Origin: Chloroflexota bacterium | GTDB lineage: Bacteria > Chloroflexota > Dehalococcoidia > Lucifugimonadales > UBA3495 | Direction: 5' to 3' | Assembly (NCBI GenBank): GCA_028874075.1 | Contig: JAPPLU010000073.1 | Location: 16,973-80,972 of the forward strand | DNA length: 64,000 nucleotides | In this document: positions 1 to 64,000 of the stretch, one piece after another | Numbering within the stretch: the first letter of the stretch is position 1 | Layout: every line of letters starts with the position of its first letter | Program-made: the position numbers and the translations under genes | Notes under the pieces: model-generated | What the model saw: only the letters and a program-made list of their open reading frames with translations | Told to the model about the DNA's origin: nothing | The model's database searches: none

Positions 1-263
1 AGTTCCCCGTCGGGGTACCCCAGCTTGACGACTTCGCTGACCCCCAGTACTTCGGCGGCGGCTGCCTGCTCCCGGTCCCTGGTGGCGGCCAGTTCCTCGG
101 CGGTGATCCCTGGCTTGTCCGTACCCTTGCTGCCGTCCGTGCAAACAACGTACACCACCTCCGCTCCCTCGCCAATCCACCGGGCCAGGGTGCCGCCACA
201 CCATATTTCCGCGTTGTGAGGATGGGGGGTAACTACCAGTACGCGCTGTGGGGTTTCTTCCAT
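1..263 (-). CDS. PIG-L/LmbE-like deacetylase family protein, N-terminal part (gene runs off the window start)
   Basis: Own minus-strand translation from ATG at 261-263: MEETPQRVLVVTPHPHNAEIWCGGTLARWIGEGAEVVYVVCTDGSKGTDKPGITAEELAATRDREQAAAAEVLGV... The layout matches PIG-L/LmbE (V.PHPDD.....GGT ... CTDG..G ... R..E...A...LG), but the usual HPDD reads HPHN. It is missing from the ORF track because the window edge truncates it. Confidence 0.55.
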   Translation of the reverse strand, partial: MEETPQRVLVVTPHPHNAEIWCGGTLARWIGEGAEVVYVVCTDGSKGTDKPGITAEELAATRDREQAAAAEVLGVSEVVKLGYPDGE

Positions 264-749
264 CTATCGACTCCCTGATTGCGGCTTTGTTCCCGTCAAC
301 CCTTCCCTGCAATTGGTCCGCAACCGGCGTACGGCTCTGCCGCCCCGCCGGATAGCCCTCCAAGTGGCCCAGCACCTTTTCCGGTTCTACTATCCCTACT
401 CCGGGGCCATCAATTCCTTCATTGGTACTTTCGGGGTTTTGAGTATCAGTGTAGCCAGGCCCACACCCATCGCCAGTATCGCAACCATTACGCCTGTGAA
501 ACCTGGAAGGGTGGTGTCGACCGTATATTTCGCTATGTCCCCAACAGGGAGTTGAGGGGAAGGGGCCCCGGCTGACCTAATCATACCTGCCAAGGGTGGC
601 AGGGACAAGCTGACAGGTTCACGGGAAGACGGTCAAATGGATTTATTCCCGGGATGTTCACTGCCGTAACGCCGTAGCGGCTGGCAGAAACGGCCGCGTA
701 TGACCATCCCCGGAGAGAAAGATCCCTGCCGGTCTTCGGCCACCGGCGC

Positions 750-1883
750 CTACCCCAACTGCGGTATTTCACCCGGCATGTACCAAGAACAGCGAAAGAC
801 CCGGTTGTCCTCATAACCGTCGGTTCCCGCGGGGAAGTAAGGATTGATGTATTCCCATACCACCTCACCCTCGGGAGTCACCTGGAACATGCGCCCGAAC
901 ATACCTTCGGTAATCAGCGTATTGCCGTTGGGCATGCGCCGAGCCCCCGAGATGCGCGAGCTGTAGAAGTTAAAATACGGGTTGTCCCGGTATTCCCAGA
1001 CAATTTCCTTGGTGGCGGGGTCGATCTCCACCACGCGCGAAAATATCCTCACGTCGTGCTTCCGCCGCTCTCCATTGTCGAATATGAGAATGTTGCCGTT
1101 GGGGAGCAGGCTGGGATCGTGCTGGCGGGAGATTATGTCCCAACCTATCTTCCAGATGATGTCTCCCGTTGGCTTGTCAATCATCAGCACCGTTGAAATG
1201 TTGCGGAAGCTGGCCAGCACCCGGTCGCCCTCCAGGGGGACAATGGTGTTGCCGTGGCTCCACTCGTGGCGCGGTTCGCCGGGGGTGATCATGTCTTCTT
1301 CCAGGTCCAGGTGCTGGTAGGCGTGCCAGTCCCACACCTGGTTGCCTGCCGCATCCACTTCGATTAGATGATCGGCCCACATATGTGTGGTCGCTTCCTG
1401 GCCGCCCTCGTGGTCCGCCTCCAGCCCGCTTCCCGGCTGGCCACCCTTAACCTGGTCGGCAATATCTGAAGGGATAGTCTCGAGAGTCAGGAAAATTGCC
1501 CCGCCATTCTCGGTTCGGCGGGCATCGTGGTGCTGGGCCGGGTTAACGTGCTCCCATACTATATTGCTGTCCCAGTCCACTTCCAAAAGCCAGCCTCCCA
1601 CAAAGTTGGTGGCGGGCATAGAGTGAGAATCGGGCTGCACGGCCTTGGCCATGTAGAAGAGGTTGCCGCTGGGCAGCAGGTATCCCCAGGAACCCGGCGG
1701 TGTGGGCAGGTGCCACCGGTGTACCTCGTTGCCTTCCATGTCCATCAGAAAAGTTACCCCTTTGCCCGTTCCGTCCCCGTTGTAAGGGGAATAAACGAAA
1801 TAGCCGGGGCAGGCCTTGTCAGGGTCCAGTCCGGTCAGTCCCGTTCGCCCGGTTCGACGCCAGGTCTGTTGGTCAACACTCAT
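750..1883 (-). CDS. arylsulfotransferase (ASST)-like beta-propeller protein
   Basis: 377-aa ORF. Motifs LPNGNILIFDNG and MPNGNTLITEG plus repeated blade-like segments recall the ASST/Arylsulfotran_2 family. The assignment is from motif memory only. Confidence 0.55.
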   Translation of the reverse strand: MSVDQQTWRRTGRTGLTGLDPDKACPGYFVYSPYNGDGTGKGVTFLMDMEGNEVHRWHLPTPPGSWGYLLPSGNLFYMAKAVQPDSHSMPATNFVGGWLLEVDWDSNIVWEHVNPAQHHDARRTENGGAIFLTLETIPSDIADQVKGGQPGSGLEADHEGGQEATTHMWADHLIEVDAAGNQVWDWHAYQHLDLEEDMITPGEPRHEWSHGNTIVPLEGDRVLASFRNISTVLMIDKPTGDIIWKIGWDIISRQHDPSLLPNGNILIFDNGERRKHDVRIFSRVVEIDPATKEIVWEYRDNPYFNFYSSRISGARRMPNGNTLITEGMFGRMFQVTPEGEVVWEYINPYFPAGTDGYEDNRVFRCSWYMPGEIPQLG

Positions 1884-2046
1884 CGCGGCCTCCTGTGGTT
1901 AACTGAATGGGTCCGGCGGTGCGGCCATTATGGGCGAGCCTGCCGGTGGGGTAAACGATTTCCATCTTCCGCCACGGTAAGGCGGGGGGAGGGGGTGCAT
2001 TTGGAGCTACCGGTGGCGGGCCCGTGTCACTTCCGGTCGAAGGTGG

Positions 2047-2742
2047 TCAATCGTGGTCGTGTTCGTCGAGTTCCGGGACGTGCAGGTCCGACTGGCCCAT
2101 CAGCGATCCGGCCAGCAGGCCACCCGAGATGATTATCCTCATGGCGTCGTCCACGCTGATCTGCGTAAAGGTTACTTCGGCGTAGGGCACAACAATCAGG
2201 AACCCGGAGGATGGTACGGGCGTAGTCGGCACGTACACCGCCACCATGTCTTCGCCGTCGGTCTCTCCCAGGTACGAAGTAACCAGGCCGATGGACTTGG
2301 ACCCCTGGCGGGGAAACTCCACCAGTACCACCCCGCGGTAAGGATGTTCTTCAGACCGGGACAGGGTCTGCATGGCCGTGCGCAGCGGGCTGTAGATGCT
2401 GCCGACGCCTGGGACGCGCTCCAGCAGCCAGTGCACACCGTTGATCATCCTTTGGCCCAGACCGTGAGTGGTGAACCATCCGGCGACGTAGAGCAGCACC
2501 AGCATTATGGCCACACCCATGCCGGGGTAGTGAGGACCTGGGAGGTACCTGATCAGTATGGCCTGGATAACCGGATCTACCAGGTCGAAGATGAACTTGA
2601 GAATCCAGATGGTTATGAAGAGAGGCAGGATGACCAGCAGACCTGCCGCCAGAGTGGTCTCGACGTGGACTATTATGTTCCCGGGGAATGAACGCCGCTG
2701 TCGATTGGGTTTGGCCATGACGGTATAACTTTCCTCTTGCAC
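2047..2742 (-). CDS. DUF502 domain-containing membrane protein
   Basis: 231-aa ORF with two N-terminal TM helices (LAAGLLVILPLFITIWIL, MGVAIMLVLLYVAGWF). These are followed by VVLVEFPRQGSKSIGLVTS...VYVPTTPVPSSGFLIVVP...VDDAMRIIISGG, the conserved DUF502 core. Confidence 0.8.
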   Translation of the reverse strand: MQEESYTVMAKPNRQRRSFPGNIIVHVETTLAAGLLVILPLFITIWILKFIFDLVDPVIQAILIRYLPGPHYPGMGVAIMLVLLYVAGWFTTHGLGQRMINGVHWLLERVPGVGSIYSPLRTAMQTLSRSEEHPYRGVVLVEFPRQGSKSIGLVTSYLGETDGEDMVAVYVPTTPVPSSGFLIVVPYAEVTFTQISVDDAMRIIISGGLLAGSLMGQSDLHVPELDEHDHD

Positions 2743-2932
2743 CAGGGGCGGGGCCGAAAGTGGGAGGGCCCGCCACCCGGGTTTACAGAACGCATCGACC
2801 GGAACTGTTGGCGAAGGAAACGCGCCGCCAAAGTGGGGTGTTGTCTCAATTGGGACGACCCCACGGGAAACAGACGAAATCGGCGCGGAAATTGGGGAAG
2901 CTAAAGCGCCAGGACTTGTTTAAGAGATTTAT

Positions 2933-4207
2933 TCAGGTCGCGTTGGCCATGGCCCTTTCGTCGGCCAGGACGTCGTAGATTCCAGCGATCTGTTCGGCCA
3001 CCTTGTCCCAGCTCATGTCCTCGGCACGCCGACGGGCGGCCAAACCCATACTGTGCTGAAGGCTCTTGCTTGATATTAGCATTTCTACCGAGTTGGCGAA
3101 AGCTTCCGGACAGCGCCAGGCCTTAAGGTAGCCCGTGCTCCCGTGCTGAACCACAGTGGAAAGTCCGCCCACCCTGGAAGCCACCACCGGAGTGCCGCAG
3201 GCCATGGACTCCAAAGCCGCCAGCCCGAAACTCTCATAAAAGGACGGTACGACGCAAACATCGGCGGCGCTGTAGTAAATGGGCAACTCATCCTGGGCCA
3301 CCCGCCCCACGAAGTCGATGCTGTCACCCACTTCCAGCGTCTCCGCCAGTTCCCTCAAACGGTCCACTTCCCGGTCCTGTCCGTTGTCGTCGCCCACCAC
3401 CAGTACCTTGACGGGTTCACACGTGTCCAAGTGGGCTGTCGTGCGCACCAGCAATTCCACGCCCTTCAGGGACTCGATGCGGCCCACGTACAGGAGCACC
3501 TTGTCGCCATTGAGGCCCAGTTGCTTGCGCGACTCCTCCCGGTCCAGGGGCCGGAACCTGCCCAGGTCCACTCCGCAGGGGGCCAACTGTATCCGGTCTG
3601 CGTCCCCTCCATACAGACGTGCCATGGCGTCCCGTTCGTGGGGACTGAATGCGACAATTCGGTCGGCCGATGCTATCAGCTCCTCCTCCACCTCCTGTCG
3701 CTGCAGGGATTCCCGCTCTCCGGGGCGGGACTGCATCTTGATGCGGGAGAGGGTGTGGAAGGTAATAACGTGGGGTATTTCCATACACCGGCTGAACGCC
3801 TGCCCCAGCCAGCCTGACAGCCAGTAGTGGGAGTGGACAGCCCGGTAGGTCAGCCCGTGGGCTAGGGTGAAGGCCTGCATTTCCGCCAGAAACCCGGGCA
3901 GCAGGCCGAAGAACTCGTCCATTGGGGCGTCCGGGTCGCCAGCCGGCAGGTGGATGACCCGGGCGTTGCCGGAGATGTTCTCAATCATGTCCTCCGGCGT
4001 TGCGCCGGGGCGGTACTCCCGGGTAAAGACGTCCACCGGTACGCCGACGTTGCCCAGGGACCGGGCCAGTTGACGGACATAAACATTCATTCCCCCCGCC
4101 TTGCCCTCGCCCGGCGCCGCCAGGGGACTGGCATGGAAGGATACAAAGGCTACTCTTGCTTCGTTCAACAGTGGTCCACCCTTTAGGGGAAACTCCGAAT
4201 AGTTCAT
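2933..4207 (-). CDS. GT4-family glycosyltransferase, MshA-like (D-inositol-3-phosphate glycosyltransferase-like)
   Basis: Track ORF is 2933..4267. I moved the start to ATG 4207 because the upstream codons read through a REP-like hairpin (SGFRRNDGF). APGEGKAGGMNVYVRQLARSLGNVGVPVDVFTR is the MshA-type N-terminal motif, and YESFGLAALESMACGTPVV is the GT4 E-x7-E donor motif. Confidence 0.75.
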   Translation of the reverse strand: MNYSEFPLKGGPLLNEARVAFVSFHASPLAAPGEGKAGGMNVYVRQLARSLGNVGVPVDVFTREYRPGATPEDMIENISGNARVIHLPAGDPDAPMDEFFGLLPGFLAEMQAFTLAHGLTYRAVHSHYWLSGWLGQAFSRCMEIPHVITFHTLSRIKMQSRPGERESLQRQEVEEELIASADRIVAFSPHERDAMARLYGGDADRIQLAPCGVDLGRFRPLDREESRKQLGLNGDKVLLYVGRIESLKGVELLVRTTAHLDTCEPVKVLVVGDDNGQDREVDRLRELAETLEVGDSIDFVGRVAQDELPIYYSAADVCVVPSFYESFGLAALESMACGTPVVASRVGGLSTVVQHGSTGYLKAWRCPEAFANSVEMLISSKSLQHSMGLAARRRAEDMSWDKVAEQIAGIYDVLADERAMANAT

Positions 4208-4224
4208 CACCTGCGTCCTGAAAC

Positions 4225-4299
4225 CGTCATTCCGGCGAAAGCCGGAATCCATGTTCCACTCCTCCATATCCCGGATCGGGTTCGGAATGACGTCATTCG
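4225..4299. repeat. REP-like composite palindrome (CGTCATTCCGGCGAAAGCCGGAAT hairpin plus GAATGACGTCATTC palindrome)
   Basis: Stem ATTCCGGC (4229-4236), loop GAAA, stem GCCGGAAT (4241-4248). GGAATGACG at 4284-4292 is the reverse complement of CGTCATTCC at 4225-4233. There is a perfect 14-nt palindrome at 4285-4298. The element lies between the GNAT and GT4 genes. Confidence 0.7.
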
Positions 4300-4303
4300 A
4301 GAG

Positions 4304-5296
4304 CTACTCAGGTTTGGTTACCACCATGTGGTAAATGGTCCGGTTAAGGCCGCCCAGGTGGTATTTATAAGGTTCCGGGCCCCTCAGGAAGTCAAAGTAG
4401 GTCTTGCCCTGCTCGATGGCTTCCCGCAGGCAAAGGGCGTTGAGCAGCAGGCCGACGCTGTAGTAAGCGTATTCGGGGTTATAGCCGCTGTTGTACAGGT
4501 AGCGGGCTCCGTTGTAGTCAAAGCACAGGGACGACGCCACGTCTTGTCCGCCCATTTCCAGGAAGTACAGCCGCAACAGGTCCAGTTCCGCCGTCCGCTG
4601 GGTAATGCGGCGGAAGAAGGCCTCCCGCTCGCCGGTCATGTAAGCCGCCTTGTCCGGCGCGCTCTGGCGCATCAGGTACAGGAAGTCATCCAGTCGGGCC
4701 GATACCTCTTGCGATCCCCGGACGCAGTACCACCGCCAGCCCTCCGTCGATTCCAACCGTCGCAGCTTGCGCCGCAGTTCGTGGCGGTTCTTCTTTGACA
4801 GTCCGGCCAGGTAGGCGTCCCAGTTGTCGGGCAGTTCCAGGCCCGGGGTTACGTCTTCCTCCGAGACTTCCACCGAGTAACCCCGCTGGCGGGCCAGGTC
4901 GGGCAGATACTCGAGGGTTGGGGAGTCCTCAATCAGGGAGGGCAGTTTCAGGGCTTTGAAATCTTCCTGGTCCAGCCAGTTCATCAGGGCGGCAAAGAAG
5001 TCATCCTCCCAGCCGGGCCGGATCATGAAGTCGTTATAGTCAAATGTCTCCGTGTTGCCCACGAAGGAAAGGTCCTCGCCCTGCCGGGCCAGGGAGGCAA
5101 TGGCAGTAACTCCTTCAGGCCTCTGCAGGTAGAAACCGGCCATCTCCCGCCGTTCCCTGAATGCCTCCCACCAGATCTCCTGCCACTGGGGCATCAGGTA
5201 AAAAGTGTTGACGGGACACTCCTCCAGCAGGTCAAGCCATTCGCCGCGAATTTGATCGAAGGAGTTAAGGGGGGTCGTCGCAACGCCCTGGGTCAT
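4304..5296 (-). CDS. GNAT-family N-acetyltransferase (BioF2-like/CelD-like, Acetyltransf_6 type)
   Basis: 330-aa ORF. The C-terminal YFDFLRGPEPYKYHLGG block and the overall size fit this GNAT subfamily. Its start lies 1 nt from the folE stop. Confidence 0.7.
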   Translation of the reverse strand: MTQGVATTPLNSFDQIRGEWLDLLEECPVNTFYLMPQWQEIWWEAFRERREMAGFYLQRPEGVTAIASLARQGEDLSFVGNTETFDYNDFMIRPGWEDDFFAALMNWLDQEDFKALKLPSLIEDSPTLEYLPDLARQRGYSVEVSEEDVTPGLELPDNWDAYLAGLSKKNRHELRRKLRRLESTEGWRWYCVRGSQEVSARLDDFLYLMRQSAPDKAAYMTGEREAFFRRITQRTAELDLLRLYFLEMGGQDVASSLCFDYNGARYLYNSGYNPEYAYYSVGLLLNALCLREAIEQGKTYFDFLRGPEPYKYHLGGLNRTIYHMVVTKPE

Positions 5297-5297
5297 A

Positions 5298-5762
5298 TCA
5301 GGCTTCCCCCCTCATCAGGTTCAGAAGGCTGTCCCGATCCCAGCGTCCATCGGCAAAGTCTCCCCTGACTGCGGTGGTTACCATGCGAATGCCGGGCTTC
5401 TGCACTCCCCTCATGGCCATGCACAGGTGTTCCGCCGACAGTTCCACCACCACACCCTGGGGTTCCAGGGCCGAAAAGATGGCGTCGGCCACCTGCCCCG
5501 TGAGCCGTTCCTGTACCTGTGGGCGCCGGCAAGCCAGGTCCAGGGCGCGGGACAGCTTACTGATGCCGGCAATTCTGCCGTTGGGGACATAGGCCAGGCT
5601 GGCTGAGCCAAAGAAGGGGAGCAGATGGTGCTCGCACATGGAGTAGAAGGGGACGTTGCGCAGGATCACCGGGTCAGCGCTTTCCTCGTCAAAAACGGCG
5701 TCGATGGCTTCCTGGGGGTCGACGCCCACTCCGGAAAAGAGCTCCTGGTACATGCGGGCCAC
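5298..5762 (-). CDS. folE: GTP cyclohydrolase I FolE (the real start is probably upstream, near 5861)
   Basis: FYSMCEHHLLPFFG, ISKLSRALDLACRRPQVQERLT and ELSAEHLCMAMRGVQKPG are FolE type-1 core motifs. The track ORF starts at GTG 5762, but FolE homology (LLIAIGEDPQRQGLRETPQRV) continues upstream without a canonical start codon (see finding). Confidence 0.9.
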   Translation of the reverse strand: MARMYQELFSGVGVDPQEAIDAVFDEESADPVILRNVPFYSMCEHHLLPFFGSASLAYVPNGRIAGISKLSRALDLACRRPQVQERLTGQVADAIFSALEPQGVVVELSAEHLCMAMRGVQKPGIRMVTTAVRGDFADGRWDRDSLLNLMRGEA

Positions 5763-5889
5763 CCGCTGAGGCGTTTCCCGCAGGCCCTGCCTCTGGGGAT
5801 CTTCTCCTATGGCGATGAGAAGATCCGCTGCGATATGTTCGATACTGGACTGAATGGTAATACCCGCCCTCTGGGAGAATCTTGGCGCC

Positions 5890-6951
5890 CTACCCCGCGG
5901 GGGCCAGGGCTGCCGCCTCCACCGCTTCCATGGTCGGTTCTACCTCTATGGTCTGGGCCGTGACGCTGCTGACCGCCAGGTCAGGGTCCTTTAGGCCCGA
6001 GCCGGTTATGATACATACTACACGCTGGTCGGCCAGATTCAACCCCTGGTTCACCTGCTTGATCAGGCCCGCCACCGACGCCGCCGATGCCGGCTCGCCG
6101 AACAGCCCTTCCCGAGACGCCAGCAGCCGGTAGGCCTCCAGGATTTCGTCGTCGCTCACCATGTCAATGGTGCCTCCCGACTCGTCTCGGGCGTTCAGTG
6201 CCTGCTGCCAACTGGCCGGGTTGCCGATGCGGATGGCCGATGCGATGGTCTGGGGGTTGTTGATGGGGTGGCCGTGAACGATGGGTGCGGCGCCGGCCGC
6301 CTGGAAACCCATCATCTTGGGCAGGGTGCGGGTGCGTTCCAGCTTGTTGTATTCGACGAAGCCCTTCCAGTATGCGGTAATGTTGCCGGCGTTGCCCACC
6401 GGAATGAACAGGTAATCGGGGGCGTCGCCCAGGACGTCGGCTACTTCGAACGCGGCGGTTTTTTGACCTTCAATGCGGTGGGGGTTTACGGAGTTGACCA
6501 GGGTTATGGGGTGGTTGCGGGTGAACTCGCGGACAAGACTTAGGGCGGCATCGAAGTTGCCGTCTACCATTATTATCCTGGCCCCGTAGGCCATAGCCTG
6601 GGCGAGTTTGCCCAGCGCCACCTCCCCCTTGGGAATCAATACAAAGGCCTTCAGGCCGAGGTATGCGCTGTAGGCCGCCGCCGAGGCGCTGGTGTTGCCG
6701 GTGGAAGCGCACATAATGCCCACCGCGCCCTCCTCTACCGCCTTGGCGATGGCCACCACCATGCCCCGGTCCTTGAAGGAGCCGGTGGGGTTGCACCCCT
6801 CCAGCTTGAAGTAGAGCTCCTTGCACCCCAGTTCCTTCCCCAGCTGGTTGGACTTAACCAGGGGCGTGTCCCCCTCGCCCAGGGAAAAGATAGGCGTTTC
6901 CTCCGTCAGAGGCAGGAACTCTCCATATTTCTTCAGTACGCCGATTCCCAT
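5890..6951 (-). CDS. thrC: threonine synthase
   Basis: 353-aa ORF with the PLP-lysine motif [16 protein letters not shown]. It lies downstream of hom. Confidence 0.92.
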
Positions 6952-7103
6952 GCTCTTGCTACTGTGACATCCCTAATGTTCGGTCTTGGCGCTAACGCTG
7001 TACCTGCTATTGTGGATGTGCGACGTATCCTCCGGCCCGCTATTGTAGTTCCCGCGAAGGAGGGAACCTCGAACCGATTTTGTCTTCACCTGCGGAGGCC
7101 CGC

Positions 7104-8411
7104 CTAATCCTCAATTCGAAGCAAGCTGCTGATTTCCTGCACTACTTCCAGATTTGCGGCCAGTTCCAAAGCCTTCTGCACCCACAGTTCCCTGGCAGGG
7201 TGGGTGGTAATGACGATTTCCGCCGTTTGCGCCTCCGGGTCGGCGTCTTTCTGCAGAACCGAAGCGATGCTGATGTTCTGCTCACCCAGGATTCGGGCAA
7301 TCTGGGCTAATACCCCGGGCCGGTCGGCGATGTTCAGCCGCAGGAAATACTGGCACTGCAGGTCGTCAATGGAACGGATACCGTCCGCGTCTTCCGGAGT
7401 AATCGAAGGCAGCGTCGTGGATCCGGCGCCCAGGTTGCGGGCAATCTCGATCAGGTCGCCCACCACGGCGCTGGTGGTGGGGCCGCGACCGGCTCCCCGC
7501 CCGTGGATCAGCACCCTGCCGCACAGGCTGCCCTCCACTTCCACCGCATTATACACCCCATCTACCTTGGCTAACATATTATCCTGGGGAACCAGGGCCG
7601 GATACACTCGGGCCTGGATGCCGCCCTCTTCCATGGTGGCAATGGCCAGGGATTTTATCGCGTAGCCCAGTTCGTGAGCGTAGCGGAAGTCCTGGGGCTG
7701 CAGGCGGGTGATTCCCTCCCGGTGGATGCTCTCCGGTGGGACGCGCCGGTGGAAGGCGAGGCCCGCCAGGATGGACAGCTTGTAGACGGCGTCGTAGCCC
7801 TCTATATCGTTGGTGGGGTCGGCCTCCGCGTAACCGCGCTCCTGGGCCTCGGCCAGTGCCAGGGCAAAGTCGGTGTGGTCGTTGGCCATGCGGGTAAGGA
7901 TATAGTTGGTGGTGCCGTTGATGATACTGCGTACGGACCGGAACCGGTTGGCGGCCAGTTCCTTGACCAGGCAGCCAATTATAGGGATGCCGCCGCCCAC
8001 GCTGGCTTCGTACATCAGGTTTACGTTGTGCTGCTGGGCCAGCGAAAGGAGTTCCGGCCCCCGCTTGGCCATCACCTCCTTGTTAGCGGTAACCACATGC
8101 TTCCCCGCCTTCAGGGCGTCTTGCAGGTACTGCGCTGCGGGACTCTCCCCTCCGATGACCTCCACCACCAGGGAGATATCGGGATCGGCCAGAACATCCT
8201 CGGGGTTGGTGGTGATAAGTCCGGTGGGGAGTTGAACGTCCCGCGGCCTGGAAGCGTCGCGGACCAGGACCTTTTTCAGGTTGACGGGGCGACCCGTCTG
8301 GGCGGAGATGACCTCGGGCTGTTCCAGCAGGGCGGCAGCCACACCGCCGCCAACCACGCCCAGGCCCAGCAGGCCAATATTGACTGGGGTATTATTTGAT
8401 AAATCGCTCAT
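7104..8411 (-). CDS. hom: homoserine dehydrogenase
   Basis: Track ORF is 7104..8501. I moved the start to ATG 8411 (MSDLSNNTPVNIGLLGLGVVGGGV, a GxGxxG NAD fold). There is a C-terminal ACT domain (YFLRLNIADRPGVLAQIARILGEQNISIASV). Confidence 0.9.
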   Translation of the reverse strand: MSDLSNNTPVNIGLLGLGVVGGGVAAALLEQPEVISAQTGRPVNLKKVLVRDASRPRDVQLPTGLITTNPEDVLADPDISLVVEVIGGESPAAQYLQDALKAGKHVVTANKEVMAKRGPELLSLAQQHNVNLMYEASVGGGIPIIGCLVKELAANRFRSVRSIINGTTNYILTRMANDHTDFALALAEAQERGYAEADPTNDIEGYDAVYKLSILAGLAFHRRVPPESIHREGITRLQPQDFRYAHELGYAIKSLAIATMEEGGIQARVYPALVPQDNMLAKVDGVYNAVEVEGSLCGRVLIHGRGAGRGPTTSAVVGDLIEIARNLGAGSTTLPSITPEDADGIRSIDDLQCQYFLRLNIADRPGVLAQIARILGEQNISIASVLQKDADPEAQTAEIVITTHPARELWVQKALELAANLEVVQEISSLLRIED

Positions 8412-8418
8412 AAATCGA

Positions 8419-9654
8419 CTAGGGGAAGCCGGGGCCGCCCACCGGCGGGCCTTGGGGTATCCTTGGGGCCGACAGTTGCACCTGGTCGGCAACCCAGGCA
8501 TATACTTCGCTGTTGAAGTTGATGGTCAGCCATTCTTCGTCGGAGCCGCGGGAAACCTGGTCTTCGAACCATTCTTCCGTTCTTTGCTGCGAAAGCTTGT
8601 TCCGGATGGTCAACTCTCGTCGCAGGTTCGCGCGCTCCTCAGCCGACATGCTGTTGAAGGTTTCCTCGTCAATATCTGCCAGGTGCTGGAAGCCTCGCAG
8701 CGGCCGCACCTCGGGCCCCGAAATCTTGTGGATGATGTACACCCCTTCTTGGGAGAAGTAGGGGTCGCTGATTTCCCCTACTGGCAGGGCTTCCCGGTTG
8801 CGGTCCGGATTGCCGAAAAGGATGTCGTCAAGTTCGGGGAAAGCGCCCTGGGGAACCCAGCCTACGTAGCCCTCGGGGTCGGTGAAGCCGTCGGGAGTGC
8901 TGACCTCCGCGGCAACCACCCCGAAGTCCTCGCGCACCAGGCGGTTACGCACCTCCTGGGGGTCGGCAGGGCCGTCCTGCTCCATTCGCATCCACGCCAC
9001 TTCCACCTGTTCAATTTCCGCGGGAATGCCCGTGTCTATCAGCAGGGAAAGCTGCTGTCGAAGCAGTTCCTCCTCCACCAGGCGGCGGTATTCATCCTCG
9101 GAAAGTTTTGTAGAAGTAAGGAAGGTCGTCAGGGCGTTCTCGTACTCCTGGTCCAGCTGCCCTTCGTCCACCAGCTCGTTGGGGTTTTGGACCGGTCGGA
9201 ATCGGCGGCGCAGTTCCTGGTCAATGTCCTCGTCGGTAACGCTGAATCCCAGGCCCGGGGCGGCCTGCCGGACAATTTCCGCCTGGATCATGTCCTGTAG
9301 GTATTCAAATGGGACGGTGCTCAGGTCAACCCGCCCTCCCTGGTAGCGGTTGATGCCTTGCAGCACCCGGATGCGGTCCACCAGGTCGCCCATGGTAAAG
9401 CGGACGTCCCGCACCTGTCCGGCCAGTTCCCTGGGTGGGCGGAAGAACTCCAGGTAGTAACCCACGCCCACTATGCCCATAACCACCAGGATCAGGGCCA
9501 CTCCTATGCCAATGGCAATTTTCTGCCTGCGCCGGTCCCGTGCTCGGCGCTCCGACTGCCCTTGGGCTTCTTCCGCTGTTTGCCGGCGTCGCCTGCGGCG
9601 GCGGTCGCCAGGCGCCTGGGGTATAGACTCTTCGGGAGACCGGGGAAACACCAT
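8419..9654 (-). CDS. membrane-anchored SurA/PpiD-like peptidyl-prolyl isomerase (parvulin-type)
   Basis: 411-aa ORF with an Arg-rich N-terminus and one TM helix (IAIGIGVALILVVMGIVGVGYY). This is followed by a SurA-N-like helical region and a parvulin-like segment (GWVPQGAFPELDDILFG...VGEISDPYFSQEGVYIIHKI). Confidence 0.6.
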   Translation of the reverse strand: MVFPRSPEESIPQAPGDRRRRRRRQTAEEAQGQSERRARDRRRQKIAIGIGVALILVVMGIVGVGYYLEFFRPPRELAGQVRDVRFTMGDLVDRIRVLQGINRYQGGRVDLSTVPFEYLQDMIQAEIVRQAAPGLGFSVTDEDIDQELRRRFRPVQNPNELVDEGQLDQEYENALTTFLTSTKLSEDEYRRLVEEELLRQQLSLLIDTGIPAEIEQVEVAWMRMEQDGPADPQEVRNRLVREDFGVVAAEVSTPDGFTDPEGYVGWVPQGAFPELDDILFGNPDRNREALPVGEISDPYFSQEGVYIIHKISGPEVRPLRGFQHLADIDEETFNSMSAEERANLRRELTIRNKLSQQRTEEWFEDQVSRGSDEEWLTINFNSEVYAWVADQVQLSAPRIPQGPPVGGPGFP

Positions 9655-9805
9655 CCTTGACCTCTGGGGGATCCGGTGGATTTTGTCTGCTCTCCGGGCT
9701 ATACGTACGGACCCGGGGAGCGGACTCTAGTATCTAACAAAAGCCGAGCTTTCCGGAGGGAAAGCTCAGCCGACTACAGGAAATAACCGGACAAGGTTCC
9801 GGGAG

Positions 9806-10216
9806 TTAGCGGCGGATGCCGCTACGCATGGTCTGCATGGGAACGAAGGGCAGCAGGGCCAGGTGCCGGGCCCGCTTGATGGCATTGCTCAGGGCTCGCT
9901 GGTGCTTGGCGCAGACACCACTCTTGCGGCGAGGCTCAATCTTGGCCCGGTCCGAAACGTATCGGCGCAGGCGCTCGTAGTCCTTGTAATCAATGTGCTT
10001 GACGTGCTCCACGCAGAAGGAGCAGACCCGCCGGCGCGGCGCATAACGCCCCCGGGGACGTCCACCCGGACGGGGCCCTCCCTGCGGACGGGGCCCTCGC
10101 TGCTGGTAGCCGCCAGGACCGCCTGGGCGGGGTCCCTGGCCCGGGCCTCCCGGGGCGGGCCTGTCCTGGGCGGGTTGCGCCGGGGCTGTAGGTGTTGCCG
10201 GTGCGGGTGTCGTCAT
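9806..10216 (-). CDS. rpsR: 30S ribosomal protein S18 with a 60-aa P/G/R-rich N-terminal extension
   Basis: The C-terminal part, [59 protein letters not shown], is canonical S18. Gene order is rpsF-ssb-rpsR. Confidence 0.9.
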
Positions 10217-10290
10217 TCTGCTAGTCTTCCTTCGCTATTGATCGGGCGCTATTGATCGGGACTGTCGCCGGGCCTGGGTTAAACGCCGGG

Positions 10291-10779
10291 CTAGAAGGGC
10301 AGATCGTCAATGTCATCGGGCTGGTTGCCGTAGCCTCCGCCCATACCTCTGCCTCCGCCCATGCCCCCGCCGTAACCGCCGGGGTTGTTGTAGTCTTCCA
10401 TGCCGCCCCGGCCTGCATCCCCACCGTAGGGGGCGCGGTCCTCGTCCATGCCTCCCCCGCGGGACCCGAGCATCTGCATTTCCGTCATTCGCACGTCGTT
10501 AGAAACGCGGGGCTGACCATCGTTCCCAGTGAATATGCGGGTGGTCAGGGTGCCTTCAACATACACCTGGCTGCCTCGGGTCAGGTACTGGTTGCATATC
10601 TCTGCCTGACGGCCCCACGCGTTTATGTTGAACCACATGGTCTCTTCCCGCTGCTCCCCGTCGGCAGTACGGTAGCGGCGGTTGGAAGCTACGCTGAAGG
10701 ACGTTACACCCTGTCCACTGGGGGTGTAACGCATTTCCGGGTCTCGACCCAGGTTGCCTATTATTACTATTTTGTGCAA
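10291..10779 (-). CDS. ssb: single-stranded DNA-binding protein
   Basis: OB-fold N-terminus (KIVIIGNLGRDPEMRYTPSGQGVTSFSVASNRRY) and a Gly-rich tail ending in DDIDDLPF. Confidence 0.92.
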   Translation of the reverse strand: MHKIVIIGNLGRDPEMRYTPSGQGVTSFSVASNRRYRTADGEQREETMWFNINAWGRQAEICNQYLTRGSQVYVEGTLTTRIFTGNDGQPRVSNDVRMTEMQMLGSRGGGMDEDRAPYGGDAGRGGMEDYNNPGGYGGGMGGGRGMGGGYGNQPDDIDDLPF

Positions 10780-10790
10780 GGTGACCTGCT

Positions 10791-11465
10791 TTAGGCCTCA
10801 GACTGTTCCTCTTCCGCAGGAGCTTCGCCTCCCTCGGCGGAAGCTTCCGCTTCGGCTGCGGTCTCCGTCTCCCCTTCGGCAACAGGAGTCTCAGTTGCGT
10901 TCTCTGCTTCCGCCACCGCTTCGGCGGTGGCTTCTGCCTCAGGCGCGGCGACCTCCGCAGGAGCTTCCGCTGTTTCTGTTTCTACGGCTGCCTCAGGGGC
11001 CGCTTCGGCAATTGATTCAGTAGTAGCTTCGGCGCTGGCCCCGGCCTCAGCGGCCGGAGTTGCGGCTGCCTCACCCTCGGTCGCGGCGGGAGCCTCGCCA
11101 CCCTCGGCAGCAGGCGCGGCTGCAGCAGGCGCGGGCCTTGCCGCCACCGGATCGGGCAGAATCTCCCGGTTGGGTATGGAGATTACCAGGGAGCGCAGCA
11201 CCCGCTCGTCCATGCGCAGGTAATTCTCCAGAGCCTGGTTGAAGGGAGTTTCCGTGGAGAACCGGATCAGGCGGTAGTTGCCTTCCAGAAAGTGGTACGA
11301 ACCCTGGTGGATGGGATACGCCAACCGGCGGGTGCCCCAGGGCTGTTCCTGGAAAATGTCCCCGTTCCGGTTGGTTATGAAGTCGTTAATCTGCCCGTGT
11401 GCCTCGCTAGTCTGGTCCTGGCTAAGCATGGGGCTGAGGATGGTAACAAGCTCGTAATGACGCAA
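10791..11465 (-). CDS. rpsF: 30S ribosomal protein S6 with a ~120-aa acidic Ala/Glu/Thr-rich C-terminal extension
   Basis: TTG start at 11465 with AGGAG 7 nt upstream. MRHYELVTILSPMLSQDQ... is the S6 N-terminus. It is followed by ssb and rpsR. Confidence 0.88.
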   Translation of the reverse strand: MRHYELVTILSPMLSQDQTSEAHGQINDFITNRNGDIFQEQPWGTRRLAYPIHQGSYHFLEGNYRLIRFSTETPFNQALENYLRMDERVLRSLVISIPNREILPDPVAARPAPAAAAPAAEGGEAPAATEGEAAATPAAEAGASAEATTESIAEAAPEAAVETETAEAPAEVAAPEAEATAEAVAEAENATETPVAEGETETAAEAEASAEGGEAPAEEEQSEA

Positions 11466-11507
11466 AAAACACTCCTGACTATGGACCCACTCTGAAACTG
11501 TTCGCCG

Positions 11508-11536
11508 ATTATAACATTGGCGGGTGGGCCGCTCAA
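11508..11536 (-). promoter_or_regulatory. sigma70-type promoter of the rpsF-ssb-rpsR operon
   Basis: Minus strand reads TTGAGC (11531-11536), a 17-nt spacer, then TATAAT (11508-11513). This is about 40 nt upstream of the rpsF start. Confidence 0.5.
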
Positions 11537-12781
11537 CTAGGAATCAAGCCCCGGAACCGGGAATGTGGAGGTAAGCTCCTTGACCGCACCCTTGACCTGC
11601 TTCATCACCTGGTCGTCGCCCATATTGTTCAGGACCTGGGAAATGAGGCGGGAGACCTCCTTGGTCTCGCCCTCACCAAATCCCCGGCTGGTAATGGCCG
11701 GAGTGCCCAGGCGCATGCCGCTGGCCACCCGGGGCGGCCTGGGGTCGAAGGGAATGGCGTTCTTGTTGGTGATGATGCCCACCGACTCGAGGGCCGTCTC
11801 CGCCTGCTGGCCGGTAATGTCCATGGGCGTCAGGTCCACCAGGATCAGGTGATTCTCGGTACCGCCGGAAACCAGCCTTAGTCCCGCCTCCGAAACCTCC
11901 GTGGACATGGTGGCGGCGTTGGCCACCACCTGCTGGGCGTAGCGGGCAAACTCGGGCCGCAGGGCCTCTCCGAAGCAGACCGCCTTGGCGGCAATGATAT
12001 GCATCAGCGGCCCTCCCTGCATATAAGGGAAGACGGCAAAGTCAATTTTGCGGGCCAGGTCGGCGGTGGACAGGATGAACCCGCCCCGGGGACCCCGCAG
12101 GCTCTTCTGGGTGGTGGAAGTTACCACGTGGGCGTGGGGGAAGGGCGACGGGTGCGCCCCACCGGCGATCAGTCCGGCGATGTGGGCCATGTCCACCATC
12201 AGGTACGCCCCCACCTCGTCGGCAATGGCCCGGAACCGGGGAAAGTCCAGTATCTTGGCGTAGGCGCTGCAACCCGCCACAATCAGCTTGGGCCGGTGTT
12301 CCCTGGCCAGCCTTTCAACCTCGTCGTAGTCGATCAGCTCGCTGTCCTTGTCCACCCCATAAGGTACGAAGTTGTAAAGCTTGCCGGAGAAATTGACGTT
12401 GGCGCCGTGGGTCAGGTGGCCCCCGTGGGACAGTTCCATGCCCATGACCGTGTCGCCCGGCTCCAGCAGCGCGAAGTAGACCGCCATGTTGGCCTGGGCG
12501 CCGCTGTGTGGCTGGACGTTGGCGTGTTCGGCCCCGAACAACTCCTTCGCCCGGTCAATGGCCAGCGACTCCACCACGTCCACGTGTTCGCAGCCGCCGT
12601 AGTAGCGGCGTCCGGGGTAGCCCTCGGCGTACTTGTTGTTCATCACGCTGGTCTGGGCTTCCAGCACCGCCTTGCTGGCGTAGTTTTCCGAGGCGATGAG
12701 GACGACGCAGTCGCGCTGGCGGGCGTCCTCCATCTCAATGGCGCGAAAGACATCGGGGTCTTGCTGGGCGAGCAGGGACAT
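11537..12781 (-). CDS. glyA: serine hydroxymethyltransferase
   Basis: 414-aa ORF with [18 protein letters not shown] and [14 protein letters not shown] (PLP lysine) motifs. Confidence 0.93.
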
Positions 12782-12891
12782 AGCAGAAGCCTACCTTTTT
12801 TCGAGCAAATAAAAAGCCGGGCCACCGGGGGAGATGGCTACCAGAACCACTCCACCCCGCCGCTGCCGCGCCGCGGCCAAGCCACAAATTT

Positions 12892-12921
12892 AGTATACCG
12901 TTAGGGCACTTGGGGTGTCAA
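12892..12921 (-). promoter_or_regulatory. sigma70-type promoter upstream of glyA
   Basis: Minus strand reads TTGACA (12916-12921), an 18-nt spacer, then TATACT (12892-12897). This leaves a leader of about 105 nt before the glyA ATG. Confidence 0.5.
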
Positions 12922-13169
12922 AGTTGGGGGGCGGGGCGGCCAGGACCGATTACAAAGCTTTCCTTGAACCGTTCTTGATGATCTTGTCGGGCTATGCACC
13001 ACTTGGGCGGATTTCCTTCAACAGGCTCAGGATGAGGGCAGAGAGCGGATATTGCTTAGACTTGTTGATCGTCTTGTAGGGCAGGCTATATCGACTATAA
13101 AATTATCGATTTATTCCTTCCCTATTTGTTGGTAGCGTTTCATTCCAGGTGGTTCAAAATGCCGGAAAC

Positions 13170-13194
13170 GTAGGGGCAGACCTATGTGTCTGCC
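13170..13194. repeat. REP-like hairpin GTAGGGGCAGAC-CTATGT-GTCTGCC
   Basis: 7-bp stem GGCAGAC/GTCTGCC (13175-13181 and 13188-13194). A degenerate second copy (GTACGGACCTGCGTGTCTGCCC) lies at 15809-15830. Confidence 0.6.
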
Positions 13195-13216
13195 TTGGTG
13201 TCCCGAACGAAACCAC

Positions 13217-13966
13217 CTAAATTGGAACGCTGCCTATTTGTTCCATGATTCTTGCTCCCAGCACTTCTATGGCTATAGTTGACTCTCTATCCAACTGAAT
13301 CACTGCCGGTTCATCTTCATCGGGGTTGTATTGAACCAACCGAAGCCCAACGCGTAATGAAGTAAGAATGAGAACAGCCCAAATAGCCATCGACATCATC
13401 ACATTTTTGTAATGATACTCCTCTCCCATGACGTCAATTCCATAAGGACTGCTATTGAGAAAAACTGATCCCGTACTGAAGTGAGAAAACATTCGGCTCA
13501 TCTTGCTGTAAACAATGTTATCCAGGACGTTAGGTTGGTCTAACCCCTTAAGTTTGTTACGCACTTTGGATGCGCTGAACTTCGAGTCCCGCTGGTTATG
13601 ATTGGAGGACAAGAAAGATTTCAGTTCTTTCTCGTCGCTGGTTAACAGCAGCATGAGATTGCATCCTTCCCCGATAGTTCTCAAAGTAGATAGAGCCTCC
13701 GCAACGTAACCCTTTTCTAGAAGCGTAAGCGCAGCGAAAGCATGGCTGACCATGCGCTCCAGCATGAATGTTAATTCAATCTCGACGTGGGAACGCTGTA
13801 TGACGGCAGCGTCCCTTAGGACATAAAGGGAACGAATAGCCTTATCAAGTACATCAGATAATTCCGTATCTTTTTCCGAATGAATCCACGACCAAAACAG
13901 TGATTCCATTTGATTATCGAATTCCCTACGGGCGTGGTACAGAGAGTCTCCTGAAGGTATTTCCAT
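13217..13966 (-). CDS. hypothetical protein (low-GC orphan)
   Basis: Track ORF is 13217..14080. ATG 13966 is preferred because AGGAG lies 6 nt upstream. A spot count of 13441-13500 gives 25/60 G+C (42%). I recognise no family motif. Confidence 0.6.
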   Translation of the reverse strand: MEIPSGDSLYHARREFDNQMESLFWSWIHSEKDTELSDVLDKAIRSLYVLRDAAVIQRSHVEIELTFMLERMVSHAFAALTLLEKGYVAEALSTLRTIGEGCNLMLLLTSDEKELKSFLSSNHNQRDSKFSASKVRNKLKGLDQPNVLDNIVYSKMSRMFSHFSTGSVFLNSSPYGIDVMGEEYHYKNVMMSMAIWAVLILTSLRVGLRLVQYNPDEDEPAVIQLDRESTIAIEVLGARIMEQIGSVPI

Positions 13967-14144
13967 ACAAATCTCCTGAGGAATCCTAGTCGGAGGGTGC
14001 CAGCGTTCATAAGTTGGAAACTGAAGCGAACGTATGGAACTCACCATGAATATTGAAGCTAGACATAAGGCCGAATTCACAGAGGGGAAGGCCTCTTGGT
14101 CCTAGAGGATCCGTTGGAGGAAAGTACGAAATTCTGGCCCACCC

Positions 14145-14330
14145 TTATCGTCCTGTCACCTTAGGAGGATTGTACATTTTCGGCTCAAAATGAAGCTCCA
14201 ACGCCTCCCTTAAATTGGAACGAGCCTCTTCCTTGCTTCTACTCTGGCTTGCCACATTCACTTCAACCGCTTGAGCAACCCACCAGTCACCTTCCTGCCA
14301 TACCAGTGCGGTGAATCTTCGCTTGCCCAT
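14145..14330 (-). CDS. hicB: HicB-like antitoxin N-domain protein (UPF0150 type), orphan
   Basis: 61 aa. FTALVWQEGDWWVAQAVEVNVASQSRSKEEARSNLREALELHF fits the HicB/UPF0150 fold pattern. It has no DNA-binding C-domain and there is no adjacent HicA ORF. Confidence 0.6.
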   Translation of the reverse strand: MGKRRFTALVWQEGDWWVAQAVEVNVASQSRSKEEARSNLREALELHFEPKMYNPPKVTGR

Positions 14331-14379
14331 TTACCTTTCCTCCACAAGTAGCTCGAAAATCCATCTTACCATCCCACCC

Positions 14380-14413
14380 AAAACCAAAGGCCCGGCGTCC
14401 AATCCGCCGGGCC
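14380..14413 (-). terminator. rho-independent terminator after the TPP-decarboxylase beta gene
   Basis: 9-bp GC stem GGCCCGGCG/CGCCGGGCC (14389-14397 and 14405-14413). On the minus strand it is followed by TTTGGTTTT. Confidence 0.65.
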
Positions 14414-14441
14414 CTCTTCTTACCTGAAGCTAACCTGCCCC

Positions 14442-15032
14442 CTACGGCCCCTCAATCCCCAACTCCCCCTTCAAATCGTCAATAACCTGGGTGCGCGAGC
14501 GGGTCTGCCAGCGAACACGGGCGCCGATGGGCGTGTTCTCCACCTCCGGCTCCACCTTCAGGGCCACGAACACCGGCCCCGGCTGCCCCAGGATTTCCTC
14601 GATGCTGCTGGCGAAGTCCTCCAGGTTGTCGAAGGCGTAGGTAGCCGGGTAGCCCGACCCCTTGGCGATTACGTCGTAGGCAATGTTCTTGGCGTTGGGT
14701 ACCGGCTGCCCGCCCGTGGTGGCGTAGCACTCGTTGTCCAGCATGAAGTGGTAGAAGTTGGCGGGGGCCTTCTCCGCGATGGTGGGCAGGGCGCCCATGT
14801 TCATCAGCACGTCCCCCTCCGAATCAAACAGGATCACCCGCTCCTCGGGCAGGGACAGGGCCACGCCCAGGCCAAAGGAGGCGTGGCCGCCCATGGCCGG
14901 ATCGCCTACCGGCAGGTCCCGGTTGGGCTGGTCGCTGATCTCGGTCCAGTGCCGCCCGCCGCGGCCTGGAATGACGATGGAGTTGCCCCGGTGAGGAGCA
15001 AAGGCTCTTAGCATGTCTGCGGTGTCAATCAT
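14442..15032 (-). CDS. TPP-dependent decarboxylase beta subunit (sulfopyruvate/phosphonopyruvate decarboxylase-like), divergent TPP motif
   Basis: 196-aa ORF homologous to the PP-binding half of split ComDE-type enzymes. The motif region reads ILFDSEGDVLMNMGALPT...FMLDNECY, whereas the canonical form is GDG...N. Confidence 0.7.
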   Translation of the reverse strand: MIDTADMLRAFAPHRGNSIVIPGRGGRHWTEISDQPNRDLPVGDPAMGGHASFGLGVALSLPEERVILFDSEGDVLMNMGALPTIAEKAPANFYHFMLDNECYATTGGQPVPNAKNIAYDVIAKGSGYPATYAFDNLEDFASSIEEILGQPGPVFVALKVEPEVENTPIGARVRWQTRSRTQVIDDLKGELGIEGP

Positions 15033-15140
15033 CTCGCCTCGCTAATTTGCTTGGTTGGACCGGATATAAAGGGTAGCAACCTTGTTCTCCAGGTTATGTA
15101 CCGGAACATGCAGGAAAACCCCGTATATCCATGTTTGTAT

Positions 15141-15659
15141 CTACCGATTAAACCCGTGGTACTCATCCCCTACCAGCACCGCCACCGGGCGGCGGGTGCG
15201 GGACGCCTCTTCGAAGGCCACGGAAATGCGGGGCGCGTCCTCGCCACTCTCCACCAGGTAGTATTGAATGCCGAAGGCGTTCAGGAACCGCTCGGTGTAG
15301 GTGGCGGCGGTATCGGTGTTCACGCCGTGGCGCGTCCAGCCCCGGTAACCCACCATCATCACCACCGGAATGTTCAGGCTCAGGCCCCAGCCCCGCAGCG
15401 AGTCGCCCGACTCCATCATCCCCGTGTTCTGGATGAGGATAACCGGCTTCTTGCCGCCCACGGTCAGGCCGGCGGCGGTGGAAAAGGCCTGCCCTTCCCG
15501 GCTTACGGGAATCAGGTCCAGGTCCGGGTCTGCCTCCATCAGCAGATACAGGAAGTTGGTCTCGCTGTCCGGCAGCCACACCACGTGGGTGACCCCGTTC
15601 TTCTTCATTTCAGCCATGACCACTTCAGGGCTGAGTTCGCCTTCCGCGTGCTGCGTCAT
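15141..15659 (-). CDS. TPP-dependent decarboxylase alpha subunit (ComD-like, pyrimidine-binding half)
   Basis: 172-aa ORF. GVTHVVWLPDSETN...IPVSREGQAFSTAAGL...VILIQNTGMMESGD is typical of the N-terminal TPP_enzyme_N half. It pairs with 14442..15032. Confidence 0.7.
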   Translation of the reverse strand: MTQHAEGELSPEVVMAEMKKNGVTHVVWLPDSETNFLYLLMEADPDLDLIPVSREGQAFSTAAGLTVGGKKPVILIQNTGMMESGDSLRGWGLSLNIPVVMMVGYRGWTRHGVNTDTAATYTERFLNAFGIQYYLVESGEDAPRISVAFEEASRTRRPVAVLVGDEYHGFNR

Positions 15660-15808
15660 TCGTCTACCTGCCTTTGCCGGGCTATGCCCGTCAGCTTTGG
15701 GTTGGCTTGATTATAGCCCCGGCAGGTGCCCTGTCAACTTGGGGTGAGGCCTGGCGGGGTTAGTGTTTCGAGGGGATTGGTTAGCGGATTGGTCAACGGG
15801 AGCCGCAG

Positions 15809-15830
15809 GTACGGACCTGCGTGTCTGCCC
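15809..15830. repeat. degenerate copy of the GGCAGAC/GTCTGCC REP-like hairpin
   Basis: GTACGGACCTGCGTGTCTGCCC shares the right arm and flank with 13170-13194. It produces the spurious GTDLRVCP peptide in track ORF 15763..15975. Confidence 0.5.
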
Positions 15831-16006
15831 TGTTGCGTTTATGCTTACCCTGGAGAGAGCGGAGGCTGAGATGGTCGATGTGATGACTGTGGCTGGACCG
15901 GATGTGGTCGCCTCCCCGTTTGCCCCCAATCTTCTGGCAGACAGGACGGCCGACCACAGCCGGACCTTATGCTAGTGCGGTGAAAGAGACCCGAAAAGCG
16001 CCTTCC

Positions 16007-16135
16007 CTATGCGACAACCAGGATAATCGCGACCGCCAGGACCACGCAGGCCGCCACCGCCCAGAACCAGACCACGCCGGTTCCCCTGAACCTCTTCTCG
16101 GTCGTACGGCCTATATAGACTGAACTCGGGGGCAT
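16007..16135 (-). CDS. small (42-aa) single-TM membrane protein
   Basis: Own translation: MPPSSVYIGRTTEKRFRGTGVVWFWAVAACVVLAVAIILVVA*. A strong RBS (AAGGAGGAAGG) sits directly upstream of the ATG at 16133-16135. It is too short to appear in the ORF track. Confidence 0.45.
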   Translation of the reverse strand: MPPSSVYIGRTTEKRFRGTGVVWFWAVAACVVLAVAIILVVA

Positions 16136-16516
16136 ACCTTCCTCCTTGTATTTTTCAAGAGTCTACGGCATCCGGGCTATAGCACCGCTTGGGTCTTCTG
16201 TCCCTGCCTTGGCTCCCGCCTTCTGTCCCTTCATTTCGATGAAGCCTGGCGGCGATTCTTGACAGGACTTTGCGTAAGCCGTTCCAGATGGCCCGCCATC
16301 CAGTAGGACAGCAGCAGGGCCAGCGGGAACAACAATTGCAGCGTAAACATCCGTTCCACCCCTCCCTTCTCTGGGCTGCGCCAGGACGAATAGGCGCAGG
16401 AATTCCTGGCCGCGACTGTCCCAGACTTAAGCATCAACAGTTATGCTTTTTACCCAATTGATAATATCGGGCTAATGTATCGGGCACAACGGAAATTTAT
16501 GCGTTAATCGTGAATA

Positions 16517-17539
16517 TTGCGGGCTTGGGGAAAAGGCCAGCCGTCGGGCTGTTGGCGAGGGTATTTGCTTCAGCGGTCACTGGAAACGCTGGGCTTGACT
16601 TCACCACGTGCTCCTACTAACGTCATCGCTGGGAACGCCATCGCCCGCGCGGCCCTGAAGCCATCAACCCGGGGAAAACGCACCTTGGACCAGGTACCCT
16701 ACATCACCTTCCCTCAACTGCTGGACCAATTCGACGCAATCCTCTTCGACTCCGACGGCGTCCTGGTCCGCTGGCCAGCGGCCATTCCCCACGCTCCTGA
16801 GGCCATAGCGGAGCTTAACGCCCTGGGCAAGCCCTACTTCGTCCTCACCAACGACGCCTCCCAGGTGGCCGAAACCCGCGCCGCACGCTACGCCCAACTG
16901 GGCCTGGCCATAGACCCGGACAAAATCATTAGTTCCGGCATGCTGCTGAAGACGTGGTTTGAAGACCATGGGCTGCAGGGCTCGCGGTGCGTGGTCCTGG
17001 GTACCGAGGACAGCGCCAAATACGTGCGGGACGCCGGCGGGACGGTGGTGCCCTTCCATGAGGACTTCGACGTGCTGGTGGTCGGCGACCAGGACGGCTT
17101 CCCCTTCCTCGACGCCACCCGCTCCGTCCTGACCACTCTCTTCCGCAAGCTGGACCGGAACGACACCCCTCGCATGGTGGTCCCCAACCCCGACCTCTTC
17201 TACCCGGAACAGGACGGTTTCGGCTTCGCCAGCGGCTCCGTAGCCGGCATGTTCGAGTCCGCCCTGGCCCTGCGCTACCCCCACCGTCCCGACCTCACCT
17301 TCGCCCGCCTGGGCAAGCCCCACCCGGCCATGTTCGAGGAAATCTTCCGCCGCACCCCCACCCGCAACCTGGCAATGATCGGCGACACCCCCAGCACGGA
17401 TATTCGGGGGGCCAACAATGTGGGGATTACGTCGGTGCTGGTAGAAACAGGCGGGGGTTCCGTGGATTTGGGAAGCTTGCCGGAGGGGGATGTGCCGGAT
17501 TATGTGTTGGAGTCTTTGGAGGATATAGGGAGTGGATGA
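16517..17539 (+). CDS. HAD-superfamily (subfamily IIA-like) hydrolase; start unresolved
   Basis: AILFDSDGVLVRW (DxDG nucleophile), VLTNDAS, GKPHPAMFEE and MIGDTPSTDIRGA are HAD motifs I-IV. The first ~60 codons of the track ORF look non-native, so a later TTG/GTG start is likely. Confidence 0.7.
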   Translation: MRAWGKGQPSGCWRGYLLQRSLETLGLTSPRAPTNVIAGNAIARAALKPSTRGKRTLDQVPYITFPQLLDQFDAILFDSDGVLVRWPAAIPHAPEAIAELNALGKPYFVLTNDASQVAETRAARYAQLGLAIDPDKIISSGMLLKTWFEDHGLQGSRCVVLGTEDSAKYVRDAGGTVVPFHEDFDVLVVGDQDGFPFLDATRSVLTTLFRKLDRNDTPRMVVPNPDLFYPEQDGFGFASGSVAGMFESALALRYPHRPDLTFARLGKPHPAMFEEIFRRTPTRNLAMIGDTPSTDIRGANNVGITSVLVETGGGSVDLGSLPEGDVPDYVLESLEDIGSG

Positions 17540-17688
17540 GTTAAGTGTGCCTTAACCCGGCCTCTTCATTGCCGGTAGCCAGGGGCGGTGATACGATAAA
17601 TTGAGCACGTTCAGCAGATTTAATGTGGCGCGCTGGAAAGGTTGCCACCCGGCAGCGCCAAAGCCCGTTGCCTTTCTATCCCCGGTAG

Positions 17689-18072
17689 TTGGTTATTCTA
17701 TTGATTTGTTCAAGAATCGAGTGTGGGTTCGTAGGAAACCCGGTCCAGGCAACTGGCCGCAGGCGCGCCGGTACCGCCCTGCTGGGAGCATTGGTGGGGG
17801 GCTGCATGGCTCCTGCGGTCTGGATAGCGATGTTCGTCGTCGGCCTCGTGATTCTCCCGCTGGGATTATTGTCGCGCGATAGCTTCAACACGGCTTTCCT
17901 CTGGGTGATAGCCGGTTCTTTTCTCCTCATTCCCCTGGGCATCGTAATTGGCCTGTTAATGCTCTCACCCGAATGCCCCGCCTGCAGAAGTACGATGTAC
18001 GACTTGGACTCACCGGAAGGGCGCCGTGCCCTCGCCGAGCGTGAGCGGTACCATAATTCCAGGCCGCCCTAG
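17689..18072 (+). CDS. hypothetical membrane protein with a C-terminal CPAC motif
   Basis: 127-aa ORF with three predicted TM segments (TALLGALVGGCMAPAVWIAMFVVGLVILPLGLL, FLWVIAGSFLLIPLGIVIGLLML). The start codon is uncertain. Confidence 0.4.
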   Translation: MVILLICSRIECGFVGNPVQATGRRRAGTALLGALVGGCMAPAVWIAMFVVGLVILPLGLLSRDSFNTAFLWVIAGSFLLIPLGIVIGLLMLSPECPACRSTMYDLDSPEGRRALAERERYHNSRPP

Positions 18073-18340
18073 CTGGGAACAGTTTCTTTCCTCCTTTTGG
18101 CTCATGGCAAGTCAACAGCCCCACCGATTCATGTCACCCTGGGCGAAAGGACGTCACCCAAGGTCAAATTTAAGGGGGCCAACGTCTGATTACCTGCTCC
18201 TTGAGGCAGCGTTGGGTTTCCGAACCTAGTGATCTAGTGTACGATGCCACCATTCATAGACTTGAAGAGATGTTGATTGGCTGTAGCAGTATTTGGATGC
18301 ATCCGGGTATCTCTCCTCTTAAGAAAATCGTGAGGTTCAT

Positions 18341-19156
18341 ATGGTTCAAGAAGCGCAACTGTATAGAGGACTAGACAATATACCGTTAGACCAGATAGAT
18401 ATTCCTGAGTTAAATGTTAGGCGAAGGGAAGTAACCGCTGACCTTGAAGAATTAGCTGTCAGCATTGAAAAATATGGCCTCCAGCAACCCATAGTAGTCA
18501 TGCCAAAAGGAGACCGATTCAGCGTTGTAATTGGACAGCGGCGCTACCTGGCGTTTAGACACTTAGACAGGTCTCGCATTCCCGCACTAGTGCTCAACTC
18601 TACCTTAGATCCCTTGCGAGCCACATTGTTGTCGTTCAGCGAGAACATTCAGCGAAGAGATTTGTCTGCTCGAGACAAGGCTGCGACATGCTCTGCACTT
18701 ATGAACAGTTTAGGGTCTGTAAAGCAAGTCGCTGAAGAACTTGGGATTTCTCAACAAACTGTACGAAAATGGTTAGGATATGCAGGGGTGCCTGATTCTA
18801 TAAAGGAATACGTTACTAGGGGTGGTTTAACAGTTGACCAAGCACGTAGAATCTGGACATTTATTGAAGACGAAAGCACGGCGGTAGCGATCGCTCAAGA
18901 AATCGCCAAGGAACCGATTAAGGAAAACCGCGAAAGGATTCTTGACAGCGCAAAGGACCTTCCAGGCCGCTCGACAAGTGCGATTCTTAGGCTCGCAGCG
19001 GAGAGAAAAGAAATACGTCGCATCAACTTCGAACTCACTGACTCTGAAGCACGCGCCATGGACGAGGCCACACAGAATGCTAACGCTTCTGCAGACGATC
19101 TTGCGAAAACAGCCACTGTCGATTGGTTAGAGGAGAATAGGTACCTTCGGACATGA
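18341..19156 (+). CDS. ParB/sulfiredoxin-domain protein with a ParB-type HTH
   Basis: 271 aa. The N-domain reads LEELAVSIEKYGLQQPIVVMPKGDRFSVVIGQRRYLAFRHL (GxRRxxA box), followed by an HTH (VKQVAEELGISQQTVRKWL...GGLTVDQARRI). Composition is AT-rich. Confidence 0.75.
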   Translation: MVQEAQLYRGLDNIPLDQIDIPELNVRRREVTADLEELAVSIEKYGLQQPIVVMPKGDRFSVVIGQRRYLAFRHLDRSRIPALVLNSTLDPLRATLLSFSENIQRRDLSARDKAATCSALMNSLGSVKQVAEELGISQQTVRKWLGYAGVPDSIKEYVTRGGLTVDQARRIWTFIEDESTAVAIAQEIAKEPIKENRERILDSAKDLPGRSTSAILRLAAERKEIRRINFELTDSEARAMDEATQNANASADDLAKTATVDWLEENRYLRT

Positions 19157-19728
19157 CCGAGGAATTTGATAGGGCTAAGGCGTTACTTGTTTGTTTTCGC
19201 AACCTAAAGGGTGCTAAATCAAAGGAGTTACTATTAACCGCCAGGGCCCTACAGTATTTAAAGCAGTTGCCCGAATTTGGTTCAAACCAAAGCGTGGGAG
19301 AGGCGGTCGGCGTTAGTGGCGAAATCGTCAGGCAGTTTATAGGATTGCTTGAACTTCCCATGTCAACACGAGAACTGTTGGAAGCCGGCGTCTTGGGGTT
19401 GGAGCATGGCAGGCGGCTTGGTCAGATAGCTAGGTCACGGCCCGAGATAGTAGACCAAGCCGCAATGGCAATGACTAAGATGAAAACCATGGATGCTCGT
19501 GATTTAACAGAATATTTGGTTCGGAATCCTTCCTCGACTGTTGATGAAGGTATTCAAAGGCTTGAAGAAGCCAAACAGATCGTAAAGAACCAGTATCATG
19601 TTAGTGTTGTCCTGGACGAAGAAGCGTACGAGCTATTGACCTCTTATTCCCAAGAGCGCCAAATGCGACTTACAGACTTGGCAACGTCAATTATTATCGA
19701 CTGGTTGGGGAAAAATGAAGATAACTGA
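19153..19728 (+). CDS. ParB-HTH-only paralogue with a ribbon-helix-helix-like C-terminus
   Basis: 191 aa. SVGEAVGVSGEIVRQFIGLLELPMSTRELLEAGVLGLEHGRRLGQI follows the ParB central HTH pattern (..LRLL.LP......G.LS.GHAR.L). The C-terminal HVSVVLDEEAYELLTSYSQERQMRLTDLATSIIIDWL is RHH-like. The start overlaps the upstream stop (ATGA). Confidence 0.6.
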   Translation: MTEEFDRAKALLVCFRNLKGAKSKELLLTARALQYLKQLPEFGSNQSVGEAVGVSGEIVRQFIGLLELPMSTRELLEAGVLGLEHGRRLGQIARSRPEIVDQAAMAMTKMKTMDARDLTEYLVRNPSSTVDEGIQRLEEAKQIVKNQYHVSVVLDEEAYELLTSYSQERQMRLTDLATSIIIDWLGKNEDN

Positions 19729-20110
19729 CTTTAACGAACTATCTGAGGAACGTGACGCAGACTTTGTTACAGGTTTGTACCTGAAGTTTAGGGATTTGCG
19801 TCGTGAATGCCGTGACTGGATAGTTACGGAGATTAAAGAGCAAAAGCTAGAATTAGACCGACGCCTACCTAGTTCAGGCGGTCTAAATAAGGTCCAACTG
19901 GAAAAGCTTTATGAACAAGTTCAGGACCTCGACAAAGGGAAGCATGGCATAGCCACAGAGGAAGTCACTCAGGTCATGGAAAATGCTGAGAAAGGTATCT
20001 GGGCCAGTGTAGACGAGCCTGCTTTTTCAATGCTCCAAGAATTCGAGGACCTGCTAAAGATAGTAAAGAAACTAGCGGATATGAGGCAATTAATGGAATC
20101 TATCTCTTGA
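19715..20110 (+). CDS. hypothetical charged helical (coiled-coil-like) protein
   Basis: 131-aa ORF overlapping the upstream gene by 14 nt, which suggests translational coupling. I recognise no family motif. Confidence 0.5.
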   Translation: MKITDFNELSEERDADFVTGLYLKFRDLRRECRDWIVTEIKEQKLELDRRLPSSGGLNKVQLEKLYEQVQDLDKGKHGIATEEVTQVMENAEKGIWASVDEPAFSMLQEFEDLLKIVKKLADMRQLMESIS

Positions 20111-20125
20111 CATCACGGGCGTACG

Positions 20126-20878
20126 TCACGTCATGCAGTAACCTCCACACACCATTCCTTCAGGAATTTGAGGTGCATTGTTTCCTAAGGTGAGACGGTC
20201 ACGATACTCCCGAAGAGTTACACGGTCTCTCTCGCGGAATACTTGGTCTGTAAGTCTTTGGTTAGGGAAGTGCTTTGAATTTTCCTCCAAGGCTATCGCC
20301 TTTTCGAAGAGATTTGGATGATTAGTCAGCAGTTGCAGCCAACGCTCGGTAGAATTAAAGGGGCAAAAGTAACACCCACTTTTTTCGGGCACAGGTAAAC
20401 CAGCCCTCCCTATTACGTCTATGCAATCATCCCTGGTCATGCGCTTTTCTATTAGCGGATAAATGTTAGTGATATATTCCTCTCGGCTGTCTTTCATGCG
20501 GTGAACTTCATCGTAAGCGATCCCTATGTATTGATTGATGTGTTCACCCAACAGCGAGTAGTACTTGTGGATAGGGTTCACCTTGAAATCTCGAGTACAC
20601 CAACGCCATTGTACCGAAGGAATGACCCTTCTCCGGGAAGCAGTTCCGTAGAGGTCGGTTTTCCGGGGTCTTGCTTTGACAATGGTAAAAGGTACGTTCT
20701 TGTTTTCCAAATATTTCTTAGCGATCTCTAGGGAATCGTAAGTAGCAGGTGTTTCACCACCAGTGTCGGCAAAAACTACGCCGTCAAGCGGCTCGCCTTC
20801 CTCCACTAGCAACACCATTAGAGCAACTGTATTCACACCAGCACCAAAACTCAGGATATGAGCCATACTCCCTGCCAC
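20126..20878 (-). CDS. PAPS-reductase-like PP-loop ATP-pyrophosphatase family protein (phage/DndC-like type)
   Basis: 250 aa. It has a P-loop variant (ILSFGAGVNTVAL), RWCTRDFKVNPI, and cysteine pairs SGCYFCPF and MVCGGYCMT. It converges on the three ParB-island genes with a 15-nt gap. Confidence 0.7.
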   Translation of the reverse strand: MAGSMAHILSFGAGVNTVALMVLLVEEGEPLDGVVFADTGGETPATYDSLEIAKKYLENKNVPFTIVKARPRKTDLYGTASRRRVIPSVQWRWCTRDFKVNPIHKYYSLLGEHINQYIGIAYDEVHRMKDSREEYITNIYPLIEKRMTRDDCIDVIGRAGLPVPEKSGCYFCPFNSTERWLQLLTNHPNLFEKAIALEENSKHFPNQRLTDQVFRERDRVTLREYRDRLTLGNNAPQIPEGMVCGGYCMT

Positions 20879-21042
20879 CCCTTCCCAAACCCCGCGACCA
20901 TCTATGGATTAAGGTGTTCCCTGCAACACTTACCTTGTTCCAAAGTCAAGGGTAGAACATTTAGCTGACAGATTCCTAACTGCTACGTTGCGGATTTACC
21001 CGAGATTGCTTGCCTAGTTGGAACCTTTATGCATTCACTCAA

Positions 21043-21072
21043 TTGACACCACCCCACCCAATCCCCGATAAT
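21043..21072 (+). promoter_or_regulatory. sigma70-type promoter of the DUF1800-DUF1501-NHL operon
   Basis: TTGACA (21043-21048), an 18-nt spacer, then GATAAT (21067-21072). A 9-bp inverted repeat ATAATCATT/AATGATTAT follows at 21083-21110. Confidence 0.5.
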
Positions 21073-21131
21073 CCCCCCAACTATAATCATTCGCAGACAA
21101 CAATGATTATTGAAGAAACCAACAAGGAGGA

Positions 21132-22529
21132 TTGGCTATGGCGAACCAGGATATAGCCCTGATGGCTCACCTTATGCGCCGCGCCGGTTTTGGCGCTACC
21201 CGCGAAGAGCTGGAAGCCCTCTGCGAGAAGGGCTACGAGAACGTGGTGGAAGAACTGCTCAACCCCACCGAAGAGCCCCTGGACCGCTTTGAAATGATGC
21301 GCTACCAGCCCTGGACCTGGCGGCCCGGCACCCTGCCCGGCATGGGCGCCGCCGAATGGCTCTGGTGGATGCTCAACACCCGCCGGCCCCTCGAAGAGAA
21401 GATGACCCTCTTCTGGCACCACATCTTCGCCACCGGCGTTTCCAAGGTCGACCACTACGACGAAATCCAGAACATGATCACCATGTTCCGCGAAAAGGGC
21501 ATGGGCAATTACCGGGAACTGCTGGTGGAAATTGCCAGGAACCCGGCCATGATCTACTGGCTGGACAACAACGAAAACCACGCCGATGCCGTCAACGAGA
21601 ACTGGGGCCGCGAGCTCCTGGAACTCTTCAGCATGGGCGTCGGCAACTACACCGAGGTTGACGTCCGCGAGTGCTCCCGCGCCTTCACCGGCTGGACCTT
21701 CGAGGCCAAGCTGCCCCGCGGTCCCCTGGGCCGCCACGACTGGCATTTCGAGTACCGCCCCGAGGACCACGACAACGGTGAGAAGACCTTCCTGGGCGAG
21801 ACCGGCAACTTCAACGGTGAGGACATCATCGACATCGTCTGCCAGCATCCCGCCACCGCCGGCTTCGTCGCCCGCCACCTGTACAACTTCTTCGTGGCCG
21901 ATGAGGCCCAGGTACCGGCCTGGCAGGTTACTCCCCCGGTGGACGAGGACGCCATCGACGCCCTGACCGATGCCTTCATCGATTCCGGCTACGACATGAA
22001 GGAGACGCTGCGAGTCCTGTTCAACTCCGATTTCTTCAAGAACGCCCGCTTCGCCAAGCTCAAGAGCCCGGCCGAGGTTGTGGTGGGTACCCTGAAGCTG
22101 GTGGGCGGCGCCGAGTTCCCGGCCCCCGGCATTGGCGACCTTTCCCGCCAGCCCAACTACATGGGCCAGGACCTGCTCAATCCCCCCAGCGTGGAGGGCT
22201 GGCACACCGGCGCCGAGTGGATTAACAGCGGTTCCCTGATGCGCCGCATTAACTTCACCGCCGACATGGTGGGCGACGTTTCCCGCCCCGGCGTCCAGTC
22301 CATCGTCAGCCGCCTGCGCAGCCAGGGCGACGTCGGCCCCGAACAGTTCGTTGACACCTGCCTCGACCTCATGGGTCCCCTGGATGTCAGCGCCGATACC
22401 CGCCAGGAACTGCTGGACCACGCCGTCCCCGGCGGCAGCCTGACCTGGAGCAATGAGGCCGCCGCCACCGAGCGCGTCTCCGAACTGCTGCAGCTCATCG
22501 TCTCCCTGCGGGACTACCAGTACGCTTAA
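21132..22529 (+). CDS. DUF1800 domain-containing protein
   Basis: 465 aa. The N-terminal LMAHLMRRAGFGATREELE and the overall architecture match DUF1800. It is followed by its usual DUF1501 partner. Confidence 0.8.
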   Translation: MAMANQDIALMAHLMRRAGFGATREELEALCEKGYENVVEELLNPTEEPLDRFEMMRYQPWTWRPGTLPGMGAAEWLWWMLNTRRPLEEKMTLFWHHIFATGVSKVDHYDEIQNMITMFREKGMGNYRELLVEIARNPAMIYWLDNNENHADAVNENWGRELLELFSMGVGNYTEVDVRECSRAFTGWTFEAKLPRGPLGRHDWHFEYRPEDHDNGEKTFLGETGNFNGEDIIDIVCQHPATAGFVARHLYNFFVADEAQVPAWQVTPPVDEDAIDALTDAFIDSGYDMKETLRVLFNSDFFKNARFAKLKSPAEVVVGTLKLVGGAEFPAPGIGDLSRQPNYMGQDLLNPPSVEGWHTGAEWINSGSLMRRINFTADMVGDVSRPGVQSIVSRLRSQGDVGPEQFVDTCLDLMGPLDVSADTRQELLDHAVPGGSLTWSNEAAATERVSELLQLIVSLRDYQYA

Positions 22530-22617
22530 CAACCCGATTTCCGCTGGGGCAACCGGTCCTGACAGTTGCCTCAGCGCAAGTCACTGACAATCCAGAATTT
22601 TCCAGGAGGAAAAGGCA

Positions 22618-23745
22618 ATGGCTTCTACCAAGAAAGATCCCGTGCTGGTCGTACTGCAGCTTACCGGCGGCAATGACTACCTGAACACGGTGATTCCCTT
22701 TACCGACCCCCTCTACCGCGACAACCGCCCGGCGGTGGGCGTGGCCGATGAGCGCATCCTGAAGCTCAACGACAAGGTTGGCCTGCACCCCACCATGGGA
22801 CCTATGAAGAACCTGTGGGACCAGGGCAACCTGGCCATCATCCACGGCGTGGGCTATGCCAACTCCCCCCGCTCCCATTTCCGCTCCATGGACATCTGGC
22901 ACACCTGTGAGCCGGACAAGCTGGGTACCGAGGGCTGGCTGGGCCGCGCCACCAAGGAAATCGACCCCAACAAGGAAAACGTGGTAACCACCGTCAGCTT
23001 CGGCCCCAGCCTGCCCCGCGCCCTGGCCTTGCCCGGTGTGCCCGTGGCCTGCGTGGACGACCTGGACAACTTCGGCCTGCTGACCGGTATCAGCGAGGCC
23101 GAGCAGCGGGATAAAATTCTTGACCGCTTCACCCGTCTCTACTCCCCCACCATCGGCACCGGCGCCGTAATGGACTACTTGGGCCAGACTGGCCTGGACT
23201 CCATGAAGGCTGCCGATATTCTTAACGTGGCCCCGGGCATGTACTCTTCCAGCATCGAGTACCCGGACACCACCATAGCCTCCAAGCTGAAGGGCATCTC
23301 CCAGGTGCACCAGGCCAACCTGGGCACCCGCATCTTCTACTGCGACCACGGCAGCTTCGACAGCCACTCCAACCAGGTCGGCATGCACGACAAGCTGTGG
23401 GTCGACGTCTCCCAGGCCGTGGAGAGCTTCTTCGACGACCTGCGCGAGAATGATGCCGCCGACAACGTCATCATGCTCATGTTCACCGAGTTCGGCCGCC
23501 GGGTTCACGACAACGGTTCCGGCACCGACCACGGCGCTGGTGGCGTGGCCTTCCTGGCCGGTGATGCCATCAAGGGCGGCGAGTACGGCGAATATCCGTC
23601 CCTGCGCCCCGAGCACCTGGAACAGGGCGACCTGGTCCCCCACACCGACTTCCGCAGCATCTACACCTCCATCGTGGAAGACTGGATGGGCATGGACGCC
23701 CAGCCACTGGTGGGCGGCGTTTTTGAGAAGCCGGCTTATTTCTAA
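22618..23745 (+). CDS. DUF1501 domain-containing protein (sulfatase-like fold)
   Basis: 375 aa with VVLQLTGGNDYLNTVIP, GSFDSHSNQ and GTDHGAGGVAFLAG motifs. Confidence 0.8.
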   Translation: MASTKKDPVLVVLQLTGGNDYLNTVIPFTDPLYRDNRPAVGVADERILKLNDKVGLHPTMGPMKNLWDQGNLAIIHGVGYANSPRSHFRSMDIWHTCEPDKLGTEGWLGRATKEIDPNKENVVTTVSFGPSLPRALALPGVPVACVDDLDNFGLLTGISEAEQRDKILDRFTRLYSPTIGTGAVMDYLGQTGLDSMKAADILNVAPGMYSSSIEYPDTTIASKLKGISQVHQANLGTRIFYCDHGSFDSHSNQVGMHDKLWVDVSQAVESFFDDLRENDAADNVIMLMFTEFGRRVHDNGSGTDHGAGGVAFLAGDAIKGGEYGEYPSLRPEHLEQGDLVPHTDFRSIYTSIVEDWMGMDAQPLVGGVFEKPAYF

Positions 23746-23780
23746 ATATGGACGCCATGCGTCTTTAGGGAGAGTGCACA

Positions 23781-24851
23781 ATGCTAACGCAAGTAGCAGC
23801 CGGGCGCACTTACGACTATAGCCACTCCGTGGGCCGCGGCGCCCAGTCGGGCATGGGCTTCAGCCAGCCCGTGGCCGCCGCCCAGGGTCCCAATGGCGTG
23901 GTGTACGTCGTTAACCGCGGCAGCGAGGGGATCAGCAATGTCTCCTGGAACCGCATCGGCTACGGCGCCCGCGTTTCACAGATTACCATCGGCCCCGAGT
24001 GGGGCCAGGAAGAATTCCTTGGCGAGTTCTCCAAGTACGGCGACGGCAACGGGGAGTTCATTTGGGGTTCCGGTGTTGCCGTGGACAGCCAGGGGCGGGT
24101 CTACGTGTCCGACGAATGGCTGAACCAGATCAACGTCTATGATGCCGAGGGTAACTTCCTCAACCGCTGGAGCGCGCTCGAATCGGACGACGGCGGCGAA
24201 CACGGCACCGCCAATATCGCTATCGACGCCGACGACAACATCTACGTAACCGACGGTCGCAGTCATGAGGTCCGCAAGTTCGCCAGCGATGGCAAGTTCA
24301 TCGCCTCATGGGGCGGTCGCGGCTCCGACAACGGCCAGTTCAACGCCCCCTGGGGCATCACCATCGATCAGGCCGGCAATGTCTACGTGGCCGACCACCG
24401 CAACCACCGGGTGCAGAAGTTCACCGCCGATGGCAAATGGCTTGCCTCCATCGGAAGCCCCGGCGCCGGCCGCGGCCAGCTTCACCTGCCCACTGCCGTA
24501 GCCGTGGACCCCCAGGGTGACGTATACGTCGCCGACTGGAGCGACAACGGCCAGCACCCCGGGCGGGTCCACATCTTCGACGCCGAGGGCGACTACATCA
24601 TCACCCTGATCGGCGATGCCATGGAGCTTTCCTCGTGGGCCAAGCTGACGGTGGACGCCAACGCCGACTACCTGAAGCGCCGACGGGAAGTCAACCTGCA
24701 GAACATGGAGTCCGAGTGGAGGTTCGCCCTGCCCACCGGCCTGATGTACGATGCAGCTAACAACCGCCTGCTGGTAGTGGACAGCCAGCGCAGCCGCTTC
24801 CAGATATACAACAAGGTCAGTGGCTACATGGTTCCTCAAATGAATCTGTAA
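23781..24851 (+). CDS. NHL-repeat six-bladed beta-propeller protein
   Basis: 356 aa with repeats of the type GQFNAPWGITIDQAGNVYVADHRNHRVQKF. Confidence 0.8.
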   Translation: MLTQVAAGRTYDYSHSVGRGAQSGMGFSQPVAAAQGPNGVVYVVNRGSEGISNVSWNRIGYGARVSQITIGPEWGQEEFLGEFSKYGDGNGEFIWGSGVAVDSQGRVYVSDEWLNQINVYDAEGNFLNRWSALESDDGGEHGTANIAIDADDNIYVTDGRSHEVRKFASDGKFIASWGGRGSDNGQFNAPWGITIDQAGNVYVADHRNHRVQKFTADGKWLASIGSPGAGRGQLHLPTAVAVDPQGDVYVADWSDNGQHPGRVHIFDAEGDYIITLIGDAMELSSWAKLTVDANADYLKRRREVNLQNMESEWRFALPTGLMYDAANNRLLVVDSQRSRFQIYNKVSGYMVPQMNL

Positions 24852-24896
24852 TTCGGTGGCCCGATTCCCGCCAGCGGGAACTCTGGAGAACAATCA

Positions 24897-24926
24897 GGGG
24901 CGGGTTTTCAATCCGCCCCTTCTCTA
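24897..24926 (+). terminator. putative rho-independent terminator after the NHL gene
   Basis: Stem GGGGCGG (24897-24903) / CCGCCCC (24913-24919), a 9-nt loop, and a TTCTCT tail. Confidence 0.45.
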
Positions 24927-25052
24927 TGGCCGAATAGTTTGCGGCAGCCTGTTATTCATTGCGGCGGGCAGGGTAGAATGACTTACCCTGCACGTGGGCC
25001 AGCGCCGTCAGCCAGCCATTGTCAGGCGACAGAAGGAAAGGGACAAAGATAG

Positions 25053-25376
25053 ATGGACAGGGAGCGGGAAGAATACTACATCGACTTTGCGGCTGAGAAC
25101 CCGGAACTGCTCTGTTCCGAGGCCCCCGATGAAATATTGGAAGCCTGTGCCGCCGAGGCGGAGCCTACCGCCTTCATGGAGGAATTCCTGGGCACGGGCC
25201 ACTCCCAGTGGATTCTCATGACCTACGGTCGCCGTCTGCCCCAGGGAATTATCAATAACAACGTCCTGCAACTGTGGATTCGGGCCTGCCGCCTCCACAC
25301 CCGCAGGCTGATGGACGAACCCGACCCGGACTGGGGAAAGCCCTTCTTTTCTGTAGAAGACATGACTGTGGTGTAA
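25053..25376 (+). CDS. hypothetical protein
   Basis: 107-aa acidic ORF with no recognisable motif. Coding status is inferred only from its length and the absence of competing ORFs. Confidence 0.4.
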   Translation: MDREREEYYIDFAAENPELLCSEAPDEILEACAAEAEPTAFMEEFLGTGHSQWILMTYGRRLPQGIINNNVLQLWIRACRLHTRRLMDEPDPDWGKPFFSVEDMTVV

Positions 25377-25454
25377 AGTCTGCTGAGCGGTAACCTACCC
25401 TTCGTCGACCCCAAAAGCCGATTGCCAAAGACGAAACAATGCGTAGATCAGAGA

Positions 25455-25886
25455 CTACTTGCTGACTTTCTCAGTCTCACCAGGCGGCGGTTCGGAGAAT
25501 TCCCGGCCTTCCTGCAGCGCCTCCTCTCGACGCCGGTTCCAAGCTTGCCACTGCTTCTGTACTTCTTCCCGGCCTTCCTCCCTGCCCTCCTCCTTTCCCT
25601 TGGCATACCTCGACTTCAAGTATCTTTCTGCCAGCATTGAAACTCCCTCCACTAGGTAGAAGGTAAATATCATCAGCCACGGGGTCAGGCCCGACGCCTC
25701 CTTGAGCGCTGCCAGAACGGTATCCACCTCGTGAGCGCCGAAGGCGGCGGTCGCAATTCCCCGCCACTGGTATATTCCCGTTACCAGGGCAAACAGCACC
25801 GCAAAGGTAATGTAGTATCTGGTCAGTGAAAACTGCCGGACGCTCCAGATGCTCTCCCGCAGGTCATCATTGGTACTTCGCAACAA
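25455..25886 (-). CDS. hypothetical membrane protein with a charged coiled-coil tail
   Basis: 143-aa ORF with a TTG start. It has two TM segments (YYITFAVLFALVTGIY, TPWLMIFTFYLVEGVSML) followed by a KGKEEGREEGREE tail. Confidence 0.45.
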   Translation of the reverse strand: MLRSTNDDLRESIWSVRQFSLTRYYITFAVLFALVTGIYQWRGIATAAFGAHEVDTVLAALKEASGLTPWLMIFTFYLVEGVSMLAERYLKSRYAKGKEEGREEGREEVQKQWQAWNRRREEALQEGREFSEPPPGETEKVSK

Positions 25887-26021
25887 CCGGGATGCCCCTC
25901 AATCTGCGGCTCAAGACTAACCTGGTCCGCCGCCGCCATATTGAGGGAATTCTACCCGGCACTGTTTGAATTCGTCCTGCCCTAACTGTCAGTAGTTATC
26001 CGAGGTATCCTCTAACCTCGT

Positions 26022-26246
26022 CTAGCCCCCCTGGCACCGCAGGCAAACGTACTCGGCCCGGTCCTCCGGCAGGGTATCTACAGGCACATTCCGCCGTCGC
26101 TGGCAGACCGAGCAGATTACCGACTCCAGCGCGGGTGGTGGCGGCGGCGGTGCTGCCACCGCGGTGTCGGCGCCCCTGAACCCCACGTAGTCGGGGTTCT
26201 GCTCCTTTATCCGCTGGTATCGTTCCCGGTCTTTGCGACGGCTCAT
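26022..26246 (-). CDS. hypothetical small zinc-ribbon-like protein
   Basis: 74-aa ORF with a basic N-terminus, a poly-Pro stretch, and two CxxC pairs (CSVCQ...CLRCQ). Confidence 0.45.
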   Translation of the reverse strand: MSRRKDRERYQRIKEQNPDYVGFRGADTAVAAPPPPPPALESVICSVCQRRRNVPVDTLPEDRAEYVCLRCQGG

Positions 26247-26318
26247 GGCATCCTCCCTTACGGCGGGCCGGGCCGAGTTAAATTGTGTGGGATGTAACCG
26301 GACTGTGAGTCTCTGAGA

Positions 26319-26711
26319 CTACTTCACCTCGGCGACGGCTCCCGCCTCTTCCAGCTTGGCCTTGATGCCTTCGGCCTCGTCCTTGGCCACGGCTTCCTTG
26401 ACCCGGGCAGGGGCGGACTCTACCAGTTCCTTGGCTTCCCGCAGGCCCAGGGCGGTAACTTCGCGCACGGCCTTAATGACGTTGATCTTGTTGGGGCCAA
26501 TGTCCTGCAGGGTTACGTCGAACTCGGTCTGCTCTTCGTCAGCGGCGTTGGCCGGAGCGGCTCCGCCATCACCGGCAGCGGGGGCGGCGGCAACGGCCAT
26601 AGGCGCTGCGGCGGTAATACCGAACTCTTCCTCCAGGGCCTTAACTAGGTCGGCCAGTTCCAGTACGCTCATGCTCTTGATAGTTTCCAGCAGTTCTTCC
26701 TTAGTAGCCAT
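26319..26711 (-). CDS. rplL: 50S ribosomal protein L7/L12
   Basis: 130 aa. It has the N-terminal dimerisation helix ([23 protein letters not shown]), an Ala-rich hinge, and the C-terminal domain ([25 protein letters not shown]). Confidence 0.95.
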
Positions 26712-26804
26712 TTGGCCTCCTTATGTCTTGTTCCGATATTGCGATTGTTGTCGATTTCAACCGGTCAGATTGTGAACCCGGGTACGAACTCTTATGGTCC
26801 CTCG

Positions 26805-27344
26805 CTACGCCGTTTCTCCACCCTCTTCCAGTTGGTTGATGCGGGCCTGTAGCAGGCCGCCCAGGTTCTGCACCGGCCCGTTTAGCACGCCCAGCAGACG
26901 GGAGATGGGGGACTGGATCTGGCCCAGCAGGTTGGCCACCATCTGGGGCTTGGGGGGCAGGCTTGCCAGCCGGTCAACTTCGTTGCGTGGCAGAGCGGGC
27001 CCGGTTCCAAGGATTGCCCCGTGGATGGCCAGCGGCGACCTGGTCGTGCGAATGTAGTCATTGACGGCCTTGGCAGTGTCCACCGGGTCGTCGTAACCGA
27101 AGGCTATGGCCGTGGGGCCCTCGACGATTTCGCTGAAGTGGGGCACGTTGGCTTCCTGGGCCGCCAGGTTCACCAGGGTGTTCTTGACCACGATAAATTC
27201 CACCCCGGCATCGCGCATCCGGCGCCGCAAGTCGGTCATATCGTTGACGGGAATACCGGAATAGCCGGCGGTAAGGGCGATGGAACAGCTCTCCATCTTC
27301 TCCTTCAGTTCGGCCACCCGGTCTATTTTGGCCTGTGTCGGCAA
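26805..27344 (-). CDS. rplJ: 50S ribosomal protein L10
   Basis: Track ORF extends to 27419. I prefer the TTG start at 27344 because GGAGG lies 6 nt upstream, giving (M)PTQAKIDRVAELKEKMES..., a 179-aa L10 of typical length. Confidence 0.9.
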   Translation of the reverse strand: MPTQAKIDRVAELKEKMESCSIALTAGYSGIPVNDMTDLRRRMRDAGVEFIVVKNTLVNLAAQEANVPHFSEIVEGPTAIAFGYDDPVDTAKAVNDYIRTTRSPLAIHGAILGTGPALPRNEVDRLASLPPKPQMVANLLGQIQSPISRLLGVLNGPVQNLGGLLQARINQLEEGGETA

Positions 27345-27510
27345 ACGTTTACCTCCTGACAAAAAATTCCCTGCGGCTGCAGACCAGACGCAGGGAAAAT
27401 CGGCAAATAATGTCGACAAACCCGGTTAGTGCGCCTCGGCAGGCGGCCCATTAAGTCGGGCCCTTGGCTCCTTGGGGAGACCGGCGGTCTACAGCGTTAT
27501 TGGGTTGTTG
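27345..27510 (-). promoter_or_regulatory. putative L10 (rplJL) leader with a terminator-like attenuator hairpin
   Basis: On the minus strand, CCCTGCG...CGCAGGG (27369-27395) is followed by AATTTTTT (27361-27368), immediately before the rplJ RBS. A possible promoter TTGAAC-16-TATTCA lies at 27517-27544. The position and terminator-type design match known L10 leaders. Confidence 0.45.
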
Positions 27511-27597
27511 CTGTCTTGAATACTTCTACTGTTACCGTGTTCAAACCTCTAAGGTTTAGTTGACCACTGCCAGATTACCACGAACCCGCCCGAAAAA

Positions 27598-28311
27598 CTA
27601 CTCTGGCCGTAGGGCCTGCAAAGCGTTCAGGTCCAGGGGAATGCTGGGCCCCATGGACGAAGTAATGTAGGCGGAGCGCAGGAATGAACCCTTAACCGCT
27701 GCCGGGCGTGCCCGGACTATGGAGTCTGTCAATACCGCCAGGTTCTCCAGCAGCCGGTCGGTGTCGAAGCTGGCCTTGCCGAAGGCGCAGTGGATAATCG
27801 CCGTCCGGTCGGTGCGGTATTCCACCCGGCCGGCCTTGGACTCTTCAATTACCCGTCCCAGGTCCCTGGGCTGCACCATGGTCCCCGTCCTGGGGTTGGG
27901 CATCAGGCCCCGGCGACCCAGGATGCGGCCCAGCTTGCCGATCTTGGGCATAATCTCAGGGGTAGCCAGCCCCACCTCGAACTCCAGCCAGCCGCCCTCA
28001 ATCTGGGCGATCAGGTCGTCGTCGCCCACGTAGTCGGCCCCAGCCTGCCGGGCGATGTCCGCGCCCTCGCCGCTGGTGAATACCAAAACCCTTACCTGCT
28101 TGCCCAGCCCGTGGGGAAGTACCGTAACTTCCCTTACCATCTGGTCTGCATGCCGCGGGTCGGCGCTTGTGCGGACGTGGATTTCCATGGTTTCGTCAAA
28201 CTTGGTGCTGGCCAACTCTTTCATGAGTTCTATGGCTTCCCCGGGTTGATATTGCTTGTCCGGTTCCACCCGTTCGGCCACTGCCGCGTATCTTCTGCTG
28301 TGCTTGGGCAT
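27598..28311 (-). CDS. rplA: 50S ribosomal protein L1
   Basis: 237-aa ORF, order rplK-rplA-rplJ-rplL. The motifs FDETMEIHVRT...DPRHADQMVR and GKLGRILGRRGLMPNP are typical of L1. Confidence 0.95.
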   Translation of the reverse strand: MPKHSRRYAAVAERVEPDKQYQPGEAIELMKELASTKFDETMEIHVRTSADPRHADQMVREVTVLPHGLGKQVRVLVFTSGEGADIARQAGADYVGDDDLIAQIEGGWLEFEVGLATPEIMPKIGKLGRILGRRGLMPNPRTGTMVQPRDLGRVIEESKAGRVEYRTDRTAIIHCAFGKASFDTDRLLENLAVLTDSIVRARPAAVKGSFLRSAYITSSMGPSIPLDLNALQALRPE

Positions 28312-28316
28312 ATCTG

Positions 28317-28745
28317 TTAATCCCCTTCCACGCTGATGCCCATGCTGCGAGCGGTTCCTGCGATGATGGACATAGCCTGTTCTACCGAGTTGGCGTTCAG
28401 GTCCTTAAGCTTGGTTTCGGCGATTTCCCTCAAAGCCTCCTGGCTTATGGTGCCGGCCCTGCCCGAGCGGGAATCGGTGGCGCCTTTCTCCACGCCGGCC
28501 GCCCGTCGCAGCAGGTCCGAAGCCGGGGGAGTGCGGGTTACAAACGTAAAGGAGCGGTCCTCAAAGACCGTCAAATGCACGGGTACAATGGTTCCCGCCT
28601 GGGAGGAGGTCCGCTCGTTGTATTCCTTGACGAACCCCATGATGTTGACGCCGTGCTGACCCAGGGCCGGGCCCACGGGGGGAGCTGGCGTGGCCTTGCC
28701 CGCTTCCAGCTGCAACTTGATTACTGCTCTAACCTTTTTTGCCAC
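28317..28745 (-). CDS. rplK: 50S ribosomal protein L11
   Basis: 142 aa. [35 protein letters not shown] is the canonical L11 N-terminus. Confidence 0.95.
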
Positions 28746-28760
28746 CGGGGCCTCCTAAAT

Positions 28761-29345
28761 CTATGCGCGTTCCACTTGCAGAAAGTCCAACTCCACCGGC
28801 GTTTCCCGGCCGAAGAAGGAAACCAGCACCCGCACTTTGCCCTTGCTTTCGTCCACATCGCCCACCGCGCCCACGAAATCCACGAAAGGACCCTCGGTAA
28901 TGCGAACCGTATCGCCCGTCTGCAGGCCAATCTTGATGCGGGGCGGTCCGGACTCCGTCTGCTTGAGAATGGAATCCAGTTGGGAATCTTCCAGCGGCAC
29001 CGGCTTGGGCCGCTTGTCGTAATCGTCTTCCGTGGAAATGAAGCCCGTTACCCCGGGCGTGTTCCGGACCACGTACCAGCTTTCGTCGTCCATGTTCATC
29101 TGCACCAGGATGTAGCCGGGGAAAAGCTTGCGCTGCTCCGACTTGCGTTTCCCGTCTTTGAAGATCACCTCTTCCTCGGTGGGAACCACCACTTGGAAAA
29201 TGCGGTCCTGCATATCCAGACTCTGAATCCGCAGGTCCAGGTTCTTCTTTACCCGGTCTTCCTGGCCGGAATAGGTATGAACAATGTACCAGTGCTGGTC
29301 CAGCAACTGGTCTTCATCCGTCAGGCTTTCTCTTTCGGTGGTCAT
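28761..29345 (-). CDS. nusG: transcription termination/antitermination factor NusG
   Basis: 194 aa. It has an NGN domain (WYIVHTYSGQEDRVKKNL) and a C-terminal KOW motif (GDTVRITEGPFVDFVGAVGDVD). Confidence 0.95.
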   Translation of the reverse strand: MTTERESLTDEDQLLDQHWYIVHTYSGQEDRVKKNLDLRIQSLDMQDRIFQVVVPTEEEVIFKDGKRKSEQRKLFPGYILVQMNMDDESWYVVRNTPGVTGFISTEDDYDKRPKPVPLEDSQLDSILKQTESGPPRIKIGLQTGDTVRITEGPFVDFVGAVGDVDESKGKVRVLVSFFGRETPVELDFLQVERA

Positions 29346-29498
29346 AAGCCGTCACACTCACTTCAGGCTTGGGGCTACCGGCTGACGCCATTGACTCTAC
29401 AAGCCCGCTTGGTTGGCGGGCTTGCTCTGCAATGCTGGCAATTCTGCCGGGAGGGCGGAAAAGGGGCTTTCCTCGCTCCACCCTCCGGATTTAGAAAT

Positions 29499-29759
29499 CT
29501 AAAACAGTCGGAACACGGCAAAGATACCCCGGTTGAACAACTCGGCAAACACCCGGTCCAACCCACCCAGGAAGAAGCCCACGACCACCGCCAGGGCAAT
29601 CACAATGGCGGTCAGCCGCGCCGTCTCCTCCTTGGAGGGCCATACCGACTTCCGAAGTTCCGATATGACTTCCTGGAGAAAGAGTACCGGGCTTACCCGC
29701 CCGACACTGCGGGGCGAGATGGGCGACTGGTTCCGTTGCTGGGTTCCGACCCGCGCCAT
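29499..29759 (-). CDS. secE: preprotein translocase subunit SecE
   Basis: 86 aa. FLQEVISELRKSVWPSKEETARLTAIVIALAVVVGFFLG is the SecE core with its single TM helix. It lies between rpmG and nusG. Confidence 0.88.
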   Translation of the reverse strand: MARVGTQQRNQSPISPRSVGRVSPVLFLQEVISELRKSVWPSKEETARLTAIVIALAVVVGFFLGGLDRVFAELFNRGIFAVFRLF

Positions 29760-29765
29760 GACTGC

Positions 29766-29936
29766 CTACCGCACTTCGCGGTGAGTCTTGTGCCCCCGGC
29801 AGCGGGAGCAGTACTTGCGCAGTTCCATCCGCTGGGTATCGTTCCGGCGGTTCTTTACCGTGGCGTAGTTACGCTCACGGCATTCGCCGCACTGGAGGGT
29901 GATAACCCCGCGAATATCAGCAGACTTTCGAGCCAT
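29766..29936 (-). CDS. rpmG: 50S ribosomal protein L33
   Basis: Own translation (56 aa, too short for the ORF track): [56 protein letters not shown]. This is the zinc-ribbon form of L33, in the tuf-rpmG-secE order. Confidence 0.9.
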
Positions 29937-29983
29937 GATTCACCTTCTTCCGTTGGCCAGCCGGAGCGGGCCAAACGTCGCCT

Positions 29984-31168
29984 TTAGTCCAGCAGCCTGG
30001 TGATTACGCCGGAGCCAACGGTGCGACCACCCTCGCGAATGGCGAAGCGCTGCCGTTCTTCCAGCGCGATGGGCGTAATCAGGTTGAGGGTCATGGTGAT
30101 GTTGTCGCCGGGCATAACCATTTCCACGCCCTCGGGTAGGGTAATCTCACCGGTAATATCGCTGGTCCGGATGTAGAACTGGGGCTTGTAACCCGAGAAG
30201 AAGGGCGTATGGCGGCCACCCTCCTCGCGACTCAGCACGTACACCTCAGCCTCGGCATGGCGGTGCGGCTGCATGGATCCGGGCTTCACCACCACCTGGC
30301 CGCGCTCCACCTCGTCCCGGTCCACACCGCGCAGCAGAATGCCCACGGCGTCGCCGGCTTCGGTGGTGTCCAGCAGCTTGTGGAACATTTCCAGGCCGGT
30401 GGCCACGGTCTTCCGCACGTCGCCGGACCGGATGATTTCGATCTCCTCGCCCTGCTTCAGCATGCCGCGTTCCACCCGTCCGGTAACCACGGTGCCGCGG
30501 CCCTTGATCCCGAAAACGTCCTCGATGGGCATTAGGAAGGGGCGGTCGGTCAGGCGCTCGGGTACGGGAATGTAGTCGTCCATGGCCTTCACCAGGTCAG
30601 CCACTCCCTCCATGGCTTCCGGGTCACCTTCCATGGCGTTGAGGGCGCTGACCCGGACGATGGGCGTGTCGTCACCGGGGAAGTCGTAGGTGCTCAACAG
30701 TTCCCGGACTTCCAACTCCACCAGCTCCAGCAACTCTTCGTCATCCATCATGTCAACCTTGTTCAGGGCGACCAGGATGCGGGGCACTTCCACCTGGCGG
30801 GCCAGGAGAATGTGCTCCCGGGTCTGGGGCATGGGGCCGTCCGGAGCGCTGACCACCAGGACCGCGCCATCCATCTGGGCGGCGCCGGTGATCATGTTCT
30901 TGATGTAGTCAGCGTGGCCAGGGCAGTCCACGTGAGCATAGTGCCGGGTGTCGCTCTCGTATTCCACGTGAGCAATGGCGATTGTCACGCCGCGCTCCCG
31001 CTCTTCCGGCGCGTTGTCGATGCTGCCGAAGTCCCGGAAGTTAGCCATTCCCTTCTCCGCCATCACCCGCGTGATCGCCGCGGTAAGGGTGGTCTTCCCG
31101 TGGTCAACGTGACCGATGGTGCCCACGTTTACGTGGGGCTTGGAACGATCGAACTGCTGCTTGGCCAT
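29984..31168 (-). CDS. tuf: elongation factor Tu
   Basis: 394 aa with [18 protein letters not shown] and NKVD G-motifs. AGGAG RBS upstream. Confidence 0.97.
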
Positions 31169-31204
31169 TTCTTGTCCTACTCTCCTGTTTTTCCTTGGAG
31201 GTTA

Positions 31205-31279
31205 TGGAGCCCAGAGGCGGGATTGAACCGCCGACCCCGTTCTTACCAAGAACGTGCTCTACCGCTGAGCTATCTGGGC
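31205..31279 (-). tRNA. tRNA-Thr (anticodon GGU), CCA encoded
   Basis: Minus strand: GCCCAGA-TA-GCTC-AGCGGTA-GAGC-A-CGTTC-TTGGTAA-GAACG-GGGTC-GGCGG-TTCAATC-CCGCC-TCTGGGC-T-CCA. This folds as a full 75-nt cloverleaf. Confidence 0.9.
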
Positions 31280-31329
31280 TCGTTACCCCAAAATGTAAGT
31301 TAGATTTGGTTGTATTTTACCAAGTTGGG

Positions 31330-31417
31330 TGGTGGAGGGGGCAGGATTCGAACCTGCGAAGTCCTTCCGGACGCCAGATTTACAGTCTGGTGGCTTTAAC
31401 CACTCACCCACCCCTCC
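31330..31417 (-). tRNA. tRNA-Tyr (anticodon GUA), type II with a long variable arm, CCA encoded
   Basis: Minus strand: GGAGGGG...CCAGA-CTGTAAA-TCTGG-(variable arm CGTCCGGAAGGACTTC)-GCAGG-TTCGAAT-CCTGC-CCCCTCC-A-CCA. Confidence 0.88.
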
Positions 31418-31490
31418 CTGCCGGCGGCCGACCCCACTGGGGAGGTGGGCCTGCGCATAGCCGGTGCAACTGGGTAGGGATATTATTCCA

Positions 31491-31566
31491 TGGAGCCCCA
31501 GAGGGGACTCGAACCCCTAACCTGCCGATTACAAGTCGGCTGCGCTTCCAATTGCGCCACAGGGGC
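31491..31566 (-). tRNA. tRNA-Thr (anticodon UGU), CCA encoded
   Basis: Minus strand: GCCCCTG-TG-GCGC-AATTGGAA-GCGC-A-GCCGA-CTTGTAA-TCGGC-AGGTT-AGGGG-TTCGAGT-CCCCT-CTGGGGC-T-CCA. There is one U-U mismatch in the acceptor stem. Confidence 0.85.
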
Positions 31567-31640
31567 ACAAGCGTTCATTCAGACCAGAAAAAGGCCCCGT
31601 ACGTCGGGGCCATTCAACCAGCCTGCTTGATACTGAACAG

Positions 31641-31670
31641 ATTATATAGATGGGCGGGGTAAGTTGTCAA
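31641..31670 (-). promoter_or_regulatory. consensus sigma70 promoter of the tRNA-tuf transcription unit
   Basis: Minus strand reads TTGACA (31665-31670), an 18-nt spacer, then TATAAT (31641-31646). This is about 75 nt upstream of tRNA-Thr(UGU). Confidence 0.6.
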
Positions 31671-31890
31671 TCAAATTCTAGCCCTGACCAGCGCAAAGGA
31701 ATGTCAGATTTGGAACCCTCGGACTGGAACGCTATTGTATCTTCAGGGCTGTCCCTCCGGTGGGTCTGGGAATAACCAAAGTTCCTACCCTGGCGGGAAC
31801 TTTCAACCCATGCCAAGTGCGTGTCGCCATCGGATGAATGAGGGGTTGCGCCAACCAATCCAAATACGATCGGCCTGTCCCTTCCAAACC

Positions 31891-31919
31891 TTGACGCTTG
31901 CCACTGGTTATTCTACACT
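31891..31919 (+). promoter_or_regulatory. sigma70-type promoter upstream of apt
   Basis: TTGACG (31891-31896), a 17-nt spacer, then TACACT (31914-31919). This is about 85 nt upstream of the apt ATG. Confidence 0.45.
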
Positions 31920-32004
31920 GCACTCGGCCCTCTGCAACCGCTTCCCGAACCTGGTCTGCAAGGGGAAAGGCCCTGTTCATTTCATCCGCTGAGTCACCAT
32001 TTTT

Positions 32005-32517
32005 ATGAATCTGAAGGACTACATCCGCGATATTCCTGACTTCCCCCAGCCAGGGATTCTGTTCCGCGACATTACCCCATTGCTCCGCGACTCCGATGCC
32101 TTTAATCACACGGTAGACCTCTTGGCCGAACACTACCGGGAATACGACATCGACGTCATAGTCGCCATCGAGTCCCGAGGCTTCATCTTCGGCGCTCCCC
32201 TGGCCTACCGCTTGGGCAAACCCCTGGTACCGGTCAGGAAGGAAGGCAAGCTGCCCGGCGACACAGTATCCGCCGAATACTTCCTGGAATACGGCTCCAG
32301 CCGCGTGGAAATGCACCTTGGCGACGTGGGGCGCGGGGACCAGGTCCTGATCATCGACGACCTCCTTGCCACCGGCGGCACTCTCGCCGCCACGGCCCAG
32401 TTGGTCGAAACCTGTGAGGCCGAGGTGGCCGCCATGGGGCTGGTCATCGAACTGGAAGACCTGGGCGGACGCAACACCTTGGGGGCCTACGAAATATTTT
32501 CCCTTATCCAATACTAG
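32005..32517 (+). CDS. apt: adenine phosphoribosyltransferase
   Basis: 170 aa. The N-terminal IRDIPDFPQPGILFRDITPLL and the PRPP motif VLIIDDLLATGGT are typical. Confidence 0.93.
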   Translation: MNLKDYIRDIPDFPQPGILFRDITPLLRDSDAFNHTVDLLAEHYREYDIDVIVAIESRGFIFGAPLAYRLGKPLVPVRKEGKLPGDTVSAEYFLEYGSSRVEMHLGDVGRGDQVLIIDDLLATGGTLAATAQLVETCEAEVAAMGLVIELEDLGGRNTLGAYEIFSLIQY

Positions 32518-32525
32518 GCAAAAGG

Positions 32526-32560
32526 GGAAGCCCCGGCGAAATGGGTCGGGGCTTCCTTGC
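32526..32560 (+). terminator. putative terminator hairpin after apt
   Basis: 10-bp stem GGAAGCCCCG (32526-32535) / CGGGGCTTCC (32547-32556). The U-tail is weak (TTGCC). Confidence 0.4.
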
Positions 32561-32623
32561 CGGTAGGGCGATACCTGCCCCGGCATTTGAAGAAAGAAGA
32601 ACCTTTGCAGGAGGAAAAGTAAT

Positions 32624-33496
32624 ATGGCAGAAAAAACTACTGTCGGTAGTTACGAAATCACCGCCGTTATAGACATGGTCCCGCCGCCGCGGCCTACTTC
32701 CGCCATGTTCCCCGACGTGCCCGACAGCGCCTGGGGCGATTACCAGGATGTGCTGGAAGACGGTCAGCTTCAGCTCTACTACGGCGTCTTCGTGGTGCGC
32801 TCCGAAAACCATACCGTGCTGGTGGACACGGGCATGGGGCCCGGGCCCCATCCCACCCGCGGCAACGTGGTGGGCAACCTGTACGAGGAACTCCGCCCCG
32901 TGATGTTGCCTCCCAACGTGGACATTCACAACACTAACGTCTCCCCGTCCGACCAGGTCAACTTTGTCATCCATACCCACCTCCACCCCGACCACGTGGG
33001 CTGGAACCTGCGCTACTCCGGTGGAATGCCGGCGCCCAATTTCCGGCGCGCCCGCTACATCATACCCAAGGACGATTACGACTACTTCACCCAGCCGGAA
33101 ATCCTTGAGCAGAACCCCCACGTCCAGCAGCAGATCATGCCCCTGCGCCGCCTGCGCCTGCAACAGATTGTTGAGGGCGAGTACGAGGTGACCGACGGCA
33201 TCAGCACCATGCCGGCCGTCGGCCATACCCCCGGCCACCAGATTGTCCTGGTCAACTCCGGCGGCGAGAAGGCCATGCTGGTGGGCGACCTGCTCCATTG
33301 CATCGCCCAGGTCTCCGAGCCCAGTTGGTGCGCCTCTGTGGACTACGACAAGGCCGCCAGCCACGCCAACCGGGCGGCGCTGCTCGACAAGGCCGAGAGC
33401 GAAGGCTGGATTGTCTGTGCCGGCCACTTCCCACCGGGCCGGCAGATAGGTCGCGTGGTAACCGAGGGCGGCAAGCGCGTCTGGCAGTCACTGTAA
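32624..33496 (+). CDS. MBL-fold metallo-hydrolase
   Basis: 290 aa with HTHLHPDHVGW (HxHxDH) and a downstream GHTPGH motif. Confidence 0.8.
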   Translation: MAEKTTVGSYEITAVIDMVPPPRPTSAMFPDVPDSAWGDYQDVLEDGQLQLYYGVFVVRSENHTVLVDTGMGPGPHPTRGNVVGNLYEELRPVMLPPNVDIHNTNVSPSDQVNFVIHTHLHPDHVGWNLRYSGGMPAPNFRRARYIIPKDDYDYFTQPEILEQNPHVQQQIMPLRRLRLQQIVEGEYEVTDGISTMPAVGHTPGHQIVLVNSGGEKAMLVGDLLHCIAQVSEPSWCASVDYDKAASHANRAALLDKAESEGWIVCAGHFPPGRQIGRVVTEGGKRVWQSL

Positions 33497-33528
33497 GCGC
33501 GGCCCACTCTGGACTGCATTTGAACGGG

Positions 33529-33565
33529 GGCGCACGGAAAAGCCGTGCGCCTTTGCTCTTGTTTC
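33529..33565 (+). terminator. rho-independent terminator after the MBL hydrolase gene
   Basis: Stem GGCGCACGG (33529-33537) / CCGTGCGCC (33543-33551), followed by TTTGCTCTTGTTTC. Confidence 0.65.
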
Positions 33566-33669
33566 TCGGGGAAGCGACGCCGTACGTGCTTATTCTCGTT
33601 AGTCCGTAGACAGATAGCTTGGTGTCCGTTCGCGGTGCCTCCCTGAAAATTTCCATAAAGTATCACCGC

Positions 33670-33698
33670 TTGTCTAACCCCCGTTCCTTTGCTACAAT
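33670..33698 (+). promoter_or_regulatory. sigma70-type promoter upstream of the dienelactone hydrolase gene
   Basis: TTGTCT (33670-33675), a 17-nt spacer, then TACAAT (33693-33698). This leaves a leader of about 135 nt. Confidence 0.4.
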
Positions 33699-33837
33699 CG
33701 CCGCGTTAAGCCCGACGCAATCAGATAGGCAGGTTGTAGCTGATACGGCGGCTGACCCCCACGGCAGGCGCCGGTTTCCGGCATACCGCCAGGGCAATCC
33801 GAGAATGGCTAAAAATGTGACAGGAGGAGGAAGCATT

Positions 33838-34632
33838 ATGCCATCGTTTTGGGAGAATCTAAGGTTCGGTGGTGACCGCGGATTTGACGACATGCACGGC
33901 TACCAGGGTCTGGATATGGTTGCCTATGTCAGCCATCCCCCCCCCAGCGAGGGCACTAGCTGGCCCGCCGTCATCGTTATCCAGGAGATTTTTGGCGTCA
34001 ACGAGCATATCCAGAAAGTGTGCGACCGGTTCGCCGCCAACGGCTATGTCGCCGTAGCCCCGGCCCTGTTCCACCGCGAGCATCCCAATCCCAAGCTGGG
34101 CTACAGTCCCGAGGATATGCAGGCCGGCATCAACTATATGTCCGTCATGAACGACGAGGAAATCGTAACCGACATCAACGAGACGGTGAACTACATCTTG
34201 GGCGGCGACAATCGCACCCCCTACAACCGCACCGCCGGCCAGAAGGTGGGCATCGTCGGCTACTGTGTCGGCGGCCGCATCACCTACCTCGCGGCCACCA
34301 GTTGCTCCCGCCTGGATGCCGCCGTGGCTTACTACCCCGGCCGGGTCCTGGTTCCCTTCGGGGACGACAACCCCGCCCCTATAGACCTGACCGGCAACAT
34401 CAAGATTCCCTTAATGGGCCAGTTCGGCGACCAGGACGGCAACCCGTCGCCGGCTGACGTCGAGACGATTGAGGCAAGGCTTGATGCCGCCGGCGTCAGC
34501 TACGACTTCAAGATGTACGCAGGCGCCGGCCACGGCTTCAACTGTGACGAACGCGACAGCTATCACGCCGCGTCCGCCGAAGACGCCTGGGCCCGCACCC
34601 TGGCCTTCTTCGGGCAACATCTGAAGAGCTAG
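33838..34632 (+). CDS. dienelactone hydrolase family protein
   Basis: Track ORF is 33619..34632. I moved the start to ATG 33838, which is preceded by an AGGAGGAGG RBS. GIVGYCVGGRITY (G-x-C-x-G nucleophile elbow) and the C-terminal YAGAGHGF are typical of the family. Confidence 0.8.
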   Translation: MPSFWENLRFGGDRGFDDMHGYQGLDMVAYVSHPPPSEGTSWPAVIVIQEIFGVNEHIQKVCDRFAANGYVAVAPALFHREHPNPKLGYSPEDMQAGINYMSVMNDEEIVTDINETVNYILGGDNRTPYNRTAGQKVGIVGYCVGGRITYLAATSCSRLDAAVAYYPGRVLVPFGDDNPAPIDLTGNIKIPLMGQFGDQDGNPSPADVETIEARLDAAGVSYDFKMYAGAGHGFNCDERDSYHAASAEDAWARTLAFFGQHLKS

Positions 34633-34685
34633 AGGTACACTATCCCCGAGTGGACACAAATGTCCTCTAATGGGTGAACAGGAAA

Positions 34686-34718
34686 GGCCCGGCTGCCAAC
34701 CAGCCGGGCCTCATCTTT
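34686..34718. terminator. bidirectional terminator hairpin between convergent genes
   Basis: 10-bp stem GGCCCGGCTG (34686-34695) / CAGCCGGGCC (34701-34710), followed by TCATCTTT. Confidence 0.55.
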
Positions 34719-34750
34719 GGATCTAGTTAAGTGGCTTCAGTTGCCCCACC

Positions 34751-35062
34751 CTACCGCCAGGCCAACTCCACCTCGGCGATAATGCCATACTTGTCGTACA
34801 GCCGCTCCGCAATGTTAATGCGAAAGCCATCGTCCTCGGGGAAGGCGTTGCGGATGTGCACCCGCCAGACATCCTGGTCCATATCGTTAACGTCCGGTAC
34901 CGCATCATCGCACCGCACCCCGGGGTCGTACTCGTAGATCAACTCCTCCGGTGGCCGCTCCAGGTACTCGGCAATAAAAATCTGAACCGTGTCAATTATC
35001 TCAACGGGAGTAGGCTGGGGCACTGGAAAACTCCTTGGTGCCGTTAATGGTTGGAGAGCCAC
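34751..35062 (-). CDS. hypothetical small acidic protein
   Basis: Track ORF of 103 aa. A more likely start is GTG 35023, which has AAGGAG 7-8 nt upstream. No recognisable motif. Confidence 0.45.
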   Translation of the reverse strand: MALQPLTAPRSFPVPQPTPVEIIDTVQIFIAEYLERPPEELIYEYDPGVRCDDAVPDVNDMDQDVWRVHIRNAFPEDDGFRINIAERLYDKYGIIAEVELAWR

Positions 35063-35113
35063 ACCTTCGTCGTAACTGTTATCCTAAAAACGGTGGCAAC
35101 GGTTCCGCCGGAA

Positions 35114-35398
35114 TTACTCCGGCCTGCTCTCCCCGGTTCTTAGCAAAGTTTCCTGGTAGTCCGCTTCCAAGCCCAGCCAGATGTAAGCGCCAATACCTAG
35201 GACTTTCTCCAGTTTTTCGGCCAGGTCCGGGGCAATTTCTAGGGCGCCGCGGTAAACGGCTTCAATGTTCTCCACCGATTCGCCACAAAGGGTTGCCATC
35301 TCCTGCGGTGAAATTCCCCGAAATTCGGCCTCTTCTTGCAACCCTTCACCAGGGGGAATAGGCCAGTCGGAGTAGACTCTTTTTCCTTTAGTCGTCAT
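35114..35398 (-). CDS. higA: HigA-family antitoxin (XRE-type HTH)
   Basis: 94 aa. PGEGLQEEAEFRGISPQEMATLCGESVENIEAVYRG...LAEKLEKVLG fits the HigA/VapI antidote pattern. It overlaps the upstream toxin gene by 11 nt. Confidence 0.75.
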   Translation of the reverse strand: MTTKGKRVYSDWPIPPGEGLQEEAEFRGISPQEMATLCGESVENIEAVYRGALEIAPDLAEKLEKVLGIGAYIWLGLEADYQETLLRTGESRPE

Positions 35399-35687
35399 AG
35401 TGATTAGTTACCCCATAGATGACGATTTGGCCTTCCCCGTCGCCCCTACCTACAATGAGCCGGTAGCGCCCGGTCAATGTGATGGCATATTTGCCTGCAT
35501 ATTCACCATGTAAAGGGTGCATTCTAAATGAGCTGAAGTTAAACAACTCTCGAAAGGATCGAGTCCGCAGGATTCGGCCGACGCGGTCCGTGTAACTCCG
35601 GGCCACTACCGGGCCCCACTCACGGGTAGCTTCCCGACGACTAGTAAAGCATTGTTCCAGCCTGCCCGTGCTGAACACTACTTCCAT
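35388..35687 (-). CDS. higB: HigB-like toxin (plasmid-maintenance killer, RelE/ParE superfamily)
   Basis: 99 aa. FRMHPLHGEYAGKYAITLTGRYRLIV...IVIYGVTNHY resembles HigB. It has the toxin-first gene order typical of higBA. Confidence 0.7.
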   Translation of the reverse strand: MEVVFSTGRLEQCFTSRREATREWGPVVARSYTDRVGRILRTRSFRELFNFSSFRMHPLHGEYAGKYAITLTGRYRLIVGRGDGEGQIVIYGVTNHYDD

Positions 35688-35725
35688 TGTCGTCTATTTA
35701 CGCCCTGGTCGTGAAGTAAAAAGCC

Positions 35726-36289
35726 CTAAACCCCGCTGGCCCCGAAAGTCTCCCGGAACCGGTACAGCGTCATCTCCGGCTCTATGGGCGCCACGGGCAT
35801 GTACTCCGTCTCCTCAATCTTGGCCACGATAAACCAGGGGCCGTCCTGCTCCAGGGCCTCGCAGAACACCGCCTCCAGATCCTCCAGGTTGTCCACCGTA
35901 GTGGTACGGGGAATGCTGCAGCTCTGCGCCACCTGCTCCAGGTCGGTGCCGAAGGCCGTGTGGCTCGACTGGTGGCCCGTCTGGGCCCACTGCTCGTTAT
36001 CCCACACCACCACCACCAGGTTCTTGGGCTGCTCCCTCCCGATGGTGGCAATGGTCCCCAGGTTCATCAGCAGGGAACCGTCCCCGTCCAGCGATACCAC
36101 CTTCTCGTTGGTGGATACGGCCATGCCCAGGGCGATGGACGAACACAGCCCCATGTTTCCGTAGGTATAGAAATTCCGGTCCCGGTGCCCCGCGTGCCAC
36201 AACTCGTCGGTGGTGGGGCCCAGGTTACTTACAATGGGAAGGTTGCCGATGTGGCGCAGCAACATTTGGGTAGCTTCGAACCTAAGCAA
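35726..36289 (-). CDS. TPP-dependent decarboxylase beta subunit (ComE-like), canonical GDG motif
   Basis: 187 aa. VVSLDGDGSLLMNLGTIATIGREQPKNLVVVVWDNEQW is the GDG-x(26)-N TPP/Mg motif. Confidence 0.75.
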   Translation of the reverse strand: MLRFEATQMLLRHIGNLPIVSNLGPTTDELWHAGHRDRNFYTYGNMGLCSSIALGMAVSTNEKVVSLDGDGSLLMNLGTIATIGREQPKNLVVVVWDNEQWAQTGHQSSHTAFGTDLEQVAQSCSIPRTTTVDNLEDLEAVFCEALEQDGPWFIVAKIEETEYMPVAPIEPEMTLYRFRETFGASGV

Positions 36290-36788
36290 GTTTGCCTCCG
36301 TGCAGCAGTTGGGTCATGCAGATGGCGACGGGCTGGCGGTTGGCGTGGCACAGCTTCAGCGCCCCATCTACTATCTTCTCCATGTTGTACTCGTCCTCCA
36401 GGGTAAAGTGCACCAGCCCGAAGGTGTCCAGTATGGGACGGGTAGCCCGGCCCATGGGCACCTGGGCAATGTTGAACTCCCCTGGCCCGCCCCGCAGGTT
36501 CAGGAAAATCGGTATGGGCGTGCGGGCCGGTATGCACAGGCTGGCGATAGCATTGATGCTGTTGCCGAACCCGCTGGACTGCATGAACACCGCCGAGTTC
36601 CGCCCCGTTGCGTATCCGCCCACCGCCACGCCGATGGCCTCCTCCTCCCTCGTCGCCGAAACCAGGTGAAAGTAGGGGTCGTCGTCTATCAGGGTGGTAA
36701 CCCGGTCAATGGAAATATCGGGCACGTATGCCACCAGTGAGGTGTCCCACTTCTTCAGTGAGTCAACGATAATATCGTTCCACGCCAT
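36282..36788 (-). CDS. TPP-dependent decarboxylase alpha subunit (ComD-like)
   Basis: 168 aa. VAYVPDISID...VSATREEEAIGVAVGG...AVFMQSSGFGNS is the pyrimidine-binding half with the catalytic Glu. It overlaps the beta gene by 8 nt. Confidence 0.75.
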   Translation of the reverse strand: MAWNDIIVDSLKKWDTSLVAYVPDISIDRVTTLIDDDPYFHLVSATREEEAIGVAVGGYATGRNSAVFMQSSGFGNSINAIASLCIPARTPIPIFLNLRGGPGEFNIAQVPMGRATRPILDTFGLVHFTLEDEYNMEKIVDGALKLCHANRQPVAICMTQLLHGGKLA

Positions 36789-36942
36789 AGCTGTTTCCTG
36801 TCTCCCAAGCCCCGATTTGTACCTGAAAAGGGCATTGCTAAATTATCAGCAATGGTGCCTAAAGTCAAAAACGGTCTCATATAAGGATGTATCGGATGGC
36901 AGATAAGGAAAACCGGCAGCATCCTGTATATCCTGTGTATCC

Positions 36943-37614
36943 GTGTTAATATTCCTGCAGCCTGAACCCCTGAGAGGTGCCGCCTTGCAGATAGACCCCA
37001 ACACCTTTGAGCATAACTTCTACCGCGTCCTCACCGGCGTGGTCGTCCCTCGGCCCATCGCTTTTGTCTCCACTATTTCCGCCGACGGCATCGTAAACCT
37101 GGCGCCCTTCTCCTTCTTCAACGCCGTCGCGTCAGACCCGCCCACCATCGTCTTCTCCTCATCCCGCCGCGCCGGTTCCAAGGCCAAGGACACCCTCGCC
37201 AACGTCGAAGAAACGGGCGAGTTCGTGGTCAACGTGGTGGTGGACGACATTGCCGAGGCCATGAACAAAACGGCTGCCGAGTTCCCCGTGGAGGTCAACG
37301 AGTTCGATATAGCCGGCCTGACCGAGGCCCCTTCGGTGAAGGTGAAGGTGCCCCGGGTATCCGAGTCCCCGGTCAACATGGAGTGTCGCCTGAAGCAGGT
37401 GGTGGACCTGGGCAGGGACCCCGCAACGGGACACGGCCTCGTCATCGGCGAGGTCATCTACATGCACATCCGCGACGACCTGATTAACGGCCACCGCATC
37501 AACCACCAATTGCTGAAGCCCACCGGCCGTCTGGCCGGCAGCATGTACTGCCACACCGACGATGTCTTCGAGATGGTGCGCCCCGTTTACGAGGAACAGG
37601 AACAGAGGGTATAG
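36943..37614 (+). CDS. flavin reductase family protein (FMN-binding split barrel)
   Basis: 223 aa. FYRVLTGVVVPRPIAFVSTISADGIVNLAPFSFFNAVASDPPTIVFS is the Flavin_Reduct signature. The exact start is uncertain. Confidence 0.8.
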   Translation: MLIFLQPEPLRGAALQIDPNTFEHNFYRVLTGVVVPRPIAFVSTISADGIVNLAPFSFFNAVASDPPTIVFSSSRRAGSKAKDTLANVEETGEFVVNVVVDDIAEAMNKTAAEFPVEVNEFDIAGLTEAPSVKVKVPRVSESPVNMECRLKQVVDLGRDPATGHGLVIGEVIYMHIRDDLINGHRINHQLLKPTGRLAGSMYCHTDDVFEMVRPVYEEQEQRV

Positions 37615-37654
37615 CTAAAGTCTGGGAAAGGCAAAACTGGACAAGAAGAGCAGG

Positions 37655-38395
37655 TCAGTAGAAGCTCCGGCCGCCCGGCTCCTGGGGTTTCTCCTGGTCT
37701 TCCGGCGCCGCCTCTGCCGCAGGCTCAACGTCCTCCGGGAACTCGGAAACCTCCGCCACCGGCTCTTCCTCCGGCGAAGCCTGTGCCTCTCCGCTTTCTT
37801 CCGGGAGAGAGTCCTCCGGCCCGACCTCTTCGGCCGGCGCGGCTGCCGGTTCTGCGTCAGCCTCGGCGTCCACCATTTCCACCGGTTCGCCTTCAACCAC
37901 CGTTAGGGGATGCCGCCCAGACAACTCGTAGGAAATATCCTCATCCGGATGGGCGGCCCGGTAGGCGTTCAGGGCCGTTTCAAGCTGGTCATAGAAGGTC
38001 TCCGGGTCTCTTACCCTGATGGACTGGCGCCGGCCCCGGATAGGCCGAATGCGCAGCTGGTCAATGGACACCGGCGACCCCATTTCCACCACCGCAATGT
38101 TACTGAAGTGTATGGTCTTCACCCGGGGCTTGCCGTATGCCACGCACACCGCATCGTTATAGACCATGTACTCTTTGGGAGTAAACAGCCAGGTATAGGC
38201 CGTAACCGCCAGGCCCAGGACGATTATCATTTCCGGGTTGCCCGGCGGCGGCAAAATGCCTACTAACCCTGCCAGCCCCCAGCCTGCTATGCCCAGGGCC
38301 AGCACCAGGGTAAGGTTGAACGGCACCCGGTCTTTGGCTGCATACAGGGGCTGGTGCTGCGATTGCTCCATTTTCATTTCCCTTGCCCCGGACAC
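37655..38395 (-). CDS. hypothetical membrane protein (PH-like domain) with an acidic Pro/Glu/Ala-rich tail
   Basis: 246-aa ORF with two TM helices (LTLVLALGIAGWGLAGLVGIL, IIVLGLAVTAYTWLF). A compact domain follows, then a low-complexity tail of about 90 aa. Confidence 0.55.
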   Translation of the reverse strand: MSGAREMKMEQSQHQPLYAAKDRVPFNLTLVLALGIAGWGLAGLVGILPPPGNPEMIIVLGLAVTAYTWLFTPKEYMVYNDAVCVAYGKPRVKTIHFSNIAVVEMGSPVSIDQLRIRPIRGRRQSIRVRDPETFYDQLETALNAYRAAHPDEDISYELSGRHPLTVVEGEPVEMVDAEADAEPAAAPAEEVGPEDSLPEESGEAQASPEEEPVAEVSEFPEDVEPAAEAAPEDQEKPQEPGGRSFY

Positions 38396-38544
38396 AATGT
38401 AAAGCCGCCACCCCAGTCAACGGGCAGCGGATTCCGAAGCTGCACCATTATATACCATCGTGCCCGGCCCTTCTACCGGCCCTTTACCTGCTCGCGGTAA
38501 TCGCCTTTGAAGGGTTTTTCAAGCTCAGGGGCGCACATCACGCG

Positions 38545-38589
38545 GAGCATCTCTGCGAAACTCTCCGCCCTCTGCGCCTCCGCGGTTAA
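38545..38589 (+). repeat. REP-like element, ATCTCTGCGAAACTC family, copy A
   Basis: GAGCATCTCTGCGAAACTCTCCGCCCTCTGCGCCTCCGCGGTTAA. An internal GCGGAG/CTCCGC stem is present. Related copies lie at 40047-40093, 59096-59168 and 60045-60103. Confidence 0.7.
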
Positions 38590-38707
38590 TGGCATCACTG
38601 CAACCTCGTTGCCCTGCCCGAGCTAACAGTCTCCCCACCCCCACCTCTCCCCTCCTGCTAAAATTACCCCATGTAAACCCCACTTCTGCCCGGAGGCAAC
38701 TCCACGC

Positions 38708-39895
38708 TTGGCCCTGCTCTCACGCCTCATCCTTTCAAACTTCCGGAACTTTGCCGCGCTGGACGTGGTCTTGCCCCCTGGCGTGGTCGTGCTGTGCGGG
38801 GCCAACGCCCAGGGCAAGACCACCCTCCTGGAGGCCGTGTACCTCCTGGCCATTGCCCGTTCCTTCCGCGCCGAAAACGAGCGCGAGGTGGTCAACTTCG
38901 CCGCCGCTCAAGACGGCCAGCAGGCCTTGGTGGGCGCCCACCTGGAACGCGACGACCAGCGCCTCCAGGTGTTCGTCGGCTACTCCTGCAGCACCCCCTC
39001 GACCGTCCCCCAGGCAGACGGCGGCAGGAGAGGCCTCAACTACTCCGTCCGCAAGGAAATCCGGGTCAACCGTGTCCGGCGCACCGCCGCCGACCTGGTA
39101 GGAACGGTGGGCGCCGTCCTCTTCAACGCTGATGACATCCAGCTTGTCCAGGGCCCCCCCGCGGGCCGCCGCCGTTACCTGGACATCCTAATTTCCCAGG
39201 GCGACCCCCTCTACCTCAAGGCCCTCCAGCGTTACACCCAGGTGGTGCGCCAGCGGAACCGATTGCTGCGCCTGTTGCGCGAGGGCCGGGCCGAAAGTAC
39301 TGAGCTGGAGTTCTGGGACGACCGCCTGGTCAGTGAGGGCGCGTGGTTAAGCTGGCAGCGTACTCAGGCGCTAAACCTGCTGGCCGGGCTGTGCGCCGAC
39401 CACCACCGGAACCTCAGCAGCCCCGGCGAACTGCTGACCTTGGAACACCTGCCCAGCATACCCTTCGGCCAGGATCTGGAGGCCACCGCCGGCCACTTTC
39501 GCCAGGCCCTGGCCGGACAGAAAGCCCGGGAACTGGCCACCGCCAGCACCGCCGTCGGACCCCATCGTGACGACTTCAAGCTGCTGGTGGACGGCGTGGA
39601 TATGGGTACATTCGCTTCCCGAGGCCAGGCCCGGACCATCGCCCTCACCCTGCGCCTGGCCGAGGCTTCCTACTTGTCCCAGGTGCGCCAGGACGAACCC
39701 GTGGTCCTGCTGGACGACGTTCTATCCGAAATGGACGAAGACCGCCGCCGCCGGGTGCTGGAAAAAGTCTCCGGCTACGGTCAGTCCCTCATAACCACCA
39801 CCGACCTAGACCTGGTACGACCCTACTTCGGCAACAGCGCCACCTACCTGCTCGTGTCCGAAGGCGCCGTCACCCCCCTTGCGCCCGAATCCTAG
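38708..39895 (+). CDS. recF: DNA replication and repair protein RecF
   Basis: 395 aa with a TTG start. LILSNFRNF...GANAQGKTTLLEAV is the Walker A region, and LLDDVLSEMD is Walker B with the signature region. Confidence 0.9.
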   Translation: MALLSRLILSNFRNFAALDVVLPPGVVVLCGANAQGKTTLLEAVYLLAIARSFRAENEREVVNFAAAQDGQQALVGAHLERDDQRLQVFVGYSCSTPSTVPQADGGRRGLNYSVRKEIRVNRVRRTAADLVGTVGAVLFNADDIQLVQGPPAGRRRYLDILISQGDPLYLKALQRYTQVVRQRNRLLRLLREGRAESTELEFWDDRLVSEGAWLSWQRTQALNLLAGLCADHHRNLSSPGELLTLEHLPSIPFGQDLEATAGHFRQALAGQKARELATASTAVGPHRDDFKLLVDGVDMGTFASRGQARTIALTLRLAEASYLSQVRQDEPVVLLDDVLSEMDEDRRRRVLEKVSGYGQSLITTTDLDLVRPYFGNSATYLLVSEGAVTPLAPES

Positions 39896-40046
39896 GTGCG
39901 CGCGGCATTGCGCCACCCCATCGACCGACCATCCACGCCCCAAAATTACTGACGCCACCCCCTTGCCAGCCCGCGTAACGCCCCTCCACCATAAGGAAAT
40001 GGGCTAATCGCCGTTTACCCCGGGTCTACAGGAGGCTGGCGGCGCA

Positions 40047-40093
40047 CAGAGTATCTCTGCGAAACTCCGCGTTCTCTGTGTCTCTGCGGTTAA
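40047..40093 (+). repeat. REP-like element, ATCTCTGCGAAACTC family, copy B
   Basis: CACAGAGTATCTCTGCGAAACTCCGCGTTCTCTGTGTCTCTGCGGTTAA. It has a CACAGAG/CTCTGTG stem. Confidence 0.7.
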
Positions 40094-40242
40094 AGGCGCC
40101 CTGAAATGCGATAGCGCCGCCTCAGAATCTATTCCCCCTTGGCGGGGCCGTAAGGATAGGGCGGCAGGTCTGGGCCAAGAAATGGGCCAAAATGAGACGG
40201 AATGGGACACTTGTCAAAAATTCGCACCTTCCTGCCCGCTCC

Positions 40243-40440
40243 TCCTGGGCCCGGGAGATGATTAATCCCAATGGCCCAAAACGGCCCAAAACGGCCCAAA
40301 GTGGCCCGGGAAAAGCGAGAACACAGATAGGACATCCAGCGAGTCCGGGCCACAATTCGGCCCGTTTCACCGCTGCCAGTCCCCGCTCCCAAATACGAAA
40401 CGGCCCAAATCGGCCCAAAATGGCGCAGAAATCAAAAAAT
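40243..40440 (+). repeat. ~200-bp iteron-bearing element, copy 1 (phased GGCCCAAAAC units)
   Basis: 10-bp units lie at 40273-40312 and 40402-40431. The element is the reverse complement of 57862-58062, with identical blocks of 28, 20 and 13 nt. Confidence 0.8.
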
Positions 40441-40621
40441 ATCCTGTCCGGGAATACTCCCGCCCCGCCATGGAGATACTCCTCCTTTCTTGAGGGGTAG
40501 CTCCCATACGGGAAGTCAGCTACCCCGGTGATATAATTTTTCCAGGCAAGAACGCCCTGCCTCCCCAACCTGTTCCTACCGCCGGGGCATTCTGCAGGGG
40601 CAAACACATCGGAGAAAATCA

Positions 40622-41899
40622 ATGCACTTTCTGGATCCCTGGTTGCGCGACTTGGGCCTGGCCACTCAGCTTTGGTTGCCGGCCACGTCCATTTCCATTT
40701 TCATAACCTCGGCGGTATTGACCTTCCTTTTTCACAAGGTCATCTACCCCGTCGTGCTCCGGTTCACCAATTTCACTCCCACCAATCTGGATGTCAGCCT
40801 GGTCCGGGCTTTCCGCCGTCCCCTGACCCTGGGTATCCTGGTGGGTGGGATCTACCTCTCCATCGTCCTTCCTTATGAATACACCCTTACCGTAAGGCAC
40901 TCCATCGATCGGGTCGCCGGCATCGTAGGACTCATTCTGGGCATTCTGGCTGCTTCCGGCATGGTGTCCGCCCTGTTCACCTGGTACTACGATGAAATCG
41001 CGCCTCACACCCCTTCCACCCTGGACGACCGCATCATGCCCATGCTTCGTCGCATTGCCACGGGCCTGGTCTACGCCATGGGCGGGCTGCTGGTGCTCGA
41101 CCTGCTGAACATCAACATCAGCCCCATCCTCGCCAGCCTGGGCTTGGGCGGCCTGGCCGTGGCCCTGGCCCTGCAGCCCACCCTTGCCAACCTTTTCGCT
41201 GGCACCTACGTGATGACCGAGGGCGTAGTGCATTCCGGCGACTACATCGAGCTTGAGAACGGCGTGGCCGGCTACGTCATCGACGTGGGCTGGCGCAGCA
41301 CCCGCCTCCGCACCTGGACCAACAACCTGGTGGTGGTTCCCAATTCCCGTTTCGCCGAGACCATCATCACCAATTACCAGGGCCCCATTCCCGCCGTCAA
41401 CATCTATCTCACCTGCGGCGTCAGCTACGACAGCGACCTGGCCCTGGTGGAGCGGGTGTGCCAGGAGGAGATGGACTCGCTTCTGGAATCCGACCCCCGC
41501 GCCGTCAGGGAGTACGGCGCCTACTTCGCCTACGAGTCCTTCGACGACTCCAACATCACCTTCTACCTCTTCATCCAGGCCCGGGACCGCATCGCCAGTT
41601 TCGAGGTCCAGTCCGAACTGATCCGCATGGTCCACCAACGCTTCCGGGAAGAGGGCATCGTCATCAACTACCCCATGCGTACCATTAACTTTGGCGACGA
41701 AGCCGGCTCCGACATCGACGATACCCCCGGGGCCACCACTCGGCGCACCGGTGGGAGATCGCTGTTTCGGGGCGCCACCCGGCCCTCCCCCGAAACCCAG
41801 CCCGGCCGCGAAGCGCCGGCCTCCAACATAGTTCGCGGCGACGGCGCCGACGGACCCGATGCGCCCGGCCCGGATGCGCCCGGCCCCGATGTCGGGTGA
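40622..41899 (+). CDS. mechanosensitive ion channel family protein (MscS-like)
   Basis: 425 aa with several TM helices. These are followed by LANLFAGTYVMTEGVVHSGDYIELENGVAGYVIDVGWRSTRLRTWTNNLVVVPNS, the MscS beta-domain signature. Confidence 0.85.
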   Translation: MHFLDPWLRDLGLATQLWLPATSISIFITSAVLTFLFHKVIYPVVLRFTNFTPTNLDVSLVRAFRRPLTLGILVGGIYLSIVLPYEYTLTVRHSIDRVAGIVGLILGILAASGMVSALFTWYYDEIAPHTPSTLDDRIMPMLRRIATGLVYAMGGLLVLDLLNINISPILASLGLGGLAVALALQPTLANLFAGTYVMTEGVVHSGDYIELENGVAGYVIDVGWRSTRLRTWTNNLVVVPNSRFAETIITNYQGPIPAVNIYLTCGVSYDSDLALVERVCQEEMDSLLESDPRAVREYGAYFAYESFDDSNITFYLFIQARDRIASFEVQSELIRMVHQRFREEGIVINYPMRTINFGDEAGSDIDDTPGATTRRTGGRSLFRGATRPSPETQPGREAPASNIVRGDGADGPDAPGPDAPGPDVG

Positions 41900-42024
41900 C
41901 CGGAGCCTCTGGCGGCAAAAGCCTGTTTGGCTGCCGGAAAACGCTACTCGCTGGCGTTGGCTGACTGAATTCGTAAAAAATCTGGACTTTGACGAATTAG
42001 GTGTCCGAATGTTGGCTCCAATAG

Positions 42025-42053
42025 TTGACAATTAACGGGAGAAGGATTATCTT
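42025..42053 (+). promoter_or_regulatory. sigma70-type promoter upstream of the Fe-S reductase gene
   Basis: TTGACA (42025-42030), a 17-nt spacer, then TATCTT (42048-42053). This is about 55 nt upstream of ATG 42108. Confidence 0.45.
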
Positions 42054-42107
42054 TCCTAAACGACCATATAGTTGCCTACCTATGAGCTAATTTTTAGGAG
42101 GAGATGT

Positions 42108-43385
42108 ATGCTTAAGATCGGGCACGAGGTAGTCCGTCCGGGCAGGAACCTGGGCGAATCCGAAGTAACCATTCCCATCCCTGAAGAGTTGGAGACCACT
42201 CCCGGCATCCCTATGACCCAGCGCGAAGTTGACTGGTATGCCCGCGAGTATCCGCTGGAATCCATCAACATCACCGAGCGCGCTTCCCGCGACTGGGCCA
42301 ACTCCCTCCGCGACCAGCACGCCGAAATGCGCGAGATCCGGAAGGAGCATGAAAAGCTCAACCGGCCCCTGATCATGGCCTGCCGCATGACCGCCGACCT
42401 GGAGCCCACCGCGGAACCCACCGGCGAAGACATCAGCGAAGTGATCAAGACCAAGGCCCGGGAACTGGGTTTCGTCGAAGTCGGTATCACCGCCTTTGAC
42501 CACCGCTACACCTTCCAGAGCAAGAAGGGCAGCACGGTCTATTATCCCCATTTCGTCGCCCTGGCTTACGAGCAGGACTTCGAACCCACCCAGACCATCC
42601 CCAGCGTTGACGCCGAGATCGTGCACTCCAGCACCTACCGGACTGAAGGCGCCGCGGCTCTGGAACTGGGCAACTTCATCCGCAGCCTGGGCTACCACGC
42701 GCAGGTAATGGGCTCCGGCGATTCCGCCGGCCCGTACATCCCCATGCACGTCGCCGCCGGTACCGGCCAGCTGGGCGCTTGCGGCTACCTGCTCACCCCC
42801 CACGTCGGTTCCCGCTGCCGCCTGGTCGGCCTGACCACCGACGCCAACGTCACCTATGACAAGCCCGTGGACTACGGCATCCACGCCTTCTGCCAGGTCT
42901 GCCAGGTCTGCGTGAACCGCTGCCCCGGCCGCGCCCTCATGCGCGACAAGATCTGGTGGCGGGGAATTGAGAAGAACAAGCTCTACTTCAAGCGCTGCCG
43001 CCCCGTCATGGCCCGCTACCTGGGCTGCGGCATCTGCATGAAGGTCTGCCCCATCCAGAAGTACGGCCTGAAGAACGTCATGGACCACTATGCCGAGACC
43101 GGCCAGGTACTGGGCAAGGGCACCCACGACCTCGAAGGTTACACCCTGGAAGGCAAGGGCTACTTCGGCCCCGGCGAAATGCCCGTCTTCGACGCCAACT
43201 TCTTCGATATGCCTCACGGCGGCACCGACGAGCACGCCTTCGAGAACTTCAAGAAGCAGGCTCTGGCCACCGGCGGCGATGTCAGCGACGATATGCTGGC
43301 TGAGCTGAGAGACGGCATTCTCAAGTCCATCTTCCAGGCCACCGACAACGTCGGCATGATGGACGAGGACGCTGACTACATCTAG
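42108..43385 (+). CDS. RdhA/QueG-superfamily 4Fe-4S reductase (reductive dehalogenase-like or epoxyqueuosine reductase-like), cytoplasmic
   Basis: Track ORF is 42072..43385. I moved the start to ATG 42108, which has an AGGAGGAG RBS. There are two cluster motifs: CQVCQVCVNRCP and C-x9-CGICMKVCP. The N-terminal ARELGFVEVGITAF block is as in QueG/RdhA. No RRxFLK Tat signal is present. Confidence 0.65.
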   Translation: MLKIGHEVVRPGRNLGESEVTIPIPEELETTPGIPMTQREVDWYAREYPLESINITERASRDWANSLRDQHAEMREIRKEHEKLNRPLIMACRMTADLEPTAEPTGEDISEVIKTKARELGFVEVGITAFDHRYTFQSKKGSTVYYPHFVALAYEQDFEPTQTIPSVDAEIVHSSTYRTEGAAALELGNFIRSLGYHAQVMGSGDSAGPYIPMHVAAGTGQLGACGYLLTPHVGSRCRLVGLTTDANVTYDKPVDYGIHAFCQVCQVCVNRCPGRALMRDKIWWRGIEKNKLYFKRCRPVMARYLGCGICMKVCPIQKYGLKNVMDHYAETGQVLGKGTHDLEGYTLEGKGYFGPGEMPVFDANFFDMPHGGTDEHAFENFKKQALATGGDVSDDMLAELRDGILKSIFQATDNVGMMDEDADYI

Positions 43386-43421
43386 TCCCGTCCCCCTGGG
43401 CCATCCCGGCTCCGGTAAAAC

Positions 43422-43463
43422 GAAGGCCAGCATCTTCAAGATGCTGGCCTTCACTCTCTTTGC
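43422..43463. terminator. bidirectional terminator hairpin between convergent genes
   Basis: 13-bp stem GAAGGCCAGCATC / GATGCTGGCCTTC (43422-43453) with a TTCAA loop, followed by ACTCTCTTTG. Confidence 0.6.
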
Positions 43464-43520
43464 TATGTAGGCAGCGACCGTTCGGTGCTGTCCCCCAGGG
43501 CGCCCCGCGATGCCTACAGT

Positions 43521-44279
43521 CTAATCGTACCCCCTGTCCGTGAACCGGTATCCGTAGAAGTTGCCGCCGTCCCGGTCGTTCTCCACGAACACTAAGATGG
43601 GAGTGTCCTCGCCCCGGCTCCACCTTGCCGTGCCGGCGCACTCCACCTTGGTGGACGTGCTGATAAACACCCGCAGGTTGTATACCTTCAGGATAGCAAT
43701 GTCCTGCTGCCGGCTCAGTTCCATGCTCAATTCGGCAACGGACTCGCAGTTGGCGCTCCCCAGCACATGGGTCCGCAGTATCTGGTCCGCCCGCTGTCCC
43801 GAGTCCAGTTCGGCGTAGGAATCGACGGAAGGGCGAGTGGACGCGGCCGAAGCCGTTGGCGTGGGCACAGCCTGCTGAGTCGTCGCCAGCGGAGTCAACA
43901 CAACACCCGGCGTAGGCGTGGGGTAAGGCGTATACGTCGGCTGGGGTGTCGCCGTGGCCGCCTGCGTAGGCGTGGGATAGGGCGTGTACGTGGGGTAAGG
44001 CGTGGCCGTGGGATAGGGCGAAGCCGTCGGCACGGGCGTGGTGGTCGGGTAAGGCGTTGAAGTGGGGTAGGCCGTGGCCGTCGGGAAGGGAGTATGGGTC
44101 GGCCAGGCCGTGGCCGTGGGCGCCGCTGCCAGTTGATTGGCAACCTCCGCCTGTACCGTGGCCTGTACATCGGGCCCCGCCGTGTCGTCGAGCTCTGTTG
44201 CGCATGCCACCGTCAGCAGCAGCAACAAGGGCAGCATGAATCGCATTGCCTGGATGACTGACTTCCTGTTAAGTGCCAT
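43521..44279 (-). CDS. lipoprotein with a Pro/Thr-rich linker and an unknown C-terminal domain
   Basis: 252 aa. It has a signal peptide and lipobox (MRFMLPLLLLLTVAC), then about 75 aa of PT(A/Y)TP-type repeats, then a globular domain of about 110 aa. Confidence 0.65.
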   Translation of the reverse strand: MALNRKSVIQAMRFMLPLLLLLTVACATELDDTAGPDVQATVQAEVANQLAAAPTATAWPTHTPFPTATAYPTSTPYPTTTPVPTASPYPTATPYPTYTPYPTPTQAATATPQPTYTPYPTPTPGVVLTPLATTQQAVPTPTASAASTRPSVDSYAELDSGQRADQILRTHVLGSANCESVAELSMELSRQQDIAILKVYNLRVFISTSTKVECAGTARWSRGEDTPILVFVENDRDGGNFYGYRFTDRGYD

Positions 44280-44501
44280 AGTCTGAGTATTCCCCCAGCA
44301 TTATGTAATCAACTGTAGACTATAGCAGACCGGCCCTGATCTTACCCTGAACGCCCATACCTCTTTTACCCAGTTTGGCCCGTTGAAGGCCGGGGAACCC
44401 GTAGCGTCGGCACCGTCAACGCCCTGCCCCATCCTTGACCCACGCCCTGCCTGCAGGTAGGATTGTGCTACCAATAAGGCAAGCTGGGAGGCTACGTAAA
44501 C

Positions 44502-45284
44502 ATGCCCGCAAACTACACTAAGGAACTTGTCGAGGTCGGCGGCACAAAGGTGCAGCTACGCAAGGGTGGCTCCGGCGACCCCCTGCTGGTATTGCATGGC
44601 GCTGGCGGCAGCGGCGGCTGGCTCCGCTACCTCGACGCCCTGGCAGAACGCTTCACCGTGTACCTGCCTTCCCACCCCGGGTTCGACGAATCGGAGCGGC
44701 CCGAGTGGATGGAGACCATGCACGACATGGCCTGTTTCTACAACTGGTTCGTGGAGAGTCAGGGCATCCAGGGGTGCCGCGCCATGGGCTTCTCCATGGG
44801 CGGCTGGCTGGCATCCGAAATGGTGGCCGCCGCCGGTCCCGTTTTCAGTAAGCTCATGCTGGTGGCTCCCGTGGGCATCAAGCCCAACGAAGGCGAGATA
44901 GCCGACGTTTTCATCATCACCCCCGCCCAGGTAATTGACCTGTTGTTCCACGACCCTTCCCAGTCGCCCGAATACGACCAGGTATTCGGCCAGGCTCCCT
45001 CTCCGGAAATGATGGCCGTCCTGGAGCGCAACCGCGAGATGTCCGTCCGCATCTGCTGGAAGCCCTACATGCACGACCTGAGCCTGGCCAACCGGCTGGC
45101 CCGGGTCAACATCCCCACCCGCATCGTGTGGGGCCGGGACGACAGGCTGGCCCCGGTGGAGTGCGGCCACCTGTTCCAGCAGGCCATCCCAGGCTCCGAC
45201 CTGGTAATCATAGACAACTGCGGCCACTTGCCCCAAATGGAACAGACCGACGAGTTCCTTCAGGCCGCCAACTCATTCCTGTAA
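44502..45284 (+). CDS. alpha/beta-fold hydrolase (meta-cleavage-product hydrolase-like)
   Basis: 260 aa with HGAGGSG, the nucleophile elbow GFSMGG, and the C-terminal IIDNCGHLPQ (catalytic His). Confidence 0.8.
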   Translation: MPANYTKELVEVGGTKVQLRKGGSGDPLLVLHGAGGSGGWLRYLDALAERFTVYLPSHPGFDESERPEWMETMHDMACFYNWFVESQGIQGCRAMGFSMGGWLASEMVAAAGPVFSKLMLVAPVGIKPNEGEIADVFIITPAQVIDLLFHDPSQSPEYDQVFGQAPSPEMMAVLERNREMSVRICWKPYMHDLSLANRLARVNIPTRIVWGRDDRLAPVECGHLFQQAIPGSDLVIIDNCGHLPQMEQTDEFLQAANSFL

Positions 45285-45415
45285 GCCGCCAATTAAGTTC
45301 ACATGGATGGACAGGATTAACAGGATGGTGTTGACCGGAGCCACACGTTGCTTAGCCCTCAATCCATCGAATCCTGCATATACTATCCATCCATGTTTCA
45401 TATAGGAGGAAAGCC

Positions 45416-46492
45416 TTGCTGCCACGATTCCGCGTAGACCTGGAAGAAGCCATTTCCGTTTCCGGCGACGACCTTAAGGGTACCGTCGCCTCTATCTTTG
45501 AGAAAATGGGTGTGCCAACCGAGGACGCCGAGGTGGGCGCCGACGTGCTGGTGCTGGCCGACTTGCGGGGCGTGGACAGCCACGGCGTTTCCAACATGCT
45601 CCGCAGCTACCTGGGAGGCTACCAGCGGGGCGAAATCAACCCTCGCCCCAACATCAGCATTGTCCGCGAAACCGCCGCCACCGCCAGCGTTGATTCGGAC
45701 CGGGGTCTGGGTACTATCGTAACTCCCAAGGCCATGGATATCGCCATCCAAAAGGCGAAAGAGGTTGGCGTGGGCATGGTTACCATCGGCAACTCCCGCC
45801 ATTTGGGCATGGCCTCCTATCACGCCATGCTGGCCCTGGAACACGATATGATCGGCATCTGCATGACCAGCGCCCCGCCGCGCATGGTGCCCACCTTCGG
45901 CGCCGAGCCCCGCCTGGGCACCAACCCCATCGCAGTGGCCGTCCCCGCCCGCAACGAGCCTCCCTTCGTCTTCGACGCCGCCACCAGTTCCGTGGCCCAG
46001 AACAAGATTGAGATTGCTCGCCGCCTTGGCGCAGACCTGGAACCGGGTTGGCTGGCCACCGATGACGGCACTCCCATCATGGAAGAGGTGCCCGTGCCCG
46101 AGACCTACCACCTTCTGCCCGTGGGCGCTACCCGGGAACTGGGCTCTCACAAGGGCTACGGCCTGGCCTGCGTGGTGGACATCCTCGCCGGGGTGCTCAC
46201 CGGCTTCGGCTACGGCGCCGTCCCTGGCCGTCCCAACTTCGGCCACTACGTCGCCGCCTATAATGTCGCCGGCTTCGACGACCCCGACCACTTCAAAGAT
46301 GAAATGGACGGCTGGCTCCAGATGATGAAGAGCACCAAGCCTGCCCCGGGTCACGACCGCGTCCTGGTGGCCGGCCAGCCCGAAGCCGAAATGGAAGCCG
46401 TCCGCCGCAAGGACGGCATCCCCCTGCACCCCGACGTGGTGCAATTCATCAGGGACACCTGCGCGGAACTCTCGGTGCGGTGCGTGTTTTAG
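45416..46492 (+). CDS. Ldh2-family (malate/L-lactate/sulfolactate-type) dehydrogenase
   Basis: 358 aa with a TTG start and an AGGAGGA RBS. Motifs ADLRGVDSHGVSN and GSHKGYGLA are present. Confidence 0.8.
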   Translation: MLPRFRVDLEEAISVSGDDLKGTVASIFEKMGVPTEDAEVGADVLVLADLRGVDSHGVSNMLRSYLGGYQRGEINPRPNISIVRETAATASVDSDRGLGTIVTPKAMDIAIQKAKEVGVGMVTIGNSRHLGMASYHAMLALEHDMIGICMTSAPPRMVPTFGAEPRLGTNPIAVAVPARNEPPFVFDAATSSVAQNKIEIARRLGADLEPGWLATDDGTPIMEEVPVPETYHLLPVGATRELGSHKGYGLACVVDILAGVLTGFGYGAVPGRPNFGHYVAAYNVAGFDDPDHFKDEMDGWLQMMKSTKPAPGHDRVLVAGQPEAEMEAVRRKDGIPLHPDVVQFIRDTCAELSVRCVF

Positions 46493-46640
46493 GGGAGATC
46501 CATGCAAGCTCCTTCCTCCTTGACGGGGGAAGGTTAGGACGGGGATGAAGGTACCTGCCCAAGCTATCCCGACACTTCATCCCATCAAAAAGAGCAAGTG
46601 CACCTGCCTCAGTAAGACAAACGACGCTACAGGATTGACC

Positions 46641-47621
46641 ATGAAAGCAGTCTGGTTTGAACGGAACGGTCCCGCGGAAGTAATGCAGGTGGGCGAAATG
46701 CCCGAACCCGACCCGGGGCCCGGCGAGGTCCGAATTCGGGTGATAACATCGGGCGTGAACCCGTCGGATTGGAAGCGGCGCCTGGGAACCACCGCTCCCA
46801 TGGCCTTTCCCCGGGTCATTCCCCACCAGGACGGCGCCGGCGTCATTGACCATGTAGGTGAAGGTGTGCCAGCATCCCGGCTGGGCGAGCGGGTCTGGCT
46901 CTTCGAGTCCCAGTTCGGGCGGCCCTTCGGCTCGGCGGCGGAATACACGGTACAGCCTTCTGACCACGCTGTCCGAATGCCCGATTCCATCACCTATGAA
47001 CAGGGCGCCTGTTTGGGCGTACCGGCCATGACGGCGCATCGCTGCCTGTTCGCCGACGGTCCGGTGGAGGGCATGGTAGTCCTGGTGCCCGGGGGCGCCG
47101 GGGCCGTGGGCAACTACGCGGTCCAGGAGGCCAAGCTGGCCGGGGCGACGGTTATCAGCACAGTTAGTTCCGACCACAAGGCCGAAATCGCCGCTGCCGC
47201 CGGCGCAGACCACATCATCAACTACCGCACCGAGGACGTTACCGCCCGAATCATGGACCTTACCGGCGGCGAGGGCGTGGACCGCATCGTGGAGGTAGAC
47301 TTTGCCGCCAACTTCCCCGTCACCAGCCAGGTGCTGAAATCCAACGGCGTGGTGGCCATCTACTCGTGGGGCGTAATCCAGCAGCCGCCGGTGCCCCTGC
47401 AGTTCCGCCGCAGCAACACCGTGGTGCGCAACGTGCTGGTGTACGAAATGCCTGCATCGGCCAAGGAAGCCGCTATCGCGGATATCACCGCCTGGCTGGA
47501 AGCCGGCTCCCTCACCCACTTGATCGGCTCTCACTTCCCCCTGGAAGAAACGGTGGCTGCCCATCTGGCTGTAGAGGGCGGCGCCATAGGCAACGTTATC
47601 GTGGACGTGGGGGACGAGTAG
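46641..47621 (+). CDS. NADPH:quinone reductase-like zinc-type alcohol dehydrogenase superfamily protein
   Basis: Track ORF is 46545..47621. I moved the start to ATG 46641 (MKAVWFERNGPAEVMQVGEMPEP). GGAGAVGNYAVQEAKLAGATVI is the Rossmann motif. Confidence 0.8.
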   Translation: MKAVWFERNGPAEVMQVGEMPEPDPGPGEVRIRVITSGVNPSDWKRRLGTTAPMAFPRVIPHQDGAGVIDHVGEGVPASRLGERVWLFESQFGRPFGSAAEYTVQPSDHAVRMPDSITYEQGACLGVPAMTAHRCLFADGPVEGMVVLVPGGAGAVGNYAVQEAKLAGATVISTVSSDHKAEIAAAAGADHIINYRTEDVTARIMDLTGGEGVDRIVEVDFAANFPVTSQVLKSNGVVAIYSWGVIQQPPVPLQFRRSNTVVRNVLVYEMPASAKEAAIADITAWLEAGSLTHLIGSHFPLEETVAAHLAVEGGAIGNVIVDVGDE

Positions 47622-47744
47622 GGGAGTGCAGACTTTGCACATACCCTCGGGGGAGGCTGTCGCCGGCTTCCGCTCTACCCAACCCTTTGACCCCGGTCTA
47701 TAATCAATAGAGGTAAGCCTAAACCGCCAACCCCAGCCTGCCAT

Positions 47745-48125
47745 GTGGGGGCCGCCATGTCGCGTTTCCTGTTTCCCCTACTTATGATGCTGTTGCCCAG
47801 GTTCCTGCCCAACATCATCAAGTATGTAATGCTGGTCTGGCGGCTTACCGTGGACCGGCGGGTGAATATCATCCTGCGGTCCCTGGTGCCCCTGGCCCTG
47901 GTGTACTTCATTTGGCCCTTCGACCTGATCAGGGACAACATTCCCCTCATCGGCCGGGTAGATGACATTATCATCCTGGGGATGGCCATCCTGTTCCTGA
48001 TCAAGCTGGCGCCGCCCCACGTTGTGGACGAACATCTGGGCCGGGCCGCTCCCACCGACCGTCCCGAGGACAAGGACCCGTCTCAGGTTGTGGACGGCAA
48101 GGCTCGCTTCCTTGACGACGAGTAG
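47745..48125 (+). CDS. DUF1232 (YkvA-like) membrane protein
   Basis: 126 aa. YFIWPFDLIRDNIPLIGRVDDIIILGMAILF is the DUF1232 core. An alternative ATG lies at 47757. Confidence 0.7.
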   Translation: MGAAMSRFLFPLLMMLLPRFLPNIIKYVMLVWRLTVDRRVNIILRSLVPLALVYFIWPFDLIRDNIPLIGRVDDIIILGMAILFLIKLAPPHVVDEHLGRAAPTDRPEDKDPSQVVDGKARFLDDE

Positions 48126-48141
48126 ACGCGGCGGACCGTCT

Positions 48142-49407
48142 ATGCCGGCCGGTTTCGGCGACAGGACAGGCACCGGCTCAGAAGCCCGTCCGTCTAGCAG
48201 CGTGGCCGCCCTGCAGGACACGGGCATTTCCCTCTACGTCCACGTGCCCTTCTGCCAGACCAAGTGTCCCTACTGCGACTTCAACACCTACCAGGGCATC
48301 GAAGGGCTGATGACGCCCTACCTGGACGCCCTGCTGGCCGAAATTTATGCCTGGGGTCGAGCCCTGGGACACCCACCGATTAACACCATCTTCTTCGGCG
48401 GCGGGACTCCCTCCTACCTGCCCGATGGCGCGCTGGGCCGAATAATTGAAGCAGCCGGCCGTGCATTTTCCATCCGAGGAGACGCCGAAGTAACCGCCGA
48501 GGCTAACCCGGGAGACCTTGCTCCCGCCAGGGCTGACTCCTTGCTGTCCCAGGGACTGAACCGCCTCAGCATCGGTGTACAGTCCCTGGACAATGACCTG
48601 CTGAACTTGCTGGGCCGCCGCCACGACGCCGACCAGGCCATCGCCGCCTTCCGCACTGTGCACGACGCCGGGTTCGATAACGTCAACTTGGACCTTATCT
48701 ACGGCCTTCCCCGCCAGACCCTGTCCCAGTGGCAGGATACCCTGGACAGGCTGGCCGCCCTGGAACCGGCCCACATCTCTCTCTACTGCCTGACTGTGGA
48801 GGAGGGAACGCCCCTGCACCGCTGGGTAGAACGCGGAGAGGTCCCATACCCGGACCCCGACCTTGCGGCCGATATGTACCAGTACGCCCGCGGACTGCTG
48901 GGCAGCAAGGGCTACCACCACTACGAAATATCCAACTGGTCGCGACCGGGGCTGGCCTCGCGGCATAATCTGGCCTACTGGCGCAACCTGCCATACCTGG
49001 GCGTGGGCCCCGGAGCTCATTCCTGCCTGGGCGGATATCGCTTCTGGGTGTTGGACTCTCCCCGGGGTTACATTGAAGCGGTTCAGCGGTGGACCGACGA
49101 AGTGGCAGCATCCCCCAGCGAAATAACTGCCGACTGGCTGGACACTGTTGGTCCGGTAGGCGGCCATGAGCAGATTGACGACAATTTGGCGGCGGCGGAG
49201 ACCATGTTCCTGGGTCTGCGCCTGCTGGACGGGCTGGACGTGGCCGAGGCTTCAGTCCAGGCAGGCGTTGACCTGGCTGACCGATACCGACGTCAACTGG
49301 ATGACCTGGTGGAGCTAGGGCTGCTGGAACGGGAGGATACCGTTTATCGGTTGCATCCCTCCGCTTACCTGATAGCCAACCAGGTGTTTGAGCGTTTCCT
49401 GGACTGA
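48142..49407 (+). CDS. hemW: radical SAM heme chaperone HemW (HemN-like, oxygen-independent coproporphyrinogen oxidase family)
   Basis: Track ORF is 48022..49407. I moved the start to ATG 48142 to avoid overlap with DUF1232. LYVHVPFCQTKCPYCDFN is the CxxxCxxC radical-SAM motif, and a HemN_C-like tail is present. Confidence 0.8.
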   Translation: MPAGFGDRTGTGSEARPSSSVAALQDTGISLYVHVPFCQTKCPYCDFNTYQGIEGLMTPYLDALLAEIYAWGRALGHPPINTIFFGGGTPSYLPDGALGRIIEAAGRAFSIRGDAEVTAEANPGDLAPARADSLLSQGLNRLSIGVQSLDNDLLNLLGRRHDADQAIAAFRTVHDAGFDNVNLDLIYGLPRQTLSQWQDTLDRLAALEPAHISLYCLTVEEGTPLHRWVERGEVPYPDPDLAADMYQYARGLLGSKGYHHYEISNWSRPGLASRHNLAYWRNLPYLGVGPGAHSCLGGYRFWVLDSPRGYIEAVQRWTDEVAASPSEITADWLDTVGPVGGHEQIDDNLAAAETMFLGLRLLDGLDVAEASVQAGVDLADRYRRQLDDLVELGLLEREDTVYRLHPSAYLIANQVFERFLD

Positions 49408-49567
49408 CACCGGCAACTTACGCCGGTTAGCCTTCAATTTGCCCCTACCGGGCCCTTGTTCCTGAAATCCACCTTTCCTCAACTTGCCAATGCTTTACAT
49501 AAGCTATAGCCTATATGAGTGGTCCCTGCGAAGGGACCCCGAATAACTTCCTGGAGTGTAGCCTGCC

Positions 49568-50929
49568 TTGGAATACATAAGCGCCACTGCCCACCGACTA
49601 TCTCGACCCTCGCCACTGAAGGCAATACTCTTTCTTCCTCTTATCCTGATTGCCGCATTCGTCATGGCAGCCTGTCAGGCCCAACCCACCGCAACTCCTG
49701 CAAGTACGTCGACGCCCGTCCCGCCGCCAACTCCCAACATCCAGGCCACCATTGACGCGGCGGTTGCAGCGGCCATCAATGTCGAGGCTTCTGCTGCCGG
49801 GGATGCTTCCGCCGAGGAGACCACAGACGAGCCTACCGAGGAACCAACGGAAGAACCTACCGAGGAACCGATGGAGGAACCAAAGGAGGAACCAACGGTA
49901 GCTCCCGAACCCACCCATACACCACAACCAACAGCTACGCCTCAGCCCACGGCAACGCCCGTGCCTACGGCAACACCAGCTCCAACGGCCACGCCGCAAC
50001 CTACGGCCACGCCGGTACCGCAGCCCACGGCCACGCCCCTGCCCGCAGCAACGCCTACTCCGCGGCCTCCCACGCCCACACCCACGCCGGAAGTGGTGAC
50101 TATTACGAAGATTGACAGCAACGGCGCCCATACCTGCGTCCTGTTCTCCGATGGCTCGGTTGACTGCTGGGGTAGCGATGTTAACTCCCAGCTGAGCGTG
50201 CCGCTGGGCGTCACCTTCTCGGACATCAGCGCGGGAAGCTCCTTCACCTGCGGCATCCAAGCCGACACCGAACGTGCCGGGGCCGCTTTCTGCTGGGGCA
50301 AGGATCTGCTGGGTACCTTCCAGGTGGACCGGAGCTTGAGGCTGAAGGACATAGATGCCGGCGGCCAACACATCTGCGGAATCCAGCTGGACGATACCAT
50401 CGTGTGCTGGGGAAACAACGACCACCATCAGACAGAGGCGCCCCTGGTGCAGACCTTCATTGACGTGACGGCCGGAGGGGACTTTTCCTGTGGCTTGAGG
50501 GCCGACGGAACGGTCCTTTGCTGGGGAGCCAACAACTATCAGCAGACGGACGTTCCGGAAGGAGAACGGTTCCTCAGCATAGACTCGGGAGACCGTCATA
50601 CCTGTGGGCTGCAGGATCTGGGAAAGGTACTTTGCTGGGGCAGCGGCCTGGCCGGGCAGACGGAACCGCCCGACGTGGAGGGCTTCCTGGACATCGGCGC
50701 AGGGAAGGAATTCACCTGCGGCGTCCAGGGCGACGGCACGGTTGCCTGTTGGGGCAGGGGATCGCAGCGCGACTTGGAACCGCCCGACAGGAGGGGATTT
50801 GAGATCATCAGCGGCGGCGACCAGCATACCTGCGCCGTGCGGCATGACGGGGTGGTAGTCTGCTGGGGCGGCAACAGGTACCTGGGAGCCACCAATCCGC
50901 CGGACTACCTGGAAGCTCCCCGATATTAG
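49568..50929 (+). CDS. membrane/lipid-anchored RCC1-repeat (seven-bladed propeller) protein with EEPT and PTATP tandem repeats
   Basis: 453 aa. It has an N-terminal hydrophobic anchor (AILFLPLILIAAFVMAAC), an (EEPT)n stretch and a (PTATPxP)n linker. Seven repeats of the H(T/I)CG...G.V.CWG...(Q/L)...P type follow. Confidence 0.75.
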   Translation: MEYISATAHRLSRPSPLKAILFLPLILIAAFVMAACQAQPTATPASTSTPVPPPTPNIQATIDAAVAAAINVEASAAGDASAEETTDEPTEEPTEEPTEEPMEEPKEEPTVAPEPTHTPQPTATPQPTATPVPTATPAPTATPQPTATPVPQPTATPLPAATPTPRPPTPTPTPEVVTITKIDSNGAHTCVLFSDGSVDCWGSDVNSQLSVPLGVTFSDISAGSSFTCGIQADTERAGAAFCWGKDLLGTFQVDRSLRLKDIDAGGQHICGIQLDDTIVCWGNNDHHQTEAPLVQTFIDVTAGGDFSCGLRADGTVLCWGANNYQQTDVPEGERFLSIDSGDRHTCGLQDLGKVLCWGSGLAGQTEPPDVEGFLDIGAGKEFTCGVQGDGTVACWGRGSQRDLEPPDRRGFEIISGGDQHTCAVRHDGVVVCWGGNRYLGATNPPDYLEAPRY

Positions 50930-50970
50930 GGGCCTCATAAAGATTGCCGGGTTAACGGCAAGCGAAATAC

Positions 50971-51019
50971 AGGAAACCGGCGGGCAGCTCAATGGCGCCC
51001 GCCGGTTTCCTGTCTTCTT
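50971..51019. terminator. bidirectional terminator hairpin between the RCC1 and AlkD-like genes
   Basis: 15-bp stem AGGAAACCGGCGGGC (50971-50985) / GCCCGCCGGTTTCCT (50997-51011), followed by GTCTTCTT. Confidence 0.65.
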
Positions 51020-51031
51020 GGCTTTGGACTG

Positions 51032-51730
51032 CTAACCCCGGGACGCTTTTGCCGCGGCTCTTTGCCGTCGCCGCTCCAGGGTGCGGAGTATGTAGTCGGC
51101 GGCGTCGGGGGTCTTGCAGCCCGTCTCCCCGTGGTCCACTTCCACTTTTCCGATACGGGTGGCGGCGGCCAGCGCTCGCTCCTCAAGGGTCTCGTTGCGT
51201 ATCCCAATGGCGATGAGGGCATTGTTCATGGCATCCCTAACCCGGTTCTTCCTTGTGTGTATCTCGCCCTCGATTGTCTCCAGGTGGTCGGCAAAATAGG
51301 CGTCTGACAGATCCCGATTCTTCATGGCAAGGTGGGCTATCAGATGCCAGCCGGCCCGCCCCGGCCATTCCTCGTTCGAGCCAATCCATTCCTCGCCCTT
51401 AACTTGGGCCATGCCCGTCTTACCCGCGAAACCGGAGAAGGCGTCGGTAATGACGTAACTGTCCAGGTCAGCAAGCCACTCATCCAACAGCGATTCATCG
51501 GCCCCGGACGGGTCGGCTACCATGGTGGCCAGTACCCGGGCGTCGTGATTGCCCGTGGTCCACAACTCCAGGGCCAGTGAGTGGTCATTCCGCGCTGCCT
51601 TGGCCAGTTTGTTCAGGTTGGCGTAGCTGACTCCGAACATGTTCTCACGGACGCCGTGGCGGGCGTATACCTTCCGGTTCTGGGCGGTGCCCATTTCCTG
51701 CAGTTGTTGTATCGCTTCCTGGACATCCAT
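51032..51730 (-). CDS. DNA alkylation repair protein (AlkD/AlkC-like HEAT-repeat family)
   Basis: Track ORF extends to 51805. I moved the start to ATG 51730, which has a GGGAGG RBS. MDVQEAIQQLQEMGTAQNRKVYARHGV...FGVSYANLNKLAK...ALELWTTGNHDARVLA is typical of the family. Confidence 0.8.
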   Translation of the reverse strand: MDVQEAIQQLQEMGTAQNRKVYARHGVRENMFGVSYANLNKLAKAARNDHSLALELWTTGNHDARVLATMVADPSGADESLLDEWLADLDSYVITDAFSGFAGKTGMAQVKGEEWIGSNEEWPGRAGWHLIAHLAMKNRDLSDAYFADHLETIEGEIHTRKNRVRDAMNNALIAIGIRNETLEERALAAATRIGKVEVDHGETGCKTPDAADYILRTLERRRQRAAAKASRG

Positions 51731-51891
51731 TGGAAACCTCCCTGACCGAGTGACAAGCAACAAAAATGGGACCCCTGGCGGGGCCCCATCAAGCAATTCT
51801 TTCAAACTATTACTTAAAACTTCTCGCTACATCAATCTAAAAAAATAATAAAGCAAAAAACCGGAGAAATCAACGTCCGTAAACTCCCCTT

Positions 51892-52443
51892 TCAGGAGGA
51901 AAATGATTCTCGCTGGCCGATCTCGTTTATCAGCTTCTCGTACAGGGTAACCCCGTCCCTCACCAGCAACACCACCGCATCGTATGAGTGGGGCAGTTGA
52001 AGTTCAATCAGTTTCTCCATAATCTCGTCCACCATGGGCTGGTAAGAGCTGTCCAGGTATTCGCTCAGTGCGTCCAGGTTGTCCGCCATGTAGGATGCGG
52101 TGGTCAGGGAATTGGCGTGCAGGCGGCGCAATTGGTCCACCCTGTCCCTGGGAAGATTCAACCGTGCCCTGCCGAACAGGAACTCCTGCTCTCCGTAGCC
52201 GTCTTCCGCCACATAGGTCGCAAACTCTTCCACCACCCGGCGGGCGTGGATCAGTGTCCTCCTGGCCTGGAACCAGGTCTGCCGGAATTCCCCTGTTCGC
52301 TGGTTTTCGGTAAGAATTCTGTTCCTCCGCAGTTCCAGGTAAGCCCCGCCGCTTACCAACAGGCCCAACAGGGAAAAGCCTATGGCGAATGGGTCTGGGT
52401 CAACCAGTTCTGCGGTTAATGCCCTCTCTTCAGGCATGTACAC
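51892..52443 (-). CDS. hypothetical protein (one N-terminal TM helix, helical C-domain)
   Basis: 183-aa ORF with a TM helix (FAIGFSLLGLLVSGGAYL). No recognisable motif. An AT-rich spacer (51806-51891) lies downstream. Confidence 0.5.
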   Translation of the reverse strand: MYMPEERALTAELVDPDPFAIGFSLLGLLVSGGAYLELRRNRILTENQRTGEFRQTWFQARRTLIHARRVVEEFATYVAEDGYGEQEFLFGRARLNLPRDRVDQLRRLHANSLTTASYMADNLDALSEYLDSSYQPMVDEIMEKLIELQLPHSYDAVVLLVRDGVTLYEKLINEIGQRESFSS

Positions 52444-52645
52444 CCCCTTTTATGCCGAAAGTTGGCGGCAATATATCAGCCACACCCGACTATTTCTACT
52501 ATGCGATGCTAGGTATATAGGAAGGTAATGTATGACTATGGGCCGCCCTGCCAGATATAAACTTGCCGTTCTGTGCTATCCTTTCAGGCATACACGGGAA
52601 GTCGTGCAGCCTGTTGCTCACTTCGCGTCGTTGAGGTTAATGCGC

Positions 52646-54511
52646 ATGTACGTCATCGGCACCGCCGGCCACGTGGACCATGGAAAGTCCACTCTGGTCA
52701 AAGCCCTTACCGACATTGATCCCGACCGCCTGCCCGAGGAGAAAGAGCGGGAGATGACCGTGGACCTGGGCTTTGCCTGGATGACACTGCCCAGCGGCCG
52801 GGAAGTCAGCATCGTGGACGTGCCCGGCCACGAGCGGCTCATCAAGAACATGCTGGCCGGTGTGGGCGCCATCGACCTGGCCCTGCTTATCGTGGCCGCC
52901 GACGAGAGCGTGATGCAGCAGACCCGGGAACACCTGGCCATCCTCGACATCCTCCAGATCAGGCGGGGCCTGGTGGTAATCACCAAGACGGACCTGGTGG
53001 ACGAGGAACTGGTGGAGCTGGTCAAGGCCGAAGTGGAGGACGTGGTGGCTGGCACATCCTTCGAGGGCTGCCCGATGCTCGGCGTGTCGGCCTATACCGG
53101 GGCCGGCCTGGACGAACTCAAGGCCACCATTGACGACATCCTTGACCAGACCGGCGCCCGCCGCGACCTGGGCCGTCCCCGCCTGCCCGTGGACCGGTGC
53201 TTTTCCATTTCCGGGTTCGGCACCGTGGTTACCGGAACCCTGATCGACGGCATGTTCGCCGTGGGGCAGGAGGTGGAGTTGACCCCCTCGGGTATGCGGG
53301 GCCGCATCCGTGGGCTGCAGAGCCACAAGGAGCGGGTGGACCGCAGTGACCCGGGAGTCCGGCTGGCCGTCAACCTGTCCGGCGTGGCCCGGTCCGACAT
53401 TGAGCGGGGCGAGGTGGTTACCCTGCCCGGGTGGTTGACCACCACTCGCCGCCTGGACGCCCATATCCGCATGGTGAGGGGCGCGCCCCACCCGTTGCGC
53501 CACAATGCCGGGGTTACCTTCCACCTGTTCACCAGCGAGACCACCGCCCGGGTGCGACTGCTGGACGCTGACCGCCTGGCCCCGGGCGAGGAGGGCTGGA
53601 TACAGATCCTGTTAGACGACCCCATTCCCATGGTCAAGGGCGACTACTTCGTACTGCGCTCTGCCGAGGATACCCTGGGCGGCGGGCAGGTGGTGGACCC
53701 CAATCCCCGGCGGCGCCACCGCCGATTCAGCCCCGATACCATCGAACAGCTTATGATGCTGGACCAGGGCACGGGCGAGGACATTATCTACAGTGTCGCC
53801 GACCAGAGTGGCCCGTGCGACCTGCGCACCCTGTCCCAGCGGTCCAACCTTTCCACGGAAGAGGCCTTGGACAGGGCGCTGCAACTGGCGGAGGACGGCG
53901 ACCTGGTCATCCTGGGTAACCTGGCCGCGGATAGCGACGCCGTGGTCTACTCCGCCCAGGGCTGGGACATCTTCAGAAATCGTGTGGCGGTGGAGTTACA
54001 GGCCTACCACAACAGCTATCCCCTGCGCCGGGGCGCGCCCACCCAGGAAATCCGCAGCCGCACCGGCCTGTCCCAGGGGGTGTACCTGAGGGCCCTGGCC
54101 CGGCTGGTGGACGAGGAGCGAGTGGTGGAGGAAAGCCAGCAGGTGCGCCTGCCCGACCACCAGGTAACGCTATCCCCCGAACTGGAAAAGCGAGCCGCCG
54201 ACTACCTGCAGTCCCTGGAGCAGGAACCCTACTCTCCCCCCACCGAACGCCACCCGGAGCCCGAACTGCTGGGTTACCTGATAGACGAGGGCCGGGTGGT
54301 GCGCGTCAACGAGTCGGTTATCTTCGCCGCTTCCGCCTACCGGGAACTTACCGACCGTATAGTTGCCCACCTGCACGAAAACGGCTCCATAACGGTGGCG
54401 GACGTCCGCACTATGTTCGACACCAGTCGCAAATACAGCCTGCCCCTGCTGGAACACATGGACCAGCAGCGCATAACCCGGCGGGTGGGGGACGAGCGGG
54501 TGCTGCGGTAG
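52646..54511 (+). CDS. selB: selenocysteine-specific translation elongation factor SelB
   Basis: Track ORF is 52532..54511. I moved the start to ATG 52646, 7 nt after GAGGT. MYVIGTAGHVDHGKSTL, DVPGHERL and TKTD are the G-motifs. The long C-terminal winged-helix region (about 621 aa total) is typical of bacterial SelB. Confidence 0.88.
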   Translation: MYVIGTAGHVDHGKSTLVKALTDIDPDRLPEEKEREMTVDLGFAWMTLPSGREVSIVDVPGHERLIKNMLAGVGAIDLALLIVAADESVMQQTREHLAILDILQIRRGLVVITKTDLVDEELVELVKAEVEDVVAGTSFEGCPMLGVSAYTGAGLDELKATIDDILDQTGARRDLGRPRLPVDRCFSISGFGTVVTGTLIDGMFAVGQEVELTPSGMRGRIRGLQSHKERVDRSDPGVRLAVNLSGVARSDIERGEVVTLPGWLTTTRRLDAHIRMVRGAPHPLRHNAGVTFHLFTSETTARVRLLDADRLAPGEEGWIQILLDDPIPMVKGDYFVLRSAEDTLGGGQVVDPNPRRRHRRFSPDTIEQLMMLDQGTGEDIIYSVADQSGPCDLRTLSQRSNLSTEEALDRALQLAEDGDLVILGNLAADSDAVVYSAQGWDIFRNRVAVELQAYHNSYPLRRGAPTQEIRSRTGLSQGVYLRALARLVDEERVVEESQQVRLPDHQVTLSPELEKRAADYLQSLEQEPYSPPTERHPEPELLGYLIDEGRVVRVNESVIFAASAYRELTDRIVAHLHENGSITVADVRTMFDTSRKYSLPLLEHMDQQRITRRVGDERVLR

Positions 54512-54523
54512 GGGGTGTTCGGT

Positions 54524-55141
54524 TTAAGAGATGGCTTCCCCGAGGGCACGGTAAAATACCTGGAAGCTGTGTGAGCAATTGCGTTCTGGAACCATGTGTG
54601 CTGCCATGTCCCTTGCGGCCTCTATCTTTCGGAGGCCACCCTTGAAATAATTTCGCCTCTGGAGCAGCCTTTCAAAGGACTCGCATGTTCCTCCCGCAAC
54701 GGCGTCCGGGTCGCGATAACGGGCTTGACCCAAGGAACTGCGATTGATTCGCGGATAAGCCATGCAAATTGCTTCCGGGTCACCGATGTACCAAGCCTCC
54801 AATTCTTCAACTACGACTCGGTTTGCTACTTGCCATATTCCATGTGAACCTCTGGTTCGAGTAATTAGGCCAGCCCCATAGGCCGCTTGTTCGAGAGTGT
54901 TCTTCAGTCGAAGGCAACTGTCATCGTCCCGGTCAATTATCACGAAAATGGTCCAATGGGATGGCAACCATTGGGCATACGCTCGTAACCTGGATGGCAA
55001 TTTGGCTAGAAGGTCTTGCTTTCCCTGATATGAGTGGGTTTCATAGCTACAATTTTCAGGTAGTACGGAATCCAAGAATACCTCGAGAAAAGCCTCCATG
55101 GAAGGTTCCTCAACCAGGAATATTAGGTGACGTTCGTCCAT
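54524..55141 (-). CDS. DUF4276 family protein (Toprim-like acidic motifs)
   Basis: 205 aa with LIFLVEEPSMEAFL, FVIIDRDDD and VVEELEAWYIGD. It starts 5 nt after the upstream ATPase gene. Confidence 0.7.
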   Translation of the reverse strand: MDERHLIFLVEEPSMEAFLEVFLDSVLPENCSYETHSYQGKQDLLAKLPSRLRAYAQWLPSHWTIFVIIDRDDDSCLRLKNTLEQAAYGAGLITRTRGSHGIWQVANRVVVEELEAWYIGDPEAICMAYPRINRSSLGQARYRDPDAVAGGTCESFERLLQRRNYFKGGLRKIEAARDMAAHMVPERNCSHSFQVFYRALGEAIS

Positions 55142-55146
55142 GACTC

Positions 55147-56379
55147 CTAGATCAATGGGCCGACAAAAGTCCCCTGGTTAATGAGGGGATCGCCGATGCG
55201 AAAATGGCCTTCCATCCATAGATGTCCAAGCTGAGCGCCATTTGTAATGAAATCAGGAATTCCTTTGATTTCCGAAACGGTTAGGGCTTGGGAATAGCCT
55301 CTAGCGTCACGCCACAACACCCTCACTTCTTGGGGGCGGAGGGCGTTTAGAAAGAAGGGTGAATGCGTCGTTACCAGCAATTGGGTTTGCTCACTGGCCT
55401 TCTTACATTCCTCCCCCAGTTCGTGAAGCAACCGAGGGTGAAGGAAATTTTCCGGCTCTTCTATGCCAATGAAAGGAGGTGGATCCGGATCGTAGAGCAG
55501 CACCAGGTAGGCGAGCATTTTTAGGGTTCCGTCGGATGCGAAACGCGCCATCACTGGGTCGTCAAAGGGAGCGTCTTTAATCTGCAATAACAATCTCCCG
55601 TCAGGCATGGGATCTGACTTTACTTTTTCGAACCTGGGAACGCGGCGCTGAAGGGTGTTGGAAATACCTTCGAGGCGATCCGGGTGCTGTTCCCATAGGT
55701 ATTGGACCACATTGGCCAGGTTGTCGCCGGACTTGCTCAGGCGTTCATTAGGTCCCGCTTCAGGTTGCCCCCGTGCGCTGTCTGCTGAAAGGTAAGAGAC
55801 ATACCAACCGGCTATAAAGTTACGTAATGCCGCAACCCGAGGGTGCTGGGCAAATTGCCCCAAGGCACTCACGGCCAGAAGGTCAGGGGATTGCAACGGC
55901 TCTTCAAGTCTCTGATCATCCTCGTCTGGCAACTCACCACTGGTTGCGCGTCCTTGACCCTCGTGGTACTCCAGGAAGCGGAAGGGCTTGCCGTGGCTTC
56001 TCCTCCGCCATTGAAGCCACTCCGACTGCACTACCGGGCGTCCCTGAATCTCATCAACTTCCAAGTGGTAGGTAATAAGGGGCTGCTTCGGTCTTTCCCG
56101 ATACTTTACTTCAATGGTGACAGGGCCACCCGATCCCCGTGTCTTGAGCTCCCTGGCTCTACCGCGCCTGTCCCAGGCAAACCTCAAGCCGTACTGAAAA
56201 CACTCCGAAAGGAACGCAAACACATCGAAAATAGTGGATTTGCCGCTGCCATTGGGGCCAAGCAGAACGGTCAGAGGCGTCAAGTCTTTTAGCTCAACGT
56301 CACGCAGGGCCCTGAAGTTCTGCACCTTCAAGGACGTTATTCTGGGTGGTGTCCTTTCTGGGCTAACTTGGGAATTCAT
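55147..56379 (-). CDS. AAA_15/AAA_21-type ABC ATPase (SMC/OLD-like)
   Basis: Track ORF extends to 56580. I moved the start to ATG 56379 ([25 protein letters not shown]). Motifs are Walker [10 protein letters not shown], signature-like SDGTLKML, Walker [14 protein letters not shown] and H-loop [10 protein letters not shown]. Confidence 0.8.
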
Positions 56380-56777
56380 AAGTGATACAGCCTCTCTGGG
56401 AATCACGCCTGTGGATGCATCGCGACTTTGTAAGGATACCACCAACGAGCAATTGAACGCATTGCAAGTGGGAGCGGGCACTCGCCCATCCTCCAAAGTT
56501 GTGATGCGTCCTGCAGAAAGGCTCAGGCTGATATAAGTTTGACCGTAGAAAATTGCCTGCGTGGCCCAAGTATGAGGCATGCCTTTGATGCTCTTGGCTC
56601 AACAACAATTGCAGGCAACCACTGGAACAGGGTTGATAAAAGGCATAATCCGGACCATTTAGGTTGTTCGTTTGCCTTTGGCGCCGCACTTGCGAGGCGT
56701 TAGCTAAGGCGCGTTTCGAACCCGCCCCTACCAGCTACGAACCTCTCAAATTGAAACGGTATCGTTGTCCACCTTGT

Positions 56778-57656
56778 CTACCCCCGCTCGTACCAGTCGG
56801 GGTGCACTGCTTGGAGGCCCAGCTGGGGCCAGGCGGCGGGGGCGCCGCACTTCTCCAGCCGTTCTTCCAAGGGGAGCGATTCGTCCCAGTAGTAGGCGAT
56901 GATGCGGCGGCCGCTCCAGTCGCTGGCTGCGTCGGAGGCGATCCACACCGCCGGGGCCTGCATCACTTCGGGCTGGATGAGGGTGCGGGAACTGGTCCCG
57001 TCGGGGGGAAGCACCATGTTGGTGGCGGTGGCGCCGCCGGGAGTGAGCACGTTGGCGGTTACGCCGGTGCCCTCCAGGTCCTGGGCCATTATCGCCACCA
57101 GGGCTTCGTGGCCCGCCTTGGAGGGCCCGTAGGGGGCGCCGCCTTTGCGCCACATGGTGTCCATGCTAGTGGTAACGCTGATGATGCGTCCGAAGCCCTG
57201 CCCGATCATGTGTGGGGCCACAGCGTGGGACATGATGAAGGGGCCGCTCAGGTTGACGCCGATTACCCTCAGCCACCCTGCTGGATCAATAGTCCAGAAA
57301 TCGGTGCGGCGGCCCGCTTCCTCCGGGCCGGTGAAGCCGCCGGAGCGCAGGTTAATGCCGGCATTATTGACCAGGATATGCAGGCCGCCCATCTCGTTGA
57401 TGGTGCGCTCCACCGCCTGGGCTGCCGACTCCGGGCTGGTAACGTCGGCCACTATAGGGAGGACCGCTTCGTCTCCGCCCAGTTCCTGCATCACGCTGGC
57501 CGTTTCGTCCAGCCAGTCTTCGTTGATATCCAGCATGGCCACCCGGGCGCCGGCGCGCACCAGGCCCTCGGTTATGGAACGGCCCATGCCGATGGGGCTG
57601 GCCGCCCCGGTAACAATGGCAATTCTTCCTTCCAAAACTCGGGAAGATGAGGTCAT
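56778..57656 (-). CDS. SDR-family oxidoreductase
   Basis: 292 aa with RIAIVTGAASPIGMG (TGxxxGxG), NNAG and YGPSKAG (YxxxK). Confidence 0.85.
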   Translation of the reverse strand: MTSSSRVLEGRIAIVTGAASPIGMGRSITEGLVRAGARVAMLDINEDWLDETASVMQELGGDEAVLPIVADVTSPESAAQAVERTINEMGGLHILVNNAGINLRSGGFTGPEEAGRRTDFWTIDPAGWLRVIGVNLSGPFIMSHAVAPHMIGQGFGRIISVTTSMDTMWRKGGAPYGPSKAGHEALVAIMAQDLEGTGVTANVLTPGGATATNMVLPPDGTSSRTLIQPEVMQAPAVWIASDAASDWSGRRIIAYYWDESLPLEERLEKCGAPAAWPQLGLQAVHPDWYERG

Positions 57657-57861
57657 TTCTCCACCTCCGCAATTTCAGCAACAAGTTGCGCAGTAAGTTT
57701 TCCGGTTATTCGGTTCACAATGTTAGCAGAGTCTACGGGACTCCGTTTGGCGCCGGACAGACTCATTTGGTCGCAAAGGCAACGTGACTGGGCATGATCC
57801 GGGTGATCCTTAGACAGCATCGGGATGCGCGGGACTAATCAACAAGCGGGCACAGAGCCGG

Positions 57862-58062
57862 ATTTTTTTGTTTTCCGCACCATTTTGGGCCGTTTTGGGC
57901 CGTTTCGTATTTGAGACCGGGGTTGGGGAGCGATGAAACGGTCCAAATTCTGGACCGGACCTGCGGGAAGTCCTATCTATTTTTCCTGGAAAAGTGGCCC
58001 GCATTCCTCGTTTTCCGGGCCGTTTTGGGCCGTTTTGGGCCATTTAAGTGCCTCACTCCCGG
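57862..58062 (-). repeat. ~200-bp iteron-bearing element, copy 2 (inverted relative to 40243-40440)
   Basis: The plus strand shows the complement units ATTTTGGGCC/GTTTTGGGCC at 57882-57902 and 58011-58041. See the alignment blocks in the findings. Confidence 0.8.
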
Positions 58063-58256
58063 CCCTTCAGCCAAGGGCGGACGTCCCGATGCCTGGGGCG
58101 ACAGGGGTTGTATTCTTTGGTGGGACTGTTTTTCTGGGGGGGGGTTTTTGTGTATTGTCACAATTTTATGGCGCAGTGGGCTTTGTTGGGGTTTGGGGCC
58201 ATGGGGCACGGCCGTGCGCCCCTACCAGGTTTTCTTGGGGCTGCAATCGTCGCGGG

Positions 58257-58442
58257 CTACGCCCGCATATTGGGCGGCAGCAGGTTGGGGATGGCGTCGG
58301 TTATGGGGTAGGTTTCCGGGCATTTGTGGCAGACCAGCGACCCCTCGATGACCTCTTCCTCTTCGTCCTCCGTCTCCACCGTCAGTTCCAGTTCGCCCTT
58401 GCAGACGGGGCAGGCCAGTATTTCCATCAGGTCTTTCTTCAA
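58257..58442 (-). CDS. Trm112-family (UPF0434) zinc-ribbon protein
   Basis: 61 aa. LMEILACPVCKGELEL...LVCHKCPETYPITDAIPNLL is the Trm112/YcaR pattern. Confidence 0.8.
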   Translation of the reverse strand: MKKDLMEILACPVCKGELELTVETEDEEEEVIEGSLVCHKCPETYPITDAIPNLLPPNMRA

Positions 58443-58493
58443 GGTTCCTCCGTTTCCACAATATTGGCGGTTGGCGATACGGGTACGGTTGCC

Positions 58494-58973
58494 CTAGCGG
58501 ACCAGGCTGTCTTCAAACAATGCGGCCAGCACGTCGGCCAGTCCAAATATTATAACGCCGATAACCAGCAGGGCCGTGGGGCCGGTCAGTACCTCTTTAG
58601 TCCGTGTTCCCCGACCGACAAGCTGATCATTGTCCCCTGGTTCCCGGGGCCGGCGGAAGCGGACCACGGCCATCATGTAAAGGGCCAGGGCTACCTTTAG
58701 GGCCAGCACTGCCACGTAGGGCATGGTAACAGTGTCCAGCGTCAGCCTACTGGCGGTGAGGATGGCCCCGGTCACCACCAGGACCACAATGGCGGTGTTG
58801 ACGAGTCCGCGAAATTCCTGCCCGACGGAGCGGCTGACCTCGGCGGCGGGGTTGGTCTGCCGGAAGGCCGGACGCAGCACCATCAGGTAGAAGATGCCGC
58901 CGCCCACCCAGGCCACGGCGCCCAGGGCGTGGGCCCAGCGGATAGCCAGCAATATCCAGTCCAGCACGTACAT
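58494..58973 (-). CDS. hypothetical four-TM membrane protein
   Basis: 159-aa ORF with clear TM segments (WAHALGAVAWVGGGIFYLMVL, AIVVLVVTGAILTA, YVAVLALKVALALYMMAVV, ALLVIGVIIFGLADVLAAL). The family is not recognised. Confidence 0.6.
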   Translation of the reverse strand: MYVLDWILLAIRWAHALGAVAWVGGGIFYLMVLRPAFRQTNPAAEVSRSVGQEFRGLVNTAIVVLVVTGAILTASRLTLDTVTMPYVAVLALKVALALYMMAVVRFRRPREPGDNDQLVGRGTRTKEVLTGPTALLVIGVIIFGLADVLAALFEDSLVR

Positions 58974-59095
58974 GGGTGAAGTTCGATTGTCCTTCTGTTT
59001 CTATGATGCCCGACACAGGGCCGGAACATTCTATTGGCAGGGTTGAGGGAGGTCAAATCGGCTGGGCAGGAGAATCGCGCTTCAGGCATTCCCTT

Positions 59096-59168
59096 TCACC
59101 GCAGAGGCGCAGAGGATCGCAGAGATAATTTGCGCCTCCTGGCGTTTTCGGCGTCTCTGCGGTGAGAG
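59096..59168. repeat. REP-like element, ATCTCTGCGAAACTC family, composite copy C (truncated inverted unit plus partial forward unit)
   Basis: TCACCGCAGAGGCGCAGAGGATCGCAGAGATAA is the reverse complement of a shortened unit. GCGTCTCTGCGGTGAG follows in forward orientation. Confidence 0.6.
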
Positions 59169-59286
59169 GATTCTTCAAAATGTGATTGCCCTGGCTGGCC
59201 CGTCCTTGACTATAGCCCTGCCCCGGTTACAATCCTGGCAACAACGTAAACTGATCTGATCCACCATTGTGCGAGGAGGCAATATT

Positions 59287-60036
59287 ATGCGACTGGAAGG
59301 AAAGGTAGCGCTGATCAGCGGCGGCGCCAGGGGACAGGGGGCCGTGGAGGCAAGGATGTTTGCCACGGAGGGCGCGCGGGTGGTCATCGCCGACGTGCTG
59401 GAGGACGAGGGCAGGCAGGTGGAAGCGGAAATCAACGAGCAGGGTGGGGAGTGCCTGTTCCTGCGGCTTGACGTGACCAGCGAAGCCAACTGGCAGGATG
59501 TGGTGGCCGCCACCGTGGACCGCTTTGGCAAGCTGGACATCCTGGTCAACAACGCCGGCATCTACCGTACCGAGACTGTGGAGGAAACCTCCGAGGAACT
59601 GTGGGACCAGGTAATGGATATTAACGGCAAGGGCGTATTCCTGGGCACCAAGGCCGCCATACCGGAGATGCGCAAGGTCGGTGGCGGCTCCATCATCAAC
59701 ATCTCATCGGTGGCGGGATTGGTGGGCAGTGAGCTATCGGCGGCCTACGGTTCGTCCAAGGGCGCGGTGCGAATCTTCACCAAGGCCACGGCCATACAGT
59801 ACGCCGGCGAGAAGATTCGGGCCAACTCCATCCACCCGGGCATTATCGAAACGCCCATGACGTCGGAACTGTTGAAAGACGAAGAGCACCGCCAGTACCG
59901 GCTGAACCGCACACCCCTGCGGCGCATCGGGCGGCCGGAGGACGTGGCCTACGGGGCGCTGTACCTGGCCTCCGACGAGTCCTCCTTCGTCACCGGCAGC
60001 GAACTGGTGATAGACGGGGGAAGGACTGCCATGTAG
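59287..60036 (+). CDS. SDR-family oxidoreductase (3-oxoacyl/hydroxysteroid dehydrogenase-like)
   Basis: Track ORF starts at GTG 59269. ATG 59287 is preferred because of the GAGGAGG RBS. Motifs are MRLEGKVALISGGARGQG, NNAG and YGSSKGA. Confidence 0.88.
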   Translation: MRLEGKVALISGGARGQGAVEARMFATEGARVVIADVLEDEGRQVEAEINEQGGECLFLRLDVTSEANWQDVVAATVDRFGKLDILVNNAGIYRTETVEETSEELWDQVMDINGKGVFLGTKAAIPEMRKVGGGSIINISSVAGLVGSELSAAYGSSKGAVRIFTKATAIQYAGEKIRANSIHPGIIETPMTSELLKDEEHRQYRLNRTPLRRIGRPEDVAYGALYLASDESSFVTGSELVIDGGRTAM

Positions 60037-60044
60037 GGGGTTTT

Positions 60045-60103
60045 TCACAAAGAGGAGCAGAGACGCAGAGTTTCGCAGAGCCTCTCTCTGCTTCTCCTTG
60101 TGA
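60045..60103. repeat. REP-like element, ATCTCTGCGAAACTC family, copy D (reverse orientation, palindromic ends)
   Basis: The reverse complement contains CTCTGCGAAACTCTGCGTCTCTGC. Its ends, TCACAAAGAGGAGCAGAGA and TCTCTGCTTCTCCTTGTGA, pair with each other. It fills the gap between the convergent SDR and GGT genes. Confidence 0.65.
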
Positions 60104-60120
60104 GATCGGCGCCCCGAAAG

Positions 60121-61878
60121 CTACCGGCCCATGGCGTAGTTGTCGCGGCGCAGGTCGGCGCCCACCTCCAGGGTTTCCCGCTCCCGGTCTATGGTGATGG
60201 CGTTCAGGGCGCCCATGCGGGGCGTCCAGTCGTCCCACACATCTACCTGGTGGCCCCGACGCTCCAGCTCCCGAATGGTTTCGGGGTTAATACGGCCCTC
60301 AGCCGACATGGCCGCCGGGGTGTAGCCGTGGGGGAAGCCGGAATCGGGGAAGCTCCAGGATGCAACCCGGGGCTGTTCGATGGCCTGCTGCACGTCCATG
60401 CCGAACTCGGCCACGTTCAGGAAGAGCTGGGTCATGGACTGGCACTGGACGTCGCCGCCGGGGGTGCCGAAGGGCATCCACAGCTTGCCGTCACGGAAGG
60501 CCATGGCGGGATTGGGCGTCAGGCGGGGGCGCTTGCCTGGCATCAGGCAGGCCGGATGGTCCCGGTCCAGCCAGGTCTGGTAGCCGCGCGTCGACATCGC
60601 GAATCCGAGGCCGGGCACCGTTGCGGCGCCCGAGAATCCATCGCTGGGGGTAGCGGAAAAGCCGTTGCCCCAGCGGTCCACCACGCAGACGTAGCTGGTG
60701 TCGGGCTCAGCCGCGCCGGCCACCGGCTCCGGGTGCGCCGGCTTAACACCGTTGCCGCCGTACCCCTGGTAGGCCCAGGGGTCGCCGGCTCTGGGCATGT
60801 CCGGGCAGGCCTTGGTCGGGTCGATTTCCTGGCGGCGCTGGGCAGCGTAGTCCGGGTCCAGCAGGCCCTTCATGGGCACGTCAACGAAGTCGGGGTCGCC
60901 GTAGTAGGAATGACGATCGGCAAAGGCCAGCTTCAGCGATTCAATCAAGGTATGCAGGTAGTCGGGGCTGTTGTGGCCCATGGCCTTCAGGTCGAAGCCC
61001 GAGAGGATGCCCAGGGCCTGGATGGTGGTGGGGCCCTGGCACCAGGGGCCGCAGGTGAAGACTTCAATGCCCTTGTAGTCTATGGAAGCCGGCGGTTCCA
61101 GCTTGGCCTCGAAGGACTCCATGTCTTCCAGGGACATCAGGCCGCCCTGGGCGCGGTTGAACTCCACCATCTTGTGGGCCATGTCGCCCCGGTAGAACAG
61201 GTCGCGGGCGGCCTGGATGGCCATAACCCGCCCCTTGCTCGAAGCGCCCCTTTCCGCCGAAATCAGCCGCCTGAAGGTGTTGGCCAGTTCCTTCTGGACG
61301 GCCACCTCGCCGGTAGCCAGGGCTTTGCCGCCGGGGAAGAAAACGTCCAGCGTAGTGCCCCAGATGTTTGGATCGCGGCTGCCGTTGGCAAACTTCTCCT
61401 CCTCCCGGGCCAGGGCGCGGTGTAGGGACTGGGGGATGGGGAAGCCCTTTTCCGCCAGTTCCAGGGCCGGGGTTACCACCTGCCGGAATGTCAGGATTCC
61501 ATAGAACTGGATGGCGGTCAGCCAGGCGTCGGCGGCCGACGGGGTAACGGTGCGCAGGACGCCGCCGGGAAGCTGGCCGCCGTGGTTGGCCTCGAAGTAG
61601 TCGACGCTGGCGCCCTTTGGCCAGCGACCCAGGCCGGCGATGGTTACCGTCTCGCCCCGTCCGGCGTCGTGGACCATGATGGGAGCCACTCCGCCAAAGC
61701 TGGTGTACTGGGGCAGGGTAACGTTAAGGACGATGCCGGCAGCCACACCGGCGTCGGTGGCGTTGCCGCCCTCCTCCAGGATGCGGTAGGCCGCAGCGGT
61801 GGCCAGGTAGTGGCCCGCTGCCGCCATGTGGGTGCGCCCCGCAATGAGGGGCCGGTAAGTTCTGAGTCCCAGCGCCAT
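60121..61878 (-). CDS. ggt: gamma-glutamyltransferase family protein
   Basis: 585 aa. It has an autoprocessing-site region (PDTSYVCVVDRWGNGFSATPS, with nucleophile Thr) and a C-terminal FGTPGGDVQCQ motif. Confidence 0.85.
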   Translation of the reverse strand: MALGLRTYRPLIAGRTHMAAAGHYLATAAAYRILEEGGNATDAGVAAGIVLNVTLPQYTSFGGVAPIMVHDAGRGETVTIAGLGRWPKGASVDYFEANHGGQLPGGVLRTVTPSAADAWLTAIQFYGILTFRQVVTPALELAEKGFPIPQSLHRALAREEEKFANGSRDPNIWGTTLDVFFPGGKALATGEVAVQKELANTFRRLISAERGASSKGRVMAIQAARDLFYRGDMAHKMVEFNRAQGGLMSLEDMESFEAKLEPPASIDYKGIEVFTCGPWCQGPTTIQALGILSGFDLKAMGHNSPDYLHTLIESLKLAFADRHSYYGDPDFVDVPMKGLLDPDYAAQRRQEIDPTKACPDMPRAGDPWAYQGYGGNGVKPAHPEPVAGAAEPDTSYVCVVDRWGNGFSATPSDGFSGAATVPGLGFAMSTRGYQTWLDRDHPACLMPGKRPRLTPNPAMAFRDGKLWMPFGTPGGDVQCQSMTQLFLNVAEFGMDVQQAIEQPRVASWSFPDSGFPHGYTPAAMSAEGRINPETIRELERRGHQVDVWDDWTPRMGALNAITIDRERETLEVGADLRRDNYAMGR

Positions 61879-61931
61879 GTCAGCACCTCCACGATTTCCT
61901 TATCCACGAAGATTTACGAAGTTAGGGAAGG

Positions 61932-62049
61932 TCTGAATAAGTCCCCTCTCCCCTGGTGGGAGAGGGTTAGGGTGAGGGGGAATGGTCGTTCGCAAGGTAT
62001 CACCCCCATCCTAACCTTCCCCCGTCAAGGGGGCAGGGACTTATTCAGA
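61932..62049. repeat. 118-bp imperfect palindromic (MITE/REP-like) element
   Basis: The left arm TCTGAATAAGTCCCCTCTCCCC...GGGTTAGGGTGAGGGGG pairs with the right arm CACCCCCATCCTAACC...GGGGCAGGGACTTATTCAGA. It lies between the ggt and LLM genes. Confidence 0.7.
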
Positions 62050-62055
62050 GGAATT

Positions 62056-63138
62056 TTAGTTCAAGTCAGCCAGGCGGGGCATAATGTCTTTGGCCAGGGT
62101 GGTTACGGAGTTGACCCACCCATCCTCCGGGTCCCATTCGTGGCCCATGGCCAGCAGTACGCCGAAGCCGCCCACGTCCTTGTGCATCTGCCGTAGCTTT
62201 TCTGTTACGTCGTCGGGGCTGCCGACGATCCAGACGTTGTCCACCAGGTACTCAGGGGTTATCGCCTCGTCGGGAATGTCGGAATCGGTCTTGAACAGGC
62301 TCAGCGCTTCCATGTAGTTCATCAGGGGGATGAAGTACTGGCGGAAGTCGCGGCCGATGGTGCCGTTGAGGACCTCGTCCCGGGCCTGCTCGGTGGTCTC
62401 GGCGACGTATATTTCCCGTGCGATGCGCCACTCGGAGCGGTCGGGGGTGCGGCCCGTTACGGCCGCGCCGGCCTCAACCGCCTCCCAGTGGCTCTTCAGG
62501 GTTGCCGACGGCACCAGGTTGATGCTCAGCGGCAGCCAGCCCTTCTCCCCGGCCAGCAGCAGAGTGTCGGACCTGGCCGAAACCCCGGCTACGCCAATGG
62601 GCGGGTGGGGCTTCTGGTAGGGGGTAACGTGAAACTGCAGGCCGATCTCGGGCACGGGCTCAGGTATGGCGAACTTCCAGTAGGGGTGCCGGTAGTCGCC
62701 GGGCCTGGGGTCTTCCCACATATCCAGGATCAGCTCAATCATCTGCCGTGACATGCCCCGGTGGGTGCCCTGGGAGGCGTCCATTCCGAAGACCTCGAAA
62801 TCGCCGGGGAAGCCGCCGGATCCCACGCCCCAGTAGAACCGGCCCCGGGCCAGGTTGTCCAGCTGGGCAACCCTGTGGGCGATCATAAAGGGGTCGTGGT
62901 TGGGCATGCAGGTTACGCCGGTGCCGAAGACTATGTTCTTCGTGCGGGGCAGCGCGGCGGCGATGAACTGGTCGGGGGCGGGAATGTTCTCCCACACGGT
63001 GGTGAAGTGCTCGCCGATCCATGCCTCGCAGTAGCCCAGTCGGTCCAGGGTCTCCATCTGGACCAGGTCGGATTCCAGGGTGGCGGACAGGTCGGAACCG
63101 GGTGGATGGAGGGGCATCGTAAAGTATCCCAGTCGCAT
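62056..63138 (-). CDS. LLM-class flavin-dependent oxidoreductase (luciferase-like monooxygenase)
   Basis: Track ORF extends to 63159. I moved the start to ATG 63138, which has a GGAGG RBS. MRLGYFTMPLHP...AWIGEHFT...FGTGVTC... is typical of luciferase-like monooxygenases. Confidence 0.85.
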   Translation of the reverse strand: MRLGYFTMPLHPPGSDLSATLESDLVQMETLDRLGYCEAWIGEHFTTVWENIPAPDQFIAAALPRTKNIVFGTGVTCMPNHDPFMIAHRVAQLDNLARGRFYWGVGSGGFPGDFEVFGMDASQGTHRGMSRQMIELILDMWEDPRPGDYRHPYWKFAIPEPVPEIGLQFHVTPYQKPHPPIGVAGVSARSDTLLLAGEKGWLPLSINLVPSATLKSHWEAVEAGAAVTGRTPDRSEWRIAREIYVAETTEQARDEVLNGTIGRDFRQYFIPLMNYMEALSLFKTDSDIPDEAITPEYLVDNVWIVGSPDDVTEKLRQMHKDVGGFGVLLAMGHEWDPEDGWVNSVTTLAKDIMPRLADLN

Positions 63139-63394
63139 AACCGCCTCCTGCAGTGGCATGGGGATTTGGCGTAAGTATAGTGTATTGACGGGGAGGATTA
63201 AAAGACGGGGCGAGGGCGCAGGGAATGTATACCTCTAATTACCCGTGGTTGCGGCCAGGGAGCATGACCCGGCCTGGCCAACCTTCCAACAGTCTGAGGA
63301 CAGTGGGTGAGGGGAGATTTCCGGAGCTTGACGGTTGCTTTGCAAGACTGGGCAAATTCTCGAAAATTGACCAAAAGACCGTTCAAAAAACCCA

Positions 63395-63424
63395 TTGACA
63401 CTATCAGAACAGCCGTTCTATACT
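63395..63424 (+). promoter_or_regulatory. sigma70-type promoter of the Cys-rich HTH gene
   Basis: TTGACA (63395-63400), an 18-nt spacer, then TATACT (63419-63424). The hexamers and spacing are the same as in the glyA promoter. Confidence 0.55.
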
Positions 63425-63468
63425 CAACCTGCAATTAGAACAAACGTTTGTGCAAGCAGGTGAGAGAA

Positions 63469-63804
63469 ATGACAATGACAGCAGTTTTGACAAGTAAGAA
63501 CGAACTCACAGACACCATACCGGAGTTTTGCCACTACGAGGACACGGGCTGCGAGGTGTCCGCTGCCTGCCTCGACTGCCCCCTTCCCCGGTGCAAGTTC
63601 GACGACCCGGCATGGTACCAGCGCAACCGGCGGCTGGCGCGGGACTTCCAGGTGATGTACACCATCCAGCAGGAGCACCTTTCCATGGAAGAGGCGGCGG
63701 AGAGGTTCTCGGTCACGGTGCGGACTATCTTCCGCATCCTGCAGCGGTGTCGCAACGCAATGACTGCGGTGGACGGCCAGAACATGGCGTCGTTTGCGGC
63801 ATAG
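63469..63804 (+). CDS. putative DNA-binding protein: N-terminal Cys cluster plus C-terminal HTH
   Basis: Track ORF starts at GTG 63448. ATG 63469 is preferred because of the AGGTGAGAG RBS. The Cys pattern is C-x6-C-x5-C-x2-C-x4-C (FCHYEDTGCEVSAACLDCPLPRC). LSMEEAAERFSVTVRTIFRILQR is the HTH. Confidence 0.6.
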   Translation: MTMTAVLTSKNELTDTIPEFCHYEDTGCEVSAACLDCPLPRCKFDDPAWYQRNRRLARDFQVMYTIQQEHLSMEEAAERFSVTVRTIFRILQRCRNAMTAVDGQNMASFAA

Positions 63805-63882
63805 CTCCGCCTACCCCTGTTTAAAATAAATGGGGACGGGCACCCGGCCCGTCCCCATTGAATCACCGGAAATGTCGGAGGC

Positions 63883-64000
63883 CTAGCCCCTGGGCAGCCC
63901 CAGGCCCCGGCTGGCGATGATGTTTCGCTGGACTTCGGAGGTGCCGGCCGCAATCTTGTGGGAGAAGCTGGTCATCCAGTGCTCCTGGATGCGACCCCTC
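63883..64000 (-). CDS. acyl-CoA dehydrogenase family protein, C-terminal end (gene runs off the window end)
   Basis: Own minus-strand translation ends ...GRIQEHWMTSFSHKIAAGTSEVQRNIIASRGLGLPRG*. GTSE(V/I)QRNIIA..LGLP is the conserved ACAD C-terminus. The stop codon (TAG) is at 63883-63885. Confidence 0.7.
   Translation of the reverse strand, partial: RGRIQEHWMTSFSHKIAAGTSEVQRNIIASRGLGLPRG

Follow-up and report, generated by a model that had tools for sequence, protein, structure and literature searches.

Within the 64-kb stretch of DNA that we analyzed (hereafter, the window), four genes form a compact cassette in which two ParB-like genes, p1 and p2, and a third gene, p3, converge on p4, the gene for a PP-loop enzyme (Table 1). 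The coordinates that a preliminary description had given for these open reading frames across 18341-20878 were borne out, and inspection of the sequence confirmed the tight packing it had reported: an ATGA shared by the p1 stop and the p2 start, a 14-nt overlap between the end of p2 and p3, and 15 nt between p3 and the convergent p4 stop. For p4, the ATG start is the likelier one and matches the public annotation; a GTG at 20878 is possible and would give a 250-aa protein (20126-20878).

Table 1. Features of the cassette and its surroundings, in window coordinates
Feature	Position	Strand	Description
island	18230..21040		foreign composition; contains the whole cassette
p1	18341..19156	+	271 aa; ParB N-terminal NTP-binding domain, ParB HTH and short C-terminal strand-helix-helix tail
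p2	19153..19728	+	191 aa; HTH and p1-type C-terminal tail, without the N-terminal NTP-binding domain
p3	19715..20110	+	131 aa; acidic helical orphan in variable slot 3
p4	20126..20866	-	246 aa, ATG at 20866; predicted SspD-family PP-loop ATP-pyrophosphatase ('PAPS-reductase-like'), convergent with p1-p3
GCAGGGA (two copies)	20869..20924	-	directly upstream of p4; putative operator or loading site

The island has a G+C content of 0.466, against 0.608 in the remainder of the window, and the G+C content at third codon positions (GC3) is 0.44 to 0.48 in the cassette genes and 0.79 to 0.87 in neighboring genes. These contrasts uphold the earlier suggestion that roughly 18.23-21.04 kb is compositionally foreign, and the two G+C counts offered for it (21/60 and 37/60, each from a single line of sequence) were exact. 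The edges of the island carry no tRNA gene, the closest lying at 31.2 to 31.6 kb of the window, and we found no direct-repeat, inverted-repeat or att/TIR scar there. Its immediate flanks are housekeeping-type metabolic genes, with HAD, DUF1800 and DUF1501 as the neighbors of p4. The window as a whole is core chromosome, with EF-Tu, NusG and L1 among the Pfam families listed for it, and the best 25 of the 64 families listed include no integrase, replication or prophage gene.

We examined p4 by comparing it with profiles of known sulfur-modification enzymes and with solved structures. Among PADLOC models, p4 matched SspD at 8e-33 (profile positions 2-204 of 277), BrxP at 9e-10 over the PP-loop domain only (137-251 of 779) and DndC at 5e-5, and the DndC equivalog model TIGR03183 gave an E value of 0.11, its 11 bits falling far below the 290-bit cut-off. 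The match to the phage family phrog_424 reached 2e-42, and that to Pfam PAPS_reduct was borderline (23.2 versus 22.5 bits, covering residues 8-111); NCBI annotates p4 as a PAPS reductase family protein. In its AF2 model (pLDDT 88.9), the predicted fold lies closest to PAPS/APS reductases and then to [4Fe-4S] or thiolating PP-loop enzymes, the latter including TtuA, NcsA, MnmA and YcfA, and the model aligned to a phage 'PAPS reductase' with a TMq of 0.72.

The preliminary description had recognized in p4 a PP-loop layout with several cysteine motifs, most of which stood up to comparison. Across 60 homologues, S6, G8, G10, N12, D34, C148, C165, C168, C240 and C244 are invariant, among them the cysteines of CYFC and CGGxC, but the Cys of RWCTRD is not, being Cys in 33 homologues, Ser in 24 and another residue in 3. 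What had been called a 'P-loop variant' is the PP-loop motif itself, and a Walker P-loop is absent from all four cassette proteins. We considered and rejected an identity as an assimilatory CysH: profile comparison with CysH structures gave E values of 0.18 to 0.39, the TM score was about 0.5 at 15 to 20% identity, the tail reads CGGYCMT and not the catalytic ECGLH, and no cys or other sulfate-assimilation genes lie nearby. As had been anticipated, p4 does not cluster with CysH. Its place is with SspD and with phage 'PAPS reductases', and we assign it on sequence to the SspD family of PP-loop enzymes. Where phages and plasmids carry a distant relative of p4, it stands as a solo gene in an early or accessory region, next to DNA methyltransferases.

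The two ParB-like proteins proved to be what their motifs had suggested, a ParB with N-terminal domain and HTH and a relative reduced to the HTH. The p1 protein matched ParB_N (PF02195) at 9.5e-12, HTH_ParB (PF17762) at 2.4e-8, TIGR00180 at 6e-26 (91 bits, cut-off 58) and Spo0J/ParB/Noc structures at 2e-18 to 1e-12 (Spo0J 1vz0 at 2e-18), and its NCBI annotation is partition protein. Its box II reads GQRR where chromosomal ParB has GERR. Among 42 homologues, G65, Q66, R67, R68, N25, R27, E101, N102, Q104 and R105 are invariant, and the catalytic Glu of GERRxRA for CTP hydrolysis is thus replaced by Gln in every one; a passage of PMC13229309 summarizes this Glu as the hydrolysis residue of chromosomal ParB. 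Because the NTP-binding residues are kept and the hydrolytic Glu has become Gln, p1 probably forms long-lived NTP-bound clamps on DNA. The p2 protein matched HTH_ParB alone (2.5e-6) and aligned to p1 by BLASTP (2e-8) along a 154-residue stretch that runs from the HTH through the C-terminus, and an equivalent of about 190 aa occurs at 35 of 39 non-redundant loci with a p1+p2 cassette. The isolated C-terminal tails of p1 and p2 had no Pfam RHH match, and hhalign of the p1 family with CopG, for which an approximate sequence was used, placed strand on strand in register, at an E value of 0.014 and a probability of 3%; the ribbon-helix-helix-like end seen in p2 by the preliminary description is a putative assignment.

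In keeping with its description as a charged helical orphan, p3 found no family match in four profile libraries. Its relatives amount to 7 other clusters (6 of them similar in size) among 1.84 billion representatives, and they share the motifs ERD, RxW(I/V)xxExK and EL...R. Between cassettes whose p4 proteins are about 75% identical, p3 identity is 22 to 28%, which marks p3 as very fast-evolving. No nuclease, protease or other recognizable effector feature was found in it. Across cassettes, the third slot holds a member of the p3 family, a proteasome-like Ntn hydrolase with the Thr1/Asp/Lys layout, an AlwI-like nuclease, or nothing, the last in four p1+p2+p4 cassettes (L068, L103, L104 and L108), and some cassettes have an optional membrane-protein gene upstream of p4. 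The four-gene unit proposed earlier must therefore be redrawn: p1, p2 and p4 hold as a conserved trio, but p3 is one of at least three occupants of a swappable slot.

In a survey of the neighborhoods of p4 homologues, 32 non-redundant loci had 2.4 kb or more to either side of p4, and 21 of these carried p1 and p2, usually in the convergent arrangement. The cassette occurs in Chloroflexota, Poribacteria and one Nitrosomirales archaeon, so that its genes stay together across phyla and in both prokaryotic domains. The Poribacteria copy has a G+C content of 0.35 to 0.39 within flanks of about 0.6 to 0.7 and transposase-like genes on both sides, and DDE transposases recur in cassette flanks. No close relatives (>40% identity) were found in sequenced phage, plasmid or IMG/VR contigs, and no ParA adjoins the close homologues, which are not phage or plasmid cargo. 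The conserved p1+p2+p4 trio is thus chromosomal and horizontally mobile. A setting in defense islands, also raised by the preliminary description, applies to some copies: L002 is flanked by Hachiman-like and type III R-M genes, and L074/L126 adjoin PDC-M41A candidates. It does not apply to the window, with its housekeeping-type flanks, and L001 likewise lies among ordinary metabolic genes.

The repeats upstream of p4 offer a view of how the cassette may be controlled. The window's two GCAGGGA copies, which lie on the p4 strand and read TCCCTGC on the other (20869-20875 and 20918-20924, plus strand), would, taken alone, lack significance. Across non-redundant p4 upstream regions, GCAGGA occurs in 40 of 62, against 4.3 ± 2.1 (maximum 13) in dinucleotide shuffles, with a dominant spacing of 9-10 bp. 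Its density there is 18.2/kb, an enrichment of about 25-fold; coding DNA has 0.7/kb, the region upstream of p1 has 0.15/kb and the flanks have 1.2/kb. Palindromic versions are found at L001, L002 and L008-L010. Given that the repeats are specific to the region upstream of p4, are spaced at a helical turn or form palindromes, and are found in both bacteria and archaea, they point to a reader that the cassette itself encodes. No co-variation between operator variants and the recognition helices of p1 and p2 was visible. Two close solo homologues of p4, which adjoin type 1-like BREX loci, retain a CAGGAG...CTCCTG element, and adjacent p1 and p2 are therefore not strictly needed by p4 or by the element.

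We compared the cassette with the known sulfur-modification systems. It resembles SspABCD(-SspE) in that SspD is the best model for p4, a small PP-loop protein with conserved cysteines, and in its horizontal mobility; a ParB-superfamily domain is found there too, as the DUF262 of SspE (PMC11662687). A further link to Ssp-type contexts is a p4 homologue in Bathyarchaeia (L016), which adjoins a BrxC/BrxD-type (SspC-like) ATPase. Unlike Ssp, however, it has no SspA, SspB (DUF4007) or SspC within it or nearby, its ParB-type partner has a canonical N-domain plus HTH and not DUF262-HNH, and it adds the N-domain-less paralogue p2 and the swappable third gene. With DndBCDE, whose DndB belongs to the ParB superfamily and regulates the dnd genes (PMC10853773), it shares the pairing of a ParB-superfamily DNA-binding protein with a PAPS-reductase-like enzyme, but p4 matches DndC weakly, p1 has no DGQHR/DndB match, and DndD and DndE are missing. 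No cysteine desulfurase, SspB/DUF4007 or DndB/D/E was found in or adjoining the cassette, and for the Dnd system the desulfurase can come in trans (PMC10853773). The features of BREX type 4 (a PAPS-reductase domain fused to DUF4007, with BrxC, PglZ and BrxL) are lacking, and no Brx genes lie near the cassette in the window. For window ORFs of at least 170 aa, the best 25 of the 99 PADLOC families listed contain no Dnd or Ssp model besides SspD. We found the cassette described neither in PADLOC 2.0 nor in such literature as could be searched, which agrees with the initial impression that its composition is not that of a described system.

The cassette, as noted, encodes no Walker P-loop. In Dnd, Ssp and BREX-4, a P-loop NTPase beside the PAPS-reductase protein is required, and isolates without the NTPase had no phosphorothioate (PMC12914056). 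TdpC, the product of a single PP-loop gene, makes phosphorothioate alone via an adenylated intermediate (PMC12914056), and so one PP-loop enzyme can suffice without a P-loop NTPase, the condition that the present cassette would need. By its published description, TdpABC differs from the cassette in that nothing in the latter corresponds to TdpA or TdpB and that Tdp has no ParB-like partners (PMC12914056).

Given its recurrence in distantly related bacteria and archaea and its exchangeable third gene, the cassette looks to be a DNA-modification or defense variant not previously described, and we lean toward reading it as a self-regulated, ParB-targeted DNA-modification module of the Ssp/Dnd type that acts in genetic conflict. 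The compact, horizontally acquired module of the preliminary description is thus retained as to its mobility, conservation and kinship with SspD. Its gene content, conservation and mobility, the fold as modeled, the conserved residues and the repeat array are established; its substrate and chemistry, the contacts of its proteins with DNA and with one another, the role of p3 and a defense phenotype we infer from homology and context. Counted in favor of a role in conflict are the swappable slot with its Ntn hydrolase and restriction-type nuclease, the fast divergence of p3 and the defense-gene neighbors of some copies. Counted against the favored reading as a whole are the lack of the P-loop NTPase on which the known Dnd, Ssp and BREX-4 pathways depend, the lack of a cysteine desulfurase, SspB/DUF4007 and DndB/D/E in or beside the cassette, the metabolic flanks in the window and at L001, a p3 without an effector feature, the solo p4 homologues beside BREX loci, operator variants that do not visibly co-vary with the recognition helices, and an RHH-type dimerization tail that is no more than putative.

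Under the reading that we favor, p4 would adenylate DNA with ATP, most likely at a backbone phosphate (as SspD, DndC, BrxP and TdpC do) or alternatively at a base carbonyl, and would then exchange the adenylate for sulfur. The sulfur would be carried on the invariant cysteines (C148, the CxxC pair and a CxxxC in a flexible tail at the C-terminus), which probably form an Fe-S or persulfide site, and would be supplied by a housekeeping cysteine desulfurase. Since the best-scoring relatives, phage proteins of phrog_424, have no assigned function, the chemistry of p4 could differ from phosphorothioation. The p1 and p2 proteins would associate, probably via their common C-terminal tails, and bind the GCAGGA-type array, where they could control the expression of a potentially harmful p4 much as DndB acts on dnd and KorB/KorA on RK2. 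NTP-bound p1 clamps may in addition deliver or activate p4, replacing the P-loop NTPase and SspB, and the slot-3 gene would serve as an accessory or effector arm against phages or other mobile DNA.

Two further precedents bear on such a role for ParB-like proteins. KorB/KorA (RK2), VirB and Noc are ParB-type CTP switches for gene regulation and not for segregation, and a ParB-fold NTP switch with an HTH and a small partner at operator repeats is a model for p1+p2. They differ in that the hydrolytic Glu has become Gln in p1 and that the putative target gene encodes a predicted DNA-modification enzyme. The second precedent is a ParB that activates the phage thymidine dioxygenase (5mYOX) encoded beside it on double-stranded DNA (PMC13229309). 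There, much as proposed here, a ParB homologue with conserved NTP-pocket residues is encoded next to a DNA-modifying enzyme, although the enzyme is an Fe/2OG dioxygenase and its phage-borne ParBs have no HTH, whereas p1 and p2 keep theirs and are chromosomal. A bolder proposal, possible yet on the unlikely side, is that the cassette represents a fifth and minimal type of immunity based on DNA sulfur modification (phosphorothioate or thio-base), in which a naturally hydrolysis-impaired p1 clamp of the ParB-CTPase fold together with p2 would replace the P-loop NTPase and SspB/DndE of Dnd, Ssp and BREX-4 as the partner of the PP-loop enzyme that scans DNA, would be loaded at the GCAGGA array and would work with interchangeable effectors (p3, the proteasome-like hydrolase, a nicking-type nuclease or the membrane protein) in bacteria and archaea alike.

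It is also conceivable, if rather unlikely, that the cassette only modifies DNA, as an 'orphan' or anti-restriction module in which p4 marks element or host DNA for protective or epigenetic ends, p1 and p2 are regulators only, and slot 3 is cargo without a restriction or abortive function. Phage PAPS reductases are discussed as anti-defense candidates, one of which is reported to aid Dnd evasion (PMC13551039), and the distant phage and plasmid relatives of p4 are solo genes beside DNA methyltransferases; members of the close clade, however, are chromosomal, and none was found in phage, plasmid or IMG/VR collections. Cargo would fit the four cassettes without a slot-3 gene and the lack of an effector motif in p3, but the slot-3 nuclease and Ntn hydrolase and the optional upstream membrane protein resemble effectors. 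Likewise, an array at the p4 promoter is what plain regulation predicts, yet a simple repressor would not need to be a complete ParB whose NTP pocket is conserved.

We regard as improbable a regulatory or sensor pair, like IbrA/IbrB or PANGU Cluster 9, that would act through gene expression or as an abortive sensor-effector without stable DNA modification, with p4 modifying a nucleotide, tRNA or protein. IbrAB and the PANGU-like Clusters 8/9 also bring together, on mobile DNA, a PAPS-reductase-like protein, a ParB-domain protein and a small protein that binds DNA; the former are annotated as co-activators of prophage genes, and preprint 10.64898/2026.04.06.716658 lists as PANGU-like defenses predicted operons that join a YejK-like NAP, their core sensor, to a PAPS reductase and in some cases also to Arc and ParBc proteins. 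Unlike these, p4 has no DUF3440, the hallmark carried by IbrA, the cassette does not occur in prophages, and p1-p4 have no YejK-like NAP (NAP/NA37) match at E ≤ 1. The nearest predicted folds of p4 do include the tRNA- or nucleotide-thiolating TtuA, NcsA, MnmA and YcfA, but p4 matches SspD much more strongly than any RNA-modifying PP-loop family.

Very improbable, and already contradicted by the conservation data, is a remnant of a plasmid or phage ParABS-type locus lying beside a functionally unlinked sulfur-metabolism gene: p1 has the ParB N-terminal domain and HTH of such a locus, with a ParB/RepB/Spo0J score and partition label to match, and p4 carries its PAPS reductase label, but the ParA-type deviant Walker A motif KGGxGK[ST] is absent from every frame of the window, as had been noted before, no ParA was found in the cassette loci examined, the p1-p2-p4 linkage is kept across phyla and domains, the catalytic Glu is replaced in all p1 homologues, p4 is not CysH-like, and plasmids and phages have no close copies.

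The four genes of the cassette lie exactly where the preliminary description had placed them, and the junctions that it had reported (an ATGA overlap, a 14-nt overlap and 15 nt separating the convergent stops) are all present in the sequence. Because the publicly annotated identical protein is 246 aa long, the ATG at 20866 is the probable start codon of p4. The ~2.6-kb cassette sits in an island (~18.23 to 21.04 kb) whose foreign composition had been proposed from two 60-nt lines, which do contain 21 and 37 G+C as claimed. This proposal was borne out by a GC content of 0.466 versus 0.608 in the remainder of the window, and by GC3 values of 0.44 to 0.48 in the four cassette genes versus 0.79 to 0.87 in the flanking HAD-hydrolase, DUF1800, DUF1501 and glyA genes. 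Such a contrast clearly points to recent acquisition from a foreign source. Outside the island, the window is core chromosome (EF-Tu, NusG, L1, SHMT). At the island edges, we found neither a tRNA gene nor direct or terminal inverted repeats beyond chance, and promoter and terminator scans at its borders stayed at shuffle level. A stem-loop (CTGCTCCTTGAGGCAG and then a T-rich tail) at the left edge, between p1 and the membrane-protein ORF that precedes it, might act as a terminator that insulates the cassette, but such matches occur at shuffle expectation. An imperfect inverted repeat within the p2 coding sequence was not matched at the corresponding place in other cassettes and is probably due to chance.

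Coordinates of the cassette genes and of other features in the window and in loci collected from other genomes (prefix L)
Feature	Position	Strand	Detail
p1, ParB-like protein	18341-19156	+	271 aa
p2, p1 paralogue	19153-19728	+	191 aa
p3, helical orphan	19715-20110	+	131 aa
p4, PP-loop enzyme	20126-20878	-	250 aa
GCAGGGA, first copy	20869-20875
GCAGGGA, second copy	20918-20924
Stem-loop	18194-18209
Imperfect inverted repeat	19413-19463		22-nt arms, 77% complementary, 7-nt loop
Low-GC islet	13217-14080	-	287-aa ORF; GC 0.46, GC3 0.48
HEC-01-like pair	54524-56580	-	477 aa and 205 aa; GC3 0.50-0.57
Poribacteria cassette	L017:9833-12500
Solo p4 homologue	L003:10001-10747
Solo p4 homologue	L012:9923-10735
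Bathyarchaeia locus	L016:9297-13720
8xMP gene	L093:4313-4756	as p4
8xMP gene	L096:387-965	as p4
8xMP gene	L110:3454-3981	as p4
8xMP gene	L113:5339-5746	as p4
8xMP gene	L016:9297-9797	as p4

The convergent gene product, p4, barely met the generic PAPS_reduct profile (23.2 versus a cut-off of 22.5 bits). It matched the PADLOC models for SspD (8e-33), BrxP (9e-10) and DndC (5e-5), as well as phrog_424, a phage "PAPS reductase" protein family (2e-42). An alignment-based AlphaFold model of p4 was confident (pLDDT 88.9); its nearest solved folds were PAPS/APS reductases (TM ~0.5, 15 to 20% identity), followed by YcfA, [4Fe-4S] LarE, TtuA, NcsA and MnmA, and its top viral structural match was a "PAPS reductase" from a Vibrio phage (TMq 0.72). 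In profile comparison, PptA (PDB 21fy chain C, part of a multi-chain 2026 entry) was the nearest solved sequence, at 3.6e-4 versus 0.18 for CysH structures. Our literature search found no paper describing PptA, which could be informative about the chemistry of the p4 family. Given the SspD and CysH scores, p4 does not cluster with assimilatory CysH (clustering there would have counted against the preliminary description), and we rejected a CysH reading of this enzyme. Its profile matches place p4 in the SspD branch of the PP-loop ATP pyrophosphatases.

Across 60 homologues, the modified PP-loop (S6, G8, G10 and N12), D34 and five cysteines (C148, C165-x2-C168 and C240-x3-C244, the last pair in a flexible tail) were invariant, and the Cys of RWCTRD was variable. 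The PAPS-reductase/PP-loop layout previously proposed for p4 agrees with the fold and with the conserved CxxC and CxxxC cysteines. The five cysteines would suit an Fe-S or persulfide site.

The first plus-strand protein, p1, matched ParB_N (9.5e-12), HTH_ParB (2.4e-8) and TIGR00180 (6e-26, over its cut-off), in agreement with the ParB N-domain and ParB-type HTH read from it earlier. Its closest solved relatives are Spo0J, ParB and Noc, and by these matches it is a bona fide ParB-family protein. In chromosomal ParB, the Glu of GERR is one of two CTP-hydrolysis residues, and Arg/Asn residues contact phosphates (PMC13229309). Among 42 p1 homologues, box II is invariantly G-Q-R-R, and the box I/III residues N25, R27, E101, N102, Q104 and R105 are also invariant. 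Since GQRR replaces GERR and the box I/III residues are kept, the p1 family looks to have retained NTP binding while being impaired in hydrolysis.

As had been noticed, p2 keeps only the ParB HTH (2.5e-6), and its paralogy with p1 runs from the HTH through the C-terminus (BLASTP 2e-8). The ribbon-helix-helix tail ascribed to p2 is plausible by eye, but it found no Pfam support, only a weak profile comparison with CopG and no match to ParD. The description of p3 as a charged helical orphan also stood, with no match in four profile libraries. An exhaustive search of 1.84 billion cluster representatives gave just 7 other p3 clusters, six of them of 128 to 139 aa, and a word-indexed homology search returned only p3 itself. 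This protein evolves very fast: its identity is 22 to 28% between cassettes whose p4 proteins are ~75% identical, and conservation is confined to a few charged motifs.

We gathered p4 relatives of 45 to 80% identity from species-representative genomes, metagenomes and individual contigs, identifying p1 and p2 partners with iterated HMMs and the third gene (slot 3) by position. Of 32 non-redundant p4 loci flanked by 2.4 kb or more on each side, 21 had both a ~272-aa p1 and a ~190-aa p2, four had one partner and seven had neither. p4 is genetically locked to two ParB-derived DNA-binding proteins. The commonest layout is that of the window, with p1-p2-[slot 3] converging on p4, and the hosts include Dehalococcoidia/Chloroflexota, a Poribacteria MAG and a Nitrosomirales archaeon. 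Of the quartet proposed earlier, p1, p2 and p4 are conserved across phyla and domains, whereas position 3 is variable rather than a fixed p3; what is conserved is a trio accompanied by one variable slot. Phage, plasmid and IMG/VR collections contained no record with >40% identity, so p4 homologues are not confined to prophage or plasmid cargo beside ParA. None of the three computational grounds on which the preliminary description could have been refuted applied. On mobile elements, the distant homologues occur singly or as fusions, and many have a DNA methyltransferase as neighbour. The Poribacteria copy has a GC content of 0.35 to 0.39 versus ~0.6 to 0.7 in its flanks, with similar transposase-like ORFs on both sides, and looks like a recent insertion in the style of a composite transposon.

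Slot 3 is a swappable position. Its occupants include the p3 family (130 to 170 aa) and a proteasome-subunit-like protein (nine similar slot-3 ORFs in all, with PF00227 matches of 1e-9 to 1e-12 in the six scanned), which begins M-T-L-V...G-A-D-S-R...K, the Thr1/Asp/Lys layout of active Ntn hydrolases. In one locus, the slot-3 product has an AlwI-type restriction/nicking endonuclease domain, and four p1+p2 loci have an empty slot. Several variants carry, directly upstream of p4 and in the same direction, a gene for a small "8xMP" membrane protein (PF24838; motif EAxLHWxRNSYF). This putative optional fifth component is missing from the window, and a literature search on 8xMP gave nothing relevant. 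A slot that can hold a nuclease, an Ntn hydrolase or the helical p3, together with an optional membrane protein and fast p3 evolution, is typical of conflict systems.

A defence-island setting is real for some copies, but it is absent in the window and not universal. One full cassette is located between Hachiman-like and type III R-M genes. Two others (L074 and L126) are flanked by additional ParB-like paralogue pairs and by proteins of 259 to 322 aa that match PDC-M41A, a PADLOC candidate (2e-23), one of them 24 nt from the cassette; upstream of p4, these two loci have a different palindrome, TACCGATA-N2-TATCGGTA. The remaining flanks are housekeeping genes or transposases.

In an unbiased 6-mer count, 40 of the 62 non-redundant regions upstream of p4 contained GCAGGA, versus 4.3 ± 2.1 in dinucleotide shuffles, which overstate its significance somewhat because related sequences are not independent. 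The element occurs as an inverted pair (GCAGGAG-N6-8-CTCCTGC) or in tandem, 9 to 10 bp apart, at a density of 18.2/kb within 150 nt upstream of p4; the corresponding values were 0.7/kb in cassette coding sequence, 1.2/kb in flanking DNA and 0.15/kb upstream of p1. When palindromes of any kind were counted in each cassette, the totals stayed close to those of shuffled sequence, and the GCAGGA-type element was the sole outlier. The window has a GCAGGGA variant twice, two copies that alone are not significant, and no GCAGGA element was detected upstream of the Poribacteria p4. Because the element is kept in bacterial and archaeal hosts alike, the most economical reader of the array would be a cassette protein, p1 and/or p2, and the array is a candidate operator. 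A co-variation comparison of operator variants with p1/p2 recognition helices or tails was uninformative.

The best-supported reading sees the cassette as a DNA-modification module of the Ssp/Dnd kind that is associated with ParB proteins and regulates itself, a function that we infer. In such a module, p4 would adenylate DNA and then insert sulfur. A phosphorothioate product would have precedents in SspD, DndC, BrxP and TdpC, and since the PP-loop enzymes YcfA, TtuA and QueC act on bases, a thio- or amino-base is a possible alternative. p1 and p2 would occupy the GCAGGA array and control p4, as DndB controls the dnd genes (PMC10853773). The NTP-binding, hydrolysis-poor N-domain of p1 could also let p1/p2 clamp DNA and deliver or activate p4, a role in which a phage ParB has been shown with thymidine dioxygenase (PMC13229309). 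The main difficulty for phosphorothioation is the missing P-loop NTPase: the cassette has none, yet Dnd, Ssp and BREX-4 require one, and isolates without it had no phosphorothioate (PMC12914056). Either p4 might suffice, as a single PP-loop gene can in Tdp (PMC12914056), or the ParB fold might supply an NTP switch in place of the P-loop NTPase. The latter is a specific and surprising hypothesis.

It is also conceivable, although we consider it rather unlikely, that the cassette is a modification-only or anti-restriction module in which p1 and p2 are plain regulators, which would fit the cassettes without slot 3 and the phage and plasmid p4 relatives beside methyltransferases. The pairing of a ParB-superfamily protein with a PAPS-reductase-like enzyme is a known theme (DndB/DndC, SspE/SspD, IbrB/IbrA and the predicted PANGU Cluster 9), but the cassette fails the defining features of Dnd, Ssp, IbrAB and PANGU Cluster 9 alike. 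A regulatory or sensor pair like IbrAB or PANGU Cluster 9, with a target other than DNA, is improbable, as both DUF3440 and a YejK-like NAP are absent. A partition remnant beside a sulfur-assimilation gene can be dismissed as very improbable, being contradicted by the non-CysH character of p4, by the conserved p1-p2-p4 linkage and by the missing ParA, which the preliminary description had noted; a search of the 64-kb window found no ParA-type Walker A motif anywhere.

The impression that this four-gene composition is not a described system was upheld: p1 to p3 had no convincing model match in PADLOC 2.0, and we found no description of the cassette in the searchable literature. A survey preprint on the ParB-CTPase fold does not mention PAPS reductase partners, and two comparative-genomics papers on PT and BREX machinery describe neither the cassette nor proteasome-like partners. 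To our knowledge, every established DNA phosphorothioation system but Tdp couples a PAPS-reductase-like enzyme to a P-loop NTPase. If the cassette couples its enzyme to a ParB-type NTP switch, this would be a new way to target DNA-modification enzymes, the list of non-segregation roles for the ParB-CTPase fold would lengthen, and phrog_424, a large phage family of unknown function, would gain a tractable chromosomal relative. The cassette is well defined, compact, conserved across both prokaryotic domains and experimentally tractable; its small size, defined candidate operator and differing third genes make cloning and comparison easy. As its hosts include uncultured Chloroflexota, Poribacteria and ammonia-oxidising archaea, the cassette also bears on the epigenetic marks to be expected in long-read environmental metagenomes.

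Some p4 homologues occur in other settings. Two solo copies without p1/p2 (L003 and L012; 61% and 73% identity) abut BREX, one by an ORF upstream of BrxB at the operon start and the other by BrxL/PglZ, and both keep a CAGGAG...CTCCTG element upstream. In a Bathyarchaeia locus, 8xMP and a p4 homologue are followed by convergent genes for a 251-aa unknown, a 440-aa BrxC/BrxD-type (SspC-like) ATPase and a 275-aa unknown, an order that resembles an archaeal counterpart of Ssp lacking ParB proteins.

The window itself contains two further low-GC patches. One is an islet with a lone orphan ORF between glyA and TPP-enzyme genes, whose sole match was a weak, sub-threshold one to DUF5677 (1.4e-4), with none in PADLOC. 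The other, which lies ~34 kb away and has no relation to the cassette, is a two-gene candidate defence system that pairs an AAA_21/ABC-type ATPase (PADLOC HEC-01A, 1e-161; the AriA, AbiLi, PtuA and GajA models match too) with a smaller partner (HEC-01B, 5e-79).
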